A DNA stretch of 64,000 nucleotides from Collinsella sp. (GCA_019414425.1 DXMB01000001.1:20754-84753); one strand, 5' to 3'; positions 1 through 64,000 are shown, numbered from the stretch's first letter. Program-made: numbers and translations. The notes: generated by a model not told the origin, from the sequence alone.

Positions 1-412
1 AGCGCGTGGTGGCATTGAGCTGATCAAGGCTGTCGATCATGCGGGCGAACTTGTCGCGCTGACGGTTGAGCAGCGGGGAGGTGTAGCCGTGGATCTCGAT
101 CTGGAGGTCGACGAACATCTCGAGATACTCACCAAAGCGCTGGGGCTCGGCAGTCATCTTCTCGGCAAGGGTGGTGCCCGGAACCTTCTCGGTCACGAGC
201 GCCCAGCCGTTGGCGTTCTCGAGCTGGGAAACCTCGAGAGCCTTGGGGCTGCGGATGCCGCACTCATTGATGCGGGCAAGATTCAAAGCCTCGTTGAACA
301 CGTCGGAGACAGGCTTGGTCTCGTTAAAGACCTTGACGATCTTGTCGCCCAGGTCGTAAACGACCTTGTTGCCACGGCGGACGAGCTCGGTCTTGGAATC
401 GGGTAGCAGCAT
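1..412 (-). CDS. phosphotransferase-family protein (APH / choline-kinase-like), N-terminal part; gene runs off the left edge
   Basis: My own reverse-complement translation from the ATG at complement 410-412 gives MLLPDSKTELVRRGNKVVYDLGDKIVKVFNETKPVSDVFNEALNLARINECGIRSPKALEV...PGTTLAEKM..., open to position 1. It is absent from the ORF track because there is no stop in the window. The listed + ORF 89-406 is its antisense shadow. Confidence 0.5.
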   Translation of the reverse strand, partial: MLLPDSKTELVRRGNKVVYDLGDKIVKVFNETKPVSDVFNEALNLARINECGIRSPKALEVSQLENANGWALVTEKVPGTTLAEKMTAEPQRFGEYLEMFVDLQIEIHGYTSPLLNRQRDKFARMIDSLDQLNATTR

Positions 413-444
413 GGTTGCATCCTTTCAACGATGCGATAGAAGCG

Positions 445-483
445 ACGGCGGGGGTGTGTGAAACACCCGTGCACCCCCGCCGT
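445..483 (-). terminator. GC-rich hairpin just downstream of adhE; possible terminator without a clear U-tract
   Basis: ACGGCGGGGGTG (445-456) pairs with CACCCCCGCCGT (472-483). On the minus strand the T-run lies before the stem rather than after it, so it is not canonical. Confidence 0.3.
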
Positions 484-500
484 TAAAAACCGTGCTAAAA

Positions 501-3149
501 CTAGCAGACGGCGTAGTCCTGAGGCTCGCGGCCGTAGTAGGCGTCCAGGTAGAGCTCCTTGATCTCGCTCATGAGCGGGTAGCGCGGGTTTGCGCCGGTG
601 CACTGGTCGTTGAATGCCTGCTCGGTCATCTCGTCGAGGGTGTCGAGGAAGTACTGCTCGTCAACACCGTAGTCGGCGATGGTCTTCTTGACGCCGATGA
701 AGTCCTTGAGCTCCTCGAGCTTCGTGATGAAGTTCTCGAAGACCTCCTTGTCGTCCTTGCCCTCGATGCCGCAGTACTTGGCCATCTCGGCGTAGTTGTG
801 CAGCGCGTTGGGGTAAGGATACTGGGAGAAGGTACCCATCTTGACGGGAGCCTCGGCGGCGTTGTAGCGCATGACGCGGGTCAGGATGACGGCGTTGGCG
901 AGGCCGTGGGGCAGGTGATGGAAGGCGCCGAGCTTGTGAGCCATGGAGTGGTTGAGGCCCAGGAAGGCGTTGGCGAAGGCCATACCGGCCATGCAAGAGG
1001 CGTTGTGCATCTCCTCGCGGGCATGCGGGTCCTTGGCGCCGTTCGTGAAGCTGGAGGGCAGGTTCTCGAAGACGAGCTTAGCAGCGCGCTCGGAGAGGCC
1101 CTTGGTGTAGTCGGAAGCCATGATGGAGACGTAGGACTCGATGGCGTGGGTCATGACGTCGATGCCGGAGGCAGCGGTCAGGCCGCGCGGGGCGGTCATG
1201 CAGTTGTCGGCGTCGACGATAGCCATGTTGGGGAGCAGCGCGTAGTCGGCGAGCGGCCACTTGATGCCGGTCTCCTTGTCGGTGATGATGGCGAACGGCG
1301 TGCACTCGGAGCCGGTACCCGAAGAGGTCGGGACGGCGACGAAGTAGGCCTTCTTGCCCATCTCGGGGAAAGTGAAGATACGCTTGCGGATGTCCATGAA
1401 GTCCATGGCCATGTCCTCAAACTTGCACTCGGGGTGCTCGTACATCATCCACATGATCTTGCCGGCGTCCATAGCGGAGCCACCGCCGACGGCGATGATG
1501 ACGTCCGGCTCAAAGAGAGCCATCTGCTTGGCGCCGCGACGTGCGCACTGCAGCGACGGATCGGGCTCGACGTCGTAGAAGCAGTCGTGGGCGATGCCCA
1601 TCTCGTCGAGCTTGGCCTCGATGGCGCGGGTGTTGCCATTCTTGAAGAGGAACTGGTCGGTGACGATGAAGGCGCGCTTCTTGCCCATGACGGTACCGAG
1701 CTCGTCGAGGGCGACGGGCGTGGAACCCTTCTTGAAGTAGACCTTCTCGGGAGCGCGGAACCACAGCATGTTCTCACGGCGCTCGGCCACAGTCTTAACG
1801 TTGATCAAGTGCTTCACCCCAACGTTCTCGGAGACGGAGTTGCCGCCCCAGGAGCCGCAGCCCAGGGTCAGAGACGGCTTCATGCCAAAGTTGTACAGGT
1901 CACCGATGCCGCCGTGCGAGGACGGGGTGTTGATGACGATGCGGCAGGCCTTCATGACGTGCTCGAACAGGCTGATCTTCTCGGCCTGGGCGGGGTGCAC
2001 GTACAGAGAGGCGGTGTGGCCCGGGCCACCGGCGAGCACCAGGTGCTCGGCCTTGTCGACGGCCTCCTGGAAGTCCTTGGCGTGGTACATGGCCAGGACC
2101 GGGGAGAGCTTCTCGTGGGAGAACTCCTCCTTGGCGGGGTCGGTGGAGGTGACCTCGGCGATCAGAATCTTGGTCTTGGCGGGAACCTCGATGCCGGCGA
2201 GCTCGGCGATCTTGGCGGCAGCCATGCCGGGGATGCGGTGATCGAGGGCGCCGTTCTTGAACATGGCGGCACGCAGAGCCTCCATCTCGGCACCCTGCTT
2301 GACGAAGTAGCAGCCGCGCTTCTGGAACTCGGCCTTAACCTGGTCATAGATGGTGTCGATAACGGTCACGGACTGCTCGGAAGCGCAGATCATGCCGTTG
2401 TCGAAGGTCTTGGAGTGGATGATGGAGTTGACGGCGAGCAGCACGTCGGCGGTGTCGTCGATGATGACCGGGGTGTTACCGGCGCCAACGCCCAGGGCGG
2501 GCTTGCCCGAGGAGTAGGCGGCCTTGACCATGCCCGGGCCACCGGTGGCGAGGATGATGTCGACGTCGCGCATGACCATGTTGGTCAGCTCGATGGAGGG
2601 GACATCGACCCAGCCGATGATGCCCTCGGGGGCGCCGGCCTTGACGGCGGCGTCAAGCACGAGCTTGGCGGCGGCGATGGTGCACTTGGCGGCTGCCGGG
2701 TGCGGGGAGATGATGATGCCGTTGCGGGTCTTCAGGCTGATCAGCGTCTTGAAGATCGCGGTGGAGGTGGGGTTGGTCGTCGGGATGACGGCGCCCACGA
2801 TGCCGATGGGCTCAGCGATCTTGGTGATGCCGTAGGCCTCGTCGCGCTCCAGAACGCCACAGGTCTTGGTGTTCTTGTAAGCGTTGTAGATGTACTCAGC
2901 GGCGTAGTGGTTCTTGATGACCTTGTCCTCAAGAACGCCGCGGCCGGTCTCCTCGATGGCCATCTTCGCCAACGGGATACGAGCCTTGTTGGCGGCCATG
3001 GCGGCCTCATAGAAGATCTTGTCGACCTGCTCCTGCGTGTACGTAGCAAAAAGCGCCTGGGCCTCTCGCATCTGAGCGAGCTTAGCCTCAAGCGCCTCTA
3101 CGTTGTCCACAATTGCGGGAGTAGTGTTTTCCGGTGACTTTTTCACCAT
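501..3149 (-). CDS. adhE: bifunctional acetaldehyde-CoA / alcohol dehydrogenase
   Basis: 882-aa ORF with an N-terminal aldehyde dehydrogenase half (…PTTNPTSTAIFK…ATGGPGMVKAAYSSGKPALGVGAGN…) and a C-terminal Fe-ADH half (…GGGSAMDAGK…). RBS AAGGAGACA lies upstream of the ATG. Confidence 0.95.
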   Translation of the reverse strand: MVKKSPENTTPAIVDNVEALEAKLAQMREAQALFATYTQEQVDKIFYEAAMAANKARIPLAKMAIEETGRGVLEDKVIKNHYAAEYIYNAYKNTKTCGVLERDEAYGITKIAEPIGIVGAVIPTTNPTSTAIFKTLISLKTRNGIIISPHPAAAKCTIAAAKLVLDAAVKAGAPEGIIGWVDVPSIELTNMVMRDVDIILATGGPGMVKAAYSSGKPALGVGAGNTPVIIDDTADVLLAVNSIIHSKTFDNGMICASEQSVTVIDTIYDQVKAEFQKRGCYFVKQGAEMEALRAAMFKNGALDHRIPGMAAAKIAELAGIEVPAKTKILIAEVTSTDPAKEEFSHEKLSPVLAMYHAKDFQEAVDKAEHLVLAGGPGHTASLYVHPAQAEKISLFEHVMKACRIVINTPSSHGGIGDLYNFGMKPSLTLGCGSWGGNSVSENVGVKHLINVKTVAERRENMLWFRAPEKVYFKKGSTPVALDELGTVMGKKRAFIVTDQFLFKNGNTRAIEAKLDEMGIAHDCFYDVEPDPSLQCARRGAKQMALFEPDVIIAVGGGSAMDAGKIMWMMYEHPECKFEDMAMDFMDIRKRIFTFPEMGKKAYFVAVPTSSGTGSECTPFAIITDKETGIKWPLADYALLPNMAIVDADNCMTAPRGLTAASGIDVMTHAIESYVSIMASDYTKGLSERAAKLVFENLPSSFTNGAKDPHAREEMHNASCMAGMAFANAFLGLNHSMAHKLGAFHHLPHGLANAVILTRVMRYNAAEAPVKMGTFSQYPYPNALHNYAEMAKYCGIEGKDDKEVFENFITKLEELKDFIGVKKTIADYGVDEQYFLDTLDEMTEQAFNDQCTGANPRYPLMSEIKELYLDAYYGREPQDYAVC

Positions 3150-3301
3150 TTGTGTCTCCTTGCGATCGGAGATTTACCCTACGTCTTGCATGATAGCAAT
3201 AAATAATTCGGTAAACGGTAAGATTCCTGTAAAAGGCATACTAAAACGCTTCAACAAACTGAAACGTTTTAACTAAAACAATCTGCCTGCTTCATCGCCC
3301 C

Positions 3302-3354
3302 GCTCATTGGGGACAGACTTACAATGAGTGGTTTCACTCATTTGGGACAGACAT
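3302..3354 (+). repeat. left REP doublet flanking the Y1 transposase gene
   Basis: CATTGGGGACAGAC and CATTTGGGACAGAC occur as direct copies 35 nt apart. They overlap short hairpins CTCATTG/CAATGAG and AATGAGTG/CACTCATT. This is the reverse complement of the unit at 4301-4354. Confidence 0.8.
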
Positions 3355-3482
3355 CGATTTGCGATTTTGTCGTTTTGGGCCTGTTTTTGTCGCTGATTGG
3401 ATATAAATAGGTCACAGGCTCAGCATTTCGCGTTTCTTCTCTCCTTTTAGGTGTTGCCTGTACGGCTTTGAAAGGAGAGACC

Positions 3483-4259
3483 ATGCCCCGATGCGCCCGC
3501 GAAATTTCGCTCACCGGCTATTACCACGTCTTTGACCGCGGTAACTCCAAACAGATCATTTTTGAACATGATTCCGACCGCTATCGTTTCCTATCGGACA
3601 TATCGGACAGGTTTGCGTGCCATGACGTGGCGGTGTTGGCCTGGTGTCTTATGGACAACCACTTCCATTTGATGGTTGATGACCCATATGACAACCTTTC
3701 AAAGGCAATGCAGTGCGCGCTGACGGCGTATGCCAAGTATTTCAATGGGAAAACGGGAAGAACGGGCCATCTGTTTGACAATCGCTATTCGCGGGTCGCG
3801 GTTGAGTCGGACACGCAGGCAGTGCAGCTGCTCGACTATATTCATCTCAATCCCGTGAAGGGTGCGCTTGACTCGCTCGAGGCGTACCGCTGGTCAAGCT
3901 ATAAGGCGTATCAGCTGGGCTATGATCCCTTTGACATCTGTGATGCGGCCCCTATGCTTGATGTTGTCGGAGGCTCCCGTCGCTATTGCGAGCATCTCAA
4001 GAAAGTTGCCGGGCGCATCTGGTCAGTGGAGGTTCTTCCGCGCCGGCGGATCCCCGATGAGGAGGCCCTTTTCGTTGCGCGCGAAGTCCTGACGAGCATA
4101 GATCCTGCGTTGCTCAAGGCCCTGCCACGCCCCGAACGCGATGCCTGCCTGCTGAGGCTCAGGCGGGCACATCTCACGGTCAAGCAAATTGCCCGTATCA
4201 CCGGTATCGGCGCCACAAGCGTGACCAAGGCTACTGCAGGCTGGAAGGATGCAGCGTGA
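3483..4259 (+). CDS. IS200/IS605-type Y1 (HUH) transposase, REP-associated (RAYT-like), with C-terminal DnaA-C-like HTH
   Basis: HUH motif NHFHLMV and catalytic-Tyr region LLDYIHLNP are present. The C-terminal LTVKQIARITGIGATSVTKA looks like an HTH. RBS AAAGGAGAG sits before the ATG at 3483 (the ORF track starts at TTG 3468). Confidence 0.8.
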   Translation: MPRCAREISLTGYYHVFDRGNSKQIIFEHDSDRYRFLSDISDRFACHDVAVLAWCLMDNHFHLMVDDPYDNLSKAMQCALTAYAKYFNGKTGRTGHLFDNRYSRVAVESDTQAVQLLDYIHLNPVKGALDSLEAYRWSSYKAYQLGYDPFDICDAAPMLDVVGGSRRYCEHLKKVAGRIWSVEVLPRRRIPDEEALFVAREVLTSIDPALLKALPRPERDACLLRLRRAHLTVKQIARITGIGATSVTKATAGWKDAA

Positions 4260-4300
4260 GATAGGGGCCGGAGCCGATCGGGACGCCGCATGCGTGCGTC

Positions 4301-4354
4301 ATGTCTGTCCCCAATGCGTGAAAACACTCATGTAAGTCTGTCCCCAATGAGTGC
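4301..4354 (-). repeat. right REP doublet (inverted copy of 3302-3354)
   Basis: GTCTGTCCCCAATG occurs twice (4303-4316, 4336-4349). The reverse complement aligns with the left doublet. Confidence 0.8.
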
Positions 4355-4388
4355 AAAAAAGGCGCTCTCCGTGGGGGAGGACGCCTTT
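4355..4388 (-). terminator. rho-independent terminator of rpmB
   Basis: The minus strand reads AAAGGCGTCCTCCCCCACGGAGAGCGCCTTTTTTG, a GC stem followed by a T6 tract. It abuts the right REP doublet. Confidence 0.8.
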
Positions 4389-4456
4389 GGTAAGTTCTAT
4401 ATGAACGCGAGGTCTTTGACCCGGAGAGTCCGAGGTACTTGTTGGTAAGACCTTAT

Positions 4457-4645
4457 TTAGGAGCGCGCAACCTTGCCAGACTTGAGGCAGGTGGAGCAAA
4501 CGTTCATCTTGCGACGGTGACCATCGACGACGACGTAGACGCGCTGGATGTTGGGGCGGAACTTACGGTTGGTGACGCGGTGAGAGTGGCTGATGGAGCG
4601 ACCGGCAACGGGGTGCTTACCGCAAACTTCGCAAACTTTGGACAT
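4457..4645 (-). CDS. rpmB: 50S ribosomal protein L28
   Basis: MSKVCEVCGKHPVAGRSISHSHRVTNRKFRPNIQRV... is preceded by RBS AAGGAGGG. The ORF-track start at 4693 is an upstream in-frame extension. Confidence 0.9.
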   Translation of the reverse strand: MSKVCEVCGKHPVAGRSISHSHRVTNRKFRPNIQRVYVVVDGHRRKMNVCSTCLKSGKVARS

Positions 4646-5085
4646 AACTGACCCTCCTTGGGCGACAAACGAACATGTCGCGTTAACAAACAAGCCTGAA
4701 CTATAGCACAGAAGTTGCTCCCTGTGCGCAATCTACACAGAGATATTCCTCTTTTGGCGATAGTGCCCACGCTACGGCCCTGGACGTAGATCCGATTTGC
4801 GTGCAACAGAGGGGATTATGCCAGCTCGTGCGTGTGTTTTCAAGCTCGTCCCACAAATAATATATAGGTTTATGGAGCATTGGGCTCCGTTTACGGATTG
4901 CTCTGTATTTATGCTCGCAATTAAGCTCGAGGTTGGCTACACTATCCCTTGACCATTAAAGGGGTACGAGATACCCACATGGAATTACATAGCTGTCAAA
5001 GAGCAGCCTTTCCTGTGGGTGTCTGGTCCGCTTTAAGCGGTCGGGCATCTATTTTTTTGACTGTGTCAGCAGTCAAGACATGTGA

Positions 5086-6614
<1,529 letters not shown>

Positions 6615-6631
<17 letters not shown>

Positions 6632-7904
6632 GAATGCCCACGTCGTCGATCCGTCCGTCGAGCTTGACGGTGTCGTCGACGTCCTGATCGACGGTGACAA
6701 GATCGCCGAGGTCGGCGAGAACCTCGCCGCCGAGGGAGCCGAGGTCCGCGACCTTTCCGGCAAGTATCTCGTCCCCGGCCTGGTGGATATGCACGTGCAT
6801 CTGCGCGAGCCTGGCTACGAGGTCAAAGAGGACATCGAGAGCGGCACTCGCGCAGCTGCCAAGGGCGGCTTTACCGGTGTGTGCTCCATGCCCAACACCG
6901 ATCCCGTCACCGATAACGGCACCGTCGTGGAGTTCGTCAAGTCCCGCGCTGCCGAGGTCGGCCACTGCCGCGTCTATCCGTCGGGCGCCATGACCCGCGG
7001 TCTTAAGGGCGAGGCCATGTCCGAGATGGGCGATATGGTCGCCCACGGCGCCGTCGCCTTCACCGACGATGGTCGCGGCGTGCAGGGCGCGGGCATGCTC
7101 CGTCGCTGCATGGACTACGGCAAGATGTTCGGCAAGGTCTTTATGAGCCACTGCCAGGACGAGGATCTGGTCGGCCACGGCCAGATCAACGAGGGCAAGG
7201 TCTCGACCCGTCTGGCCCTCGAGGGTTGGCCGGCCGCCGGCGAGGAGCTTCAGATTGCCCGCGACATCGAGATTGCCAAGCTGACCGGTGCCAAGCTGCA
7301 CATCCAGCACATCTCCACCGCTCATGGCCTGGAGCTCGTGCGTGCCGGTAAGGCTGCCGGTGTCCAGGTGACCTGCGAGGCCACCCCGCACCACATGTTC
7401 CTGACCGAGAACGACCTGGACGAGACCTACAACACCTCGCTCAAGGTCAATCCGCCGCTGCGCACCGACGAGGATGCCGAGGCCATCCGTCAGGGTGTCA
7501 TCGACGGTACCGTCGACGCTATCGTTACCGACCACGCTCCCCACACCCCGTGGGAGAAGGCCCGCGAGTTCGAGCTCGCGCCCTTTGGAATGATTGGCCT
7601 CGAGACTTCGCTGTCGCTCGTGCTCACTGAGCTGGTCAACACGGGCAAGATGAGCGTGAGCCGCATGGTCGAGCTCATGGCCATCAAGCCGCGTGAGATT
7701 CTGGGCCTCGATCAGGTTCAGGTCAAGGCGGGCTCTGTCGCCGACCTGACCGTGTTCGACCCCTCCGCAACCTGGACGGTTGGCGAGGACGGTTACGAGT
7801 CGCGCGCCGAGAACTCCGGTTTTGCCGGCCGCACGCTCACCGGTCGTGCCACCGATGTATTTGTCGGTGGCAAGCAGACGCTCGCCGACGGCTGCATCTG
7901 CTAG
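6615..7904 (+). CDS. pyrC: dihydroorotase
   Basis: MALLLKNAHVVDP...LVDMHVHLREPG... The ATG at 6615 follows GGAGGTG. It overlaps the pyrB end by 17 nt. The ORF-track start at 6459 lies inside pyrB. Confidence 0.9.
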
Positions 7905-7996
7905 CATAGCCTTATCGCTTTTGTGCGCGGCGCCCTTGCGGTGCCGCGCTTTCTGTTCGTTTAGACCATGCAACCGCATGGGGGATTGGAGCGTCT

Positions 7997-8788
7997 ATGC
8001 CCACACCTTCCACTGCACGCATGCACGACTTCGAGGTCGTCTCGAACCGGGAGATCGCCGACGGCATCTTCTCGCTCGTTATCTCGGCCCCCAAGCTTGC
8101 AAGTGCGCTCAAGCCCGGTCAGTTTGTGAACATCGCCGTCCCCGGCGATGCGTCTTCTCTGCTTCGTGTGCCCTTGAGTTTCTACCGCGCCGACGCCGAG
8201 GCCGGCACCGTCGAGCTGTGGTACGCCGTCGTGGGCGACGATACCCGCCGTTTGTCCAAGATGGGCCCTGGCTCCACCTCTAACCTGTTGGGCCCCGGTG
8301 GCCGTGGCTGGATGGTACCCGAGGGCACCAGGAAGGCACTGCTCGTCGCCGGTGGCATCGGCGTTCCGCCTGTGCTGTGTCTTGCCGGCATGCTTGCCGA
8401 GCAGGGTGTTGATGTGGACGTGTGCCTGGGCTTCGGCACCGCTTCCAAAGTCGTGGGTGTCGATGAGTTCCGTGCGCTGGGCGCCACGGTTAACGTGTGC
8501 ACCGACGACGGTTCGCTCGGCACGCACGGTTTTTGCACCGATCCTGCCGCAGAACTGCTTGGCGAGGGCGGCTACGACTACGTGGCCAGCTGCGGCCCCG
8601 CCGTCATGATGAAGAAAGTCGCCGCCGCTGCCGCTGAGGCCGGTGCGTACTGCGAGGTGTCGCTCGAGCGCATGATGAGCTGTGGCTTTGGCGCCTGCAA
8701 CACCTGCAATGTCGAGACGGTTGACGGTATGAAGGGTGCTTGTATGTGCGGCCCCGTGTTCGATGCTTCCAAGGTGGTGGTCTTCTAG
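7997..8788 (+). CDS. pyrK: dihydroorotate dehydrogenase electron-transfer subunit
   Basis: Ferredoxin-reductase-like fold. The C-terminal Cys cluster CGFGACNTCNV...CMCGPVF is typical of the PyrK 2Fe-2S site. Confidence 0.85.
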   Translation: MPTPSTARMHDFEVVSNREIADGIFSLVISAPKLASALKPGQFVNIAVPGDASSLLRVPLSFYRADAEAGTVELWYAVVGDDTRRLSKMGPGSTSNLLGPGGRGWMVPEGTRKALLVAGGIGVPPVLCLAGMLAEQGVDVDVCLGFGTASKVVGVDEFRALGATVNVCTDDGSLGTHGFCTDPAAELLGEGGYDYVASCGPAVMMKKVAAAAAEAGAYCEVSLERMMSCGFGACNTCNVETVDGMKGACMCGPVFDASKVVVF

Positions 8789-8802
8789 TGGGTACCGTGA
8801 AC

Positions 8803-9711
8803 ATGGCCGTCGATTTCGGCGGCGTCAAGATGCAGAACCCCATTAACACCGCAGCCGGTACCTTTGGCTACGGTTGGCAGTTCCAGAACTTCTTTGATGT
8901 TTCCCAGCTGGGCGCCATCACCACCAAGGGTTGCGCTGCCGAGCCCTGGCCCGGCAATCCCGCGCCCCGCATGGCCGAAATTCCCGGCGGTATGATCAAC
9001 TCCGTGGGTCTTCAGAACCCCGGCGTGGCCGCCTTTGCCCGCGAGTCCGGTCCGTGGCTCGAACAGCTGTCCAAGGACGGCTGCCAGGTCATCTGTCAGG
9101 TTGCCGGTCACTCCGTTGACGAGTTTGTCCGCGCACTCGAGATGTATGTCGAGCTATGCCCCTGGGCTGCCGGCTACGAGATCAACGTGAGCTGCCCCAA
9201 CATCGCCGCCGGCGGTGCCGCCATGGGCTCCACGCCCGAGGGCGCCTCTTCCGTCATGGCCGCCTGCCGCAAGGTGACTGATAAGCCGCTGTTCGTGAAG
9301 ATGGCGCCGGTCAACGTCGCCGAGATCGCCAAGGCCCTCGAGGCTGCCGGCGCCGACGGCCTTTCGGTCATCAACTCCATCCAGGGCATGGCCATCGACG
9401 TCCATACCCGCAAGTCCCGCGTGGCCAAGCCCAAGGGCGGCCTTTCGGGCCCGCTGTGCCACCACATCGCCGTGCGCATGGTCTGGGAGGTTGCCCAGGC
9501 CGTCGATATCCCCATCAACGGTGTCGGCGGTGTCATGACTGGCGAGGATGCGGCTGAGTTTATCCTGGCCGGCGCCACCTGCGTGTCGGTCGGCATGGCC
9601 AACTTCGTCGATCCGTGTGCTTCGCTTAAGATCGCGCATGAGCTCGAGGCCTGGGCCGAGTCCCAGGGCGTAAAGGACATCAACGAGCTGGTGGGTGCTT
9701 TCGAATGCTAG
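8803..9711 (+). CDS. pyrD: dihydroorotate dehydrogenase catalytic subunit (class 1B)
   Basis: MAVDFGGVKMQNPINTAAGTFGYG...NSVGLQNPG...INSIQGMA. An alternative GTG start at 8788 overlaps the pyrK stop. Confidence 0.9.
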   Translation: MAVDFGGVKMQNPINTAAGTFGYGWQFQNFFDVSQLGAITTKGCAAEPWPGNPAPRMAEIPGGMINSVGLQNPGVAAFARESGPWLEQLSKDGCQVICQVAGHSVDEFVRALEMYVELCPWAAGYEINVSCPNIAAGGAAMGSTPEGASSVMAACRKVTDKPLFVKMAPVNVAEIAKALEAAGADGLSVINSIQGMAIDVHTRKSRVAKPKGGLSGPLCHHIAVRMVWEVAQAVDIPINGVGGVMTGEDAAEFILAGATCVSVGMANFVDPCASLKIAHELEAWAESQGVKDINELVGAFEC

Positions 9712-10421
9712 AGAATGATGCCCGCGACCGTGTTATCGTCGCCCTCGACTGCGACCGTGAGCGCGCGCTCGAGCTCGCCCACGAGCTTTCGGGCCATGCC
9801 ACCTGGCTCAAGGTCGGCATGACGCTCTATTACGCCGAGGGTCCCCAGATCGTCAAGACGTTCAAGGACCTGGGCTTCAAGGTCTTCCTCGACCTTAAGT
9901 TCCATGACATTCCGCATCAGGTGCGCGGTGCCGCCCGTTCGGCCTCGCTTGCCGGTGCCGACCTGCTCTCGGTCCACGGCTTGGGTTCGGGCGCTATGCT
10001 CGCCGCGTGTCGTGAGGGTGCCGAGGAGGCGCGCGAGGACCGCGCCAAGCTCGTCGCCATTACCGTGCTCACGAGTATGAACCAGGATGCGCTGGCCGAG
10101 ATCGGCGTCGAGTCGCCCGTTGCCGAGGAAGCCGCCCGTCTGGCAAAGCTTGCCCAGACCAACGGCATCGACGGCATCGTGTGCTCGCCGATGGAGGCTC
10201 ATGACATGCGTGAGCTGCTCGGTCCCGACGCGCTGATCGTGACCCCGGGCGTGCGTCCGGTGGGTGCCGCTCTTGGTGACCAGTCTCGCGTGGCGACGCC
10301 TTCCCATGCTATCGAGCGTGGTGCAAGCCACATTGTTGTGGGACGTCCCATCACCGGTGCCGACGATCCGGTTGCCGCCTTTGACGCCATCGTCGCCGAG
10401 CTGGTCGAAAACGTCGCGTAA
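9705..10421 (+). CDS. pyrF: orotidine 5'-phosphate decarboxylase
   Basis: VIVALDCD...FLDLKFHDIPHQV...VVGRPIT. It overlaps the pyrD stop by 7 nt. Confidence 0.9.
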   Translation: MLENDARDRVIVALDCDRERALELAHELSGHATWLKVGMTLYYAEGPQIVKTFKDLGFKVFLDLKFHDIPHQVRGAARSASLAGADLLSVHGLGSGAMLAACREGAEEAREDRAKLVAITVLTSMNQDALAEIGVESPVAEEAARLAKLAQTNGIDGIVCSPMEAHDMRELLGPDALIVTPGVRPVGAALGDQSRVATPSHAIERGASHIVVGRPITGADDPVAAFDAIVAELVENVA

Positions 10422-10466
10422 AAGATTCCCCTAAGTCACCACTTTTGGGTCTCATTAGCACAAAAT

Positions 10467-10524
10467 AGCCCCTGTGCCTGCGTAAACTTTCCCATCCTTT
10501 GTGTGGAATCGCAGGTCAGGGGCT
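10467..10524 (+). other. 15-16 bp stem hairpin downstream of pyrF (terminator-like, no U-tract)
   Basis: AGCCCCTGTGCCTGCG (10467-10482) pairs with CGCAGGTCAGGGGCT (10510-10524), with one bulge. The loop is 27 nt. Confidence 0.4.
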
Positions 10525-10660
10525 TAACTTTGGGCGCAGTATATTGCACTTTTTGCGGGTATCGTCTAACCTATGGAGCCGCTATTGGGCATTTTGTACG
10601 TTCTACGTGCTAAAATGCCAATTATTGAATCAGATATAACCCAACTATTTGGAGGTACGA

Positions 10661-10969
10661 ATGGCACTCCCTCAGCTTACCGATGAGCAGCGCAAGCAGG
10701 CTCTTGAGAAGGCTGCTGCCGCACGTCACGCCCGCGCTGAGCTTCGCGAGCAGATCAAGAAGGGCGAGAAGTCCCTCGAGTCTGTGCTCAACTCCGATGA
10801 CCCCATCGCTTCCCGCATGAAGGTTTCCACCCTCATCGAGTCTCTCCCTGGTTATGGCAAGGCCAAGGCCGCCAAGATCATGGAGGAGCTCGGTATCTCC
10901 GCTACCCGTCGCGTCCAGGGCCTCGGCGTCCGTCAGCGCGAGCAGCTCCTCGAGCAGCTGACCAAATAA
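10661..10969 (+). CDS. mihF: actinobacterial integration host factor mIHF
   Basis: MALPQLTDEQRKQALEKAAAARHARAELREQIKKGE...LPGYGKAKAAKIMEELGI. RBS GGAGG at 10651. The mihF-gmk-rpoZ order is typical of Actinobacteria. Confidence 0.85.
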   Translation: MALPQLTDEQRKQALEKAAAARHARAELREQIKKGEKSLESVLNSDDPIASRMKVSTLIESLPGYGKAKAAKIMEELGISATRRVQGLGVRQREQLLEQLTK

Positions 10970-11539
10970 GTGAGCGCTCAGGATTCCAAGCTCTTTGTGA
11001 TTTCTGGACCGTCAGGCGCAGGCAAGGGTACGCTCGTCACTCGTGTGCGCGAGCGCCGCTCGAACCTGGGCCTGACGGTTTCGGCTACCACGCGAGCACC
11101 ACGCAAAGGTGAGGTCGATGGCGTCAACTACTTTTTTCTGACGCGCGAGGAGTTCGACCGCCGCGTGGCAAACGGTGAGTTTGTTGAGTGGGCCGAGGTC
11201 CACGGTAACTGCTACGGCACGTTGGTGAGCGAGGTCACATCCAAGCTCGCCTCTGGCGCATCTCTGATTTTGGAGATCGATGTCCAGGGCGCCCTGCAGG
11301 TGAAGGAGCGCTTCCCCGAGGCCGTGCTGATCTTTATCAAGCCGCCTTCGCTTGAGGTACTCCGCGAGCGTCTAGTCGGTCGCGGTACCGAGACGCCCGA
11401 GACGATTGAGCTGCGTATGGCAAACGCCGCCGATGAGCTTGCCCTTGCCGACCGCTACGACGACGTCGTGGTTAATGACGATCTCGACCGCGCGACCGAT
11501 GAGCTCGTTCGCGTTCTCGATATGCATGAAAGGATCTGA
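10970..11539 (+). CDS. gmk: guanylate kinase
   Basis: P-loop ISGPSGAGKGTL plus TTRAPRKGEVDGVNYFF. Confidence 0.9.
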   Translation: MSAQDSKLFVISGPSGAGKGTLVTRVRERRSNLGLTVSATTRAPRKGEVDGVNYFFLTREEFDRRVANGEFVEWAEVHGNCYGTLVSEVTSKLASGASLILEIDVQGALQVKERFPEAVLIFIKPPSLEVLRERLVGRGTETPETIELRMANAADELALADRYDDVVVNDDLDRATDELVRVLDMHERI

Positions 11540-11544
11540 GGTCC

Positions 11545-11826
11545 GTGTCCGTTGTAAAGCCTTGCATTGACGATCTTCTGGAGAAGACCGATCACAACCG
11601 CTTCCTGCTCGCTTCACTTGCCTCCAAGCGCGCCTGCGACATCAATAGCATGCTGCGTGGCCAGCACAACCGCGTGCTTGCCGTCCAGGATGTCGATGAC
11701 ATCACCATCGGACTTTCCGGTGCCGATACCATCTCGATGGCTATGGACGAGATTGTCGACGGCGACATCTCCTACGATGAGGCCCGTTACGAGAAGGCGC
11801 TCGGCCACAAGGTTGCTGAAGCCTAA
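11545..11826 (+). CDS. rpoZ: DNA-directed RNA polymerase subunit omega
   Basis: IDDLLEKTDHNRFLLASLASKRACDI, small ORF directly after gmk. Confidence 0.85.
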   Translation: MSVVKPCIDDLLEKTDHNRFLLASLASKRACDINSMLRGQHNRVLAVQDVDDITIGLSGADTISMAMDEIVDGDISYDEARYEKALGHKVAEA

Positions 11827-13071
11827 ATGGCGGCTCGCGTCTGCCTGGTCCACTATCACGAGGTTGGACTGAAGGGCAAGAACCGCGCACATTTTGAGCA
11901 TATCCTCATGGATAACATCAAGGCGGCCTTGGCCGCCTTTTCCGTGAATGCCGTGTCTCGAATTTCCGGTTATATCCTCGTGACCTTTAACGAGCATCAG
12001 GCCGATGAGGCGGCGCGTGTCATCCGCACCGTTCCCGGCGTTGCTCGTGTGTCTTTGGCGTATCACACCAATCGCGACCCGCAGGAGTACTGCGCCGCCG
12101 CCGTGAAGGCGCTGCGCGAGTTTGGTTCCTTCGATTCGTTTAAGGTGCACGCCAAGCGCTCCAATACCGACTATGAGCTCACCTCGATCGATATCAATCG
12201 ACAGGTTGGCGAGGTGCTGTGTGAGGCGTTTCCTGATAAAAAGGTCCAGATGCACGATCCTGACGCTATGGTGCACGTATTGGTGGTCCAGGGTAGCGTC
12301 TACGTGTATGCGCGCTCCGAGCGCGGCGTGGGCGGTCTGCCGGTGGGTTCTGCCGGCAAGGTCGTGACGCTGTTGTCGTCGGGTATCGATTCTCCGGTGG
12401 CGACCTGGATGCTCGCGCGTCGCGGCGCGGTGTGCGTGCCGGTACATTTCTCCGGTCGTCCGCAGACGCCCGATACGAGCGAGTATTTGGTGCAGGACAT
12501 CATCCGTGCGCTTGAGCCGGGTGTCCAAATCGGCCGCCTGTACGTGGTGCCGTTTGGCGACTGTCAGCGTGAGATTTCGGTCACCTGTCCCAGCAATCTG
12601 CGCGTGATCATGTATCGCCGCATTATGTATTCGGTTGCCGAGCGCATTGCGCACATCGAGGGCGCCAAGGCCATCGTTACGGGCGAATCGCTTGGGCAGG
12701 TTGCCTCCCAAACGCTTGAAAACATCATGGCCGTCAACGAGGCCGTGAAGATTCCCGTGTTCCGTCCTCTCATCGGTTCGGACAAGCAGGAGATCATCGC
12801 GCGCGCCGAGGAGATCGGTACGTTCGATATCTCGACTGAGGCCGCTCCCGACTGCTGCACGCTATTTATGCCGCGCCGTCCCGAGACGCATGCCAAACTC
12901 GATGCCGTGCATGAGGCCTGGGAGCTGTTCGATCATGAGGAGATGATCGAGCGCCTGCTCAAGCAGACCGAGTACATCGACTTCGAGAGCAACACGTATA
13001 AGGCCCCTAAGACCTTAAAACGCAAACATTCGGAGCTTGCTCCGCGTGAGATTTACCAAGATCACGAGTAA
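11827..13071 (+). CDS. thiI: tRNA 4-thiouridine synthase ThiI (THUMP + PP-loop ATPase)
   Basis: HYHEVGLKGKNR (THUMP-type N-terminus) and PP-loop LLSSGIDSPVATW. The ATG abuts the rpoZ stop. Confidence 0.85.
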   Translation: MAARVCLVHYHEVGLKGKNRAHFEHILMDNIKAALAAFSVNAVSRISGYILVTFNEHQADEAARVIRTVPGVARVSLAYHTNRDPQEYCAAAVKALREFGSFDSFKVHAKRSNTDYELTSIDINRQVGEVLCEAFPDKKVQMHDPDAMVHVLVVQGSVYVYARSERGVGGLPVGSAGKVVTLLSSGIDSPVATWMLARRGAVCVPVHFSGRPQTPDTSEYLVQDIIRALEPGVQIGRLYVVPFGDCQREISVTCPSNLRVIMYRRIMYSVAERIAHIEGAKAIVTGESLGQVASQTLENIMAVNEAVKIPVFRPLIGSDKQEIIARAEEIGTFDISTEAAPDCCTLFMPRRPETHAKLDAVHEAWELFDHEEMIERLLKQTEYIDFESNTYKAPKTLKRKHSELAPREIYQDHE

Positions 13072-13081
13072 ATTTGTGCAT

Positions 13082-13115
13082 AGACCGACGATGCTTCTGC
13101 ATCGCCGGTCTTTTG
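13082..13115 (+). terminator. rho-independent terminator after thiI
   Basis: AGACCGACGATGC / GCATCGCCGGTCT forms a 13-bp stem (1 mismatch) followed by TTTT. Confidence 0.75.
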
Positions 13116-13284
13116 CTATCTGGGCATTTTGCGGCTAAGTGTTCATTTGGTGACGTGTGCCTGAATAAATGGACAGATTTGTGCAAGGTTTTGGTCGGTT
13201 TTTGGTTTGACCGCTAAAACCGGTTTTGGAGCGTGGCTGTTGCGGAGCTCCTTTCCTGACACGATGGTGTTGGGAGGTTTTGCT

Positions 13285-13998
13285 ATGGCGCAGCGCGAAC
13301 AACACGAACGGGTCAAACGGATGGACCGCTTGGCGGACAAGCTGTTCGGTCATAAGGCAGTGGTGATGGCGATACTGGTCGTCATTGCGATGGCGAGTGG
13401 ACTGGCAATGGCGAACTTTGGCGGCGGTGCCGGCGGTGTGTCGTTTGAGCGCACTGATGGTTCGGGCACGTTAGTGGAGCCGGGATCCGGCGATGCTTCG
13501 AGTGGAAAGACATCTGAAGGCTCTTCGCCTAAGGCGTCTGCCGCGGCAGAGGTCTATGTCGATGTTGATGGCGCCGTGGTGTCACCCGGTGTATATCGCC
13601 TCAAAGACGGGGCGCGGGTGGCTCAGGCGATTGATGCCGCCGGCGGACTGGCGCCCGAAGCAGACGTTACGGGGCTTAATCGTGCATCCAAGGTCACTGA
13701 TGGACAAAAAATTCACGTTCCAACGGTAGGGGAGCAGCAGGCGTCCATTGCGGAAGCCGGTGTTGATGGTGGGACTTCCGCATCGTCGGGCGTTAGTGGC
13801 GCAACAGGCCTAGTAAACATCAATACGGCAAGCGCAGAAGAGCTGCAGACGCTTTCGGGCATCGGCCCCTCCATGGCCCAGTCGATTATCGATGAGCGGA
13901 CAAAGAACGGTGCTTTCGCCTCGGTTGACGATCTGATGCGTGTGTCGGGAATCGGCGAGAAGAAGCTTGCCAAAATCAAAGATTGCATCTGCGTATGA
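13285..13998 (+). CDS. comEA: competence protein ComEA (membrane anchor, SLBB, tandem helix-hairpin-helix)
   Basis: C-terminal INTASAEELQTLSGIGPSMAQSIIDER...LMRVSGIGEKKLAKI. The ATG at 13285 follows GGGAGG. Confidence 0.85.
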   Translation: MAQREQHERVKRMDRLADKLFGHKAVVMAILVVIAMASGLAMANFGGGAGGVSFERTDGSGTLVEPGSGDASSGKTSEGSSPKASAAAEVYVDVDGAVVSPGVYRLKDGARVAQAIDAAGGLAPEADVTGLNRASKVTDGQKIHVPTVGEQQASIAEAGVDGGTSASSGVSGATGLVNINTASAEELQTLSGIGPSMAQSIIDERTKNGAFASVDDLMRVSGIGEKKLAKIKDCICV

Positions 13999-16298
13999 GC
14001 GCGACCGAGCGCGAGCACGTGATGCCTCCGCGACCCCTGATTCCGTGGACGATGGCCCTGTGTGCCGGCATGTGCGTGAGCTGCGCCTTGGTGCTCAGCA
14101 TAGCCGCTGATGCGCTGCTGAGGGAGCGGGCGACGGCGGTCGGGCCGCTATGGGCCATTCCCGTTGCGGCAGCGGTTTTCGTTGTGCTGGCTCACTCTTG
14201 TGCGCGGCTTGCCCCTTTGAAGCGGTGGCTGTATGCCGCGTCCGCCGGTCTCGTGGCGGGAGCGGTCGTCTCGGCGTGGTGGGCTGTGGGTGTGCTCAGC
14301 GCCTCGAAGGCGCTCGACGGTCGAGCGGCAAGCGGCCTCGAGTTTTTCGTGCAGGGTGATCCATCCATAAACGACGACGTGTATTCCTATACCTGCGAGG
14401 CACGCGCGGACGGTAAGAACTTGGCAACGGTTCGCCTATCGTGTGATCGTGAGCTCAAGGTCGGGGCGCACGTGCGTGTTATCGGTCGCGTTTCGCGTTT
14501 TGAGAACGAGGCATATGGACGATCGCGCGTGCTCCGAGGCGAGGTGCGTAAGGTTAAAGCCGTTCGGATTGTGTCGGTCGATGAGGGTTCTCCGGGGCCG
14601 CTGCTTCGGCTGCGAAATGGGCTGCTTGCGTCCATCGCGCCTGCGACCGACCCGGCGCGTGCGCTCATAGCCGGTGTCGTCTGCGGTCGTTCGGCCGAGC
14701 TGCGCGCCCAGCCGGCGGGCGACTGGTTTTCTGTGACGGGAACGGCACATCTTATCGCCGTCTCGGGCAGCCATTTGGCTATCGTGGGGTTTGTAATCGA
14801 GGGCGTATTGCAAAAGACTCGGTGCTCACGTGGTCTTCAGCGGGCGATATTGGCGATAACGCTTGTGGGCTACGCTGCATTTACGGGCGCGTCTCCCTCG
14901 GCCGCGCGCGCGTGCTGCATGGTGTTCGTGACGCTTGTCGTAAACGACGCGGGGCGTCGTCGGCACGGCCTTTCGGCACTCTTCGTAACCATGTCCATCT
15001 TTGTGCTACTGCGGCCGACGGTGCTGTTCGAGATGGGCTTTCAGCTATCATGTGCCAGCGTCTTAGCCATTCTGTGCTTTTGCCCCTATGCGACCTATGC
15101 TTTGGGTGAGCTGGGTGTGCCATCGGGCGTTACCAGCGTGTTTTCCGTCACGCTGTGCTCGCAACTGGCGACACTTCCCATTACCATTCCTGCCTTCGGT
15201 ACATTCTCGCTCATTGCTCCGTTGTCAAATGCGGTCATCGGTCCGGTGGTGAGCGTTCTGCTCGCTGTGTCGATCGTGCTGGTTCCCTTTTCGCTCGTGG
15301 GACCGTTGCGGACTTGGGCGCTCGTTGTGCCCATGATTGCCGCCCGTTGCGCGCTGTTCTTCGAGCAGCTGTTTGCCGCCGTGCCGGGTGCATACGTGAG
15401 CGTGCCGCCCGATAGCATGTGGATTTACCTAGTGCCGTGTTTTCTGGCGGTTCTGCTGGTCTGGTGGCCGCGTCCCCGTGCACGTCCTATGGCGGTGGGG
15501 CTTGCATACCTGATGCTCTTGGCTGCGATTCCGTACGTCTATTGGGATCGATTCGCTCCGCCTTCGGTGACGGTGCTCGATGTGGGCCAGGCCGATGCGA
15601 TTCTTATCCGCCAAGGCGGCGCAGTAGCTCTCGTCGACTGCGGGCTCGACGAGCGTGTGGTTGCGGCGTTGGTTCGCAATAACGTGCACCATATCGATGC
15701 CGTTTTTGTGACGCATTGGGATGAGGACCACTGGGGTGGTTTGCCTGCCGTGCTCGAACAGTTTTCGGTCGGAACGATTGCCGTGGCGGCGGATGCGCTG
15801 GAGGATGCTCCTGCCGAGGTATTGAACCGACCTGGCGTGGAGTATCGGCAGGTGCGCCGTGGGGATACGGTCGACATCGGCTCATTTTGCGCTCGCGTGA
15901 TGTGGCCATTCGAGTTCGTGGATGGCGAGGGAAATGAGGACTCGCTTGTCCTGTTGCTCTCTTATGTTCAGGAAGGCAAGGGCCTGCGAATACTTCTCAC
16001 CGGTGATGCCGAGCTCGACCAAGAGCGGGAATTCGTGCAGGAGGTGGGGGATATCGATGTCCTTAAACTTGGACATCACGGCTCCAAGGTTTCAGTCGAT
16101 GGCGAGTTGCTGGACGTCCTGAAGCCCGAGCTTTCCCTCGCAAGCGCCGGTGAGGGAAATCGATACGGCCATCCGTCCGATGCCTGCATCGATGCCGTTA
16201 AGGAAGCGGGTGGTGTGTTCGCGTGTACCATCGAACATGGAGACATTACCGTCTCGCCGACCGCAACCGGTTTTGCCATGCGATGCCAGCGACCGTGA
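13995..16298 (+). CDS. comEC: DNA internalization competence protein ComEC/Rec2 with C-terminal metallo-beta-lactamase domain
   Basis: Polytopic membrane region plus ...VLDVGQADAILIR...VTHWDEDHWGG...LGHHGS. ATGA start/stop overlap with comEA. Confidence 0.85.
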   Translation: MSATEREHVMPPRPLIPWTMALCAGMCVSCALVLSIAADALLRERATAVGPLWAIPVAAAVFVVLAHSCARLAPLKRWLYAASAGLVAGAVVSAWWAVGVLSASKALDGRAASGLEFFVQGDPSINDDVYSYTCEARADGKNLATVRLSCDRELKVGAHVRVIGRVSRFENEAYGRSRVLRGEVRKVKAVRIVSVDEGSPGPLLRLRNGLLASIAPATDPARALIAGVVCGRSAELRAQPAGDWFSVTGTAHLIAVSGSHLAIVGFVIEGVLQKTRCSRGLQRAILAITLVGYAAFTGASPSAARACCMVFVTLVVNDAGRRRHGLSALFVTMSIFVLLRPTVLFEMGFQLSCASVLAILCFCPYATYALGELGVPSGVTSVFSVTLCSQLATLPITIPAFGTFSLIAPLSNAVIGPVVSVLLAVSIVLVPFSLVGPLRTWALVVPMIAARCALFFEQLFAAVPGAYVSVPPDSMWIYLVPCFLAVLLVWWPRPRARPMAVGLAYLMLLAAIPYVYWDRFAPPSVTVLDVGQADAILIRQGGAVALVDCGLDERVVAALVRNNVHHIDAVFVTHWDEDHWGGLPAVLEQFSVGTIAVAADALEDAPAEVLNRPGVEYRQVRRGDTVDIGSFCARVMWPFEFVDGEGNEDSLVLLLSYVQEGKGLRILLTGDAELDQEREFVQEVGDIDVLKLGHHGSKVSVDGELLDVLKPELSLASAGEGNRYGHPSDACIDAVKEAGGVFACTIEHGDITVSPTATGFAMRCQRP

Positions 16299-16376
16299 TG
16301 ACATCGTTGGCGCGCGGTGTGCCCCTGGGCTAAAATGGCACGGTACGAATTCGAGTGTGTGCGAGAGGGGAGCGCA

Positions 16377-17339
16377 ATGTCCGAAACCGGTCTGCTGCCG
16401 GCATATCTGATCGTCGGTACCGATGGAGTCAAGCGCGACCACGCTGTCTCGCGTATGAAAGCTCGCTTGGAAAAGTCGGGTATGGTTGAGTTCAACCTCG
16501 ATGAACGCGACATGACGAAAGATCCCGATATCGAGTCGATCATCGGCTCGCTCAATACCTTTCCCATGGGTAGCGAGTTTCGCCTGGTGATCCTCGACGG
16601 CTGCTCCAAGCTTGCCAAGGCGGTTTCGGAGCCGCTCGTCGAGTATCTGGCGAGTCCCAGCCCCACAACGGTCTGCCTCATCATCGCCGACTCGCTTGCC
16701 AAGAACACGCGCCTGTATAAGGCGATCGCCAAGATCGACAAGAAGGCCGTGATCGATTGCTCCGGCACCAAGCGCTGGGAGCTACCGCGCCGTGTGCAGC
16801 AGATGGCGACGCAGCACGGCAAGTCGATCTCGACGGCGGCCGCCGAAGAGCTCGTCTCGCGTTCGGGTGAAAACACTCGCATGCTCGATAACGACTTGGC
16901 TAAGCTTGCCCAGATGGTCGAGGCGCCCCAGATTGAGCTTGCCGACGTTGAGCGCTGGATTGTACGTACGGCCGAGGTTCAACCCTGGGACTTTCTCAAT
17001 GCGGTCTCGGCCCGTGACATGCGACGCTCGCTCGAGCTCTTCAATCTACTGCCCGCCAAGAGCTACGTGTGGACTTACACATTGCTGTGCGGCCGCATCC
17101 GCGAGCTTATCGTTGCCAAGGCGCTCGATGCGCGCGGACAGGGTCGTGAGCTGGCCGCAACACTTAAGCTCCAGTCCTGGCAGGTCAAGAATCACCTGAC
17201 CTGGGCACGTCGCTTTTCGATGGCAGAGCTCGTTGCCGCGCTCGAGGGCGCCGTCGATGTGGAGCTCGCGCTCAAGGGTTCGGCCGATTCGGAGACTGCG
17301 CTTTTGCTCTGGATTACGAACATCTTGAGAAAATCGTGA
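16377..17339 (+). CDS. holA: DNA polymerase III delta subunit
   Basis: About 320 aa, LPAYLIVGTD... comEC-holA-rpsT(-lepA) is a conserved Gram-positive gene order. Confidence 0.75.
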   Translation: MSETGLLPAYLIVGTDGVKRDHAVSRMKARLEKSGMVEFNLDERDMTKDPDIESIIGSLNTFPMGSEFRLVILDGCSKLAKAVSEPLVEYLASPSPTTVCLIIADSLAKNTRLYKAIAKIDKKAVIDCSGTKRWELPRRVQQMATQHGKSISTAAAEELVSRSGENTRMLDNDLAKLAQMVEAPQIELADVERWIVRTAEVQPWDFLNAVSARDMRRSLELFNLLPAKSYVWTYTLLCGRIRELIVAKALDARGQGRELAATLKLQSWQVKNHLTWARRFSMAELVAALEGAVDVELALKGSADSETALLLWITNILRKS

Positions 17340-17407
17340 TGATACCTGCCTATTTGACAAATTCGTTCTATCCCTTTGAGGGGGAGCGTGCTATAGTAGG
17401 CGCTTGC

Positions 17408-17446
17408 ATGACCTCACCGTGTCTCAGAGGTGTCATACATTTTTTG
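17408..17446 (+). terminator. hairpin plus T5 tract between holA and rpsT (holA terminator or rpsT leader structure)
   Basis: ATGACCTC (17408-17415) pairs with GAGGTGTCAT (17427-17436), followed by ACATTTTTTG. Confidence 0.35.
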
Positions 17447-17472
17447 CAAGGAACTCGAAAGGAACTCCAGAA

Positions 17473-17739
17473 GTGGCAAACATCAAGTCTCAGAAGAAGC
17501 GTATCCGCACCAATGAGGCAGCTCGCATGCGTAACAAGGCTGTCAAGTCCGAGCTCAAGACGCTGACCAAGCACGTCCAGTCCGCCGTCGCCGAGGGCGA
17601 CGCCGAGAAGGCCCAGGCTGCCCTCAAGACCGTCACCAAGCGTCTCGACATGGCTGCCGCTAAGCATGTCATCCACAAGAACCAGGCTTCCAACCGCAAG
17701 TCCGGTCTTGCCAAGCTCGTGAACAGCATCAACGCCTAA
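17473..17739 (+). CDS. rpsT: 30S ribosomal protein S20
   Basis: (V)[29 protein letters not shown]... with a GTG start after GAAAGGAA. Confidence 0.9.
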
Positions 17740-17773
17740 GTTGTAAATTTCTCACCACACAGATTACGCGCAT

Positions 17774-17811
17774 AAATGGAGCCTGTTTTATGGAACAGGC
17801 TCCATTTTTTG
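17774..17811 (+). terminator. rho-independent terminator of rpsT
   Basis: AAATGGAGCCTGTT / AACAGGCTCCATTT forms a perfect 14-bp stem followed by T6. Confidence 0.9.
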
Positions 17812-17835
17812 TACCGCTCGGGTAAGATAGTCCGC

Positions 17836-19647
17836 ATGAATACTTCAATTGACATTTCCCACATCCGCAACTTCTCGATCGTTGCGCATATCGACCATGG
17901 CAAGTCCACGATCAGCGACCGCATCCTCGAGCTCACCCATACCGTCGATGAGCGCGACATGGAGTCGCAGCTACTTGACACAATGGATATCGAGCGCGAG
18001 CGCGGCATCACGATCAAGTCCAATGCCGTCCGCGTGTCCTATGACGCCGACGACGGCGAGACGTATCAGTTCAACCTGATCGATACGCCGGGCCACGTGG
18101 ACTTCACCTACGAGGTCTCGCGTTCGCTGGCAGCTTGCGAGGGCGCGGTGCTCGTCGTGGACGCCACTCAGGGCGTCGAGGCGCAGACCGTTTCCAATGC
18201 GACGCTCGCCATGAACGCCAACTTAGACATTGTTCCGGCCATCAACAAGATCGACCTTCCTTCGGCGCATCCCGACGAGGTTAAGACCGAGATCGAAGAC
18301 GATCTGGCCATTCCCGCCGACGATGCCGTGTGCGTGTCGGGCAAGACCGGCGAGGGCATCCACGATCTGCTGGAGTCCATCGTCTTTTTGATCTCGCCTC
18401 CCAAGGGCGATGCAAATGCCCCTCTCAAGGCACTTATTCTGGATTCGTACTTCGACGAGTACCGCGGCGTCGTCGCCACGGTGCGCGTCTTTGATGGTTC
18501 CATCAAAAAGGGCGATACCCTGCGCATGATGCAGGCCAAGGGCGACTTCTTGGTCGACGGCGTGGGCGTCAAGCGTCCTGCCGAGACGCCGGTCGATGCT
18601 CTGACCGTCGGCGAGGTTGGCTATGTGGTCACGGGTCTGAAGGACCCCGAGGCTGTGCGCGTGGGCGATACCCTTACCTGGGCTTCGAACCCCTGCCCCG
18701 AGCCGCTGCCGGGCTACCGCGAGGCTAAGCCCATGGTCTACACGGGCCTGTTTCCCATCGACAACAAGGACTACGAGAACCTGCGCGACGCGCTCGATAA
18801 GCTGCACGTCAACGATCCGTCGTTGGTGTGGGAGCCCGAGACGTCAGTGGCGCTGGGCTTTGGCTTCCGCGTGGGCTTCCTGGGCCTGCTGCACATGGAG
18901 GTCGTCAAGGAGCGCCTGGAGCGCGAGTTCAATCTGGACCTGATCGCCACGAGCCCCTCGGTCGACTACCACGTGTACAAGACTGACGGCGAGATGATCG
19001 ATGTCCGCAGCCCGCAGGACCTGCCCGAGGCCACGCGCATCGAGCGTATCGAAGAGCCCTACCTCAAGGCAAAGATCATCTGCCCGCCCGAGTATACGGG
19101 TGCTGTCATGCAGCTCGCCATTGAGCACCGTGGCGTCACGACCGATATGATCCACCTGACGAGCAAATCGGTCGAGATGCGCTTTGATATGCCGCTCGCC
19201 GAGCTTATCTTGGACTTCTTCGATCAGCTCAAGAGCCGCACCAAGGGCTATGCCTCGCTCGACTATGAGTTCAACGAGTATCGTCCCTCCGAGCTCGTCA
19301 AGCTCGATATCCTGCTTTCGGGCGACGAGGTGGACGCGCTGTCGTTTATCGTGCACAAGGACAAGGCCTATGGCCTGGCCCGCGGCCTGTGCGACAAGCT
19401 CAAGGAGATCATCCCGCGTCAGCTGTTCGAGGTGCCCATCCAGGGTGCTATCGGCAACAAGATCATTGCTCGCTCCACCGTCAAGGCGCGTCGCAAGGAC
19501 GTGCTTGCCAAGTGCTACGGCGGCGATATTTCGCGTAAGCGCAAACTGCTCGAGAAGCAGAAAGAGGGCAAGAAGCGCATGAAGGCCATCGGCTCGGTCG
19601 AGGTTCCTCAGGAGGCGTTTATGGCGATCCTCAAGGTGGACGAGTAG
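17836..19647 (+). CDS. lepA: translation elongation factor 4 (LepA)
   Basis: [20 protein letters not shown]...[11 protein letters not shown]. The ORF-track start at 17776 lies inside the rpsT terminator, so ATG 17836 is preferred. Confidence 0.95.
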
Positions 19648-19651
19648 GTCT

Positions 19652-20695
19652 ATGGCGCTTTCCGAAAATAGTCAGCGGTTGCTGGGCGCCTATGCCGAGC
19701 AGCCGTTCCTTATGGCTCCCATGGCGGGCGTAACCGACCCCGCCTATCGCATCATGTGTCGCCGCCGCGGTGCCAACCTTGCCTATAGCGAGATGGTGAG
19801 CGTTGCAGGCCTTGCCTATGCCAGCAACAAGACGTGGCGCCTGGTGCTGCCGGCCGACGAGGAGCAGCAGATTTGCGTGCAGCTCTTTGGCTCCAAGCCC
19901 GAGCAGTTTGCGAGTGCCGTCGCTGCCGTCGAGGAACGCGTGGGCGATCGCCTGTCATTGATTGATATCAACATGGCCTGTCCGGCTCGCAAGGTCGTTA
20001 CCAAGGGCGAGGGCTCGGCGCTTATGCGCACGCCCGACCTGGCCGAAAGAATCGTTGAGGCGACGGTGGGCGCGGCGCATGTTCCCGTGACCGTGAAGAT
20101 CCGCAAGGGTTTTTATGCCGAGGATCGCAACGCCGCAACGTTTGCCCAGATGCTCGAAGGGGCTGGCGCCTCCGCAGTTGCCGTGCACGGTCGTTGTGCC
20201 ACTCAGCTCTATACGGGCCAGGCCGATTGGTCTGTCGTCGATGAGGTTGCCGACGCTGTCGAGATCCCCGTGATTGGTTCGGGCGATGTGTTTTCGGCCG
20301 AGGACGCTGCCGAGCATCTGAGCGGCTCGGGTGCCAGCGCTGTGTTTATCGCGCGCGGCATCTACGGCAATCCGTGGGTGTTCGGCGATGCCCGAGCCCT
20401 TGCGCTCGATGGCACGCCGGTTCCTTCTCGCTCCTCGGTCGAGCGCCTGGAGGCTCTGCGTGAGCACCTGACGTTGACGCACGAGCTTCTGCCGCTTATG
20501 TCGCGAGCCCGTACATATGCAAGCTGGTACTTAAAGGGCATGCCCCATGCCGCCGCCTGGCGCGCTCGGGTGGTGCGCTGCTCCACGTACGAGGAGTTTA
20601 TGGCGCTGGTCGATGATATCGAGCGCGATGTGGTGGTCTGCGAGGCCGCGCTTGCCGCCGGCGAGCCGGTGCCCGCCCATCCGCTGGAGGCTTAA
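19652..20695 (+). CDS. tRNA-dihydrouridine synthase (DusB-like)
   Basis: LMAPMAGVTDPAYRIMCRRRG...IDINMACPARKV... Confidence 0.85.
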   Translation: MALSENSQRLLGAYAEQPFLMAPMAGVTDPAYRIMCRRRGANLAYSEMVSVAGLAYASNKTWRLVLPADEEQQICVQLFGSKPEQFASAVAAVEERVGDRLSLIDINMACPARKVVTKGEGSALMRTPDLAERIVEATVGAAHVPVTVKIRKGFYAEDRNAATFAQMLEGAGASAVAVHGRCATQLYTGQADWSVVDEVADAVEIPVIGSGDVFSAEDAAEHLSGSGASAVFIARGIYGNPWVFGDARALALDGTPVPSRSSVERLEALREHLTLTHELLPLMSRARTYASWYLKGMPHAAAWRARVVRCSTYEEFMALVDDIERDVVVCEAALAAGEPVPAHPLEA

Positions 20696-20697
20696 GG

Positions 20698-21930
20698 GTG
20701 GCCGTTACCGCGCTGTATGTGCACGTGCCGTTTTGCGCTCAGAAATGTCGCTATTGCGACTTTGACTCGCGCAGCGTGGCGCCGTGTGACCTGGAAGCTG
20801 CGCTCGATGCCTATTTTGAGCAACTGTATGCGCGGCTCGATGCTTTTGGCAACGCTGGGGCCCTTGACCAGATCCGCACCGTCTATGTTGGCGGCGGCAC
20901 GCCGTCGCTGGCGGGGGAGCGCCTGGTGGAGCTGGCGCGGCGTATTCGTACGTGGTGCGCTCCTGTTGAGTTTACCTGCGAGGCCAATCCCGAGTCGCTG
21001 ACCGCCGAGCTTGCCATTGCGCTTGCCAAGGCTGGTGTCACACGCGTTTCTCTGGGCGTGCAAACCCTCGACAATAACGAGTTGACTGTCATCGGCCGCA
21101 TCCATAATGCCGAACGGGCGCTTGAGGCTATCGCGACGGTGAAGGATGTTGGGCTCGATGTGTCGTGCGACCTTATGTGTGGGCTTCCCGGACAGACTAT
21201 GGCGAGCTGGCAGTATTCGCTTAATGGCGTGCTTGCGGCGGCCCCGCACCATGTGTCGGTCTATCCGCTCACGCTCGAGGAGGGCACGCCGCTTTACCGC
21301 ATGGCGTGCCGTGATGAGTCGCTTGAGCCCGATGAGGATTTCCAGGCCGCATGCATGGACGTGGCGCGTGATTGTCTGACTGCGGCCGGCTATCACCCGT
21401 ATGAGGTGGCGAGCTACGCGCTCGACGGCCATGAGTGTGCCCACAACATTGCCTATTGGACCGGACAGGGCTATCTGGGCCTGGGCCGTTCTGCCGCGGG
21501 CATGCTCGACGCCGAGGATTTCGACTGTCTTGCAGGCTTGTTCCTCGGCGTGTCTTCTCGAGGCGATGCGCACCGCGTGCGTCTGGTGCAACGCGACGAT
21601 GCCGCGACGGCGTTTGAGGCCGAGTACCTGACGCATCGCGAGGCGGCAGCCGAGGATCTGATGCTCGCTTGTCGCATGACGCGCGGTCTCGCGTCCGACC
21701 TGTTGGTTCGCGCGGCTCGTGTCATCCCTGCCGATGAACTGACAGCGGCTTGTGACCGCGCTCTTGAACTTGGGCTTGCCACTTGGGTGTCCGAGCACGG
21801 TGATACCCATGCGGGGCCTATCGCCTCTGTCGATGTCATCGCTGGCCGCACCTGTGCCCGCCTGGCGCCGACCCACCTAGGTTGGCTCGATGGAAATGTG
21901 CTGTTCGAGCTGTTTTGGGGTCTAGCTTAG
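20698..21930 (+). CDS. hemW: radical SAM heme chaperone HemW (HemN-like, oxygen-independent coproporphyrinogen oxidase family)
   Basis: LYVHVPFCAQKCRYCDF (CxxxCxxC) and its lepA-proximal position, as in many Gram-positives. Confidence 0.85.
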   Translation: MAVTALYVHVPFCAQKCRYCDFDSRSVAPCDLEAALDAYFEQLYARLDAFGNAGALDQIRTVYVGGGTPSLAGERLVELARRIRTWCAPVEFTCEANPESLTAELAIALAKAGVTRVSLGVQTLDNNELTVIGRIHNAERALEAIATVKDVGLDVSCDLMCGLPGQTMASWQYSLNGVLAAAPHHVSVYPLTLEEGTPLYRMACRDESLEPDEDFQAACMDVARDCLTAAGYHPYEVASYALDGHECAHNIAYWTGQGYLGLGRSAAGMLDAEDFDCLAGLFLGVSSRGDAHRVRLVQRDDAATAFEAEYLTHREAAAEDLMLACRMTRGLASDLLVRAARVIPADELTAACDRALELGLATWVSEHGDTHAGPIASVDVIAGRTCARLAPTHLGWLDGNVLFELFWGLA

Positions 21931-21988
21931 GCCGCTCGGGTAGAATTACCGAAATATATACGCTGCTGTGAGCAGGAGGTTGCCGCGC

Positions 21989-23092
21989 ATGGCGACGATG
22001 AACGAAAAAGATTACTACGAGATTTTGGGCGTCTCCAAGGACGCCACCTCGCGTGATATCCAAAAGGCTTTCCAACAAAAGGCCCGCAAGCTCCATCCGG
22101 ACGTCAATAAAGAGCCGGATGCCGAGGAGAAGTTTAAAGAGGTTTCCGAGGCCTACGCCGTGCTCTCGGACGAGCAGAAGCGTGCGCGTTACGACGCCAT
22201 GCGGTCGGGCAATCCCTTTGCCGGTGCACCGACGGCTTCGCCCTATGGCGGCGGCTATGCCGGCAGCGCCGGTTACGGTAATCCCTTTGACGGCGGTTTC
22301 CCCTTCGGGGGCGCCTGGGGCCAGCCCCGTCGCGGCCAGGCGGCCTACAACCCCGAGAGTGGCGCCAACGTGGTCGTCGATATCAAGCTCGACGCCAAGG
22401 AGGCCAAGAGCGGTGCCCATAAGACCGTTCGATACACCCGCTTTGACACCTGCGGGCATTGTGGCGGATCGGGCTCCGTTTCGTCTGAGCATGCCCACAC
22501 CTGTCCGAGTTGCGGTGGTCGCGGCCATATCGATGTCGACCTGTCCTTCCTGTTTGGTGCGGGCACGTTCCAGACGGTTTGTCCTGAGTGCGGCGGTTCC
22601 GGCAAGGTCGTTGCCGACCCGTGTCCCGATTGCGGCGGCAGCGGCCGTATCCGCGTGACCTCCGAGCAGACGATTGAGTTTCCCGCCGGCACGCATGATG
22701 GCGACGAGGTACGCATCCCCAACATGGGTCACGCCGGCACGAACGGCGCTTCGGGCGGTGACCTGGTCGGTCGCGCGCACGTTGAGGCCGAGCGCCTGGA
22801 GGGTAAGGCTCGCACCGGCTTCTACCTCATGGGTATCATCGCGCCGTTTTTGGTACTGTCGGCCATCTCGGGCGTGTTCTCCGCCTTTGCCATGATGTGC
22901 TTCATTCCGTTTGCCATGGGCTTGTTCATGGTGCTGTCGGACGGCGTGCTTCATCGCAGTCTGCTGTGGTGGAAGCGCGGTGCGATGCAGTTTGCCAATG
23001 GATTTGCCAACGGTTTTATGTTCGCGCTCGTTTCGGTTTGGTTCGCGAGCTGCTCGCAGCGGGCCGTGCTTTCGCCGTACGGAATTCAATAA
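21989..23092 (+). CDS. DnaJ paralogue: J-domain, G-rich linker, CxxCxGxG zinc-finger domain, C-terminal transmembrane segments
   Basis: [34 protein letters not shown] (HPD). Four CxxCxGxG repeats ([32 protein letters not shown]). Hydrophobic stretches follow: [39 protein letters not shown] and [11 protein letters not shown]. Confidence 0.8.
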
Positions 23093-23173
23093 CATCAAAC
23101 CCTCTGTTTGCGCCCGGCCCAGCTTGGGTATAGGACGCACTGTGACAATAATGAAAGTTGGAAGGATTCGGTC

Positions 23174-24322
23174 GTGTCGGAAAATAGGGATTACTACGAG
23201 GTACTTGGCGTTGACAAGGATGCCGACGCGCGGACGATTAAGCGCGCGTTTCTAAAGAAAGCCCGTACGGTACACCCAGATGTTTCGGACGACCCCGAGG
23301 CCGAGGCCAAGTTCAAAGAGCTCAACGAGGCCTATTCCGTTCTTTCCGACGAGCAGAAGCGTGCTAACTACGACCGTTACGGCACCGCGGACGGCCCCGG
23401 TGGCTCTGGCTATGTCGACATCAACGATATCTTTGGCGGCATGGGCATGGACGACCTGTTCTCGTCGTTCTTTGGCGGTGGCGCCGGTGGTGGCGCTCGC
23501 AGCCGTCGCGAGCGCCGTCGCGGTCGCGATATGGCCATCTCCCTTTCGGTGACGCTCGAGGAGGCAGCGCTCGGCTGCAAAAAGACGTTCAGCTACGACC
23601 GTCTTGCCCCTTGCGATGACTGCAATGGTACCGGCAAGGCCGAGGGCGCGACCGAAAAGCAGTGCAGCCGCTGTCACGGCACAGGCTATGTGACGACGGT
23701 CCAGCGTTCTTTCCTGGGCCAGGTTCAGTCCTCTTCGCCCTGTCCCGACTGCCACGGCGAAGGCACGGTCATGGATCATCCCTGCGAGACCTGTGATGGC
23801 CAGGGCCGCACGCCTTCTCACGAAAAGATTGACATCGATATTCCCGCCGGTGTTTCGACCGGTCGCCAGCTGCGTGTGAGTGGTTTTGGTGAGGCCGGTC
23901 TTCGTGGCGAGCCGTCGGGCGACCTGATCGTCAACGTGCGTGTCGCCGACCACGAGCGTTTTAAGCGTAATGGCGATGACCTATATCTGGTGAGCGATAT
24001 CTCGATTGCGCAGGCCGCGCTCGGTTGCGAGATTGAGGTCGAGGGCATTATGCCTGACGAGGTCGTCAATCTGTGCGTCCCCTCCGGCACACAGTACGGT
24101 GACACCGTGAGCGTCAATAATTACGGCATGCCGCGTATCGGCGGTGGCGGTTCGCGCGGTCGTCTGATCGTGCAGCTGCGCGTGGTCGTTCCCACCAATC
24201 TCTCCAACAAGCAGCGCGAGCTGCTTCGCGCCTTTGCCGACGAGATGGGCGATGACGTTGCTTCCGGCAAGAAGTCGGTAACCGACCGCATCAAGAGTGC
24301 CCTCGACGACATCCTCGATTAA
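23174..24322 (+). CDS. dnaJ: molecular chaperone DnaJ (canonical type I)
   Basis: DYYEVLGVDKDADARTIKRAFLKKARTVHPDV, a G/F region, four CxxCxGxG repeats and a full C-terminal domain. GTG start at 23174 after GGAAGGA. Confidence 0.9.
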   Translation: MSENRDYYEVLGVDKDADARTIKRAFLKKARTVHPDVSDDPEAEAKFKELNEAYSVLSDEQKRANYDRYGTADGPGGSGYVDINDIFGGMGMDDLFSSFFGGGAGGGARSRRERRRGRDMAISLSVTLEEAALGCKKTFSYDRLAPCDDCNGTGKAEGATEKQCSRCHGTGYVTTVQRSFLGQVQSSSPCPDCHGEGTVMDHPCETCDGQGRTPSHEKIDIDIPAGVSTGRQLRVSGFGEAGLRGEPSGDLIVNVRVADHERFKRNGDDLYLVSDISIAQAALGCEIEVEGIMPDEVVNLCVPSGTQYGDTVSVNNYGMPRIGGGGSRGRLIVQLRVVVPTNLSNKQRELLRAFADEMGDDVASGKKSVTDRIKSALDDILD

Positions 24323-24331
24323 GGAGCCCGT

Positions 24332-25624
24332 GTGCTCGCACCTCATATCTCTGTTGTCAACCTCGGTTGTCGTGTCAACCGGGTTGAGTCCGACCGTATC
24401 ACTGCCGATCTTATGCGCTTGGGTTTTGCAATGGTGGAGCCCCGGGACGCCGACCTGATCGTTATCAATACCTGTGCCGTGACGGGGGAGGCCGAGGCCA
24501 AGACCCGCAAGGCCGTTCGTCACGCCCTGGCCTATCCGGGCGAGCCTTACGTGGTCGTAACTGGCTGCGTCGTCAACCTGCATCCCGAGGAGCTTCTGGA
24601 GCTCTCCGATCGCGTGATCGCCGAACCGTCCAAGATTGATGTCGCCGAGCGCGTCTGCGAGGTGCTGGGTGTCGAATCCGATAGCATGCCCGCCTGCAGC
24701 GATGGCGACGTGGTCGATGCGCTCGGTCGTTCGAGGCTGGGCGTGAAGATCCAGGACGGCTGCAACCACCGCTGCACCTATTGCATCGTGTGGAAGGCCC
24801 GCGGCCCCGAGCGTTCCGTGCCTGTCGAGTCCGTGCTCGAACAGGTGCGTGAAGCCCAGGAGGCCGGCGTGCCCGAGGTCGTGCTGACCGGCGTGAACCT
24901 GGGTGCCTATGACGGCAAGAGCGCGACCGACGAGCATGTCGAGATCGATGAGCTGCTCCAGGCCATCATGGAGCGCACCGAGATCGCCCACGTGCGTATC
25001 TCCTCGGTTGAGCCCATGGATATTTCCGAGCGCTTGCTCAAGGTGATGGCTCGATATCCGAAGCGTATCGCGCCGTTTTTGCACCTGCCCGTGCAGTCTG
25101 GCTGCACGGCGACGCTGCATCGCATGGGTCGTCCTTATAGTGCCGATGCCTTTGAGGATACGGTACGCATGATTCGCACCAACTTGCCCCAGGCGTCTCT
25201 TTCGTGCGACGTTATCGTCGGTTTTCCTGGCGAGACGGACGAGGAGTTCGAGGAGTCGCTGGCGCTGTGCCGTCGCGTGGGCTTTTCGCGCATGCACGTG
25301 TTCCGCTATAGCAAGCGTCCCGGCACCCTCGCCGCCGACATGCCCGACCAGGTACCCCCCGAGGTTATGGTCGAGCGCAGCCGTCGCATGCGCGCGGTGG
25401 CTCAGGAGCTCGCGGTTGCCGATGCCCGCCGTCGCGTGGGTACCGTCGAGCGTGCCGTGCTTGAGTACGGTGACAATTTGACGCTCGGATCGTTCCATCA
25501 TGCCCGTCTCGATGATACCTGTGGACTCACAGCCCCGTGCCTGCTCGATGTTGCTATCATCGGAGTCGATGATTCCGGCTTGGTCCATGCACGCAGGGAG
25601 GTTCATGGAAGCCTCGAAGATTAG
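24332..25624 (+). CDS. mtaB: MiaB-like radical SAM methylthiotransferase (MtaB family)
   Basis: N-terminal NLGCRVN...INTCAVT and radical SAM CNHRCTYCIV. Confidence 0.75.
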   Translation: MLAPHISVVNLGCRVNRVESDRITADLMRLGFAMVEPRDADLIVINTCAVTGEAEAKTRKAVRHALAYPGEPYVVVTGCVVNLHPEELLELSDRVIAEPSKIDVAERVCEVLGVESDSMPACSDGDVVDALGRSRLGVKIQDGCNHRCTYCIVWKARGPERSVPVESVLEQVREAQEAGVPEVVLTGVNLGAYDGKSATDEHVEIDELLQAIMERTEIAHVRISSVEPMDISERLLKVMARYPKRIAPFLHLPVQSGCTATLHRMGRPYSADAFEDTVRMIRTNLPQASLSCDVIVGFPGETDEEFEESLALCRRVGFSRMHVFRYSKRPGTLAADMPDQVPPEVMVERSRRMRAVAQELAVADARRRVGTVERAVLEYGDNLTLGSFHHARLDDTCGLTAPCLLDVAIIGVDDSGLVHARREVHGSLED

Positions 25625-26591
25625 ACTTACCGTTCCTGAGGGTATCGACCCCTCGCGCGTTTTGGGCGCCGGCGACGGCGTCCTTCGTGCGCTCGAGAAT
25701 TTGGTGCGCGCCCATGTGGTTGCCCGCGGTGACAGCGTTGCCGTGAGCGGCGATCCGGACGAAGTCGAGCTCGTCGCGCGTTTTTTCGAACATGCCTTTC
25801 GTGAGGCTGCTGCCGGGCGCACGCTTTCTGCCGATGATGTCTCGCGCTGTCTTGCCGTTCTGCGCGACGGCGAGCATGATGCCTCGTCGTTGCGCGATGA
25901 CGTGCTGCTATCGTACCGCGGTCGCGTTATCCGCCCCAAGACGCTCGGTCAAAAGCGCTATGTGGATGCCATCCGCTCTTCTACCATCACGTTTGGCCTC
26001 GGTCCCGCCGGTACCGGTAAAACCTATCTGGCCATGGCTCTCGCCGTCGCCGCGCTCAAGCGCCATGAGGTAGGTCGCCTGATCCTGACGCGCCCGGTTG
26101 TCGAGGCGGGGGAGAACCTGGGCTTTTTGCCCGGTACCCTCGAGGAAAAGATCGACCCGTATATGCGCCCGCTCTACGACGCTCTCTTTGACATGATGGA
26201 TCGTGAACGCACCGATGAGCTTATGGAGCGCGGCGTGATCGAGATCGCCCCGCTCGCCTACATGCGCGGTCGAACGCTGAGTGATGCCTTTGTGGTGCTC
26301 GATGAGGCGCAAAACACGACGCCCGAGCAGATGAAGATGTTCCTGACGCGTCTAGGTTTTAATTCCAAGTTTGTGATTACCGGCGACCTGAGCCAGCGTG
26401 ACCTGGTGGGTCGTCGCGGCGGTCTTGCCGATGCCGAAAGGATTCTGGGTCGCGTCGACGATGTGGCGTTTTCTCACCTGGAGCGCGCCGATGTGGTGCG
26501 CCATGCGCTGGTGGGCCGTATTGTTGAGGCCTATGATGCATACGACGATGCGCGTGAGCAGCGCGCACACGATCGAAAGGAGTCCCGTTGA
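25605..26591 (+). CDS. phoH: PhoH-like ATPase
   Basis: Walker A GPAGTGKTYLAM, and DEAQN. ATG 25605 follows AGGGAGG and overlaps the mtaB end by 20 nt. Confidence 0.85.
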   Translation: MEASKIRLTVPEGIDPSRVLGAGDGVLRALENLVRAHVVARGDSVAVSGDPDEVELVARFFEHAFREAAAGRTLSADDVSRCLAVLRDGEHDASSLRDDVLLSYRGRVIRPKTLGQKRYVDAIRSSTITFGLGPAGTGKTYLAMALAVAALKRHEVGRLILTRPVVEAGENLGFLPGTLEEKIDPYMRPLYDALFDMMDRERTDELMERGVIEIAPLAYMRGRTLSDAFVVLDEAQNTTPEQMKMFLTRLGFNSKFVITGDLSQRDLVGRRGGLADAERILGRVDDVAFSHLERADVVRHALVGRIVEAYDAYDDAREQRAHDRKESR

Positions 26592-27097
26592 GTGTATTGA
26601 TCAGCAACGATGCCGAGCTCGATACGCTGCTCGATGCCCAGGAGGTGGAGCACATCTGCTCAGTTGCGCTTGCCGCCGAGGGTGTTGAGCGTGAGGTCGA
26701 GATTTCCCTTTCGTATGTCGATGAGGACGAGATGCACGAGCTCAACCACGAGTGGCGCGGCATCGATCGCACGACCGACGTGCTCTCGTTTGAATGCGAC
26801 TCGGCCTTTGACGAGGACATTCCCGCCGACGAGACGCTCGAGCTCGGCGATATTATCCTGGCCCCGCAGGTTATTGCCCGCCAGGCCCCCGGCTTTGGCA
26901 ACAGCCCCGCCGATGAGTGCCGACTGATGCTCGTGCACGGAATGCTGCACCTGCTGGGTTACGACCACATCGAGGACGATGAGGCCGAGGTCATGGAGGC
27001 ACGCGAGGATGCCATCCTGCGCGACCTGGCGCTTGAGCGCGGCAAGGACCCCAAACTCGTCCACGTCGGCCCCATAACCAATCATGCCCACGACTAG
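26588..27097 (+). CDS. ybeY: rRNA maturation endoribonuclease YbeY
   Basis: HGMLHLLGYDH metal-binding motif. phoH-ybeY-dgkA-era order. Confidence 0.9.
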   Translation: MSVLISNDAELDTLLDAQEVEHICSVALAAEGVEREVEISLSYVDEDEMHELNHEWRGIDRTTDVLSFECDSAFDEDIPADETLELGDIILAPQVIARQAPGFGNSPADECRLMLVHGMLHLLGYDHIEDDEAEVMEAREDAILRDLALERGKDPKLVHVGPITNHAHD

Positions 27098-27106
27098 GAG
27101 CCGTCT

Positions 27107-27484
27107 ATGATTCCCGGATCGAACAAGGACCATCCGTCCTTTTTAAAGTCGTTCTCATACGCGATGGAGGGCTTCGTCACTGCCGTCAAGACCGAGCGCA
27201 ATATCAAGGTCATGCTCGTGGCGGGCGTGTGCACCGTCATTGCCGGCTGCATCGTGGGGCTCGATATTGCCGAGTGGGCTACGGTCATCATCTGCTGCGG
27301 CCTGGTGATTCACGGCGAGTTGTGCAATACCGCCATGGAGGCGATTGTGGACCTGGCGACCCAGGAGCTACATCCGCTGGCCAAGCGCGCGAAGGATATC
27401 GCCGCTGCCTCTGTATACGTTCTTTCCATTACCGCCGCGATCGTGGGCTTGCTTGTCTTTGCCCACGCACTCGACTTTATTTAG
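27107..27484 (+). CDS. dgkA: diacylglycerol / undecaprenol kinase (DgkA family)
   Basis: 125-aa membrane protein, FSYAMEGF...ERNIKV...NTAMEAIVD. Confidence 0.8.
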   Translation: MIPGSNKDHPSFLKSFSYAMEGFVTAVKTERNIKVMLVAGVCTVIAGCIVGLDIAEWATVIICCGLVIHGELCNTAMEAIVDLATQELHPLAKRAKDIAAASVYVLSITAAIVGLLVFAHALDFI

Positions 27485-27496
27485 AAAGGGATTCCC

Positions 27497-28567
27497 ATGT
27501 CCGACAATATGCAGCCTACCGATGGAGTTTTGGATGACGAGGTCCTGGACGAGGCTGAAGGTGCCGATTCGTTTGACGAGGTCGAGGAGTTCGATCCGTT
27601 TGAGGGTATGAGCGACGAGGAACTCGATGCCCTGTGCGATGAGGATGAGAGCCTCGCGGGCTTTGGCGACGTGGAACCCGGTTTCCGCAGCGGCTTTGTG
27701 GCCCTGGTCGGTCGCCCCAACGCCGGCAAGTCCACGCTGCTCAATGCCTGTTACGGCAAGAAGGTCGCCATCACCTCTCCGGTGGCCCAGACGACCCGCC
27801 GCCGTATGCGCGCCGTGGTCAACCGCCCCGGTTACCAGCTGGTCTTCGTTGACACTCCGGGTATCCACAAGCCCAAGGACGGCCTGGGATCCGAGCTCAA
27901 CAAGAGCGCCCTGTTTGAGCTCAATGACGTAGACGTCGTCGCGTTTCTGATCGACGCCACCAAACCCATCGGCAGGGGAGACGCCTGGGTTGCCGAGCGT
28001 GTCAAGAGCGCCCGTTCCAAAAAGGTCCTGGTGCTCACGAAGGCCGACGAGGCTGATCCCGCCCAGGTTATGGAACAGCTCAAGGCCGCTCACGACCTCA
28101 TGGAATATGACGACGAGATCGTGACGTCGTCGGTCAAGAACTTCAACGTCGATGCGTTTATCGAGACCGTCGCTCACTTTTTGCCCGAGGGCCCGCGCTG
28201 GTTCCCCGAGGACATGGGCACCGACGCGTCCGACGAGACCCTCGTGGCCGAGTTTGTACGCGAGAAGGTTCTGCGTCGCACCCGCGACGAGATCCCTCAC
28301 TCCGTGGGCGTCATCTGTGACGCGCTCGAGCAGACTAAGAAGGTTCTGCGCGTGCACGCCACGATTTACGTCGAGCGCGAGGGGCAGAAGGGCATCATCA
28401 TCGGCAAGGGGGGCGAGATGATTAAGCATATCGGCATCGATGCCCGTCGCGACCTTGAGCGTATCTTTGGCACGCAGGTCTTTTTGGAGCTCGACGTGAA
28501 GGTCAAGGCCGGCTGGCGCGATGACGAGGCACAGATCCGCCGCTTTGGCTACAATGCCGAAGATTAA
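27497..28567 (+). CDS. era: GTPase Era (with about 50-aa acidic N-terminal extension)
   Basis: GRPNAGKSTLLN, DTPGIHKP, TKAD and a C-terminal KH domain. Confidence 0.9.
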   Translation: MSDNMQPTDGVLDDEVLDEAEGADSFDEVEEFDPFEGMSDEELDALCDEDESLAGFGDVEPGFRSGFVALVGRPNAGKSTLLNACYGKKVAITSPVAQTTRRRMRAVVNRPGYQLVFVDTPGIHKPKDGLGSELNKSALFELNDVDVVAFLIDATKPIGRGDAWVAERVKSARSKKVLVLTKADEADPAQVMEQLKAAHDLMEYDDEIVTSSVKNFNVDAFIETVAHFLPEGPRWFPEDMGTDASDETLVAEFVREKVLRRTRDEIPHSVGVICDALEQTKKVLRVHATIYVEREGQKGIIIGKGGEMIKHIGIDARRDLERIFGTQVFLELDVKVKAGWRDDEAQIRRFGYNAED

Positions 28568-28579
28568 CCCTCGGCGTTC

Positions 28580-29329
28580 ATGGCAGGCTCTCGCACATAT
28601 CGCACAAAGGTGCTCGTCCTCGACAAGACGAAGCTCAAGGAAACCGACCTGATCTTGACCATGCTCGACGAACGGGGACGGCAGGTGCGTGCCGTGGCTA
28701 AGGGCGCGCGTAAGCCCGGCGGTCGCCTCGCGGCCCGCTGCGAGCTTTTCTGTACCGTCGATATGCTGCTCGCGCGTGGTCGCTCGCTCGACGTGGTTTC
28801 TCAGGCGGAGCTTATGGAGGCGCCACTCGGTGCCGCTCCTGACTACGAGACGATCTGTGCCGCCAGCGCGATTGCCGAGGTTGCGCGCGTGTGCTCGTTC
28901 GAGGATGCCGAGGATCCATTTACCTTTGCCATCACGCAGCGGGCGCTCACGCTTGTCGGCTGCGGGCTCGACTCGGCACATATGGACCTGCTCGTGGCGG
29001 CCTTTGTCTTTAAACTGCTGTCGCACGTTGGTTACCGCCCCGATTTCTCGGCATGCGTCTCGTGCGGCGATCCCATGCTCTCGCATTTCTCGGCCCAGGC
29101 CGGCGGACTTCTGTGCGGGTCGTGCGCCTCGAGCGTGCCTGGGGCCGAGTTGGTATCGGTCGGCGAGGTCGCATGGCTGCGCGCTCTGATGTCCATGACC
29201 TTCGATGCCCTTATGGACGAGCAGATCGATCCGCATACGGCTGCGTTTTTGCTGGGGCTTTCGCATGTTTGGGCCGCCACGCACACCGATCAGCGGCTCC
29301 GTGCGATGGAATTCATGTTGGGTCGGTGA
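28580..29329 (+). CDS. recO: DNA repair protein RecO
   Basis: 249 aa, follows era, with a CxxC...CxxC zinc motif (CVSCG...CGSC). Confidence 0.8.
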   Translation: MAGSRTYRTKVLVLDKTKLKETDLILTMLDERGRQVRAVAKGARKPGGRLAARCELFCTVDMLLARGRSLDVVSQAELMEAPLGAAPDYETICAASAIAEVARVCSFEDAEDPFTFAITQRALTLVGCGLDSAHMDLLVAAFVFKLLSHVGYRPDFSACVSCGDPMLSHFSAQAGGLLCGSCASSVPGAELVSVGEVAWLRALMSMTFDALMDEQIDPHTAAFLLGLSHVWAATHTDQRLRAMEFMLGR

Positions 29330-29467
29330 TGATGCGCAGGCGCGCGCCGCTTGTGGTAACATACCCACCTGTTGGTACCTCGACCTTGGATGTTCGCTCC
29401 ACCGGCGGCTTCCCAGTCCGAGGCGAATGGAGTCGCCCACAGGCGACGCGAAACGAAAGGTGAAACA

Positions 29468-29746
29468 ATGACTGTTTCCAAAGAGCGCAAGGCGGAGCTG
29501 ACCGCCCAGTTCGGTAACTCCCCGGTCGATACCGGTAACCCCAAGGTTCAGGTCGCCATCCTGTCCGAGCGCATCAAGGAGCTGACCGAGCACATGAAGT
29601 CCCACCAGAAGGACTTCCACACCCGTCGTGGCCTGCTTATGCTCGTTGGCCGCCGTCGTCGTCTTCTCTCCTACATCAAGAAGAACGACATCGTCGAGTA
29701 CCGTGAGCTCATCAAGGCTCTGGGCATCCGCGACAACATCCAGTAA
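29468..29746 (+). CDS. rpsO: 30S ribosomal protein S15
   Basis: MTVSKERKAELTAQFG...TGNPKVQVAILSERIKELTEHMKSHQKDFHTRRGLLMLVGRRRRLL. The ATG at 29468 follows GAAAGGTGA. Confidence 0.9.
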   Translation: MTVSKERKAELTAQFGNSPVDTGNPKVQVAILSERIKELTEHMKSHQKDFHTRRGLLMLVGRRRRLLSYIKKNDIVEYRELIKALGIRDNIQ

Positions 29747-29761
29747 GGATTTGTACATGCT

Positions 29762-29794
29762 AAGAGCGTCCTGCGCAGCGGGGCGCTCTTTTTG
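29762..29794 (+). terminator. rho-independent terminator / attenuator between rpsO and pnp
   Basis: AAGAGCG...CGCTCTT stem followed by TTTTG. Confidence 0.7.
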
Positions 29795-29896
29795 TGTAAG
29801 GGCGTGAACAATCACGCTCTGAAGCGTGGCGGGGGCAGGGGGCCCGCGTCACATGAGAAGCCCGCAGGCAAGGGGCCTGTGGGGTAAAGGAGAACA

Positions 29897-32143
29897 ATGA
29901 CACTCGTATCCAAGACCTTTGAGCTGTACGGCAAGACCTACACCTTTGAGTCCGGCGAGCTTGCCAAGCAGGCCACCGGCGCTTGTCTGGTCAAGCAGGG
30001 CGACACCACGATGCTCGACACCGTGGTCGTCTCCAAGGAGCGCAAGAATTACGACTTCTTTCCGCTGACCGTCGACTTCAACGAGAAGATGTACGCCGCC
30101 GGCCGCATCCCGGGTGGCTACCTTAAGCGCGAGGGCCGTCCCAGCGAGAAGGCCACGCTCACGGCTCGCATGATCGACCGCCCGATCCGCCCGAGCTTCC
30201 CGGATGGCTTCCGCAACGAGGTGCACATCGTCGCTACCTCGCTCGTCGCCGACCAGGTCAACCCCTTCGACGTCATCAACGTCATGGGTGCTTCGCTGGC
30301 CATGACGCTCGGCGGCGTGCCCTTCGAGGGCCCGCTTGCCTGCGTGCGCATCGGCCGCAACGTGGAGACCGGCGAGTTTATCGTCAACCCCACCTATGAG
30401 GAGCGCGAGAACTCCGACCTGGACCTGGAGCTGGGCGGCTCTGCCGACTTTATCTCGATGGTCGAAGCCGGCGCCGAAGAGATCTCCGAGGACGACATGC
30501 TCGCCGCTATGAAGTTTGGCCAGGAGGCCCTCGCTGCCTTCTGCCAGGCCCAAGACGAGTTCGTCGCCGAGTGGGAGCAGGTCAACGGCGCTATCGTCAA
30601 GAAGGAGTACCCGCTCGACCAGCCCGTCGAGGAGGTCCAGGAGCGCATCTTCGCCCACTACGACGAGATGGCCGCTGCCCTGCGCGACGCCGACAAGCTT
30701 TCCCGCATCGGTAAGGTCGAGGCTCTGAAGGAGTCCATCCGCTCCGAGTTCACCGACGAGGAGCAGGCCGCCTGGGAGCGCGAGATCCCCGTGGCGCTCA
30801 AGAAGCTCGAGAAGAAGGCCATGCGCACCATGGTCGTCGAGACCGGCGAGCGCGTCGACGGTCGTGCCGCCGACGAGATTCGTCCCATCATGGTGAAGGA
30901 CAACTACCTGCCGCTCGTTCACGGCTCTGGCCTGTTCCAGCGTGGTCAGACTCAGGTGCTCTCCGTCCTGTCGCTCGGCATGCTTAACGAGGGCCAGCGT
31001 CTGGATACCATCGAGCCCACCGAGGGCAAGCGCTACATGCACCACTACAACTTCCCGCCGTTCTGCACCGGCGAGACCGGCCGCATGGGCAGCCCCAAGC
31101 GCCGCGAGATCGGCCACGGCAACCTGGCCGAGCGCGCCCTGCTTCCGGTGCTCCCCGACGAGAACGAGTTCCCCTACGCCATCCGTGTGGTCTCCGAGGT
31201 CATGGAGTCCAACGGCTCCTCTTCGATGGCCTCGACTTGCGGCTCCACGCTCGCCCTTATGGACGGCGGCGTGCCCATTAAGCGCCCGGTCTCCGGTATC
31301 GCCATGGGCCTGATTCAGGAGGAGGGCAAGACCGTGGTCCTGTCCGACATCCAGGGTCTCGAGGACTTCCTGGGCGACATGGACTTTAAGGTCACCGGTA
31401 CCACCGAGGGCATCACCGCCCTGCAGATGGACAACAAGGCCACCGGTCTTACCTTCGATATCTTGGCCCGCGCCCTGCAGCAGGCCAAGGAGGGTCGCGC
31501 CTTCATCCTGCAAAAGATGCTCGATGTGATCCCCGAGCCGCGTCATACCACGCGCAGCACCGCTCCGCGCATCGTCTCCATCCAGGTTCCGACCGATAAG
31601 ATCCGTGACGTCATCGGTTCCGGCGGCAAGGTCATTCGCGGCATCCAGGACGAAACCGGCGCTTCGGTCGACATCCAGGAGGACGGCACCGTCTTTGTCG
31701 GCGGCACCGGCGAGTCTGTCGATCAGGCCGTCGAGCGCATCAAGCTCATCATCAAGGTTCCCGAGCCGGGCGAGGAGTACACCGGTCGCGTGGTCTCCAT
31801 CCAGCCCTTCGGCGCCTTCGTCAACCTGCTGCCCGGTAAGGACGGCCTGCTGCACATCTCCCGCGTCGCAAAGGGTCGTGTGGAGAAGGTCGAGGATGTC
31901 CTCAACGTGGGCGACGAGGTCAAGGTCGTCGTCATCGAGGTTGACGATCGCGGCAAGATCTCGCTCGATCGTCTGGACAAGCCCGAGGCCCCGGCTCGTG
32001 CCGAGGGTGCCTCCGAGGGCGACGGCGAGCACTTCCAGCGCCGTGAGCGTCCGCGTCGCGAGCGCTCCGAGCGCAGCGACCGTCCGCGCCGTCCCGGCGA
32101 CAACGGAGGCCGCAAGCCCCGCCGTCACCACGACGCCGAGTAA
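29897..32143 (+). CDS. pnp: polyribonucleotide nucleotidyltransferase (PNPase) with Arg-rich C-terminal tail
   Basis: Two RNase PH domains, KH and S1 domains (…GRVVSIQPFGAFVNLLPGKDGLLHIS…), and a tail RRERPRRERSERSDRPRRPGDNGGRKPRRHH. Confidence 0.95.
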   Translation: MTLVSKTFELYGKTYTFESGELAKQATGACLVKQGDTTMLDTVVVSKERKNYDFFPLTVDFNEKMYAAGRIPGGYLKREGRPSEKATLTARMIDRPIRPSFPDGFRNEVHIVATSLVADQVNPFDVINVMGASLAMTLGGVPFEGPLACVRIGRNVETGEFIVNPTYEERENSDLDLELGGSADFISMVEAGAEEISEDDMLAAMKFGQEALAAFCQAQDEFVAEWEQVNGAIVKKEYPLDQPVEEVQERIFAHYDEMAAALRDADKLSRIGKVEALKESIRSEFTDEEQAAWEREIPVALKKLEKKAMRTMVVETGERVDGRAADEIRPIMVKDNYLPLVHGSGLFQRGQTQVLSVLSLGMLNEGQRLDTIEPTEGKRYMHHYNFPPFCTGETGRMGSPKRREIGHGNLAERALLPVLPDENEFPYAIRVVSEVMESNGSSSMASTCGSTLALMDGGVPIKRPVSGIAMGLIQEEGKTVVLSDIQGLEDFLGDMDFKVTGTTEGITALQMDNKATGLTFDILARALQQAKEGRAFILQKMLDVIPEPRHTTRSTAPRIVSIQVPTDKIRDVIGSGGKVIRGIQDETGASVDIQEDGTVFVGGTGESVDQAVERIKLIIKVPEPGEEYTGRVVSIQPFGAFVNLLPGKDGLLHISRVAKGRVEKVEDVLNVGDEVKVVVIEVDDRGKISLDRLDKPEAPARAEGASEGDGEHFQRRERPRRERSERSDRPRRPGDNGGRKPRRHHDAE

Positions 32144-32168
32144 CAGCCGCACATAAGCAGCTCAACAA

Positions 32169-32197
32169 GGGCGACTCCGGACAGGGGTCGCCCTTTT
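32169..32197 (+). terminator. pnp terminator hairpin
   Basis: GGGCGAC (32169-32175) pairs with GTCGCCC (32187-32193), followed by TTTT (32194-32197). The last 2 stem nt and the T-tract are also the start of the foldback element arm. Confidence 0.6.
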
Positions 32198-32336
32198 GCT
32201 TGCGCCCGGGAGGGCCGCATATGAAGTTTCCTGCTCTACAGTCCTGCGCAAGACGGAAAGCACATTAAGTGCTTTCCTTTGCGTGCGGAACTCGCGATAA
32301 ACTTCATATGCGGCCCTCCCGGGCGCAAGCAAAAGG
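32192..32336 (+). repeat. foldback element F1-a: 38-bp perfect inverted arms around a 69-nt asymmetric core
   Basis: Arm 32192-32229 is the exact reverse complement of 32299-32336. The core is CCTGCTCTACAGTCCTGC-[central hairpin GGAAAGCAC ATTAA GTGCTTTCC]-GTGCGGAACTCGCGAT. Confidence 0.85.
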
Positions 32337-32462
32337 ACTGGTTAGTGCCGCTCGCTATTTAGTTAGACAGTCTATTCAGTAGTCAGATTTCAGATCTGTA
32401 GATAGCCGCAGCAGCATCTTCCCAGATAAAACCGACCAAAATAAACCTGTCCCTTTTTGGCA

Positions 32463-32595
32463 GGTTTCCCGTGGGGCGGGCACTGATGAAGTTTATCGCG
32501 AGTTCCGCACGAACAGGAGGCCACTTAATGTGGCCTCCGTCGTGAGCAGGACTGTAGAGCAGGAAACTTCATCAGTGCCCGCCCCACGGGAAACC
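32463..32595 (-). repeat. foldback element F1-b: 32-bp perfect inverted arms around the same 69-nt core in opposite orientation
   Basis: Arm 32463-32494 is the exact reverse complement of 32564-32595. The core at 32495-32563 is the reverse complement of the F1-a core (59/69 identical). All differences are in the central hairpin, and 3 are compensated base pairs. Confidence 0.85.
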
Positions 32596-32783
32596 GGCGG
32601 GATAGACCGGTTCAGATGGGGCTTTAATGCATGGGTGGTCTGTATTGGTTCAAATGGGTATCATACTGTGGTTACTGCATCGACTCTGTGATGCATGTTT
32701 GTACGTTCCCGGCGGTCGGTTTGCCAGAAGCGCCCCGTCGGTTGTTCCAGACCCGTTTCGAAGAAAGGAAACAACACTCACTT

Positions 32784-34454
32784 ATGGCAGCTAAAAAATC
32801 ATCTCCCTTGAAGATCATCCCGCTTGGCGGCCTTGACGGCATCGGCAAGAACATGACGGTCTTCGAGTGCGGCGACGACATGGTGCTCGTCGACGCCGGC
32901 CTCATGTTCCCGGATGACTCCCAGCCTGGTATCGACCTGGTGCTTCCCGACTACACCTATGTTCTGGAGAACGAGGAGAAGCTCCGTGGTATCGTCGTCA
33001 CTCACGGCCACGAGGACCACACCGGATCGCTTCCGTATCTGCTGCAGGACCTCAACAACAAGGTGCCCATCTTCTCGAGCAAGCTGACGCTCGGTTTTAT
33101 CGAGGGCAAGCTCTCCGAGTTCCGCATCCGCGCGCCTAAGTTCCGCGAGGTCAAGGGCGGCAGCCATGTCAACCTCGGCGGCATCTCGCTCGACTTCTTC
33201 TCGATGACGCACTCCATCCCCGGCGCTCTGGGCGTGTTCATCCGCACCAATCAGGGCACCGTTATGCACACCGGCGACTTTAAGCTCGACCAGACGCCCA
33301 TCGACGGCGTCACGCCCGACTACGCCGCTATCAGCCGCTTTGCCAAGCAGGGCATCGACCTGCTGCTTTCCGACTCCACCAATGCCACGGTTCCCGGCTT
33401 TACCAAGTCCGAGGCCGAGGTTGGTCCCAACCTGCTGCACGCCATCAAGAACGCCCCGGGTCGCGTGTTCGTCGCATCGTTCTCGAGCCACATCCATCGT
33501 TTGCAGCAGATCTGCGATGCCGCCCGCAAGTGCGGCCGTAAGGTCGTTGTGACCGGTCGCTCCATGCTCACGAACACCCGCGTGGCGCGCGAGCTCGGTT
33601 ACCTCAACATCGATGACGCTGATATCATCGATGCCTTCGATATTGATAACCTGCCTGACGACAAGATCGTCGTCATGTGCACTGGTTCGCAAGGCGAGCC
33701 GCTGTCGGCCCTGTCCCGCATGGCCAATGGCGAGCACAAGACGCTCTCCATCCACGAGGGCGATACCGTTATCCTCTCGGCAACTCCCGTTCCCGGCAAC
33801 GAGAAGGCCGTCCAGCAGGTCGTCAACAGCCTGGCCAAGCTCGGCTGCGACGTGTGGGATAAGAACCGCGCTCTCGTCCACGTCTCGGGTCACGGTAGCC
33901 AGGAGGAGCTCAAGCTTCTGATGGCCATGGCCAAGCCTACGTACTTTATGCCGGTCCACGGCGAGGCCGTGCATCTGCGCGCCCATGCCCAGCTGGCCCG
34001 CAAGATGGGTCTCAAGGACGATCATATCTTTATCCTCGATAACGGTGACACGCTCGAGATGCGCGGCGGTATCGTCAAGCGCGGTACGCCCGTCGAGTCC
34101 GGCGTCGTCTACGTCGACGGCCTGCGTATCGGCGATACCGACCCCATCGTCCTGCGCGATCGCCAGAAGCTCGCCAACGACGGTATGGTCACGGCCGTTG
34201 CCATCGTCTCCCTCAAACACAAGAAGATCGAGGCCATCGAGTTCTCGGGCCGCGGCGTCTCGTTTGCCATCGACGACCAGTTCTCCGAGGATGCCTCCGC
34301 GTCCATTATGAAGACGATCGAGAAGGGTAAGTTTAGCTTTACCAGCAGCGGTTCCGATGCCATTCGCAAGGCCGTGCGCGATTCGCTCTCTAACTTTATC
34401 TGGAGCCGTACGCGCACCCGTCCGATGATCATCCCGGTCGTCATGGAGGTTTAG
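32784..34454 (+). CDS. rnj: ribonuclease J
   Basis: LKIIPLGGLDGIGKNMTVFE...VTHGHEDHTGSLPYL (beta-lactamase / beta-CASP). The ATG at 32784 follows GAAAGGAA. Confidence 0.9.
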   Translation: MAAKKSSPLKIIPLGGLDGIGKNMTVFECGDDMVLVDAGLMFPDDSQPGIDLVLPDYTYVLENEEKLRGIVVTHGHEDHTGSLPYLLQDLNNKVPIFSSKLTLGFIEGKLSEFRIRAPKFREVKGGSHVNLGGISLDFFSMTHSIPGALGVFIRTNQGTVMHTGDFKLDQTPIDGVTPDYAAISRFAKQGIDLLLSDSTNATVPGFTKSEAEVGPNLLHAIKNAPGRVFVASFSSHIHRLQQICDAARKCGRKVVVTGRSMLTNTRVARELGYLNIDDADIIDAFDIDNLPDDKIVVMCTGSQGEPLSALSRMANGEHKTLSIHEGDTVILSATPVPGNEKAVQQVVNSLAKLGCDVWDKNRALVHVSGHGSQEELKLLMAMAKPTYFMPVHGEAVHLRAHAQLARKMGLKDDHIFILDNGDTLEMRGGIVKRGTPVESGVVYVDGLRIGDTDPIVLRDRQKLANDGMVTAVAIVSLKHKKIEAIEFSGRGVSFAIDDQFSEDASASIMKTIEKGKFSFTSSGSDAIRKAVRDSLSNFIWSRTRTRPMIIPVVMEV

Positions 34455-34455
34455 T

Positions 34456-37236
34456 TTGGCGCGCGGATCTGCACAAAACGCCAAAGGCAATAAAGCCAAC
34501 AACCAACCGGCATCTGCTAAGGGTGCCGGTTCCCATCTGCGTGCCAATAAGGGCCATGAGGCAGACTTCGACGATTTTGAGCCCTTGGTCGAGCCTTCGG
34601 CCAATCGCGATATCGCCGGCGTGGTCATTGCCGTTTTGGCGATCGCGTCCTTCATTGCCGTGATCTCACCGGCAACAGCGCCCGTGACGGCTGCTGTTGC
34701 CGGGTTCTATCACCTGGGCTTTGGCCTGGGCGCCTACGTGCTGCCGATCGTCATCTTGCTGTTTGCCGCCACGCTCTTTTTGGGTGAGGACTCGCCGCTC
34801 AACGTGCGCTCTGTTGCGGGCGGCGCCGTGGTCTTTATCGCCGTCGTCTCCATTCTTTCGCTGATGGTGCCGGGCACGAGCGATTCGTGCGACCTTATGT
34901 TTACGCCGCAGAACCTTTCCGTGTCGGGTGGCTACATTGGTGCGTTTATTGCGAGTGCGCTGCAGAATGCCCTGGGTAAGCCTATCGCGATGGTGGTCCT
35001 GTTGGGTCTGGTCGTCGTTGGTTTTGTCATCATTGGCTTTTCGGTGGGCGGTGTGCTGCGCTCTGCCCGCGATCGTGCGGCAGATTTTGCCGAACGCCGT
35101 CGTGCCGATGTCAACGCCAGCCCTTGGGGTGACGACGAAGCCCTGTCGGTGCCCGGCGTTGCCCGTTCGCACCTGAGCATTCTTCGTCAAAAGGGCTCCG
35201 ATGCTGCCGTGACCACGGTCATGGGCAACGATGTGGACCCGGTTTTGGACGATGACGACGAGGACGAGGATCCGTTTGTTGACGTGTCCGATGCCGTGGA
35301 TGCCGAGCGGGCCAAGACAACGCTGTTGCCGCGCCGCCATGCCAAGAAGGGCAAGGCCACACCCAAGTTGAATACAAGTGAGCCCGACCCGTCTTGGTCC
35401 GATAGCGAGATTGAGCTCACCGAGGGTGACGACGAGGACGACGAGGCTCCGCTCGAGACCGCCAAGACAACCTTGCTGCCGCGTCGCCACGCCAAGCGCG
35501 GGCAGGTCACTGGACAGCTTTCGATGGAGGACGATCCGGACAAGGTTGACGAGTCCGAGCCGCCGTTTGCCGTGAACCCTGTTTCGGCCGCACCTCAGAT
35601 TCCCGACTTCTTAAAGCATCCCAAGGTTGCCGATGCGCCTGCCACGAGTGCTGTCGAATCGGCTGCGACTCGTGATGGGGGAGCGGACGGCGGCGCCGCA
35701 GATAACGAGGGCGAAGAAGAGGACGGCCTCAAGCTTCCGCCGCTCGAAATCCTACATGCCAACCCGCAGTCGGCTTCTGCCGCGTCTTCGGATAAGGAGC
35801 TGGAGCAGACCGCTGAGTCACTGCAATCCACCTTGCTTGAGTTTGGCCGCAGTGCCCGCGTGGTCGGCTGGATCGCCGGCCCCACGGTGACGACCTTTAA
35901 GCTGCAACCTGGCGAGGGCGAGCGCGTGAGCAAGATTTCGAGCCTCGAGGACGATATTGCGCTTTCGCTCGCCGCCCAGTCGGTTCGTATCTTTGCCCCG
36001 ATCCCCGGCACCTCGCTCGTGGGCATCGAGATTCCCAACCGCAAGCGCCAGAACGTCAATCTGGGCGACGTGCTGCCCTATGTGAAGGGCGGTCCGCTCG
36101 AGCTTGCCATCGGCCGCGACGCCGAGGGCACGCCGGTCGTCGCCGACCTCGCCAAGATGCCTCACCTGTTGATCGCTGGTACGACCGGTTCTGGTAAGTC
36201 GGTGATGATCAATTCCATCATCACGACCTTGCTCATGCGCGCCCTTCCCGAGGACGTTCGCCTGATCATGGTCGACCCCAAGCGCGTCGAGCTTGCGGGC
36301 TATAACGGTCTGCCGCATCTCTATGTGCCCGTGGTGACCGAGCCCAAGCAGGCCGCGAGCGCCCTGCAGTGGGCCGTGTCCGAAATGGAGCGCCGCCTGA
36401 AGGTATTCGAACGCCTCAACGTCCGTAAGATTTCGACCTATAACGAAAAGCAGGCCGCCGGCGAGTTTGAGCATTACGACAACCCGCCGCAAAAGATGCC
36501 CTACCTGGTCATTATCATTGACGAGCTCTCTGACCTGATGATGGTTGCCGGTAAGGATGTCGAGGCCTCGATCGTGCGTATTGCACAGCTGGGCCGTGCC
36601 GCCGGTATTCACCTTATCGTTGCCACGCAGCGCCCCAGCTCCAACGTGGTGACGGGCCTTATCAAGGCCAACATCACCAACCGCATTGCCTTTAACGTCG
36701 CCACGGGCATCGACTCGCGCGTTATCATCGACCAGATGGGTGCCGAGAAGCTCACCGGTTTGGGCGACATGCTGTTCTCCAAGGTCGACTGGGGCAAGCC
36801 CCGCCGTATCCAGGGCTGCTTTGTCTCGGACGACGAAATCAACGAGATTGTCGAGTTCGTCAAGTCGCAGAGCGAGCCCGACTACCACGAGGAGATTCTG
36901 TCCGCCGTGGCGCCCGCTTCCATGTCCATGGCTGGTGGCGGCGGCATTGTCCGCACCGGAGTCGCTGAGCCGCAAGACGATGATCCGCTCATTTGGGAAG
37001 CCGCCCATATTGTGGTGGAATCGCAGCTGGGCTCCACATCTGGCCTGCAACGCCGCCTGAAGGTTGGCTATGCGCGTGCCGGGCGTATTATGGACATGCT
37101 GGAAGAAAAGGGTGTCGTCGGCCCGCCCGACGGTTCCAAGCCGCGCGAGGTCCTGTTGGACGAGGAGGGGCTTTCCGCGCTGGAATCTGTCGACGCCGAG
37201 ATGGCACGTGAAGATCGTGAGTTTGGAGGATTCTGA
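34456..37236 (+). CDS. ftsK: DNA translocase FtsK
   Basis: N-terminal TM helices, a long acidic linker, motor domain ...LLIAGTTGSGKSVMINS...IIIDELSDLMM, and a C-terminal gamma domain. TTG start. Confidence 0.9.
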   Translation: MARGSAQNAKGNKANNQPASAKGAGSHLRANKGHEADFDDFEPLVEPSANRDIAGVVIAVLAIASFIAVISPATAPVTAAVAGFYHLGFGLGAYVLPIVILLFAATLFLGEDSPLNVRSVAGGAVVFIAVVSILSLMVPGTSDSCDLMFTPQNLSVSGGYIGAFIASALQNALGKPIAMVVLLGLVVVGFVIIGFSVGGVLRSARDRAADFAERRRADVNASPWGDDEALSVPGVARSHLSILRQKGSDAAVTTVMGNDVDPVLDDDDEDEDPFVDVSDAVDAERAKTTLLPRRHAKKGKATPKLNTSEPDPSWSDSEIELTEGDDEDDEAPLETAKTTLLPRRHAKRGQVTGQLSMEDDPDKVDESEPPFAVNPVSAAPQIPDFLKHPKVADAPATSAVESAATRDGGADGGAADNEGEEEDGLKLPPLEILHANPQSASAASSDKELEQTAESLQSTLLEFGRSARVVGWIAGPTVTTFKLQPGEGERVSKISSLEDDIALSLAAQSVRIFAPIPGTSLVGIEIPNRKRQNVNLGDVLPYVKGGPLELAIGRDAEGTPVVADLAKMPHLLIAGTTGSGKSVMINSIITTLLMRALPEDVRLIMVDPKRVELAGYNGLPHLYVPVVTEPKQAASALQWAVSEMERRLKVFERLNVRKISTYNEKQAAGEFEHYDNPPQKMPYLVIIIDELSDLMMVAGKDVEASIVRIAQLGRAAGIHLIVATQRPSSNVVTGLIKANITNRIAFNVATGIDSRVIIDQMGAEKLTGLGDMLFSKVDWGKPRRIQGCFVSDDEINEIVEFVKSQSEPDYHEEILSAVAPASMSMAGGGGIVRTGVAEPQDDDPLIWEAAHIVVESQLGSTSGLQRRLKVGYARAGRIMDMLEEKGVVGPPDGSKPREVLLDEEGLSALESVDAEMAREDREFGGF

Positions 37237-38729
37237 TGGCTGCACGCTTTGGTGACATGCTGCTCGAGCAGCGTCGCCGAATGGGCCTTTCCATTCAGCA
37301 GGTCGCCAACACCATCAAAATCAGGCCGCAGATCATCGAGTTTTTCGAGACCGGTAACTTTGCTTCGATGCCGCCACGCGGCTATGCGCAGGGCATGATT
37401 TCGAGCTATGCTCGTTTTTTGGGCCTCAATCCGCGCGAGGTCGTCAATGCCTACTTTGACGAACTGATGGCATACGAACGCGAGACGTCGCAGCAGGGCG
37501 GTCGTTTCCAGGACGCCGCCGGCTACGTCAATTCGCGTTCCTCTGTCGATAACGGGCGCTTCCTGATGGTTCAGGGTGGTCGCTCAACGCGTTATGGTCA
37601 GCGTCCGCAGCAGGCTGGCTATATTACCGAGACGGGGTCCAGTGAGGAAATCCGTTCTCAGCGCGATCGTTTCCGCAGCACGCCTATGCCCGACGATCGT
37701 GCGCTTCCCGCTGCCCGCGGTGTGGTGCGCGATCCCCGTGTCGGCTACGGAGATGGCGGCTATTCCGATCGTGGCTACCGTGGTGTCTCTGCCGGTCGTG
37801 CTCTCGGCGGCTATGCGGACGCCGATGCCACGCAGGTGACGCCGCGTCTTCGCTCTCAATCACAGCCGTATGGCCAGCGCTCTTCGGCTCCGCGTGCGGG
37901 CCAGCGTGGCTATCAAGGCCGCGGTGAACTTGCGCCCCGCTCGGGTCAGCGCAGCCTTCAGGGCCAGGGTGGCTATCTCGGCCGTTCCGACAGCAATCGT
38001 GGTCGTATGCCTCAGGGAGGCGGCCGCAGCAGTTCCAGTCGTGGACGCGGCGGTTCCCGTACTCCTCAAAACAACGGTCTCGATCCGCGTATCGTCTACG
38101 CCGGCATCGGTGCCGTGGCGTTGCTGCTGATCGTGCTCATCGTGGTACTTCTGCGCGGCTGCGCATCTTCGACGCCCGAGACCACGCCCGAGACGCCCAC
38201 TGCTACCAAGACGACGCCCAAGAAGTCTTCTAAGAAGACCGAAACGGTCGACGAGGACGAAGACACCGATGAGGCGACGGATGAGTCGACCGATTCGGAC
38301 GCCACCAAGACGACGGCTAAAAAGGAAGAAAACGAGGTAACGAAGGTCAAGGTCTCCGTTGCCAAGGGAAAGACCGCCTGGATTGAGGTCAAGGTCGATG
38401 GCAAGTCGGTCTATGGCGCCCAGGCGACTGGCCCCTTTGAGCAGGAGTACACGCCTGAGTCCTCGATCGAGATCACCACGTCCAAGCCTTCCGATGTCAC
38501 CGTTACCAAGAACGGCGAAAAGGTCCGTTACGATACCAAGACCTCGGGCGTGGCGCGTGTGACGATCACCGTTCCCAAGAAGGAGACGACTGGTTCCGAG
38601 AATGGTGAAAGTTCTGATGGTACCGACACCACCGACGGCACCGATGCCCAGTCCACGGATGGCGCCGATACCGCAACTGACGGCCAGACGCCCACCGATT
38701 CTACCGACTATTCGTACGATAGCTACTAA
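37236..38729 (+). CDS. RodZ-like protein (XRE-type HTH, disordered RG/Q-rich linker, TM helix, DUF4115-like C-terminus)
   Basis: LSIQQVANTIKIRPQIIEFFETGNF, one TM segment (IVYAGIGAVALLLIVLIVVLL), and a C-terminal beta-rich ...WIEVKVDGKSVY.... Its position upstream of pgsA-cinA-recA matches Firmicutes ymfM/rodZ. Confidence 0.65.
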   Translation: MAARFGDMLLEQRRRMGLSIQQVANTIKIRPQIIEFFETGNFASMPPRGYAQGMISSYARFLGLNPREVVNAYFDELMAYERETSQQGGRFQDAAGYVNSRSSVDNGRFLMVQGGRSTRYGQRPQQAGYITETGSSEEIRSQRDRFRSTPMPDDRALPAARGVVRDPRVGYGDGGYSDRGYRGVSAGRALGGYADADATQVTPRLRSQSQPYGQRSSAPRAGQRGYQGRGELAPRSGQRSLQGQGGYLGRSDSNRGRMPQGGGRSSSSRGRGGSRTPQNNGLDPRIVYAGIGAVALLLIVLIVVLLRGCASSTPETTPETPTATKTTPKKSSKKTETVDEDEDTDEATDESTDSDATKTTAKKEENEVTKVKVSVAKGKTAWIEVKVDGKSVYGAQATGPFEQEYTPESSIEITTSKPSDVTVTKNGEKVRYDTKTSGVARVTITVPKKETTGSENGESSDGTDTTDGTDAQSTDGADTATDGQTPTDSTDYSYDSY

Positions 38730-38755
38730 GCCGCTCGTACGCGAAAGGAAACATC

Positions 38756-39253
38756 ATGGCTAAAGATTCCAGCTTCGACGTCGTGTCCGAGGTCAACATG
38801 CAAGAGGTCGACAACGCCTTCCAGCAAACCACGCGCGAGATTTCCCAGCGCTATGACCTGAAGGATTCCGGCGCCACGATCGAGCTTTCGAAGGGCGACA
38901 AGCTCTTTACGATCAACGCCCCGGCCGACTTTGTCTCCAAGCAGATTATCGACGTGCTGAGCTCCAAGCTCATCAAGCGCGGCATTGACCTCAAGGCTGT
39001 CTCGTGGGATGCTCCGCAGGCGGCATCGGGCGGCACCGTGCGCGTGCTCGGCCATATCGTCGAGGGCATCGACCAGGCGACCGCCAAGAAGATCAACAAG
39101 GACATCAAGGATCAAAAGCTCAAGGTCAAGGTGACTATCGAGGCCGACAAGCTGCGTGTTTCCTCTGCTTCGAAGGACGCGTTGCAGACCGTGATCCAGT
39201 TCCTGCGCGACCAGGACTACGGCCAGCCGCTGCAGTTCACCAACTACCGCTAA
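38756..39253 (+). CDS. yajQ: YajQ-family nucleotide-binding protein (UPF0234)
   Basis: SFDVVSEVNMQEVDNAFQQTTREISQRYDLK...QFTNYR. Confidence 0.85.
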   Translation: MAKDSSFDVVSEVNMQEVDNAFQQTTREISQRYDLKDSGATIELSKGDKLFTINAPADFVSKQIIDVLSSKLIKRGIDLKAVSWDAPQAASGGTVRVLGHIVEGIDQATAKKINKDIKDQKLKVKVTIEADKLRVSSASKDALQTVIQFLRDQDYGQPLQFTNYR

Positions 39254-39280
39254 TATCATTCGAAAGGACCGCTCTCCAAC

Positions 39281-40630
39281 ATGGATACACCGTTGGGCTC
39301 CGTGCTCTACATCACCCTCGGGTGCGCTAAGAACGAGGTTGACACCGACCGCATGCGTTCTCTTTTGACCGCCGCAGGCTACGAGGAGGCATTCGACCCG
39401 CAGGATGCCGATATCGCCATCGTCAATACGTGCTCGTTCCTTGCCTCCGCAACGTCCGAGAGCATCGAGACCACGCTCGAGCTCGCCAACGAGGTCCAGG
39501 ACGGCGTTCGTTCTTGCCCCATCGTCATGTGCGGCTGTGTGCCGTCGCGCTATGGCGACGACCTGCCCGATGAGCTGCCCGAGGTCGCTGCCTTTGTGAA
39601 GGCCGACGAGGAGGATGGCATCGTGGCGGTCATCGATGGCGTGCTGGGCGTCGAGCGCGAGATTGCCGCCTATATTCCGCAGGTCAAGCGCACCGTCGAG
39701 GGCGCTGTCGCCTACGTCAAGATTTCCGATGGCTGCAACCGCTTCTGCAGCTTCTGCATGATTCCCTATATTCGCGGTCGCTATCATTCGCGAAATGCCG
39801 AGAGCATTATCTCCGAGGTGCGCGACCTGGTTGCCGGCGGTGTGCGCGAGATCGTGCTGATCGGCCAGGACACGGGCATCTGGGGTACCGACTTTGCCGA
39901 CGAGGACGTCGCCGATGGCTCGCCGCGCAATCTGGCGCAGCTGCTGCGTGCCGTCGCCGAGGCCGTGCGCCCGCACAACGTCTGGGTCCGCGTGCTCTAT
40001 CTGCAGCCCGAGGGCATGACCGACGAGCTTATCGATACGATTCGCGATACGCCCGAGGTGCTGCCTTATATCGATATCCCCGTGCAGCACTGCGACGCGC
40101 GCATCCTCAAGGCTATGCGCCGTTCTGGTTCGCGCCAGGAGCTCGAGGACCTGTTCCGCGATCTGCGTGAGCGTATCCCCGGCATCGTGATCCGTTCCAC
40201 GGCCATGGTCGGCTTCCCGACCGAGACCGACGACGAGTTCCGCGACCTTATCGACTTTATGGACACCGTCGGCTTTGACTACACGAGCGTCTTTGCCTAC
40301 TCGCAGGAGGAGGGCAGCCTGGCCGCCAAGATGGAGGGTCAGGTCGATGAGGAGGTCAAGCTCGAGCGCGCCCAGGAGGCCATGGACCTGGCCGAGTCGC
40401 TCGGTTTTGCCGCCACCGCCGCACATGTGGGCGAGCGCGCCCAGGTGATCGTCGACGGCATCGAGGAGACCGAGGACGGCGCCGAGCTGATCGGCCATGC
40501 TTGGTTCCAGGCGCCCGATTCCGATGGCGCGGTGCACTTGGACGCCAGCGAGGCGTCCGTGGGCGATATTCTGACGGTCGAGTTTACCGATAGCTTCTGC
40601 TATGAGCTTATCGGCCATGTTGTGGAGTAG
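39281..40630 (+). CDS. rimO: ribosomal protein S12 methylthiotransferase RimO
   Basis: TLGCAKNEVD...VNTCSF, radical SAM CNRFCSFCMIP and a C-terminal TRAM-like region. Confidence 0.85.
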   Translation: MDTPLGSVLYITLGCAKNEVDTDRMRSLLTAAGYEEAFDPQDADIAIVNTCSFLASATSESIETTLELANEVQDGVRSCPIVMCGCVPSRYGDDLPDELPEVAAFVKADEEDGIVAVIDGVLGVEREIAAYIPQVKRTVEGAVAYVKISDGCNRFCSFCMIPYIRGRYHSRNAESIISEVRDLVAGGVREIVLIGQDTGIWGTDFADEDVADGSPRNLAQLLRAVAEAVRPHNVWVRVLYLQPEGMTDELIDTIRDTPEVLPYIDIPVQHCDARILKAMRRSGSRQELEDLFRDLRERIPGIVIRSTAMVGFPTETDDEFRDLIDFMDTVGFDYTSVFAYSQEEGSLAAKMEGQVDEEVKLERAQEAMDLAESLGFAATAAHVGERAQVIVDGIEETEDGAELIGHAWFQAPDSDGAVHLDASEASVGDILTVEFTDSFCYELIGHVVE

Positions 40631-40639
40631 GAGAGCATC

Positions 40640-41278
40640 GTGGCAAACGAGAGCAATAAGGAACTGACGAGTGTTTGGACGCCCGCCAACATCGTGACGT
40701 GCGTTCGCATCGTCTTTATCCCGGTGTTCATGATCGTGTCGGCGCTTTCTCACACGAGTGTTGCCGGTACAGATTGGAGCACCTTCGACGGCCCGCTCGC
40801 CGCCGCTGCCTTCATTCTGTATGTGATCCTGTCGTGCACCGATAAGGTCGACGGCTACCTGGCGCGCTCGCGCAACGAGATTACCGATTTCGGTAAGTTC
40901 TTGGACCCCATCGCCGATAAGCTGCTCGTGTTCTCGGCCTTGCTGCTGTTCTTGGACTTTGGCACCGTGACGGTTTGGTCCGTGTTCATTATCTTGTTCC
41001 GCGAGCTGTTGGTAAGCGCCCTGCGCATGGTTGCGAGTGCCGCCGGCGTGGTCGTTGCCGCCGATAAGCTTGGCAAGTACAAGACGGCGACCACGATGGT
41101 CTCCATCTGCGGTTACCTGTGCGTCTTTGCGATGGCCGGCTTGCACCTTGGCCCGCTGGCGCTGACGCTCGGCATCTACTCGGTGTCGCGCTTCCTGTAC
41201 GCCGTTGCCGTTGTCCTGACCGTTATCTCGGGCGCCCAATACTTCTGGAACTGCCGCAAGATCGTCTTTTCGATCTAG
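40640..41278 (+). CDS. pgsA: CDP-diacylglycerol--glycerol-3-phosphate 3-phosphatidyltransferase
   Basis: CDP-alcohol phosphatidyltransferase motif DKVDGYLARSRNEITDFGKFLDPIADK. Confidence 0.85.
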   Translation: MANESNKELTSVWTPANIVTCVRIVFIPVFMIVSALSHTSVAGTDWSTFDGPLAAAAFILYVILSCTDKVDGYLARSRNEITDFGKFLDPIADKLLVFSALLLFLDFGTVTVWSVFIILFRELLVSALRMVASAAGVVVAADKLGKYKTATTMVSICGYLCVFAMAGLHLGPLALTLGIYSVSRFLYAVAVVLTVISGAQYFWNCRKIVFSI

Positions 41279-41284
41279 GTCCTG

Positions 41285-41821
41285 GTGGGTATGACGGACT
41301 CTTTTGATCAGATTTCCGCACATAACGAGGAGCTGGCGCGTCATATTGTCGAGCGCGCGAGCGCTCGGGGCGTGACGGTTTCGACGGCTGAGTCGCTGAC
41401 AGCAGGTATGATCGCCTCGACGATTGCCGATATCCCGGGCGCCTCGGTGGTGCTGCGTGGCGGTGCGGTGACCTACTGCGATGAGATCAAGCATCGCGTT
41501 TTGGGTGTTGATCAGGAGACGCTCGACCGCTATACCGCGGTGTCGCATCAGACCGCGCGCGAGATGGCGGCGGGTTCGCTGGAGCTGTACCAGAGCGATA
41601 TTGCAGTGAGCGCAACGGGTTATGCCGGCCCCGGCGGCGGCACTGAGGACGATCCGGCTGGCACTTTCTATATTGGCTGGGCGTATCGCGCGGCTGATGG
41701 GGAAGTGCCGGTCGTGGACTCTGTGCGCTGCCACTATGAGGGCGACCGTTCGTGTGTTCGTGCCCATGCGGTCGCGGAGGCATTGGGACGCATTGCCCTT
41801 GTGCTCAACTCTATGGAATAG
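41285..41821 (+). CDS. CinA C-terminal domain protein (nicotinamide-nucleotide amidase PncC-like)
   Basis: TAESLTAGMIASTIADIPGAS...GGAVTYCDEIK...SATGYAGPGGG. pgsA-cinA-recA synteny. Confidence 0.8.
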   Translation: MGMTDSFDQISAHNEELARHIVERASARGVTVSTAESLTAGMIASTIADIPGASVVLRGGAVTYCDEIKHRVLGVDQETLDRYTAVSHQTAREMAAGSLELYQSDIAVSATGYAGPGGGTEDDPAGTFYIGWAYRAADGEVPVVDSVRCHYEGDRSCVRAHAVAEALGRIALVLNSME

Positions 41822-41828
41822 ACGTGTT

Positions 41829-41852
41829 TTAAGGGGCCTTCGGGCCCCTTAA
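41829..41852 (+). terminator. hairpin terminator after cinA
   Basis: TTAAGGGGCC TTCG GGCCCCTTAA followed by TTG. Confidence 0.55.
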
Positions 41853-42019
41853 TTGTGGAGATAGGGACCCCTGACGAATTTAGCGTTTGCGCTGGTTATA
41901 GGTGTATTCTTGCCTTCCTTGTTCTTATTCGGCCCTTTGTGATCAAGCATTTGGTCAGTGTTTGGTCGGCGTTTGGTTGGGTTTTGGAAAGACTGCCTGC
42001 ATATGATTGGCCTGAACGG

Positions 42020-42048
42020 TTGACCACGAACAGCCGTTCGTTTATTAT
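42020..42048 (+). promoter_or_regulatory. recA promoter (TTGACC-N17-TATTAT) with an embedded LexA (Cheo-type) box
   Basis: TTGACC at 42020-42025, CGAACAGCCGTTCG at 42027-42040 (CGAAC-N4-GTTCG), and TATTAT at 42043-42048. Confidence 0.8.
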
Positions 42049-42078
42049 CGATGCAGGTTGTTAAGAGGAGGGCTATTC

Positions 42079-43227
42079 ATGGCCAAGAATTCAGGTCCCG
42101 TACGTACCGTTCATGCTCGCACGACGGGTAAAGAGCGCGATGAGATGATCGCCACCACCAAGGCCGAGATCGAGAAGAAGTTCGGTCAAGGCTCCATCAT
42201 GAGGTATGGTGACGGCGGCCCCGAGCTTGAGGTTGAGGCCATCCCCACGGGCGCTCTGGCACTCGATGCCGCTCTGGGTATCGGCGGTGTGCCGCGCGGT
42301 CGTATCGTCGAGATTTACGGTCCTGAGTCCTCCGGTAAGACGACGCTTTCGCTCGAGATCCTGGCCGAAGCCCAGGCAATGGGTGGCGTGGTGGCATTTA
42401 TCGATGCCGAGCACGCGCTCGATCCCACGTATGCCGCGCGCATTGGCGTGGATATCGACGAGGTACTGATTTCCCAGCCTGATACGGGTGAGCAGGCGCT
42501 CGAGATTGTTGACATGCTCGTGCGTTCCGGCGCCATCGATGCCATCGTCGTCGACTCCGTCGCCGCGCTGACCCCGCGTGCCGAGATCGAGGGAGAGATC
42601 GGCGATACCACGGTCGGATTGCAAGCTCGTCTGATGAGTCAGGCGCTCCGCAAGCTCGCCGGCTCGCTGTCCAAGTCCAACACGACATGCATCTTCATTA
42701 ACCAGCTGCGAGAGAAGATCGGCGTCATGTTCGGCAACCCCGAGACCACGACGGGCGGCCGCGCCCTTAAGTTCTTCTCTTCGGTGCGTATCGACATTCG
42801 CCGCATCGACAGCATTAAGCTTAAGGATGAGGTTATCGGTAACCGCGTGCGCGCCAAGGTCGTTAAGAACAAGGTGGCAGCTCCGTTCCGTTCTGCTGAG
42901 TTCGACATTATGTACGGTACGGGCATCTCTAAGGAGGGCTCGATTCTGGACATGGCTGTCGAGTGCGGCATTTGCAAGAAGATGGGCTCCTGGTTTGCCT
43001 ATGGCGAGGACAAGCTCGGCAACGGTCGCGAGGCCGCCAAGGCGTTCCTGCGCGAACACCCCGATTGCGCCGACGAGATTGAGCATAAGGTCCGCCTTGC
43101 CTGCGGGCTTGAGTTTGATGACGATGCTCCGTCCGAGGTCGAGCTGACCGATCAGCCTGCGCCTGAGGAGTTTGACGAGCTTTATGCCATCGATGGTTCC
43201 GCCATGCTCGATGATGACGACGAGTAG
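42079..43227 (+). CDS. recA: recombinase RecA
   Basis: [17 protein letters not shown]...FIDAEHALD. The ATG at 42079 follows AGAGGAGGG. Confidence 0.95.
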
Positions 43228-43238
43228 CGGTTACGCTC

Positions 43239-43931
43239 ATGTCGTATACGGTGACTGAGGCCACGGTCGTCTTTCCCGATACGAAGGCGGCCTCCTCGTT
43301 CTCGAGCGGGTATGCGTCCAAAAAGCCTTGCGCACATATCGATTGTGAGCTTGAGGGCGGTTTTGAGCGGTCCATTTGGATTCCCGTGCGGGTCGCGCGC
43401 CTGTATGTCAAAAATCGCCCCGATCTTCCCTGTGATTGGGATAACTTTCGTGAAGCGGTGCAGCTCATCGAGCGTAAATGTGCACTTACCATGGTGACCG
43501 AGATGCTATCGCGACGCGACCATGCGACGGGTGAGGTCCGTGACAAGCTGGCTCGCTACGGCTTTCGCCAGCCCGCGATCGATTTCGCCGTCGAGCGCGC
43601 CACCGAGTATCGCTTTTTAGACGAGAACCGCTTTTGCTCGTACTTTATCGAGGAACGCAAGCGGCGCGGTTGGGGACAGCGTAAAATCGAGACCGAGCTC
43701 AAGCGCCGTCATGTCGTGCTCGATGACATTCCCGGTTATCCCGAGGATTATTTTGCCGTCGAAGACGATTTGGCGCGTGCGTCAGCCCTGCTCGCCAAGC
43801 GGCGTGTTCCAGAGACGCGCGGATTCGAAAAACTGGTTCGGTTTTTGATGGGCAAGGGCTTCTCGTATCACATCGCCGCCGATGCCGTTAAGGCACGTCT
43901 CGATGCCGAACGTGAGGAATGTGCGGTTTAG
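43239..43931 (+). CDS. recX: recombination regulator RecX
   Basis: Follows recA, with helical repeats ...LSRRDHATGEVRDKLARYGF...FLDENRFCSYFIEER. Confidence 0.75.
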   Translation: MSYTVTEATVVFPDTKAASSFSSGYASKKPCAHIDCELEGGFERSIWIPVRVARLYVKNRPDLPCDWDNFREAVQLIERKCALTMVTEMLSRRDHATGEVRDKLARYGFRQPAIDFAVERATEYRFLDENRFCSYFIEERKRRGWGQRKIETELKRRHVVLDDIPGYPEDYFAVEDDLARASALLAKRRVPETRGFEKLVRFLMGKGFSYHIAADAVKARLDAEREECAV

Positions 43932-44127
43932 GCGTATGCGTTTTGTGGCCCTGCCGTTCACCGCGTTTTAGCCGCCGTGCTGGGGCCATTTATTTGACAG
44001 TTGTTGTGGTTCAACGTACGATAAACACTGTCATTTGCTTTGTGATATGTGCTCATCTGTGATGAGTTTGTTTATATGTTTATCTGTATCCGACCCGCAT
44101 AAGCTGCGCCCATATTACTCAAATGTC

Positions 44128-44162
44128 GCGAGCCGTTCGTAAGGACGGTTCGCTTTGTTGTG
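44128..44162 (+). terminator. terminator-like hairpin plus U-rich tract in the rny leader
   Basis: GCGAGCCGT (44128-44136) pairs with ACGGTTCGC (44145-44153) as a 9-bp stem (one G:U), followed by TTTGTTGTG. It ends 21 nt before the rny ATG. Confidence 0.4.
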
Positions 44163-44182
44163 TAACGAATCCATAAAAAGGA

Positions 44183-45739
44183 GTGAGCATGCCTATCATC
44201 GCAGCGCTCGTTGGCATCATTTTGGGTGCCATCGCCGCCATTGCCTACATGCGCACCGCCAAGCAGGGCAGTCTTCACGAGGCCGACGAAAAAATCCAGT
44301 CGGCACACGCACAGGCTGAGTCCCTGATCGGTGATGCTAAGCGTCAGGCCGAGACCCTCAAAAAAGAGGCTCTGCTCGAGGCTAAAGAGGAGATCATCAA
44401 GAACAAGCAGGCCGCTGAGGCCGAGGACAAGCAGCGTAAGAACGAGATTCGTACGCTCGAGAACCGCGTGATGCAGCGCGAGGAATCCCTCGATCGCCGC
44501 AACGACGCTCTCGACAAGCGCGAGCATCAGCTGTCCAGCCAGGCCGGTCAGGTCGAGAAGCGCTCCCGTGAGCTCGAGGAGCTCTGCGCAAAGCAGACCT
44601 CCGAGCTCGAGCGTATCGCCGACCTTACCCGCGAGGACGCCCACAAGGAGCTCCTCGATAAGGTTCGCGGCGAGGTCACCCACGAGGCCGCCACGATCAT
44701 TCGCGAGTCCGAACAGCAGGTTCGCGCCGAGTGCCACAAGACCGCCCAGGAGATTCTGTCTCTGGCGATTCAGCGCTGCGCTGCCGATCACACTGCCGAG
44801 GTCACCGTTACCTCCGTGCACATTCCCTCTGATGACCTCAAGGGCCGTATCATCGGTCGCGAGGGTCGCAACATCCGGACCTTCGAGCAGGTTTCCGGCG
44901 TCAACCTCGTGATCGACGACACGCCCGAGACCGTCGTTCTTTCGAGCTTCGACCCGGTCCGTCGTGAGACCGCCCGTGTCGCCCTCGAGAACCTCATCGC
45001 CGACGGCCGCATTCACCCCGCCCGCATCGAGGAGATGTATCACAAGGCTGCCGACCTGGTTCAGCAGCGCGTGCGCGAGGCTGGCGAGCAGGCTGCCTTC
45101 GATACCGGCATCCACGATCTGCACCCCGAGATCGTCAAGACCCTTGGTGCCCTGCGCTACCGTACCTCGTTTGGTCAGAACGTGCTTCAGCATTCCCTCG
45201 AGGTCTCTGATCTGTGCGGCGTGATGGCTTCCGAGCTTGGCCTGGACGTTGTGACCGCCAAGCGCGCCGGCCTGCTGCACGACCTGGGCAAGGCAATTGA
45301 CCACGACGTCGAGGGTCCGCATGCCGTCATCGGCGCCGAGCTTGCCCGCCGTTATGGCGAGAAGCCCGTTATCGTCCACGCTATTGAGGCTCACCATGCC
45401 GATGTCGACCCCAACACGGTGCTCGATGTCCTGGTGCAGGCCGCCGATGCTGTCTCTGCCTCTCGCCCCGGTGCCCGTCGCGAGTCTGCCGAGAACTACA
45501 TCAAGCGTCTTGAGAAGCTCGAGGAGATCGCCAACTCCCATGACGGCGTCGAACGTACCTATGCCATGCAGGCCGGTCGCGAGGTCCACGTCATGGTCCA
45601 GCCGGACAAGATTTCCGATGCCCAGTCCACGGTTCTGGCTCACGATATCGCCCATCAGATCGAGGAAGAGATGGAGTATCCCGGTCAGGTGCGCGTCGTC
45701 GTGATTCGCGAGAGCCGCGCTGTCGATATCGCTAAATAA
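44183..45739 (+). CDS. rny: ribonuclease Y
   Basis: N-terminal TM helix, coiled coil, KH domain (…[15 protein letters not shown]…) and HD domain (…HSLEV…LLHDLGKA…). Confidence 0.95.
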
Positions 45740-45740
45740 C

Positions 45741-46826
45741 ATGAGCGACGCGAACGAGCTCATCTCATTTATCGCGTCGATGTCGGGGGAGGGCAACCTT
45801 CGCGTCGAGGAGAACCTTGGCGAGGGGTATGTCCGCCTCCGCGTTTCAGAGGCCGAGCGGCGCCAGGCTAAGCACGACATTCAGCATGTCGAGGACATCG
45901 TCATCGAAATGCTCCGTAATGCTCGCGATGCCGGCGCCGACAAGGTCTATCTCGCCACGACCAAGGAAGATGGCGTCCGCACGCTTGTCTTTCTGGATAA
46001 CGGTTCTGGCGTTCCGCAGGATATGCAAGAGCGAATCTTTGATGCCCGCGTTACCTCCAAGCTCGAGAGCATGAAGATGGACCGTTGGGGCGTTCACGGT
46101 CGTGGCATGGCATTGTTTTCGATCAAGCAGAACGCCGACGAGGCCCGTGTGGTCACGTCCGGCGTCGATCTTGGTTCAGCCTTCAAGGTGAGCGTTGCGG
46201 CCGACCGCCTCAGTGAGCGTGCCGATCAGTCCAGCTGGCCCCAGGCCGTCAAGGATGAGGGCGGACGTTATGTCTGCGCTCGCGGTCCACATAATATTAT
46301 TCGCGCTGCTTGTGAGTTTGCGCTCGAGGAGTTGCGTGGTTGCGATGTCTATCTTGGTTCTCCGTCTGAGATTGCCGCGACCCTTTATGCTCAAGCGTCA
46401 AGTCGGCTCGATACGTCTCGTCTCCTGTTCATTGATGACGAGAGTGAGCTTCCGGTTGTCGATCGTTTAGGCCTTGCTTCTGATGCCGAGGACTTTATCC
46501 GTATTTGTTCGGGTTTGGGTCTTGAGATGTCCGAGCGCACGGCCCATCGCATTTTAGCAGGGCAGATTAAGCCCGTTCGCGGTGTGACCGCGCGTCTGCT
46601 GCGCGAGCGTGATTCGTCCTCGCATGCGCCGGCTCCTGTCGATCTCGCGAAGGATCGTCGCGGGCTACGTATTGCCAAGGACGACATGGCACAGTTTTCG
46701 CGCGCTGTGGAACGCGACTTTAATGACCTTGCCGCCCGGTACTATCTCAACCTTTGCGGCGACCCAAAGATCCGTGTTTCGCGTGATCGAATCACCGTGA
46801 CCTTTGATCTTGCCAAAGAGGAATAG
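45741..46826 (+). CDS. GHKL-superfamily ATPase of unknown function (no TM, no HisKA domain)
   Basis: N-box EMLRNARDAGA, G1 LDNGSGV and G2 GVHGRGMAL. About 220 aa of unassigned C-terminus. The start is 1 nt after the rny stop. Confidence 0.6.
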   Translation: MSDANELISFIASMSGEGNLRVEENLGEGYVRLRVSEAERRQAKHDIQHVEDIVIEMLRNARDAGADKVYLATTKEDGVRTLVFLDNGSGVPQDMQERIFDARVTSKLESMKMDRWGVHGRGMALFSIKQNADEARVVTSGVDLGSAFKVSVAADRLSERADQSSWPQAVKDEGGRYVCARGPHNIIRAACEFALEELRGCDVYLGSPSEIAATLYAQASSRLDTSRLLFIDDESELPVVDRLGLASDAEDFIRICSGLGLEMSERTAHRILAGQIKPVRGVTARLLRERDSSSHAPAPVDLAKDRRGLRIAKDDMAQFSRAVERDFNDLAARYYLNLCGDPKIRVSRDRITVTFDLAKEE

Positions 46827-46900
46827 TGCCTTTACCGAGTCCACTCGGTACGATACAGTTATTGCAGTTAAAACGTACTTTTAAATGCAGGAGTTTCTTC

Positions 46901-47218
46901 ATGGATTGCCTGAAGGTATCAAGCAAATCATCGCCCGCGTCCGTTGCCGGCGCCATCGCCGGCATGGTCAAGGATGGTGTACCCGTCAACATCCAGTGTG
47001 TCGGCGCCGGTGCCGTCAACCAGGCCATTAAGGCCGTGGCTATCGCGCGCGGTTTTTTGATTCCAACCGGTTTTGATATTTCCTGCGCGCCCGTGTTCTC
47101 CGACATCCTCATTAACGGGGAGTCGCGCACTGCCATCCGTCTTTCTATCTACGTTCACCAGATCAATCGAGCTGCTATGGATAACGTCGTCATGGATGAT
47201 GTTAAGCCTGTGGCATAG
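46901..47218 (+). CDS. spoVS: SpoVS-family protein
   Basis: MDCLKVSSKSSPASVAGAIAGMV...VGAGAVNQAIKAVAIARGFL...ESRTAIRL closely parallels Bacillus SpoVS. The ATG at 46901 follows GCAGGAG. Confidence 0.85.
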   Translation: MDCLKVSSKSSPASVAGAIAGMVKDGVPVNIQCVGAGAVNQAIKAVAIARGFLIPTGFDISCAPVFSDILINGESRTAIRLSIYVHQINRAAMDNVVMDDVKPVA

Positions 47219-47257
47219 CTTCTGATTGCCTCGTTTTGCTCCCCATCGTTAGGACTT

Positions 47258-48634
47258 ATGCACATGGACCAGCGTTCCGTACGCGATATTCTTGCCGGTA
47301 AAACCTACTTTATCCGCACCTTTGGCTGCCAGATGAATCAGCACGACTCCGAGCGTGTGAGCGGTCTGCTTGATTCATATGGCTGCCTCATGGCGCTCGA
47401 TCCTGCGCATGCCGATATCGTTGTCTTCATGACGTGCTGCGTGCGCGAGGCCGCCGATACTCGCCTGTACGGTCAGTGCAATTCCTGCAAAAGCCTGCCG
47501 CCTTCGCCTTCGGGCAAGCGCGTGGTTGCCGTTGGCGGTTGCATCGCGCAGCGCGATGGCGAGGGCCTGCTCACCAACGTCGATAACGTCAACGTCATCT
47601 TCGGTACACATTCCATCGCGCATGTGGCCGAGCTCATTGCCGAGGCGTTCCTTGATGGTAAGCGTCATATCCGTACCAATGAGCATGAGGATACGGATGC
47701 CATGAGCATGCCGTGGCATCGCGAGTCTCAGTATCACGCCTGGGTGCCCATCATGACAGGCTGCAATAATTTCTGCACCTATTGCATCGTGCCGTACGTG
47801 CGTGGTCGCGAAAAGAGCCGCCCCTTCGAGGAGATTGTCGACGAGGTGACCGGTTTGGTACGCCAGGGCGTGCGTGAGATTACGCTGTTGGGCCAAAACG
47901 TTAACTCATATGGTCGCGATCTGTTTGGCAAGCCGCGTTTTGCCGATCTGCTGCGTGCCGTGGGCGATACGGGCGTGGAGCGCATCTTCTTTACGTCTTC
48001 GCATCCCAAGGACCTGCTGCCCGAGACCATCGACGCCATGGCCGAGACGCCTGCCGTTATGCCGCAGCTGCACTTGGCCGTCCAGTCCGGTTCGACGCGG
48101 ATCCTCAAAGAGATGAATCGCCGTTATACACGCGAGGACTATCTGGGCCTTGTCGATCGCATTCGCAACCGCATGCCCGATATCGCGCTCTCGACCGACA
48201 TTATCGTTGGCTTCCCGGGCGAGACTGAAGAAGACTTTGAGCAGACGCTCTCACTTGCCGAGACGGTCCGCTATGCTCAGGCCTATACCTTCATCTATTC
48301 CAAGCGTGCCGGTACCCCGGCCGCCGAGATTGACGATCCTACGCCGCATGAGGTTATTCTCGAGCGTTTCAACCGCCTGGTTAAGGTTATCGAGACCACG
48401 GCACACGAGTATAACCAGGGTGAGCTTCATACTGTGGTTCCGGCGCTCATTGAGGGAACGAGTAAAAAGAACGACGCGGTCCTGCTGGGCAAGAGTCCCA
48501 AGAATCAGACCGTGCATGCGCCTATCCCCGAGGGGTACAGTATCGATCAGCTTGTTGGCAAGATCGTTGATGTTGACGTTGATATTGCCAAGACCTGGTA
48601 TTTGTCCGGCTCCGTTGTGGGCGAGCCGCGCTAA
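47258..48634 (+). CDS. miaB: tRNA-2-methylthio-N6-dimethylallyladenosine synthase MiaB
   Basis: FIRTFGCQMNQHDSE, radical SAM CNNFCTYCIVP and a C-terminal TRAM domain. Confidence 0.9.
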   Translation: MHMDQRSVRDILAGKTYFIRTFGCQMNQHDSERVSGLLDSYGCLMALDPAHADIVVFMTCCVREAADTRLYGQCNSCKSLPPSPSGKRVVAVGGCIAQRDGEGLLTNVDNVNVIFGTHSIAHVAELIAEAFLDGKRHIRTNEHEDTDAMSMPWHRESQYHAWVPIMTGCNNFCTYCIVPYVRGREKSRPFEEIVDEVTGLVRQGVREITLLGQNVNSYGRDLFGKPRFADLLRAVGDTGVERIFFTSSHPKDLLPETIDAMAETPAVMPQLHLAVQSGSTRILKEMNRRYTREDYLGLVDRIRNRMPDIALSTDIIVGFPGETEEDFEQTLSLAETVRYAQAYTFIYSKRAGTPAAEIDDPTPHEVILERFNRLVKVIETTAHEYNQGELHTVVPALIEGTSKKNDAVLLGKSPKNQTVHAPIPEGYSIDQLVGKIVDVDVDIAKTWYLSGSVVGEPR

Positions 48635-49572
48635 TGATTGCTCCCGGGGCAGGTCTTTCCGCCGTTGCGATCGTCGGTCCGACGGCGGTTGGTAAGAGTG
48701 ATGTTGCCGACCGTTTGGCAGCTCGTCTTTCGTCCGAAGTGCTGTCGTGCGATGCGATGCAAATCTATCGCGGCATGGACATCGGTACCGCAAAGATGGC
48801 GCCCGATGAGTGCACGGCGCCGCTGCGTCTCGTTGACATTGTAGAGCCGGGTGTGGCATATTCTGCTGCGCTTTATCAGGCTGACGCTCGCGCGCATGTT
48901 GAACGTCTCCTTGGTTCGGGTTGCCTGCCGGTTTTTTGCGGAGGTACGGGGCTGTATCTCAAGGCCGCCCTCGATGAGATGGACTTTCCCTCGGGTGAAC
49001 TTGAGGACGATCGTCGTGCGGGCTATCAGGAGCTTGCCGAGCGTATTGGCGAGGAAGAACTGCATGCCTTGCTTGCCGAGCGCGATCCAGAATCGGCTGC
49101 TGTTATTCATCCCCATAACGTGCGCCGTGTGATTCGTGCGCTCGAGATGCATGATGAAGGTATCTCCTATGCACAGAAAAAAAGTCAGTTTAGTGTTCCG
49201 CGCGAGCATTATCATGCGCTGTGGGTTGGCCTGACCCGTAATCGCGAGGTGCTCTACGAGCGCATTAACCTGCGCGTCAATCTGATGTTTGAGCAGGGTC
49301 TTGTTGATGAGGTCCGCGGTCTTATGGACCAGGGGCTGGGAGATGCCCTGACGTCGATGCAGGCAATTGGTTATAAAGAGATCATCGATGCTTTCAATGG
49401 CATGATGAGCATGGATGAGGCCCGCGAACTCATTAAGATGCGTTCGCGTCGTTATGCCAAGCGTCAGCTTTCGTGGTTTAAGCGCGATGACCGTATCGTG
49501 TGGTTTGATATGGATGAATGTACGATCGATGAGGTCGTTGAGGATATCCTGCATCGTATTGAGGCTGCCTAA
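48634..49572 (+). CDS. miaA: tRNA dimethylallyltransferase
   Basis: IVGPTAVGKSDVA...MQIYRGMDIGTAK. Start/stop overlap with miaB. Confidence 0.9.
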   Translation: MIAPGAGLSAVAIVGPTAVGKSDVADRLAARLSSEVLSCDAMQIYRGMDIGTAKMAPDECTAPLRLVDIVEPGVAYSAALYQADARAHVERLLGSGCLPVFCGGTGLYLKAALDEMDFPSGELEDDRRAGYQELAERIGEEELHALLAERDPESAAVIHPHNVRRVIRALEMHDEGISYAQKKSQFSVPREHYHALWVGLTRNREVLYERINLRVNLMFEQGLVDEVRGLMDQGLGDALTSMQAIGYKEIIDAFNGMMSMDEARELIKMRSRRYAKRQLSWFKRDDRIVWFDMDECTIDEVVEDILHRIEAA

Positions 49573-50861
49573 TGGCCCGTTTCCCCCTTGTTCCCACGGC
49601 ACCCGAGCCCGAGCGTGCCATTTTAGTTGGTGTTGAGTGGCGCGACAATGCATGGCCGCTCGATCGCTCGCTTGATGAGCTGGAGCGTCTTGCCCACACA
49701 GCTGGTGCCCAGTGCGTGGCACGCTTGTCGCAGCGTTTGGTAAAGCCGTATCCTAAATCGTTTATCGGTTCCGGTAAGGTAGAGGAGCTTTGCGGCCTGG
49801 TGCATCGCATGGATGCCGATGTCGTTATTTTTGACGACGACCTGACCCCCTCGCAGCAATCCTATTTGGAGAAAGCCGTGGGCGAGCCGGTAAAGATTAT
49901 CGATCGTACAGCACTGATCTTGGATATCTTTGGCCTGCATGCTCAGACGCGTGAGGGACGCCTGCAGGTACAGCTGGCACAGCTTCAATATTTGTTGCCT
50001 CGCCTGCGTGGCATGTGGAGCCATCTCGCCAAGGAGCAGACGCGCGGCGGCATCGGCTCACGTTTTGGTCAGGGCGAAAGTCAGCTCGAGGTCGACCGTC
50101 GCCTCATTCGTAATAAGATCGCTGCGCTTCGTCGTGAGCTCAAGCAGGTTGAACAGCGCCGCGTTGTTCAATCCAAGAGCCGCATTGAGTCACCGGCGTT
50201 TCGCGTCGCGTTAGCCGGTTATACCAATGCCGGTAAATCGACGTTGCTCAATCGTCTGACCGGCTCTACGGTACTTTCGCAGGACAAGTTGTTTGCTACG
50301 CTCGACCCGACGACGCGCTCGTATCGCCTGCCCGGCGGTCGCGGCATGACGATTACCGATACCGTCGGCTTTATTCAAAAACTGCCGCATGGTCTGGTCG
50401 ATGCCTTTAAATCGACGCTTTCCGAGGTGTTGGGTGCCGATCTAATTCTCAAAGTCGTAGATGCGTCTGACGAGGACTATGAGCGGCAGCTGGAGGCTGT
50501 CGACCGCGTGCTTGATGAGATCGGCGCCGGAGAGCGTTTAACGCTGACCGTATTCAATAAAATCGATCTTCTCGATAGCGTTGATCGATTGAGTTTCCGT
50601 CGTCGCTATCCGGAGGCCGTTCTGTTCTCGGCCCAAACGGGCGAGGGGCTCGACGATCTCGTCGATCGCATTGCTCGCGAGGCAGCTGCCACCGATGTGT
50701 TGCTCTCCGCTGATATCCCGTATCGCGAGGGCGCTCTCATCACGCTGGTGCATGAGCAGGGAACCCTTCTGCATGAGGAATATCTCGAGGACGGCGTTCG
50801 CATTGTGGTGAAGTTGCCGGCTCGTATTGCACCGCGGCTCGAGCGTTATCGCACCGAGTAG
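49572..50861 (+). CDS. hflX: GTPase HflX
   Basis: ...LQVQLAQLQYLLPRL... and G-domain GYTNAGKSTLLN, DTVGF, NKID. Confidence 0.9.
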   Translation: MARFPLVPTAPEPERAILVGVEWRDNAWPLDRSLDELERLAHTAGAQCVARLSQRLVKPYPKSFIGSGKVEELCGLVHRMDADVVIFDDDLTPSQQSYLEKAVGEPVKIIDRTALILDIFGLHAQTREGRLQVQLAQLQYLLPRLRGMWSHLAKEQTRGGIGSRFGQGESQLEVDRRLIRNKIAALRRELKQVEQRRVVQSKSRIESPAFRVALAGYTNAGKSTLLNRLTGSTVLSQDKLFATLDPTTRSYRLPGGRGMTITDTVGFIQKLPHGLVDAFKSTLSEVLGADLILKVVDASDEDYERQLEAVDRVLDEIGAGERLTLTVFNKIDLLDSVDRLSFRRRYPEAVLFSAQTGEGLDDLVDRIAREAAATDVLLSADIPYREGALITLVHEQGTLLHEEYLEDGVRIVVKLPARIAPRLERYRTE

Positions 50862-51550
50862 ACGAGCTCCAAAATGCCCAGAATGATGGGCTGATGCAGC
50901 AGATAAAAGGGGAGAGCGTGACGTCCAAGGCTGGCGAGCGCCGGCAGGGGGTTGGCGTAGGCCCAGCTAGGGACGGTCTTATCGATACTCTGCGCTATGT
51001 GTGCGGCGAAGTATCCTGCAAGATACATAAAGATAAACGGGATGATGGGGTAGTAATCACCTGAGACAAACCCAGGGCTCGGAAATCCCAGCCACGCCAG
51101 GTAGGGGACAGGGTAGATCGTTTTGGGGATGCTCCAGGTGAGGGCGAACAACACAAGGCATAGGGGCATGCCCCATCTCGCCGTTATCTTCTTAAGGACG
51201 GGATCGGTCAACGCCACGATGCCGGTGCATGCGGCCATGCAGTAGATGATGCCAAAATTAACCGAATCGTCGACTGAGACAAGTGTTGTTGCCAACCAGA
51301 CAACGAGTGCTGCTAAGGCGTATTTGGCGGCACGTTTGATATTGTTGCGCGAAAGAGTGCACATCCAACCCGCGATAAACAAAAATACCCAGCTGATGCT
51401 GGCGCGCCAGACGTCTTGAAAGACAGTCTGGGTAAACCAAGGCATATCCCAGCCGTACAGGTAGGCAAGATCATAGCAAGCGTGAAAACCTGCCATAGAA
51501 ATCATCGTAAACCCGCGGACGGTATCAAAGATGGTGATGCGTTTTTGCAT
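50846..51550 (-). CDS. DUF1624 / heparan-alpha-glucosaminide N-acetyltransferase-like membrane protein
   Basis: RITIFDTVRGFTMISMAGFHACYDL plus multiple TM helices. Its ATG overlaps the lexA stop (TAATG). Its 3' end overlaps the hflX 3' end by 16 nt (convergent). Confidence 0.7.
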   Translation of the reverse strand: MQKRITIFDTVRGFTMISMAGFHACYDLAYLYGWDMPWFTQTVFQDVWRASISWVFLFIAGWMCTLSRNNIKRAAKYALAALVVWLATTLVSVDDSVNFGIIYCMAACTGIVALTDPVLKKITARWGMPLCLVLFALTWSIPKTIYPVPYLAWLGFPSPGFVSGDYYPIIPFIFMYLAGYFAAHIAQSIDKTVPSWAYANPLPALASLGRHALPFYLLHQPIILGILELVYSVR

Positions 51551-52194
51551 TACGAGAACCGGCGCATCAAGCCGACGACTTTGCCCAGGATAACGGGATT
51601 CGTTGCATAGATAGGCTCCATGGTGTCATTCTCAGGCTGCAGGCGTACGCGTCCCTGCTCCTTGTAGAACGTCTTGACGGTCGCTGAACCATCGATCATG
51701 GCCACGACAATTTCGCCGTTCATGGCATTCTTTTGTTCACGGACGATGATGTAATCGCCATTGAAGATGCCGACATTGATCATTGAGCTCCCATGCACCT
51801 CAAGGATAAAGGAACCCTGATCAGTCGCGATTTCGGTCGGGATAGTAAAAGTGTCTTCGATATTCTGCTCGGCCAGAATGGGGATCCCAGCCGCGACGCG
51901 ACCAACGAGCGGTAGCGAGACCGTTCCGCGAGGGGCGGTGGGCTCGTCAGATTTAGAAATTGAGACAGAGGAACCGTCCTCGTTAAAGAGTTCCAGGGCG
52001 CGCGGTTTGGTGGCATCGCGCTTGAGTAGCCCTCGCGCCTCCAGGGCAGAGAGATGGGCGTGCACGGTGCTGGGGGAGGAAAGGCCCACGGCAGAAGCCA
52101 TCTCGCGCACGCTGGGCGGATAACCCTTCTCCTGCTGATATTCCTTGATGAAGTCGTAAATTTGCTGCTGACGCTTGGTAATTTTGCGAGCCAT
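51550..52194 (-). CDS. lexA: SOS repressor LexA
   Basis: MARKITKRQQQIYDFIKEYQQEKGYPPSVREMA... and S24 peptidase ...GSSM...IVVA..NGE.TVK. The ATG at 52194 follows AGAGGATG. The ORF-track start at 52224 is an extension. Confidence 0.9.
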   Translation of the reverse strand: MARKITKRQQQIYDFIKEYQQEKGYPPSVREMASAVGLSSPSTVHAHLSALEARGLLKRDATKPRALELFNEDGSSVSISKSDEPTAPRGTVSLPLVGRVAAGIPILAEQNIEDTFTIPTEIATDQGSFILEVHGSSMINVGIFNGDYIIVREQKNAMNGEIVVAMIDGSATVKTFYKEQGRVRLQPENDTMEPIYATNPVILGKVVGLMRRFS

Positions 52195-52217
52195 CAGGGC
52201 ATCCTCTCTACCCATGT

Positions 52218-52231
52218 CAAACAAATGTTCG
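52218..52231. promoter_or_regulatory. LexA box 1 (one mismatch)
   Basis: CAAACAAATGTTCG versus CGAAC-N4-GTTCG, 24 nt upstream of the lexA ATG. Confidence 0.55.
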
Positions 52232-52239
52232 AATTATGC

Positions 52240-52267
52240 TTGACAGGAACAACTGTTCGAAGATAAT
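52240..52267 (+). promoter_or_regulatory. promoter of the LysM gene (TTGACA-N16-GATAAT) with LexA box 2 inside the spacer
   Basis: TTGACA at 52240-52245, GGAACAACTGTTCG at 52246-52259, and GATAAT at 52262-52267. On the opposite strand, TTCGAA-N17-CATAAT could serve lexA. Confidence 0.65.
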
Positions 52268-52273
52268 AATAAC

Positions 52274-52287
52274 CGAACATTCGTTCT
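52274..52287. promoter_or_regulatory. LexA box 3
   Basis: CGAACATTCGTTCT, just downstream of the -10 of the LysM-gene promoter. Confidence 0.7.
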
Positions 52288-52354
52288 CGCGCTAGACATT
52301 TTTGTCCGCGCGGCTTGATAAAACTGTTCTCAGCAAAACACGCGAGAGGAGAAC

Positions 52355-52807
52355 ATGATGAACGTAACGAATATGGTCCAGGGAAACCTCGCCCTTAAGC
52401 TCGAGACGCCTGCAGAACCCACTTTTACGGTTGTTCAGGGTGGCCGCTCCGGCTTTCAGCCTTTGACCGTAAAGCCTGCGCGCAATCAGCAGGCTGTAGT
52501 CGCGCCGGCCCGCGTTGCCCTGAAGGTTCCGACGATTGTCGCCGTCGCCGTTGCGCTTACGCTCTTCTTTGTCCTCGCTACTTCGGTCTTTAGCGCTCGT
52601 CACGCCGCGTATGCCGAGTCCGTTTCCAACATTACTTACGAGACCATTCGCGTTCAGACTGGCGATTCTCTTTGGTCGCTTGCCGTGGAATATCCAATCG
52701 AAGGCCTTTCCACGCAAGAGACTTCCGACATGATCCGTAACGTCAATCATCTGGAGCATGGTTCGCTCGCCGCCGGTGCGCATCTTAAGGTTCCTGCTCG
52801 TTCGTAA
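52355..52807 (+). CDS. LysM-domain membrane protein, YneA/ChiZ-type candidate SOS cell-division inhibitor
   Basis: One TM helix (VAVAVALTLFFVLATSVF) plus C-terminal LysM (IRVQTGDSLWSLA...GAHLKVP). It is divergent from lexA behind LexA boxes. Confidence 0.7.
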   Translation: MMNVTNMVQGNLALKLETPAEPTFTVVQGGRSGFQPLTVKPARNQQAVVAPARVALKVPTIVAVAVALTLFFVLATSVFSARHAAYAESVSNITYETIRVQTGDSLWSLAVEYPIEGLSTQETSDMIRNVNHLEHGSLAAGAHLKVPARS

Positions 52808-52820
52808 TCATTATCGCGCT

Positions 52821-52864
52821 GCGCATGGTACCCTTGTTATCGTTTAAGAGGAGGTACCATGCGC
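52821..52864 (+). promoter_or_regulatory. 12-bp perfect inverted repeat enclosing the nrdR RBS and pairing over its start codon
   Basis: GCGCATGGTACC (52821-52832) pairs with GGTACCATGCGC (52853-52864). The loop contains AAGAGGAGG. The nrdR ATG is at 52859. Confidence 0.5.
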
Positions 52865-53302
52865 TGTCCCAAATGCGGCAAGGCACATACCCGCGTCGTT
52901 GATTCCCGTATGCAGGAGTCAAATAACACCATTAAGCGCCGTCGCGAATGTTGCTCGTGTAACTACCGCTTTACAACGTTCGAGCGATGCGAAGACCCAA
53001 TCGAGGTCATTAAGTCAGACGGAACCAAGCAGCGGTTCGATCGCAATAAGCTGCTCGTCGGCTTGATGCGCGCCACCATCAAGCGCGATATCGACACTAA
53101 GAAGCTCAATGAGATTATCGATGACATCGAGGTCGAGCTGCGCTCTCGCACACTGACGGCCGTCACGTCCCATGAGTTGGGTGACATGGTGCTCAAGCGC
53201 TTGGCCAAGATTGACAAGGTGGCGTACATCCGCTTTGCCTCGGTCTACCGCGATTTCAAAGACGTCGATGAGTTTCTGCAAGAGCTCGACAAGCTAAGGT
53301 GA
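52859..53302 (+). CDS. nrdR: transcriptional repressor NrdR
   Basis: MRCPKCG...VVDSR...[16 protein letters not shown] zinc ribbon plus ATP-cone. Confidence 0.95.
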
Positions 53303-53306
53303 TTCC

Positions 53307-53750
53307 ATGCCCAACATTACCGTCAACATAAAGCGTCTCGATCCCACCGTCGAGCTTCCCAAATACGCCCATCCCACTGATGCCGGCTTGGATTTGCGCT
53401 CCAACGAGGACTGCGTCCTGAAGCCCTTCGAACGCCGTCTGGTCTCTACGGGGCTGGCCATCGCCCTGCCCGACGGCTACGCCGGCTTCGTCCAGCCCCG
53501 CAGCGGCTTGGCCATCAAGCAGGGCCTGTCTATAGTCAATACGCCGGGCCTCATCGACGCCCACTACCGAGGGGAACTCAAGGTTATCCTCATCAACCTG
53601 GATCCCACCAACGACATCCAAATCAACAAAGGCGACCGCATAGCCCAACTCGTCATCCAAGAAGTCCCCACGGTCAACCTCATAGAAGTAGAAGAACTAG
53701 ACGAAACCGACCGAGGCAAAGGAGGCTTCGGCTCCAGCGGCATCGCTTAA
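53307..53750 (+). CDS. dut: dUTP diphosphatase
   Basis: AGLDLRS...PRSGLAIK...[11 protein letters not shown]...RIAQLV...[10 protein letters not shown]. Confidence 0.9.
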
Positions 53751-53772
53751 ACTCAATCGTCCGCTCACCAGT

Positions 53773-53834
53773 GGGAGGGGCCTATATATCATCCCGTGCT
53801 CAAACATTCTCGCGGGGGCGCTCGTATCCCTCCC
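53773..53834 (+). repeat. truncated foldback element F2-c (5' core half only)
   Basis: GGGAGGGGCCTATATATC followed by ATCCCGTGCTCAAACATTCTCGC (21/23 identical to the F2-a 5' core half), then GGGGGCGCTCGTATCCCTCCC. Its 3' end overlaps the left arm of F2-a. Confidence 0.6.
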
Positions 53835-53937
53835 GCCCGTCTCTCACACATATCATTCCATGCTCAAACATTCTCGCTTCGCTTCGCTCGCTGCGAAACT
53901 GCGCGTGGAACGATATGTGTGAGAGACGGGCGGGCGG
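53829..53937 (+). repeat. foldback element F2-a: 26-bp inverted arms (1 mismatch) around a 57-nt asymmetric core
   Basis: Arms at 53829-53854 and 53912-53937. The core is ATTCCATGCTCAAACATTCTCGC-TTCGCTTCGCTC-GCTGCGAAACTGCGCGTGGAAC. Confidence 0.85.
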
Positions 53938-53971
53938 CTACTCGCTTGAAAAAATTATTTACTCTTCTAAT

Positions 53972-54024
53972 AAGCCGATGCGATAAAGGGACACCTCCTT
54001 TGTCGCATCGGCTTACTGTTTTTA
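53972..54024 (+). terminator. rho-independent terminator between the two F2 elements
   Basis: AAGCCGATGCGATAAAGG / CCTTTGTCGCATCGGCTT forms an 18-bp stem (one G:U), followed by ACTGTTTTTA. Confidence 0.75.
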
Positions 54025-54095
54025 TATTTTCTGGTATCGCCTTAGCAGGTTCTAATGGTAGGGAATCTGGTGTAGCTGCTAGTGCGTAAACGTAG

Positions 54096-54197
54096 CTGCT
54101 CGGCGGGAGCCGTCCATATATCGTTCCACGCGCAGTTTCGCAGCGCAGCGAGAATGTTTGAGCATGGAATGATATATGGGCGGCTCCCGCCGAGCAG
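54096..54197 (-). repeat. foldback element F2-b: 27-bp inverted arms (1 mismatch) around the same core in opposite orientation
   Basis: Arms at 54096-54122 and 54171-54197. The 48-nt core is the reverse complement of the F2-a core, minus 9 nt of the central CGCT(T) microrepeat. Confidence 0.85.
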
Positions 54198-54211
54198 GGG
54201 ACAATCCAATG

Positions 54212-55513
54212 CTAGCGGATATGCGCAGGCTTGCCGCCCCAGTAGAAGCGGCAGAAGGCTCGTTTGCGCTTTTGGGGTTTGCCTACGAATTCCATGGTTG
54301 CGATGGCTATGTCTTCGGCTGCGTGGGGGCGGCGTAGAACTTCGCCGTTGATGAGCAGTGCCTTGAGCGACTCAGGATGATCGTGGAGATGGCGCAACGT
54401 CACGATGAGCTCTCGTGCGGTGGTGACATGCATGCTGGCGCCCATGCCGGTGAGCATGGTGGTGTTGGCCTTTTCCTGGCCATAGGACTTGCCCAGCAGG
54501 ATCATCGGCAGGTGTGCGCACAGGCATTCGGTGACGGTGAGTCCGCCCGATTTGAGAATTGCCAGGTCGCAGCCGTGCATAAGCGCTGCCATGTCGTCGA
54601 CATAGTCCAGCACCGTGACATTTTCGAGCTTCATGGCATCGAAGAGCGTCTTGAGGCGGGCGGCGTATTCCTTATCCTTGCCCGGCAAAAAGACAAAGTG
54701 CATGTCTTCGAAGCTGCGTAGGAAGGGGAGGGTGCGGTCCATCTCCGCGCGAAAGCGAACGTACGGTTGAGGCAAGCTGGCACCGGCCATTACCAGCACG
54801 ACGGTCTTGTCGGTGGGGAGGTTGAACTTAGCTAGCTCTTCCTCGCGATCGTAATCCGTGTCGAATCCGGCGCGAATAGGAATGCCGGTAATGCGAATCT
54901 TTGTCTCGAGCACCTTGCGCGGACGCAGCGTTTCGGCCATAAATTCGTTGGCAACACAGAATAAATCGGTGTCCTTGTGGGGCCACCATCCCTCGACTTC
55001 GTAGTCGGTCGGTACGCAGATGACCGGATAATCGATACCCGTAATTACGCGGGCGCCCACGGCAACATTGGCTGCTGTGATGTGCGTTGCAACCACGGCT
55101 ATGGGCCTGCGGCTACGAATATATTCGTTGAAGGCGGGGAACATAATTCGCGACCATGCCGTTCCGCCACCCCAGAGAAGATGTCCCGTAAGCGTATATC
55201 GCCAGGTCAGGTCGTAAATGGGGCGCGTGGCTCCCGTAAAAGAAGCCGCGGTTTTATTGCCGTCGAATTTAATACGTCCAAAATCAAGGATATCGATTAC
55301 TTCAATCTCAACGTCCTCGGGGATGCCATTGGTGCCGCGGATGAGGTCGAATGCCTGCGCAATCGCATTTGCGGCGGCCTTGTGGCCTGAGCCGACCGAG
55401 GCGTGCACGATGGTCACGAGAGGTTTTTGCTGAGCCAGGAGCGTGGTTTGCTCCGATTGGGGAGTGCTGTGCGTGAGCAGGGGAGCGTCGTCACTCGTCT
55501 GCGCCTGGTCCAT
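54212..55513 (-). CDS. GT28-type diacylglycerol glycosyltransferase (MGDG-synthase / UgtP-like)
   Basis: VTIVHASVGSGHKAAANAIAQAF... and C-terminal ...ILKSGGLTVTECL.... The ATG at 55513 follows GAAGGGGAG. Confidence 0.7.
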   Translation of the reverse strand: MDQAQTSDDAPLLTHSTPQSEQTTLLAQQKPLVTIVHASVGSGHKAAANAIAQAFDLIRGTNGIPEDVEIEVIDILDFGRIKFDGNKTAASFTGATRPIYDLTWRYTLTGHLLWGGGTAWSRIMFPAFNEYIRSRRPIAVVATHITAANVAVGARVITGIDYPVICVPTDYEVEGWWPHKDTDLFCVANEFMAETLRPRKVLETKIRITGIPIRAGFDTDYDREEELAKFNLPTDKTVVLVMAGASLPQPYVRFRAEMDRTLPFLRSFEDMHFVFLPGKDKEYAARLKTLFDAMKLENVTVLDYVDDMAALMHGCDLAILKSGGLTVTECLCAHLPMILLGKSYGQEKANTTMLTGMGASMHVTTARELIVTLRHLHDHPESLKALLINGEVLRRPHAAEDIAIATMEFVGKPQKRKRAFCRFYWGGKPAHIR

Positions 55514-55631
55514 CGATAACTCCCCTTCAGCTTTGTAATACGGATTTATCATTGTAGTGCATGAGTGTCACGTTCACGTAAATTTGGGTATGAGCGCAAA
55601 GAACGACAACGTTTCGACGAAAGGACGCTTC

Positions 55632-56570
55632 ATGACTACCGATAAGCCGATCGATGTTGCGATTATCGGTGGCGGCCCCGCTGGCTATGCTGCCGCCATT
55701 TATGCTGCGCGTGCCAACCTGACGACGACCGTGATTGAGCAGGGCATGTCGGGAGGGCAGATCGCCACAACCAATGAGGTCGAGAACTATCCGGGTTTCC
55801 CGCTCCTGAGTGGCGCCGAACTCGGCGAGCGTTTTCAGCAGCATGCAGAGGGCCTGGGAGCACAGGTTTCATGGAGCATGGTTACGGGTATCGATTACGA
55901 TGCCGATGCAGCGTTGTTTACGGTGCATCACGATATGGGCGATACGCTGGCCTCGAGCGTTATCGCTTGCATGGGTGCCACGCCGCGTCCGGCAGGTTTC
56001 GCAGGCGAGGATACGTATCGCGGTCGTGGCGTTTCATATTGCGCAACATGTGACGGCATGTTTTTCCGCGGCAAGCAGGTTTTTGTAATCGGTGGTGGCA
56101 ATTCGGCATGCGAAGAGGCGCTGTTCCTGTCCGACATTGCCAGCAGCGTGACCATCGTGCTGCGTCGCGATCAGTTCCGTGCACCCGAGGGCGTTGTGAG
56201 TAAGGTGCTTGTTAAGGACAATATTTCAGTTAGGTACCAAACTAGTATTGTTGAGCTTTCTGGTGAAGCGATGCCCACGACAATCACGTTCAAGGACAAT
56301 GCGACTGGTGAAATGCACACTGAGTCTTTTGAACCAGGCTCATTTGGCATTTTTGTCTTTACGGGGACGCAACCTCATACCGAACTTGTCGAGCATCTAG
56401 TCGATCTGGCTCCCGACGGCGGTATTGTTACCGATGATTCGATGGCCACCCGTACGCCCGGCTTATTCGCAGCTGGCGATATCCGTTCCAAGCGTTTACG
56501 CCAGGTTGTGACTGCCGTTTCTGACGGAGCCATAGCGGCAACCGGCGCATACGCTTTTCTACGCGGATAA
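55632..56570 (+). CDS. trxB: thioredoxin-disulfide reductase
   Basis: DVAIIGGGPAGYAAAIYAARA, redox centre CATCDG, and GGGNSACEEA. Confidence 0.9.
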   Translation: MTTDKPIDVAIIGGGPAGYAAAIYAARANLTTTVIEQGMSGGQIATTNEVENYPGFPLLSGAELGERFQQHAEGLGAQVSWSMVTGIDYDADAALFTVHHDMGDTLASSVIACMGATPRPAGFAGEDTYRGRGVSYCATCDGMFFRGKQVFVIGGGNSACEEALFLSDIASSVTIVLRRDQFRAPEGVVSKVLVKDNISVRYQTSIVELSGEAMPTTITFKDNATGEMHTESFEPGSFGIFVFTGTQPHTELVEHLVDLAPDGGIVTDDSMATRTPGLFAAGDIRSKRLRQVVTAVSDGAIAATGAYAFLRG

Positions 56571-56610
56571 GTACGATAATATATCTTATGTAAGGTTGCT
56601 ATATTCAAAC

Positions 56611-56654
56611 AAAGTGGTTGGACGATGCATCAATGTGTTGTCCAACCACTTTTA
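56611..56654 (+). terminator. terminator after trxB
   Basis: AAAGTGGTTGGAC / GTCCAACCACTTT forms a perfect 13-bp stem ending in a T-run. Confidence 0.75.
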
Positions 56655-56724
56655 CTTGCCGGCTATGTGGTATGCAAAACTAGATAACCTAGAATACAAT
56701 ATAGAAAATGAACGGAGGACCTTT

Positions 56725-57336
56725 ATGAACCACGTTAAACACGTTATTCCGATGTCCGATTCGTCGGTCAGTATTAAGCCTGAGGATATTCAGCCCACTG
56801 TGCTGCCCGATGCATTTATTCAGTCCGAAATCGTGTGCAAACTCAATACGTTGAGTCTGTCGCGCTATGACCAGTTGCCCAATGTGACGCTCTACCGCGA
56901 CCAGGTCATTGAGTATCTTGCGCTGTGGATGGAGCCGCTGTCCATTTGCGTTGAGCACCCTGTCATTACGCCATCGATGATCAATAACTACGTTAAGGTC
57001 GGCCTGGTGCCTGCTCCGGTCAAAAAGCAATATGGCCGCGAGCAGATTGCCCGCCTGATCGCTATCTGCCTCTTTAAACAGGTGCTACCTATTGCTGCGG
57101 TGCAGGCACTCTTCAACATTCAGCGTTTGAGCTACGATGCCCCGACTGCCTTCGATTATGTGGTCGATCAGCTCGAGGCATCGATTCGTTCGGCGTTTTC
57201 CGTTGAGCAGACGCCGGTTCCCGATACGGCGCATCAGGTAACGCGTGAGTCGCTGCTTGTGCGCAGTGCAGTTTCATCCTTCGTTTCGAAGGCGTACCTG
57301 ATGAGCTATCTAAAGTTTAATGGGTTTAATAGCTAG
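56725..57336 (+). CDS. DUF1836-family protein
   Basis: ...ITPSMINNYVKVGLVPAPVKKQYGREQIARLIAICLFKQVL..., recalled as DUF1836, a family commonly next to degV. The ATG at 56725 follows AACGGAGGA. Confidence 0.6.
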   Translation: MNHVKHVIPMSDSSVSIKPEDIQPTVLPDAFIQSEIVCKLNTLSLSRYDQLPNVTLYRDQVIEYLALWMEPLSICVEHPVITPSMINNYVKVGLVPAPVKKQYGREQIARLIAICLFKQVLPIAAVQALFNIQRLSYDAPTAFDYVVDQLEASIRSAFSVEQTPVPDTAHQVTRESLLVRSAVSSFVSKAYLMSYLKFNGFNS

Positions 57337-57349
57337 CCGACGTGTAAAA

Positions 57350-57396
57350 CGGGCGGGGCAAAGAGCCATCTGTCGCTTTGTCCCGCCCATATTTTT
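57350..57396. terminator. bidirectional terminator between convergent DUF1836 and degV genes
   Basis: GGGCGGGGCAAAG / CTTTGTCCCGCCC stem, flanked by AAAAC on the left and ATATTTTT on the right. Confidence 0.75.
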
Positions 57397-57409
57397 GCTT
57401 GGTTGGACT

Positions 57410-58276
57410 TTACTTGCCCGAAGCTACGCCCATGCCGTAGCCGATGATGAGGCCGTGCATCTCGGCGTAATAGGAATCCAGGCCGTTGCAGGGCATGATG
57501 ATGGTCTTGGAGCCGGGCCAATGCTCGACTATGCGGTCAGTAAGCGCCTGGGCTCCAGCTTCGTTCTCAACGTGATCGATGATGACCTCGCCGCCCGTAA
57601 AACCCTCGGCTTCCATGGTGTCGATGATCTTGTTGAGCATCTTCTTTTCGCCACGCGTGTGCCCGACGAGTTCGATTTTACCGGCCTCGCTCGCCGTGCC
57701 CAAAATGCGGATATTGAGCTTGTTGGCAATGACGCCGGCTGCCTTAGGGATACGTCCGGCTTTGGCGAGGTTTTCGTAATTGCACAAACTGAAGAGGATT
57801 TTGCTGTTCTGTTCAAGGCTATCGAAGTATGCGCAAGCATCCTCGAATGAGACATCCGGGTTGCTTACAAGATAGCGGTCGAACAGCAAGAAAATGAGAT
57901 CCATTTTGCCGCCAGCTGCGCGTGAATTGACTAGATGAATCTGTCGGTCGGGCTCCTCGGCAAGAACCATATCGCGAGCCGTGGCTGCCGCGTTGTAGCT
58001 GCCCGACACGCCCTCAGAGATCGGCATGCAGATGGTCTTGTCGGCCAATTTGAAGAGCTCGGCCCACTCCCCTACGCTGGGACAAGCGCTCGAAGAAGCG
58101 TTCGTCTCCGCCTGAACAGCGCAGTTGAGCTCATGTACATCAAGCGAAAGGTCATCGACGAATTCACGCTCCCCCACTCGAATTTTGAGGGGCGCAAATG
58201 CAAAGGTGGTATGGGGCGCGGTCGGTTGCCAATCGCGGAGGTTACAGCTTGAATCTGAGATAAGTGCCCAGCTCAT
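57410..58276 (-). CDS. degV: DegV-family fatty-acid-binding protein
   Basis: ALISDSSCNL...PISEGVSGSYNAA..., about 288 aa. Confidence 0.85.
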   Translation of the reverse strand: MSWALISDSSCNLRDWQPTAPHTTFAFAPLKIRVGEREFVDDLSLDVHELNCAVQAETNASSSACPSVGEWAELFKLADKTICMPISEGVSGSYNAAATARDMVLAEEPDRQIHLVNSRAAGGKMDLIFLLFDRYLVSNPDVSFEDACAYFDSLEQNSKILFSLCNYENLAKAGRIPKAAGVIANKLNIRILGTASEAGKIELVGHTRGEKKMLNKIIDTMEAEGFTGGEVIIDHVENEAGAQALTDRIVEHWPGSKTIIMPCNGLDSYYAEMHGLIIGYGMGVASGK

Positions 58277-58329
58277 AGAGGGTCCTTTCTAATTGTTCCT
58301 CAACAATTATAGCCTTCTTGCAAACCGAA

Positions 58330-58368
58330 TGTACGGCTATCTAGTTTTGAATACTAGATAGCCGTACA
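58330..58368. promoter_or_regulatory. perfect 16-bp inverted repeat (N7 spacer) upstream of degV: candidate operator or second terminator
   Basis: TGTACGGCTATCTAGT (58330-58345), TTTGAAT, then ACTAGATAGCCGTACA (58353-58368). Confidence 0.4.
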
Positions 58369-58374
58369 AGATTA

Positions 58375-58415
58375 GAGACAAAAGAATAGACCTCGCGACT
58401 TTAAGCCACGAGGTC
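58375..58415 (-). terminator. terminator of the NlpC/P60 gene
   Basis: The minus strand reads GACCTCG TGGCTTAAAGTCG CGAGGTC followed by TATTCTTTTGTCTC. Confidence 0.65.
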
Positions 58416-58441
58416 CACATTCACACGCTGTGTAAGATGAC

Positions 58442-59554
58442 TTAGTAGCGCACGAAGATATAGTTGTTGTTCATGCCGGCGGCAACGGAGCTGATGATGA
58501 CGCCCGTTTTGTAGTCGGAAGCATGGATCATCTGACCATTACCGATATAAATGCCGGTATGGTAGGAGTTAACCACAACATCGCCGGGTTGCGGATCGGA
58601 CACACGGGTCCAACCCATGAAGTCGACCGTGGTGCCCAGACGGCAGTAGCGTCCCGTGAGGCAATAGCTTACAAAACCGGAGCAGTCAAAGCTGTTCGGT
58701 CCAATGCCGCCCCAAGAATACGCATAGCCGAGCTTGCTGTAGGCGCGCGAAACAACGGAGCCACCATCAACAGACTGACTCGGTGCCGAAGGCGTGGGAG
58801 CCGGAGCGGGCGTGGGGGCAGGCTGCGGTGCGGGAGCCGGCGTGTTGCCGCCCTGGTTGTTGTTATTGTTGGTCTGGCCGCCATTGTTGGTGTTCTCGGT
58901 CGTACCGGCGGTGTCGTTGCTCACCGTGGCCTTTTCGGCGGTGCTAGCATTAATGCCAGCCTGCAGCGCAGCGTTGGCCTCGGCCTCGGCAGCGAGCTCG
59001 GCCTGCAGCTGCGAATCCAGGGAGTTCACGACACTCTGAGCCTCAGCCTGCTGGGCATTGAGCTCGTCGACCTTCTTTTGCGTCGCGGCGACGTTCTTCT
59101 CCTGCTCGGCCTGCTTATCGGTGAGCTGCTGCTTAAGCTCCTTGACCTCTTGAATGGTCTGAGCTTGCTTATCGGAAACTTTGCCGTAGTAGAACAGACG
59201 GTTGAGCATATCGCTCAGATCATCGACACCCGTCAAAACCTGAAGCAGGCTCAGACCGCCGGTTTTGTACTCGCCGGCGACATAGGTCGAGAGCTTGGCC
59301 TGACCATCGGCGATCTCCTGCTGCTTTTGCGTGATCTCGCCGGCAGTCTGATCGAGCGCCTGCGTCTGCGTGGCAAGCTCATCGTAAATCTGCTGGGTTT
59401 GGGTGCCGATCTGCTCGAGTTTCGTACGAGCAGCGGCAAGGTCGGATGCGGTATCGGCGTAGGCAGGAGCCGCGAGGCCCAAGCCCAAAACACAAGCGAG
59501 GGTTGCCGTAGCAGCGCAGCGTGCCATATTTTTGTGCGTGTTTGCTGTGCGCAT
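58442..59554 (-). CDS. secreted NlpC/P60 (C40) peptidoglycan hydrolase with N-terminal coiled-coil domain
   Basis: Signal peptide ...LGLGLAAPAYA, a Q/E/A-rich coiled coil, a low-complexity N/P/A linker, and C-terminal YSWGGIGPNSFDCSGFV...HTGIYIG. Confidence 0.85.
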   Translation of the reverse strand: MRTANTHKNMARCAATATLACVLGLGLAAPAYADTASDLAAARTKLEQIGTQTQQIYDELATQTQALDQTAGEITQKQQEIADGQAKLSTYVAGEYKTGGLSLLQVLTGVDDLSDMLNRLFYYGKVSDKQAQTIQEVKELKQQLTDKQAEQEKNVAATQKKVDELNAQQAEAQSVVNSLDSQLQAELAAEAEANAALQAGINASTAEKATVSNDTAGTTENTNNGGQTNNNNNQGGNTPAPAPQPAPTPAPAPTPSAPSQSVDGGSVVSRAYSKLGYAYSWGGIGPNSFDCSGFVSYCLTGRYCRLGTTVDFMGWTRVSDPQPGDVVVNSYHTGIYIGNGQMIHASDYKTGVIISSVAAGMNNNYIFVRY

Positions 59555-59586
59555 GTAGCTTCCTTTCCAGTAACTAAGGGTAACGG

Positions 59587-60117
59587 CTAGCCTACCGTCA
59601 CCAGGCTAAAGAGCTCCACATCGTCATCAGACGGCGTGAGCTTCTCGCGCGGGTTGAGAAACGCAAGCTCAAGTATACAACCGTAACCGATAAGCTTTGC
59701 GCCCATATCTCGCACCAGTTTACCTGTTGCCTCGACGGTTCCGCCCGTCGCGACCAAGTCGTCCAGAATCAACACGGTATCTTTAGAGCTGATAGCGTCG
59801 GCATGGATCTCAATTGAATCGGTGCCGTACTCGAGCTCGTAGCTCTGGCTTACGGTCTCGCGCGGCAGCTTGCCCGGTTTACGTGCGGGAACAAAGCCGG
59901 CGCCAAGGGCTACAGCCACCGGTACGCCAACCATAAAGCCGCGAGCCTCGGGACCCACGACCTTGGTGATCCCCATGCCGGCAAAGTGCTCGGCGAGGGC
60001 ATCGGTCATGGCTTTGAGCGCCTCGGGATTGCCAAAGAGCGGCGTGATGTCTTTAAAGACGACTCCGGGCTCGGGATAGTCGGGGATGTCGACGATTTGA
60101 GATTCGAAGTCGTACAT
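59587..60117 (-). CDS. apt: adenine phosphoribosyltransferase
   Basis: IPDYPEPGVVFKDITPL...VLILDDLVATGGT. Confidence 0.9.
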   Translation of the reverse strand: MYDFESQIVDIPDYPEPGVVFKDITPLFGNPEALKAMTDALAEHFAGMGITKVVGPEARGFMVGVPVAVALGAGFVPARKPGKLPRETVSQSYELEYGTDSIEIHADAISSKDTVLILDDLVATGGTVEATGKLVRDMGAKLIGYGCILELAFLNPREKLTPSDDDVELFSLVTVG

Positions 60118-60157
60118 TGCATGACCTTTCAATGGGTTGCCGGAGAAGCGGCAGCGG

Positions 60158-61036
60158 TTATTTGCCCGCCGTGGCGGTGCCGGAGTGCGAAGGGGCGACG
60201 ACCTTGAGCGGCTTTACGAGAGAATCCTCGTGCGAAGCCGGCGTGGCTATCTCTTCGTTTTTGGCTTTGGTGGACTCGGAGCGAGTGATTTCCTCATCGA
60301 GTGCATCGATGTCGGCGTCCTCGACCACGGCGTTGAGCGACTCAAAAACGCGGTTCTTGAGCAGCGCAGTGTGCACACCCTCGGTCAGGTCGTGAAGCTT
60401 CTTAAACGCACGCTCGAGCTTGGCGTCGCGCTCGTCATCGGAGGTATCCATGCCGAGCATGCTCACGAGCACCTGCTCAAACATCGAGGACTCGCGGTTG
60501 GCGGAAGACACGTACTGACGCAGGTTGCGGGGCTCGATATGGAAGCGTGACAGCTCGGAGCAGTAGCGGATGATTGGAAAATCGCGACCATCGACGAGCT
60601 CACGATTCTGCGGACTCTTGATGATGCGAATGAGGTCGTTCTCGGCGAGCGAGCGGATAAACGAAATCTCGACGCCCAGCATATCGGGAATGGTCTCGAT
60701 GGGATGCAGCTTTTGCTTAGTCTCCTTGGGCTCCGTCTTGAGCGGAACATCGGACAGCAAGCCCACCTCGTAGGCGAGCGTTGACAGGTCCGTGGCGTTT
60801 TCCAAGCGCTGCTTAATCACGTTGAGCGGCATGTAGCGGGTCTTCTGCAAGTGCAGAATGACCTCCAGGCGATCAACGTCCTCCTTAGAGTACTGACGGT
60901 ATCCCTTAGGCGTACGATGAGGGGTAATGAGCCCCTCATCTTCTAGAAATCTAATTTTTGAGTTCGAAAGATCGGGGTATGCGCCTCGAAGAAGGTTGAC
61001 GACTTGGCCGATACTCAGATAGTTGCGTTCGGCCAT
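60158..61036 (-). CDS. MerR-family transcriptional regulator (actinobacterial FtsR / Rv1828-like position)
   Basis: LSIGQVVNLLRGAYPDLSNSKIRFLEDEGLITPHRTPKGYRQYSKEDVDRL, immediately downstream of the FHA gene. Confidence 0.75.
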   Translation of the reverse strand: MAERNYLSIGQVVNLLRGAYPDLSNSKIRFLEDEGLITPHRTPKGYRQYSKEDVDRLEVILHLQKTRYMPLNVIKQRLENATDLSTLAYEVGLLSDVPLKTEPKETKQKLHPIETIPDMLGVEISFIRSLAENDLIRIIKSPQNRELVDGRDFPIIRYCSELSRFHIEPRNLRQYVSSANRESSMFEQVLVSMLGMDTSDDERDAKLERAFKKLHDLTEGVHTALLKNRVFESLNAVVEDADIDALDEEITRSESTKAKNEEIATPASHEDSLVKPLKVVAPSHSGTATAGK

Positions 61037-61039
61037 GCC

Positions 61040-61474
61040 CTACTCACCGGTTTCGATGCGCTCCGGCGTGCTCTCGTGGTAGATGAGCGTAAACGTACCG
61101 ATCTGGACGGAAGAACCATCGTGCAGCGGGGCCGCGTTGACAATGGCGCCGTCGACCCAGGTGCCATTGAGCGAGCCCAGGTCCTCAATGCGAGCGCCGA
61201 GGCCCTCGCGAATAATGCGCGCGTGGCTACGCGAAACGGTCATGTCATTGAGGAAGATGCCGTTCGCAGGATCGCGGCCGATGGTGGTCACGTCGTCCTC
61301 GAGCTCAAAGGCGGCACCAGTCTGCGGACCCTTGACGATGGACAGAACGGGTGCGGTGATGCGCACGTTGGCCATGAGGTCGGGAACGGTGACGTCGCTT
61401 GAAGGCACGCGGAATACGCAGGTAGCGTCAGCAGTCTTATCATTCTGAGGCATATTGTTAACCATGTTGTCCAT
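61040..61474 (-). CDS. FHA-domain protein (GarA/OdhI-like)
   Basis: TIGRDPANGIFLNDMTVSRSHARI...DLGSLNGTWVDG. The ATG at 61474 follows AGGGGT. Confidence 0.8.
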   Translation of the reverse strand: MDNMVNNMPQNDKTADATCVFRVPSSDVTVPDLMANVRITAPVLSIVKGPQTGAAFELEDDVTTIGRDPANGIFLNDMTVSRSHARIIREGLGARIEDLGSLNGTWVDGAIVNAAPLHDGSSVQIGTFTLIYHESTPERIETGE

Positions 61475-61540
61475 GACAACCCCTAACTTATCGCGGACGT
61501 GCCGCAAATAATGAACCGTACGTAATCATACCCCAACGAA

Positions 61541-62245
61541 TCAGTCTTCGATTTCGGGGTTCAGAAAGTCGATGTCCTCGTCCTCGGGATGCGCGAGAGC
61601 CTGTTTAATGGCCACTCCGCCCTTAATGGAGTAGATGACAGCCGTGAGCATGGAGAAGATTACGCCGCCGTACACAAAGAAGATGCCGAGGGGCACCGAG
61701 CTTCCGTTGAGGCCCGGGAAGGCCGTAAGGGTTGAAGGTAAAAGTTGCAGGCCGTCAACAACGGGGAACCCGAGCAGCATGAGCGAGAATCCGGTCATGA
61801 GCAGCGCGGTGGCAATCTTTCCGGGGAAGACGACATCGATGGGGCGACGATGATAATGACGCACGATAAGCGTTCCGATGCCCAGATAGATGTCGCGGCC
61901 AATAATGAGCACGCAGACCCAGATGGGTAGCTCTCCGCGGACCACCAGTCCCAAGACGCCGGTGAACAGCAGCGCACGGTCGCAGATGGGATCCATGACC
62001 TTGCCGAGCCATGAGACTGTCTTAGTCATGCGGGCGATCTGACCGTCCATCCAGTCGGTAGAGGCGGCAACGGCGTAGATAACGATGGCGATGACGCGGT
62101 TGTTATCCGTCACAAACAGGTAAAGAAATACCAGGGTGAGGATTAGGCGCGTAAAGGTGATGAAATTGGAGATCGTAAAGATCTTATTCGACGGGTAATC
62201 GGAAGTGCCGATAAGCTCCTTTTTGATCTTCTTTTTGATGCCCAC
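61541..62245 (-). CDS. CDP-alcohol phosphatidyltransferase (second PgsA-like paralogue)
   Basis: DWMDGQIARMTKTVSWLGKVMDPICDR motif. GTG 62245 after GGGGGAG is preferred over the ORF-track start at 62335. Confidence 0.75.
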   Translation of the reverse strand: MGIKKKIKKELIGTSDYPSNKIFTISNFITFTRLILTLVFLYLFVTDNNRVIAIVIYAVAASTDWMDGQIARMTKTVSWLGKVMDPICDRALLFTGVLGLVVRGELPIWVCVLIIGRDIYLGIGTLIVRHYHRRPIDVVFPGKIATALLMTGFSLMLLGFPVVDGLQLLPSTLTAFPGLNGSSVPLGIFFVYGGVIFSMLTAVIYSIKGGVAIKQALAHPEDEDIDFLNPEIED

Positions 62246-62373
62246 AGGACTCCCCCGCTGGTTAACGACAAAACTTTCGCTACTATACCCGTTCCGGCGA
62301 TGTCTATCCAGCGTAAGCATAGAGAGTCCAGACATGAGGAAGGCGCTTTTGGGCGGCGGTGGATTTCACATTC

Positions 62374-62430
62374 GTGTACATCAGCCTCCAAACATGCCGA
62401 AAAATGTCGGTTTTGGAGGGTGATGTACAC
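62374..62430 (+). other. 20-bp-stem hairpin followed by GTTTTG in the pgsA-like / ABC divergent region
   Basis: GTGTACATCAGCCTCCAAAC (62374-62393) pairs with GTTTGGAGGGTGATGTACAC (62411-62430), with 1 mismatch. Confidence 0.5.
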
Positions 62431-62641
62431 GTTTTGATTCGGTGATGACATCGATCGGGAAAGTTGTTGCCTTAAGCAAATTAATCATGATGTGCGGGTC
62501 GAGAAGGGCTGGCGCCAAAAGAGCCCAACGGCCGTTACGGCTTCGTTAGAAACGCACCCCACCATGGATGGTGAACCCGAAAGGTAAGGCGCGCGGGCAC
62601 GGTGGCTCGGCCCGCGCGCCCGGAAGAGAAAGGATAAACCC

Positions 62642-63370
62642 ATGGGTTACATGCTCGAGACGCGTGGGCTCACCAAGCGATTCGGCCGCGGCGACCAGGC
62701 GCAGGACGCCGTGGCCGACGTGAGCCTTCATATCCGCGAGGGCGAGGTGTACGGGCTGCTCGGTCCCAACGGCGCCGGCAAGTCGACAACGCTCAAGATG
62801 ATCTGCGGGATGCTGCGGCCGACGGCCGGGGAGATCCTCTTTGCCGGGCACGCCTGGCGCCGCGAGGACCTCTACGCAATCGGCAGCCTCATCGAGGAGG
62901 CGCCGCTCTACCCCAACCTCACCGCGCGCGAGAACCTGCGCGTGCGCACCACGCTGCTGGGCCTTCCCGAGAGCCGCATAGATGAGGTGCTCGCCGCCGT
63001 GGACCTCGCGGACACCGGGAAGAAGCGCGCCGGGCGCTTCTCGATGGGCATGCGCCAGCGCCTGGGGCTCGCGCTGGCGCTGATCGCCCGGCCACGCCTG
63101 CTCGTGCTCGACGAGCCCACCAACGGCCTCGACCCCATCGGCATCGAGGAGCTGCGCGACCAGATCCGCGGCTTCGCGGCGGCGGGTACGACGGTGATCG
63201 TCTCGAGCCACATCCTCTCCGAGGTGCAGCAGATGGCGGACACCATCGGCATCATCTGCGGGGGGCGCCTCGCCTACGAGGATGCGCTTCGTCCCGGGCA
63301 GGACCTCGAGGAACTCTTCATGAGCTTCTGCCGGGAAGGGCGACGAGCGCGCGGGGAGGTGGCGGCATGA
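62642..63370 (+). CDS. ABC transporter ATP-binding protein, lantibiotic-protection (MutF/EpiF/NisF-like) type
   Basis: GLLGPNGAGKSTTLKMI, FSMGMRQRLGLALAL and LLVLDEPTNGLD. Confidence 0.8.
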   Translation: MGYMLETRGLTKRFGRGDQAQDAVADVSLHIREGEVYGLLGPNGAGKSTTLKMICGMLRPTAGEILFAGHAWRREDLYAIGSLIEEAPLYPNLTARENLRVRTTLLGLPESRIDEVLAAVDLADTGKKRAGRFSMGMRQRLGLALALIARPRLLVLDEPTNGLDPIGIEELRDQIRGFAAAGTTVIVSSHILSEVQQMADTIGIICGGRLAYEDALRPGQDLEELFMSFCREGRRARGEVAA

Positions 63371-64000
63371 CGGGCGAGAAAGGCGGCCTGCTCGCGGGCC
63401 TGCGCGCCGAGGCCCTGAAGTCGCGCCACGCGGCACCGGTTCGCCTGGCCGTGCTCATGGCGCTGCCGATGCCGCTGCTCGGCGCGATGCCCTACCGGGG
63501 CGTGCAGATCTTCAGCGCGTGGAACTACTGGTACGCGCTCTTCCTGCCCGTGGCTCTCTCGCTCGTGGTGGCGTGCGTCGCGCGGGCGGACGCTCGCACG
63601 CGGATGCGGGGGCTTCTGGGCCTGGGCTTCCCGCTCGGGCGAGCCTGGTGGGCCAAGGCGCTCTGGTGCCTCGCTCTTTGCACGCTCTCGAACCTCGTGG
63701 TCTTCGGCATCTACCTCGCGGGATCGGCGTTCTCCTCGCAGGGTCTCACGGACGCGGGCACGCTCACGATGCTCCTCTGCGCGCTCGCCAACACGGTGAC
63801 CGCGGCGTGGATGATCCCCGCAGGGCTCTTTCTCACGGCGCGGCTCGGCATGCTCGCGGGCATCTTCTGCCCGCTCGCCGTGCAGCTCGTGGGTGGGTTC
63901 GCCTGGTCGTTGGTGCCGTTGCCGCAGCTCTTTCCGCCGTCTGCGAGCATGGTCATCCCCACGAGCTTCATTCCCGTGCTGCCGAGCGGCGAGCCGCTCG
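63367..64000 (+). CDS. ABC-2 type permease (lantibiotic-immunity MutE/EpiE-like), 5' part; runs off the right edge
   Basis: My own translation from ATG 63367 (ATGA overlap with the ATPase stop) gives MTGEKGGLLAGLRAEALKSRHAAPVRLAVLMALPMPLL..., open to position 64000 and hydrophobic throughout. It is absent from the ORF track because there is no stop. Confidence 0.65.
   Translation, partial: MTGEKGGLLAGLRAEALKSRHAAPVRLAVLMALPMPLLGAMPYRGVQIFSAWNYWYALFLPVALSLVVACVARADARTRMRGLLGLGFPLGRAWWAKALWCLALCTLSNLVVFGIYLAGSAFSSQGLTDAGTLTMLLCALANTVTAAWMIPAGLFLTARLGMLAGIFCPLAVQLVGGFAWSLVPLPQLFPPSASMVIPTSFIPVLPSGEPL

What the first reader, a model, noticed from the sequence alone, without database searches (positions are those of the whole stretch)
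32192..32595. Convergent pair of foldback elements with identical asymmetric cores, a covarying central hairpin and unrelated perfect arms, between pnp and rnj
**Element structure.** F1-a (32192-32336) has 38-bp arms that are exact reverse complements of each other. F1-b (32463-32595) has 32-bp arms, also exact. Each encloses a 69-nt core, and the F1-b core is the reverse complement of the F1-a core.

**Conservation pattern.**
- The first 18 nt (CCTGCTCTACAGTCCTGC), the last 16 nt (GTGCGGAACTCGCGAT) and the innermost 9 bp of the arms (ATGAAGTTT / AAACTTCAT) are 100% identical.
- All 10 differences lie in the central hairpin.
- There, GGAAAGCAC-ATTAA-GTGCTTTCC becomes GGAGGCCAC-ATTAA-GTGGCCTCC. 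That is three fully compensated base pairs with the loop unchanged.
- The outer 29 and 23 bp of the arms share no sequence, yet each pairs perfectly without any G:T.

**Why it is unusual.** A conserved strand-asymmetric interior, a covarying apical stem and copy-specific perfect outer stems are the opposite of a MITE or REP, where the termini are conserved. The stems are also far longer than a terminator stem.

**Context.** The two copies face each other across a 126-bp AT-rich spacer. The whole 404-bp unit lies between the genes for two major RNA-decay enzymes, in the rnj 5' region. If transcribed, 32-38 bp of perfect duplex would be an RNase III substrate. If acting as DNA, the fold resembles folded single-strand recombination substrates in architecture only.
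Basis: partly seen in the sequence, partly recalled or inferred. Interest (0 to 1): 0.8.

Follow-up and report, generated by a model that had tools for sequence, protein, structure and literature searches.

The report
Collinsella hairpin repeat with frozen core
The two facing hairpins between pnp and rnj are real; they belong to an apparently undescribed family of about a dozen intergenic palindromic repeats in Collinsella aerofaciens-group genomes, in which a 69-nt off-centre core stays unchanged while the long stems drift at about the neutral rate yet remain paired.

Summary
It is not special to pnp/rnj. The 18-mer of the core occurs in 120+ contigs, nearly all Collinsella, at 10 or more orthologous intergenic loci next to unrelated housekeeping genes. 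I estimate roughly 10-15 copies per genome.

Each copy is a 125-160 nt hairpin with 27-44 bp arms. In the sample, the 18-mer and 16-mer barely vary, the ATTAA loop does not vary, and the 9-bp apical stem covaries. In a 25-copy alignment, 29 of 46 pairs change on both sides and G·U intermediates are almost absent.

Arms differ between loci and between alleles at one locus by about as much as fourfold-degenerate sites (roughly 0.2-0.4). The core must therefore be under purifying selection.

More distant Collinsella species lack the whole unit between pnp and rnj. No Rfam, phage or literature match was found.

Related genomes also show hybrid alleles, hairpin-mediated deletions, an IS3-family insertion in the core, and an acetyltransferase gene sitting between the pair.

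Best reading: a lineage-specific REP/REPIN/ERIC-like palindromic repeat with an inverted conservation pattern, probably recognised as a folded single strand. Its function is unproven.

The parts
29897..32143 (+). pnp (polyribonucleotide nucleotidyltransferase), the upstream flanking gene
   Evidence: 748-aa ORF. It is 100% identical to cluster P0002, which carries the PNPase Pfam domains. The orthologue is annotated as PNPase in NZ_OY725717.1.
32167..32200 (+). pnp terminator-like hairpin (AAGGGCGACTCC-GGACA-GGGGTCGCCCTT) plus TTGC. Its 3' tail overlaps the start of the F1-a left arm.
   Evidence: Inverted repeat I6. It is conserved in all aerofaciens-group loci. Sister species have a different plain terminator at this position.
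32192..32229 (+). F1-a left arm (G-rich, 38 nt)
   Evidence: 100% complementary to 32299-32336.
32230..32247 (+). F1-a 18-mer CCTGCTCTACAGTCCTGC, nearly invariant in the family
32248..32282 (+). F1-a variable centre: linker GCAAGAC, apical stem GGAAAGCAC / loop ATTAA / GTGCTTTCC, linker TTTGC
   Evidence: The stem covaries (GC<->AU, CG<->GC) and the loop is invariant in 25 representatives.
32283..32298 (+). F1-a 16-mer GTGCGGAACTCGCGAT, nearly invariant in the family
   Evidence: This segment was not used as a search criterion.
32299..32336 (+). F1-a right arm (C-rich). Its outer 11 nt, AGCAAAAGG(G)C, mirror the pnp terminator tail.
32337..32462 (.). AT-rich spacer between the convergent copies. 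In roughly a tenth of related genomes (judging by protein-cluster sizes) its central part is replaced by about 0.7 kb carrying a maltose/galactoside O-acetyltransferase-like gene.
   Evidence: The right 48 nt of the spacer is 94% identical to the 3' flank of that gene.
32463..32595 (-). F1-b, a complete element in opposite orientation. Arms are 32463-32494 and 32564-32595. On the + strand the core reads: rc 16-mer 32495-32510, apical hairpin 32516-32538, rc 18-mer 32546-32563.
   Evidence: CM score is 141 bits on the - strand.
32784..34454 (+). rnj (RNase J, 556 aa), the downstream flanking gene. F1-b ends 189 nt before its start codon.
   Evidence: Orthologue annotation and Pfam domains. Alignment of the start region.

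Best explanation
F1-a and F1-b are two members of a lineage-specific family of palindromic intergenic repeats in the Collinsella aerofaciens species complex. The family is the same kind of thing as REP/REPIN, ERIC or Correia elements, but with the conservation pattern turned inside out.

**What is shown.**
- An ancestral hairpin element of about 150 bp came to occupy 10 or more intergenic sites. At pnp-rnj this happened after the split from C. bouchesdurhonensis-like species.
- It has since been inherited vertically at fixed positions and in fixed orientation.
- The long arms are free to change in sequence and drift at about the neutral rate.
- The mismatch- and bulge-containing mid-section (18-mer / 16-mer) and the ATTAA loop are held constant by purifying selection.

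**What is inferred.**
- The arms stay almost perfectly Watson-Crick paired. The most likely reason is that replication template switching between the arms of a quasi-palindrome turns a single mutation into a paired change or reverts it, on top of some selection for the hairpin.
- The conserved, strand-asymmetric mid-section is a recognition surface for a protein that reads the element as a folded single strand (ssDNA or RNA).
- The strand carrying the 18-mer at its 5' end is the likelier folded strand.
- The host-level effect is of the REP type: it acts on transcript ends, on insulation between adjacent genes, or on local DNA transactions.

The position between two RNA-decay genes is incidental.
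For: **Family and distribution.**
- 61 distinct complete elements fall into 18 arm classes at about 10 orthologous loci.
- Only 2 copies occur in the 64-kb window and 2 in 300 kb of a finished genome.
- One 900-kb record gives 12 BLAST places, probably counting both strands of each palindrome.

**Structure.**
- 99.4% of cells are paired. 29 of 46 pairs show double-sided changes: 279 cells against 84 ± 7 in shuffles.
- The slid controls collapse.

**Neutral-rate arms, frozen core.**
- Fourfold-degenerate sites differ by 0.21-0.33 between haplotype lineages.
- Arms A versus A' differ at 12 of 40 positions, all compensated.
- The 16-mer, which was not used for retrieval, shows only a handful of singleton changes in 108 copies.

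**Gain in this lineage.** Species whose PNPase is 86-91% identical have a 210-230 nt pnp-rnj spacer with a plain terminator and no element. Here the spacer is 640 nt.

**DNA-palindrome behaviour.**
- Stems have almost no G·U pairs.
- L126 shows a deletion between the two copies at the apical stem.
- Hybrid alleles with a crossover in the core occur in four assemblies.
- An IS3-family transposase gene (HTH_21 + rve) abuts the core in L143, and foreign DNA starts in the apical loop in L098. REPs are known IS targets (PMC1525189).

**Strand hint.**
- Arm mismatches are G·T 19 versus A·C 7 events (p = 0.03).
- Two invariant U·G pairs fall in the core on that strand.

**Literature on the mechanism.** Template switching can homogenise inverted-repeat arms and maintain perfect stems (PMC8794818, PMC8604942, PMC7202029, from titles and abstracts).
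Against: - No transposase, RAYT or other partner protein was identified. No target-site duplication is visible.
- No clean empty site was found in a close relative. L096 is ambiguous, and the metagenome scan for an F1-a empty site gave only a chance hit.
- Copy number (about 10-15) is far below that of typical REPs.
- The hybrid allele with badly mismatched arms is widespread. So a perfect hairpin is not essential, and correction is not fast once the arms are very different.
- Orientation relative to neighbouring genes is mixed. This argues against any simple sense-strand RNA role.
- The strand-bias evidence is weak (p = 0.03).
- Invariance of the 18-mer is partly an ascertainment effect, because it was the search key.
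- There are no expression or binding data.
Confidence: 0.45

Rival explanations
1. A multi-copy structured non-coding RNA. Each locus is transcribed, the 27-44 bp perfect basal duplex is cut by RNase III, and a conserved hairpin RNA of about 70-100 nt is released that acts in trans or binds a protein.
For: - Strong covariation and an invariant loop and internal loops.
- G·T over A·C bias and U·G pairs on one strand.
- Five of 10 loci lie in sense orientation 10-50 nt after a stop codon, as 3'-UTR-derived RNAs do.
Against: - Four of 10 loci are antisense to every gene within kilobases.
- No conserved promoter lies outside the element, and the region has no sigma-70-like site.
- G·U pairs are under 1% of stem cells, unlike typical RNA stems.
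- A hybrid allele with a broken stem persists.
- There is no Rfam hit.
Confidence: 0.2
2. A double-stranded DNA site. The invariant 18-mer (CCTGC-N8-CCTGC) and 16-mer are binding sites for a sequence-specific protein, such as a nucleoid-associated protein, a topoisomerase as at REP/BIME, a regulator, or a polar barrier. The palindromic arms are historical baggage kept symmetric by arm-to-arm conversion.
For: - The orientation-independent placement fits a DNA site.
- The core is conserved even in hybrid alleles whose hairpin is spoiled.
- Stems are Watson-Crick only.
- REPs are reported to bind gyrase, Pol I and IHF (PMC1525189).
Against: - It does not explain why the 9-bp apical stem covaries perfectly while its loop is fixed.
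- It does not explain why arm pairing is kept at 99% over long times.
- It does not explain the G·T/A·C asymmetry.
- No candidate protein is known.
Confidence: 0.17
3. Ends or recombination sites of a gene-capturing mobile unit. Convergent pairs (18-mers facing outward) delimit a cassette, and solo copies are remnants.
For: - Pairs are always convergent, at three loci.
- At pnp-rnj the pair brackets a low-GC O-acetyltransferase gene of Firmicutes affinity in several genomes, with orthologues down to 88% identity.
- Sister species lack the pair and the spacer together. The flanks that remain here (pnp stop to terminator, about 49 nt, plus F1-b to rnj, 189 nt) add up to about the sister spacer length of 210-230 nt.
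- REP clusters are reported to associate with strain-specific DNA (PMC1525189).
Against: - The outer ends of the unit are the least conserved part.
- No target duplication is visible and no recombinase gene lies nearby. The syntenic annotated stretch shows none.
- Homologues of the acetyltransferase in other organisms have no such elements.
- Most copies are solo.
- Only one pair is seen with cargo.
Confidence: 0.1
4. An invertible switch (inverton). The perfect inverted arms are recombination sites and the 69-bp core flips to change promoter direction.
For: - Perfect inverted repeats flank a short asymmetric segment.
- The inner 6-9 bp of the arms are conserved.
Against: - Among 113 copies with both flanks, 219 same-locus pairs all share one orientation and none is flipped.
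- There is no promoter-like site.
- The arms are not conserved between loci, as an invertase would require.
Confidence: 0.03
5. An assembly artefact or chance palindrome.
For: - Palindromic extensions at contig ends (L035, L057, L083) look like assembler artefacts caused by these repeats.
- So do some chimeric MAG contigs (L015, L039, L040).
Against: The same structures occur in isolate genomes and in a finished RefSeq record with perfect arms. They also show consistent orthologous flanks.
Confidence: 0.01

Closest known systems
REPINs / REP sequences (RAYT-associated)
   Same: - Extragenic and hairpin-forming in a single strand, with compensatory changes in the stem.
- Vertically persistent at fixed loci.
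- Sometimes found in higher-order inverted arrangements.
- Targets for IS insertion.
(PMC3116915; PMC1525189.)
   Different: - In REPINs the two ends are the invariant 16-mers and the middle is variable. Here the ends vary and the middle is invariant.
- There are about 10-15 copies here rather than hundreds.
- No RAYT has been identified.
- The conserved halves here are only imperfectly complementary to each other.
ERIC / Correia (CREE) / RUP-type long palindromic intergenic repeats (own knowledge)
   Same: - Imperfect palindromes of 100-160 bp in intergenic, often co-transcribed, DNA.
- Either orientation occurs.
- Sequence conservation is higher than that of the surroundings.
- Effects on mRNA stability or processing have been reported for some.
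   Different: - Those families have conserved terminal inverted repeats, and Correia and RUP have target duplications.
- Their copy numbers run from tens to hundreds.
- F1 has locus-specific arms and no visible target duplication.
Integron attC sites (own knowledge)
   Same: - Recognised by structure rather than sequence.
- A long imperfect hairpin of 57-141 nt whose unpaired bases mark one strand.
- Variable sequence with maintained pairing, and association with a captured gene.
   Different: - attC conserves the R''/R' boxes at the base of the hairpin and varies in the middle.
- attC sites lie in direct orientation in arrays next to intI.
- F1 conserves the middle, its pairs are convergent, and no integrase is nearby.
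Quasi-palindrome template-switch hotspots
   Same: An imperfect inverted repeat becomes perfect through intramolecular template switching. This gives paired 'compensatory' changes in one step (PMC7202029, PMC8794818, PMC8604942).
   Different: That is a mutational mechanism, not an element family. It explains the perfect arms but not the frozen asymmetric core.

Membership tests
REP / REPIN | Two inverted, highly conserved REP 16-mers at the ends, with a less conserved spacer between them (PMC3116915) | tested here: not met
   The ends (arms) are locus- and allele-specific, and the centre is invariant.
REP / REPIN | Hairpin in a single strand, with compensatory changes | tested here: met
   99.4% of cells paired; 29 of 46 pairs change on both sides.
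REP / REPIN | High copy number (usually more than 100 per genome; PMC2817692 abstract) | tested here: not met
   Two copies in 64 kb, two in 300 kb of a finished record, and about 10-11 loci in all.
REP / REPIN | Cognate RAYT (Y1 transposase) gene in the genome | not tested
   No whole-genome protein census was possible. None is annotated in the syntenic 100 kb.
MITE | Conserved terminal inverted repeats shared by all copies and by a parent IS | tested here: not met
   Only the innermost 3-17 nt of the arms are shared between some loci, and the outer ends differ. No parent IS was seen in about 1.3 Mb of fetched loci.
MITE | Target-site duplication flanking each copy | tested here: not met
   No direct repeat lies outside the arms at any of 10 loci (inspection).
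MITE | Presence/absence polymorphism with a clean empty site | tested here: inconclusive
   The element is absent in sister species, but their flanks are too diverged to align. L096 lacks the element at locus I but keeps 23 nt resembling the left arm, so it could be a deletion or an empty site. No F1-a empty site turned up in the metagenome scan.
Integron attC | Conserved RYYYAAC / GTTRRRY boxes at the base of the hairpin, direct-orientation arrays, and intI nearby | tested here: not met
   The base of the hairpin is variable and the pairs are convergent. No integrase is annotated in the syntenic region.
Inverton (invertible promoter) | Both orientations of the segment between the inverted repeats occur | tested here: not met
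   0 flipped against 219 same-orientation comparisons.
Intrinsic terminator | Short G+C-rich stem followed by a U-tract | tested here: not met
   The scanner finds none at the elements. The arms are followed by A-rich or mixed sequence.
Any Rfam 15 family | Covariance-model score at or above the gathering threshold | tested here: not met
   No hit at gathering threshold in the window. Only sub-threshold miRNA-precursor hits, typical of any long hairpin.

The most novel reading that the evidence does not exclude
F1 elements are host-retained recognition sites for an unknown hairpin-reading (single-strand-specific) recombinase or nuclease in Coriobacteriia. Convergent pairs mark boundaries where foreign genes, such as the Firmicutes-like O-acetyltransferase between pnp and rnj, are captured or exchanged. 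This would be a gene-capture or insulation platform unrelated to integrons, with a recognition logic (frozen bulged mid-stem, free arms) not described for any bacterial repeat.
Probability: 0.08. Interest if true: 0.8.

Novelty: new variant of a known kind. Interest (0 to 1): 0.5.

Why it matters
Collinsella aerofaciens is one of the commonest gut Actinomycetota, and its non-coding repertoire is almost unexplored.

This family shows an unusually clean signature. About 35-50 nt of strand-asymmetric sequence stay fixed at a dozen paralogous loci, across lineages that differ at 20-30% of neutral sites. That sequence is embedded in stems that drift freely yet stay paired.

Such a signature implies a specific partner, either protein or nucleic acid, that nobody has looked for.

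The family is also a natural test bed for a current question: are 'compensatory' stem evolution and perfect palindromes produced by selection, or by replication template switching?

On the practical side, the repeats break Collinsella assemblies and create chimeric MAG contigs. Annotators should know this.

Tried and rejected
- **Rfam.** Gathering-threshold and E-value scans gave nothing but sub-threshold miRNA-precursor hits.
- **Phage and plasmid collections.** There was no phage match. The single 'plasmid' match is a mislabelled 900-kb chromosomal record.
- **Viral contigs.** Two hits, both the ordinary chromosomal locus F.
- **Literature.** No paper in the library links Collinsella with such repeats.
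- **Parent element.** L089, L107, L098 and L114 looked like ends of a longer parent. They turned out to be truncated, duplicated or interrupted copies.
- **Small ORF.** A 15-aa ORF (ATG AAG TTT ... TAA) exists in both window copies, but the ATG is absent at most other loci.
- **Promoter or terminator inside the element.** None found.
- **Hypermutation or diversity-generating mechanism for the arms.** Rejected once fourfold-site divergence between the same haplotypes proved comparable to arm divergence.
- **Inverton.** Rejected.
- **Spacer as a simple deletion remnant of the acetyltransferase gene.** Only its right 48 nt is demonstrably homologous to that gene's 3' flank. The left 75 nt is not.
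- **Chimeric MAG contigs.** Those joining arms of different loci (L015, L039, L040, L065, L079, L111, L138) were not used as evidence of rearrangement. Palindromic arms shorter than the assembler's k can create them.

Full report
**1. The observation**

- F1-a spans 32192-32336. Its 38-nt arms are perfectly complementary around a 69-nt core.
- F1-b spans 32463-32595. Its 32-nt arms are perfect (35 nt at 97%) around the reverse complement of that core.
- The two cores differ at 10 positions. Six are three compensated pairs in the 9-bp apical stem. Four lie in the short linkers on either side of it.
- The ATTAA loop, the first 18 nt, the last 16 nt and the inner 9 bp of the arms are identical.

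Each element folds into one long hairpin, at -107 and -98 kcal/mol with z about -15. Both strands fold about equally well.

The flanking genes are PNPase (29897-32143) and RNase J. RNase J starts at 32784 when the annotated 556-aa orthologue is taken as the guide.

**2. It is a family, and not tied to pnp/rnj**

All but a few were Collinsella, and many hits lay at contig ends, as expected for an assembly-breaking repeat.

Extending pairing outward from each core gave 61 distinct complete elements in 18 arm classes. Their flanks place them at about 10 orthologous loci, with an 11th seen only in chimeric contigs.

The neighbouring genes are unrelated housekeeping genes:
- an amino-acid binding protein and a tRNA methyltransferase
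- PTS EIIABC and HPr-EI
- a histidine phosphatase and rplC
- a TsaD fusion and CstA
- a sulfatase
- MurB and a PcsB-like hydrolase

An HMM and a covariance model built from 25 representatives gave these counts:
- two copies in the 64-kb window
- two copies in 300 kb of a finished C. aerofaciens record
- no copies in 40 kb from sister species

This suggests about 10-15 copies per genome.

There is no Rfam, phage or literature match. The only 'plasmid' hit is a mislabelled chromosomal record.

**3. Anatomy and conservation**

All copies share the same plan:
- a G-rich arm of 27-44 nt
- the 18-mer CCTGCTCTACAGTCCTGC
- a 6-7 nt linker
- a 9-bp stem with an ATTAA loop
- a 5-nt linker
- the 16-mer GTGCGGAACTCGCGAT
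- a C-rich arm

On a 25-sequence alignment, 99.4% of cells are paired. Twenty-nine of 46 pairs change on both sides (279 cells against 84 ± 7 in shuffles). One-sided G·U states are almost absent, and slid controls collapse to about 40% pairing.

The arms are not arbitrary. They keep a loose consensus (CCCGG, G-rich run, AT-rich box, RAAGTTT) and a G-rich/C-rich polarity relative to the core.

The 18-mer and the complement of the 16-mer are themselves a degenerate inverted repeat. The 'core' is therefore the imperfect, bulged middle of one long hairpin. Bulges and mismatches make the two strands different, and these are the parts that never change.

**4. How fast do the parts evolve?**

At a given locus, different genomes carry discrete alleles. 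Their arms and apical stems differ strongly, although the flanking genes are 94-98% identical. That first looked like hypervariability.

The haplotypes carrying alleles A and A' are, however, old:
- Fourfold-degenerate sites differ by 0.24 in pnp, 0.21 in rnj and 0.33 in the acetyltransferase gene that lies between the elements in some genomes.
- The arms differ at 12 of 40 positions, or 12 of 29 if the shared outer 11 nt is set aside, and every change is compensated.

So the arms evolve at roughly the neutral rate. The 16-mer was not part of the search key, yet it shows only a few singleton changes in 108 copies. In partner copies captured independently of the key, the 18-mer shows one substitution (two genomes) or one small replacement, TA to GGA (three genomes plus one other locus).

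Concerted evolution alone would let the family consensus drift between lineages, and it has not drifted. I conclude that the core is under purifying selection. The caveat is that the exact 18-mer was the retrieval criterion.

**5. Why are the arms perfect?**

- Within an allele class there are 0-2 uncompensated mismatches per element. Between classes nearly everything is compensated.
- G·U pairs are rare, and the rate of paired change is close to neutral. That is not what slow two-step compensation under RNA-level selection predicts.
- It is what arm-to-arm template switching in quasi-palindromes predicts. Published work describes this as able to create and maintain perfect stems and to homogenise inverted-repeat arms (PMC8794818, PMC8604942, PMC7202029). 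This step is inferred, not shown.
- The outer 11 nt of the F1-a right arm mirror the tail of the pre-existing pnp terminator. That fits outward growth of a palindrome by the same process.
- Against a fast or obligatory correction, one hybrid allele persists unchanged in four assemblies, one of them an NCBI genome. It has the left arm of A', the right arm of A, and a crossover in the apical loop.

**6. Origin and dynamics**

- Species whose PNPase is 86-91% identical (C. bouchesdurhonensis and others) have only 210-230 nt between pnp and rnj, with a simple terminator and no element.
- That length is close to what remains here once the 404-bp unit is removed.
- So the unit was gained in the aerofaciens lineage. 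Their flanks are too diverged to define an empty site.
- The only absence among close relatives, L096 at the tsaD-cstA locus, keeps 23 nt resembling a left arm. It may be a deletion.
- A metagenome scan for an F1-a empty site found nothing relevant.
- No orientation flip was seen in 219 same-locus comparisons.

Other events show the behaviour of hairpin-prone DNA:
- a deletion joining F1-a to F1-b at the 9-nt direct repeat formed by their apical stems (L126)
- an IS3-family element abutting the 3' base of the apical hairpin of F1-a (L143)
- foreign DNA starting inside the apical loop of another copy (L098)

REPs are documented targets of IS3- and IS110-family elements (PMC1525189).

**7. The convergent pair**

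Pairs occur at three loci, always with the 18-mers facing outward.

At pnp-rnj, several genomes carry a low-GC, 206-aa maltose/galactoside O-acetyltransferase-like gene between the two copies. Judged by protein-cluster sizes (805 against 7578 members), this is roughly a tenth of related genomes.
- Its orthologues go down to 88% identity at this same place.
- Its nearest non-Collinsella relatives, about 70-75% identical, carry Firmicutes names such as Anaerococcus.
- The right 48 nt of the window's spacer is homologous to that gene's 3' flank. The left 75 nt is not.
- Homologues in other organisms lack F1 elements.

Whether the pair delimits a captured cassette or merely sits at a permissive gap between a terminator and a promoter is open.

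**8. What it most likely is and does**

Class level, which I hold with fair confidence: this is a lineage-specific palindromic intergenic repeat of the REP/REPIN/ERIC/Correia kind. It was once mobile or duplicative, is now fixed, and shows an inverted conservation pattern. In REPINs the ends are invariant and the middle varies with compensation (PMC3116915). Here the reverse holds.

Mechanism, which is inferred: the invariant, strand-asymmetric, bulged mid-stem plus loop is read by a protein on a folded single strand.

Weak evidence favours the 18-mer strand: G·T 19 versus A·C 7 arm mismatch events (p = 0.03), and two fixed U·G pairs.

Mixed orientation relative to genes and Watson-Crick-only stems make a simple sense-RNA role less likely than a role at the DNA or ssDNA level, or a role that works in either transcript orientation. 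I cannot exclude a processed small RNA or a duplex-DNA binding site, and these are listed as rivals.

**9. Verdict**

The finding is real and well described. Its genomic context is incidental. The 'unrelated arms' are neutral-rate homologues. The RNase III idea is untested.

It is a new variant of a known kind of element and, as far as the available libraries show, undescribed. Interest is moderate: a strikingly clean selection signature pointing to an unknown partner, but no demonstrated function.

Noticed in passing
L061:6730-7440; L137:2403-3170; L140, L141, L142, L143 (equivalent to window 32337-32462): A 206-aa maltose/galactoside O-acetyltransferase-like gene lies between F1-a and F1-b in a minority of Collinsella genomes. 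It has low GC, and its nearest non-Collinsella relatives (about 70-75% identical) carry Firmicutes names. Its orthologues at this site have diverged to 88% identity.
   Followed up: partly
L143:1-1030 (GCA_902465535.1): An IS3-family element (HTH_21 + rve + rve_2 transposase) is inserted in the F1-a core, at the 3' base of the apical hairpin. This recalls IS1397/ISKpn1 insertions in REP palindromic units.
   Followed up: partly
L098, reverse strand, about 34 nt into the core of the tsaD-side (H) element: A-rich foreign sequence begins directly after the 5' half of the apical stem, replacing the ATTAA loop. The contig ends 77 nt later, so the inserted element is unidentified.
   Followed up: no
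L126:2860-2990: A deletion allele joins the left half of F1-a to the outer half of F1-b at the shared 9-nt apical stem. The result is a fully symmetric palindrome (18-mer ... hairpin ... rc 18-mer), and the spacer is lost.
   Followed up: partly
L004, L137:2281-2402, L138, L140: A recombinant F1-a allele has the left arm and half-stem of allele A' and the right half-stem and arm of allele A. Its arms therefore do not pair, yet it occurs in four independent assemblies.
   Followed up: partly
L096, tsaD-cstA spacer (compare L084:1990-2140): The cstA-side element is absent. Twenty-three nt resembling a left arm abut the right flank directly. This is either a deletion or a true empty site.
   Followed up: partly
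L091, L100, L101 (cstA-side copy) and L107:1443-1565: A sub-family carries the variant 18-mer CCTGCTCGGACAGTCCTGC (TA replaced by GGA in the predicted bulge). It was invisible to the exact-match scan, so the family is larger than counted.
   Followed up: no
L035, L057, L083 (contig ends); L015, L039, L040, L065, L079, L111, L138: MAG contigs show palindromic fold-back ends, or join the arms and flanks of different loci through the shared core. These are probably assembly artefacts caused by the repeat, and a caution for Collinsella MAGs.
   Followed up: partly
PLSDB record NZ_OY725717.1 (L130-L135): A 900-kb record labelled 'plasmid 6' of C. aerofaciens TSDC17.2-1.1 carries core chromosomal genes (recA, ftsK, rny, rho, ribosomal proteins, the aro and pyr operons). 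It looks like chromosome sequence filed as a plasmid.
   Followed up: no
L084:2140-2290 (spacer of the tsaD-cstA pair): The spacer of the second convergent pair contains a terminator-like hairpin (TGCGGAGCAAAGCTCCGCA followed by a T-rich run). It may be the remnant of a former transcription unit between the two copies.
   Followed up: no
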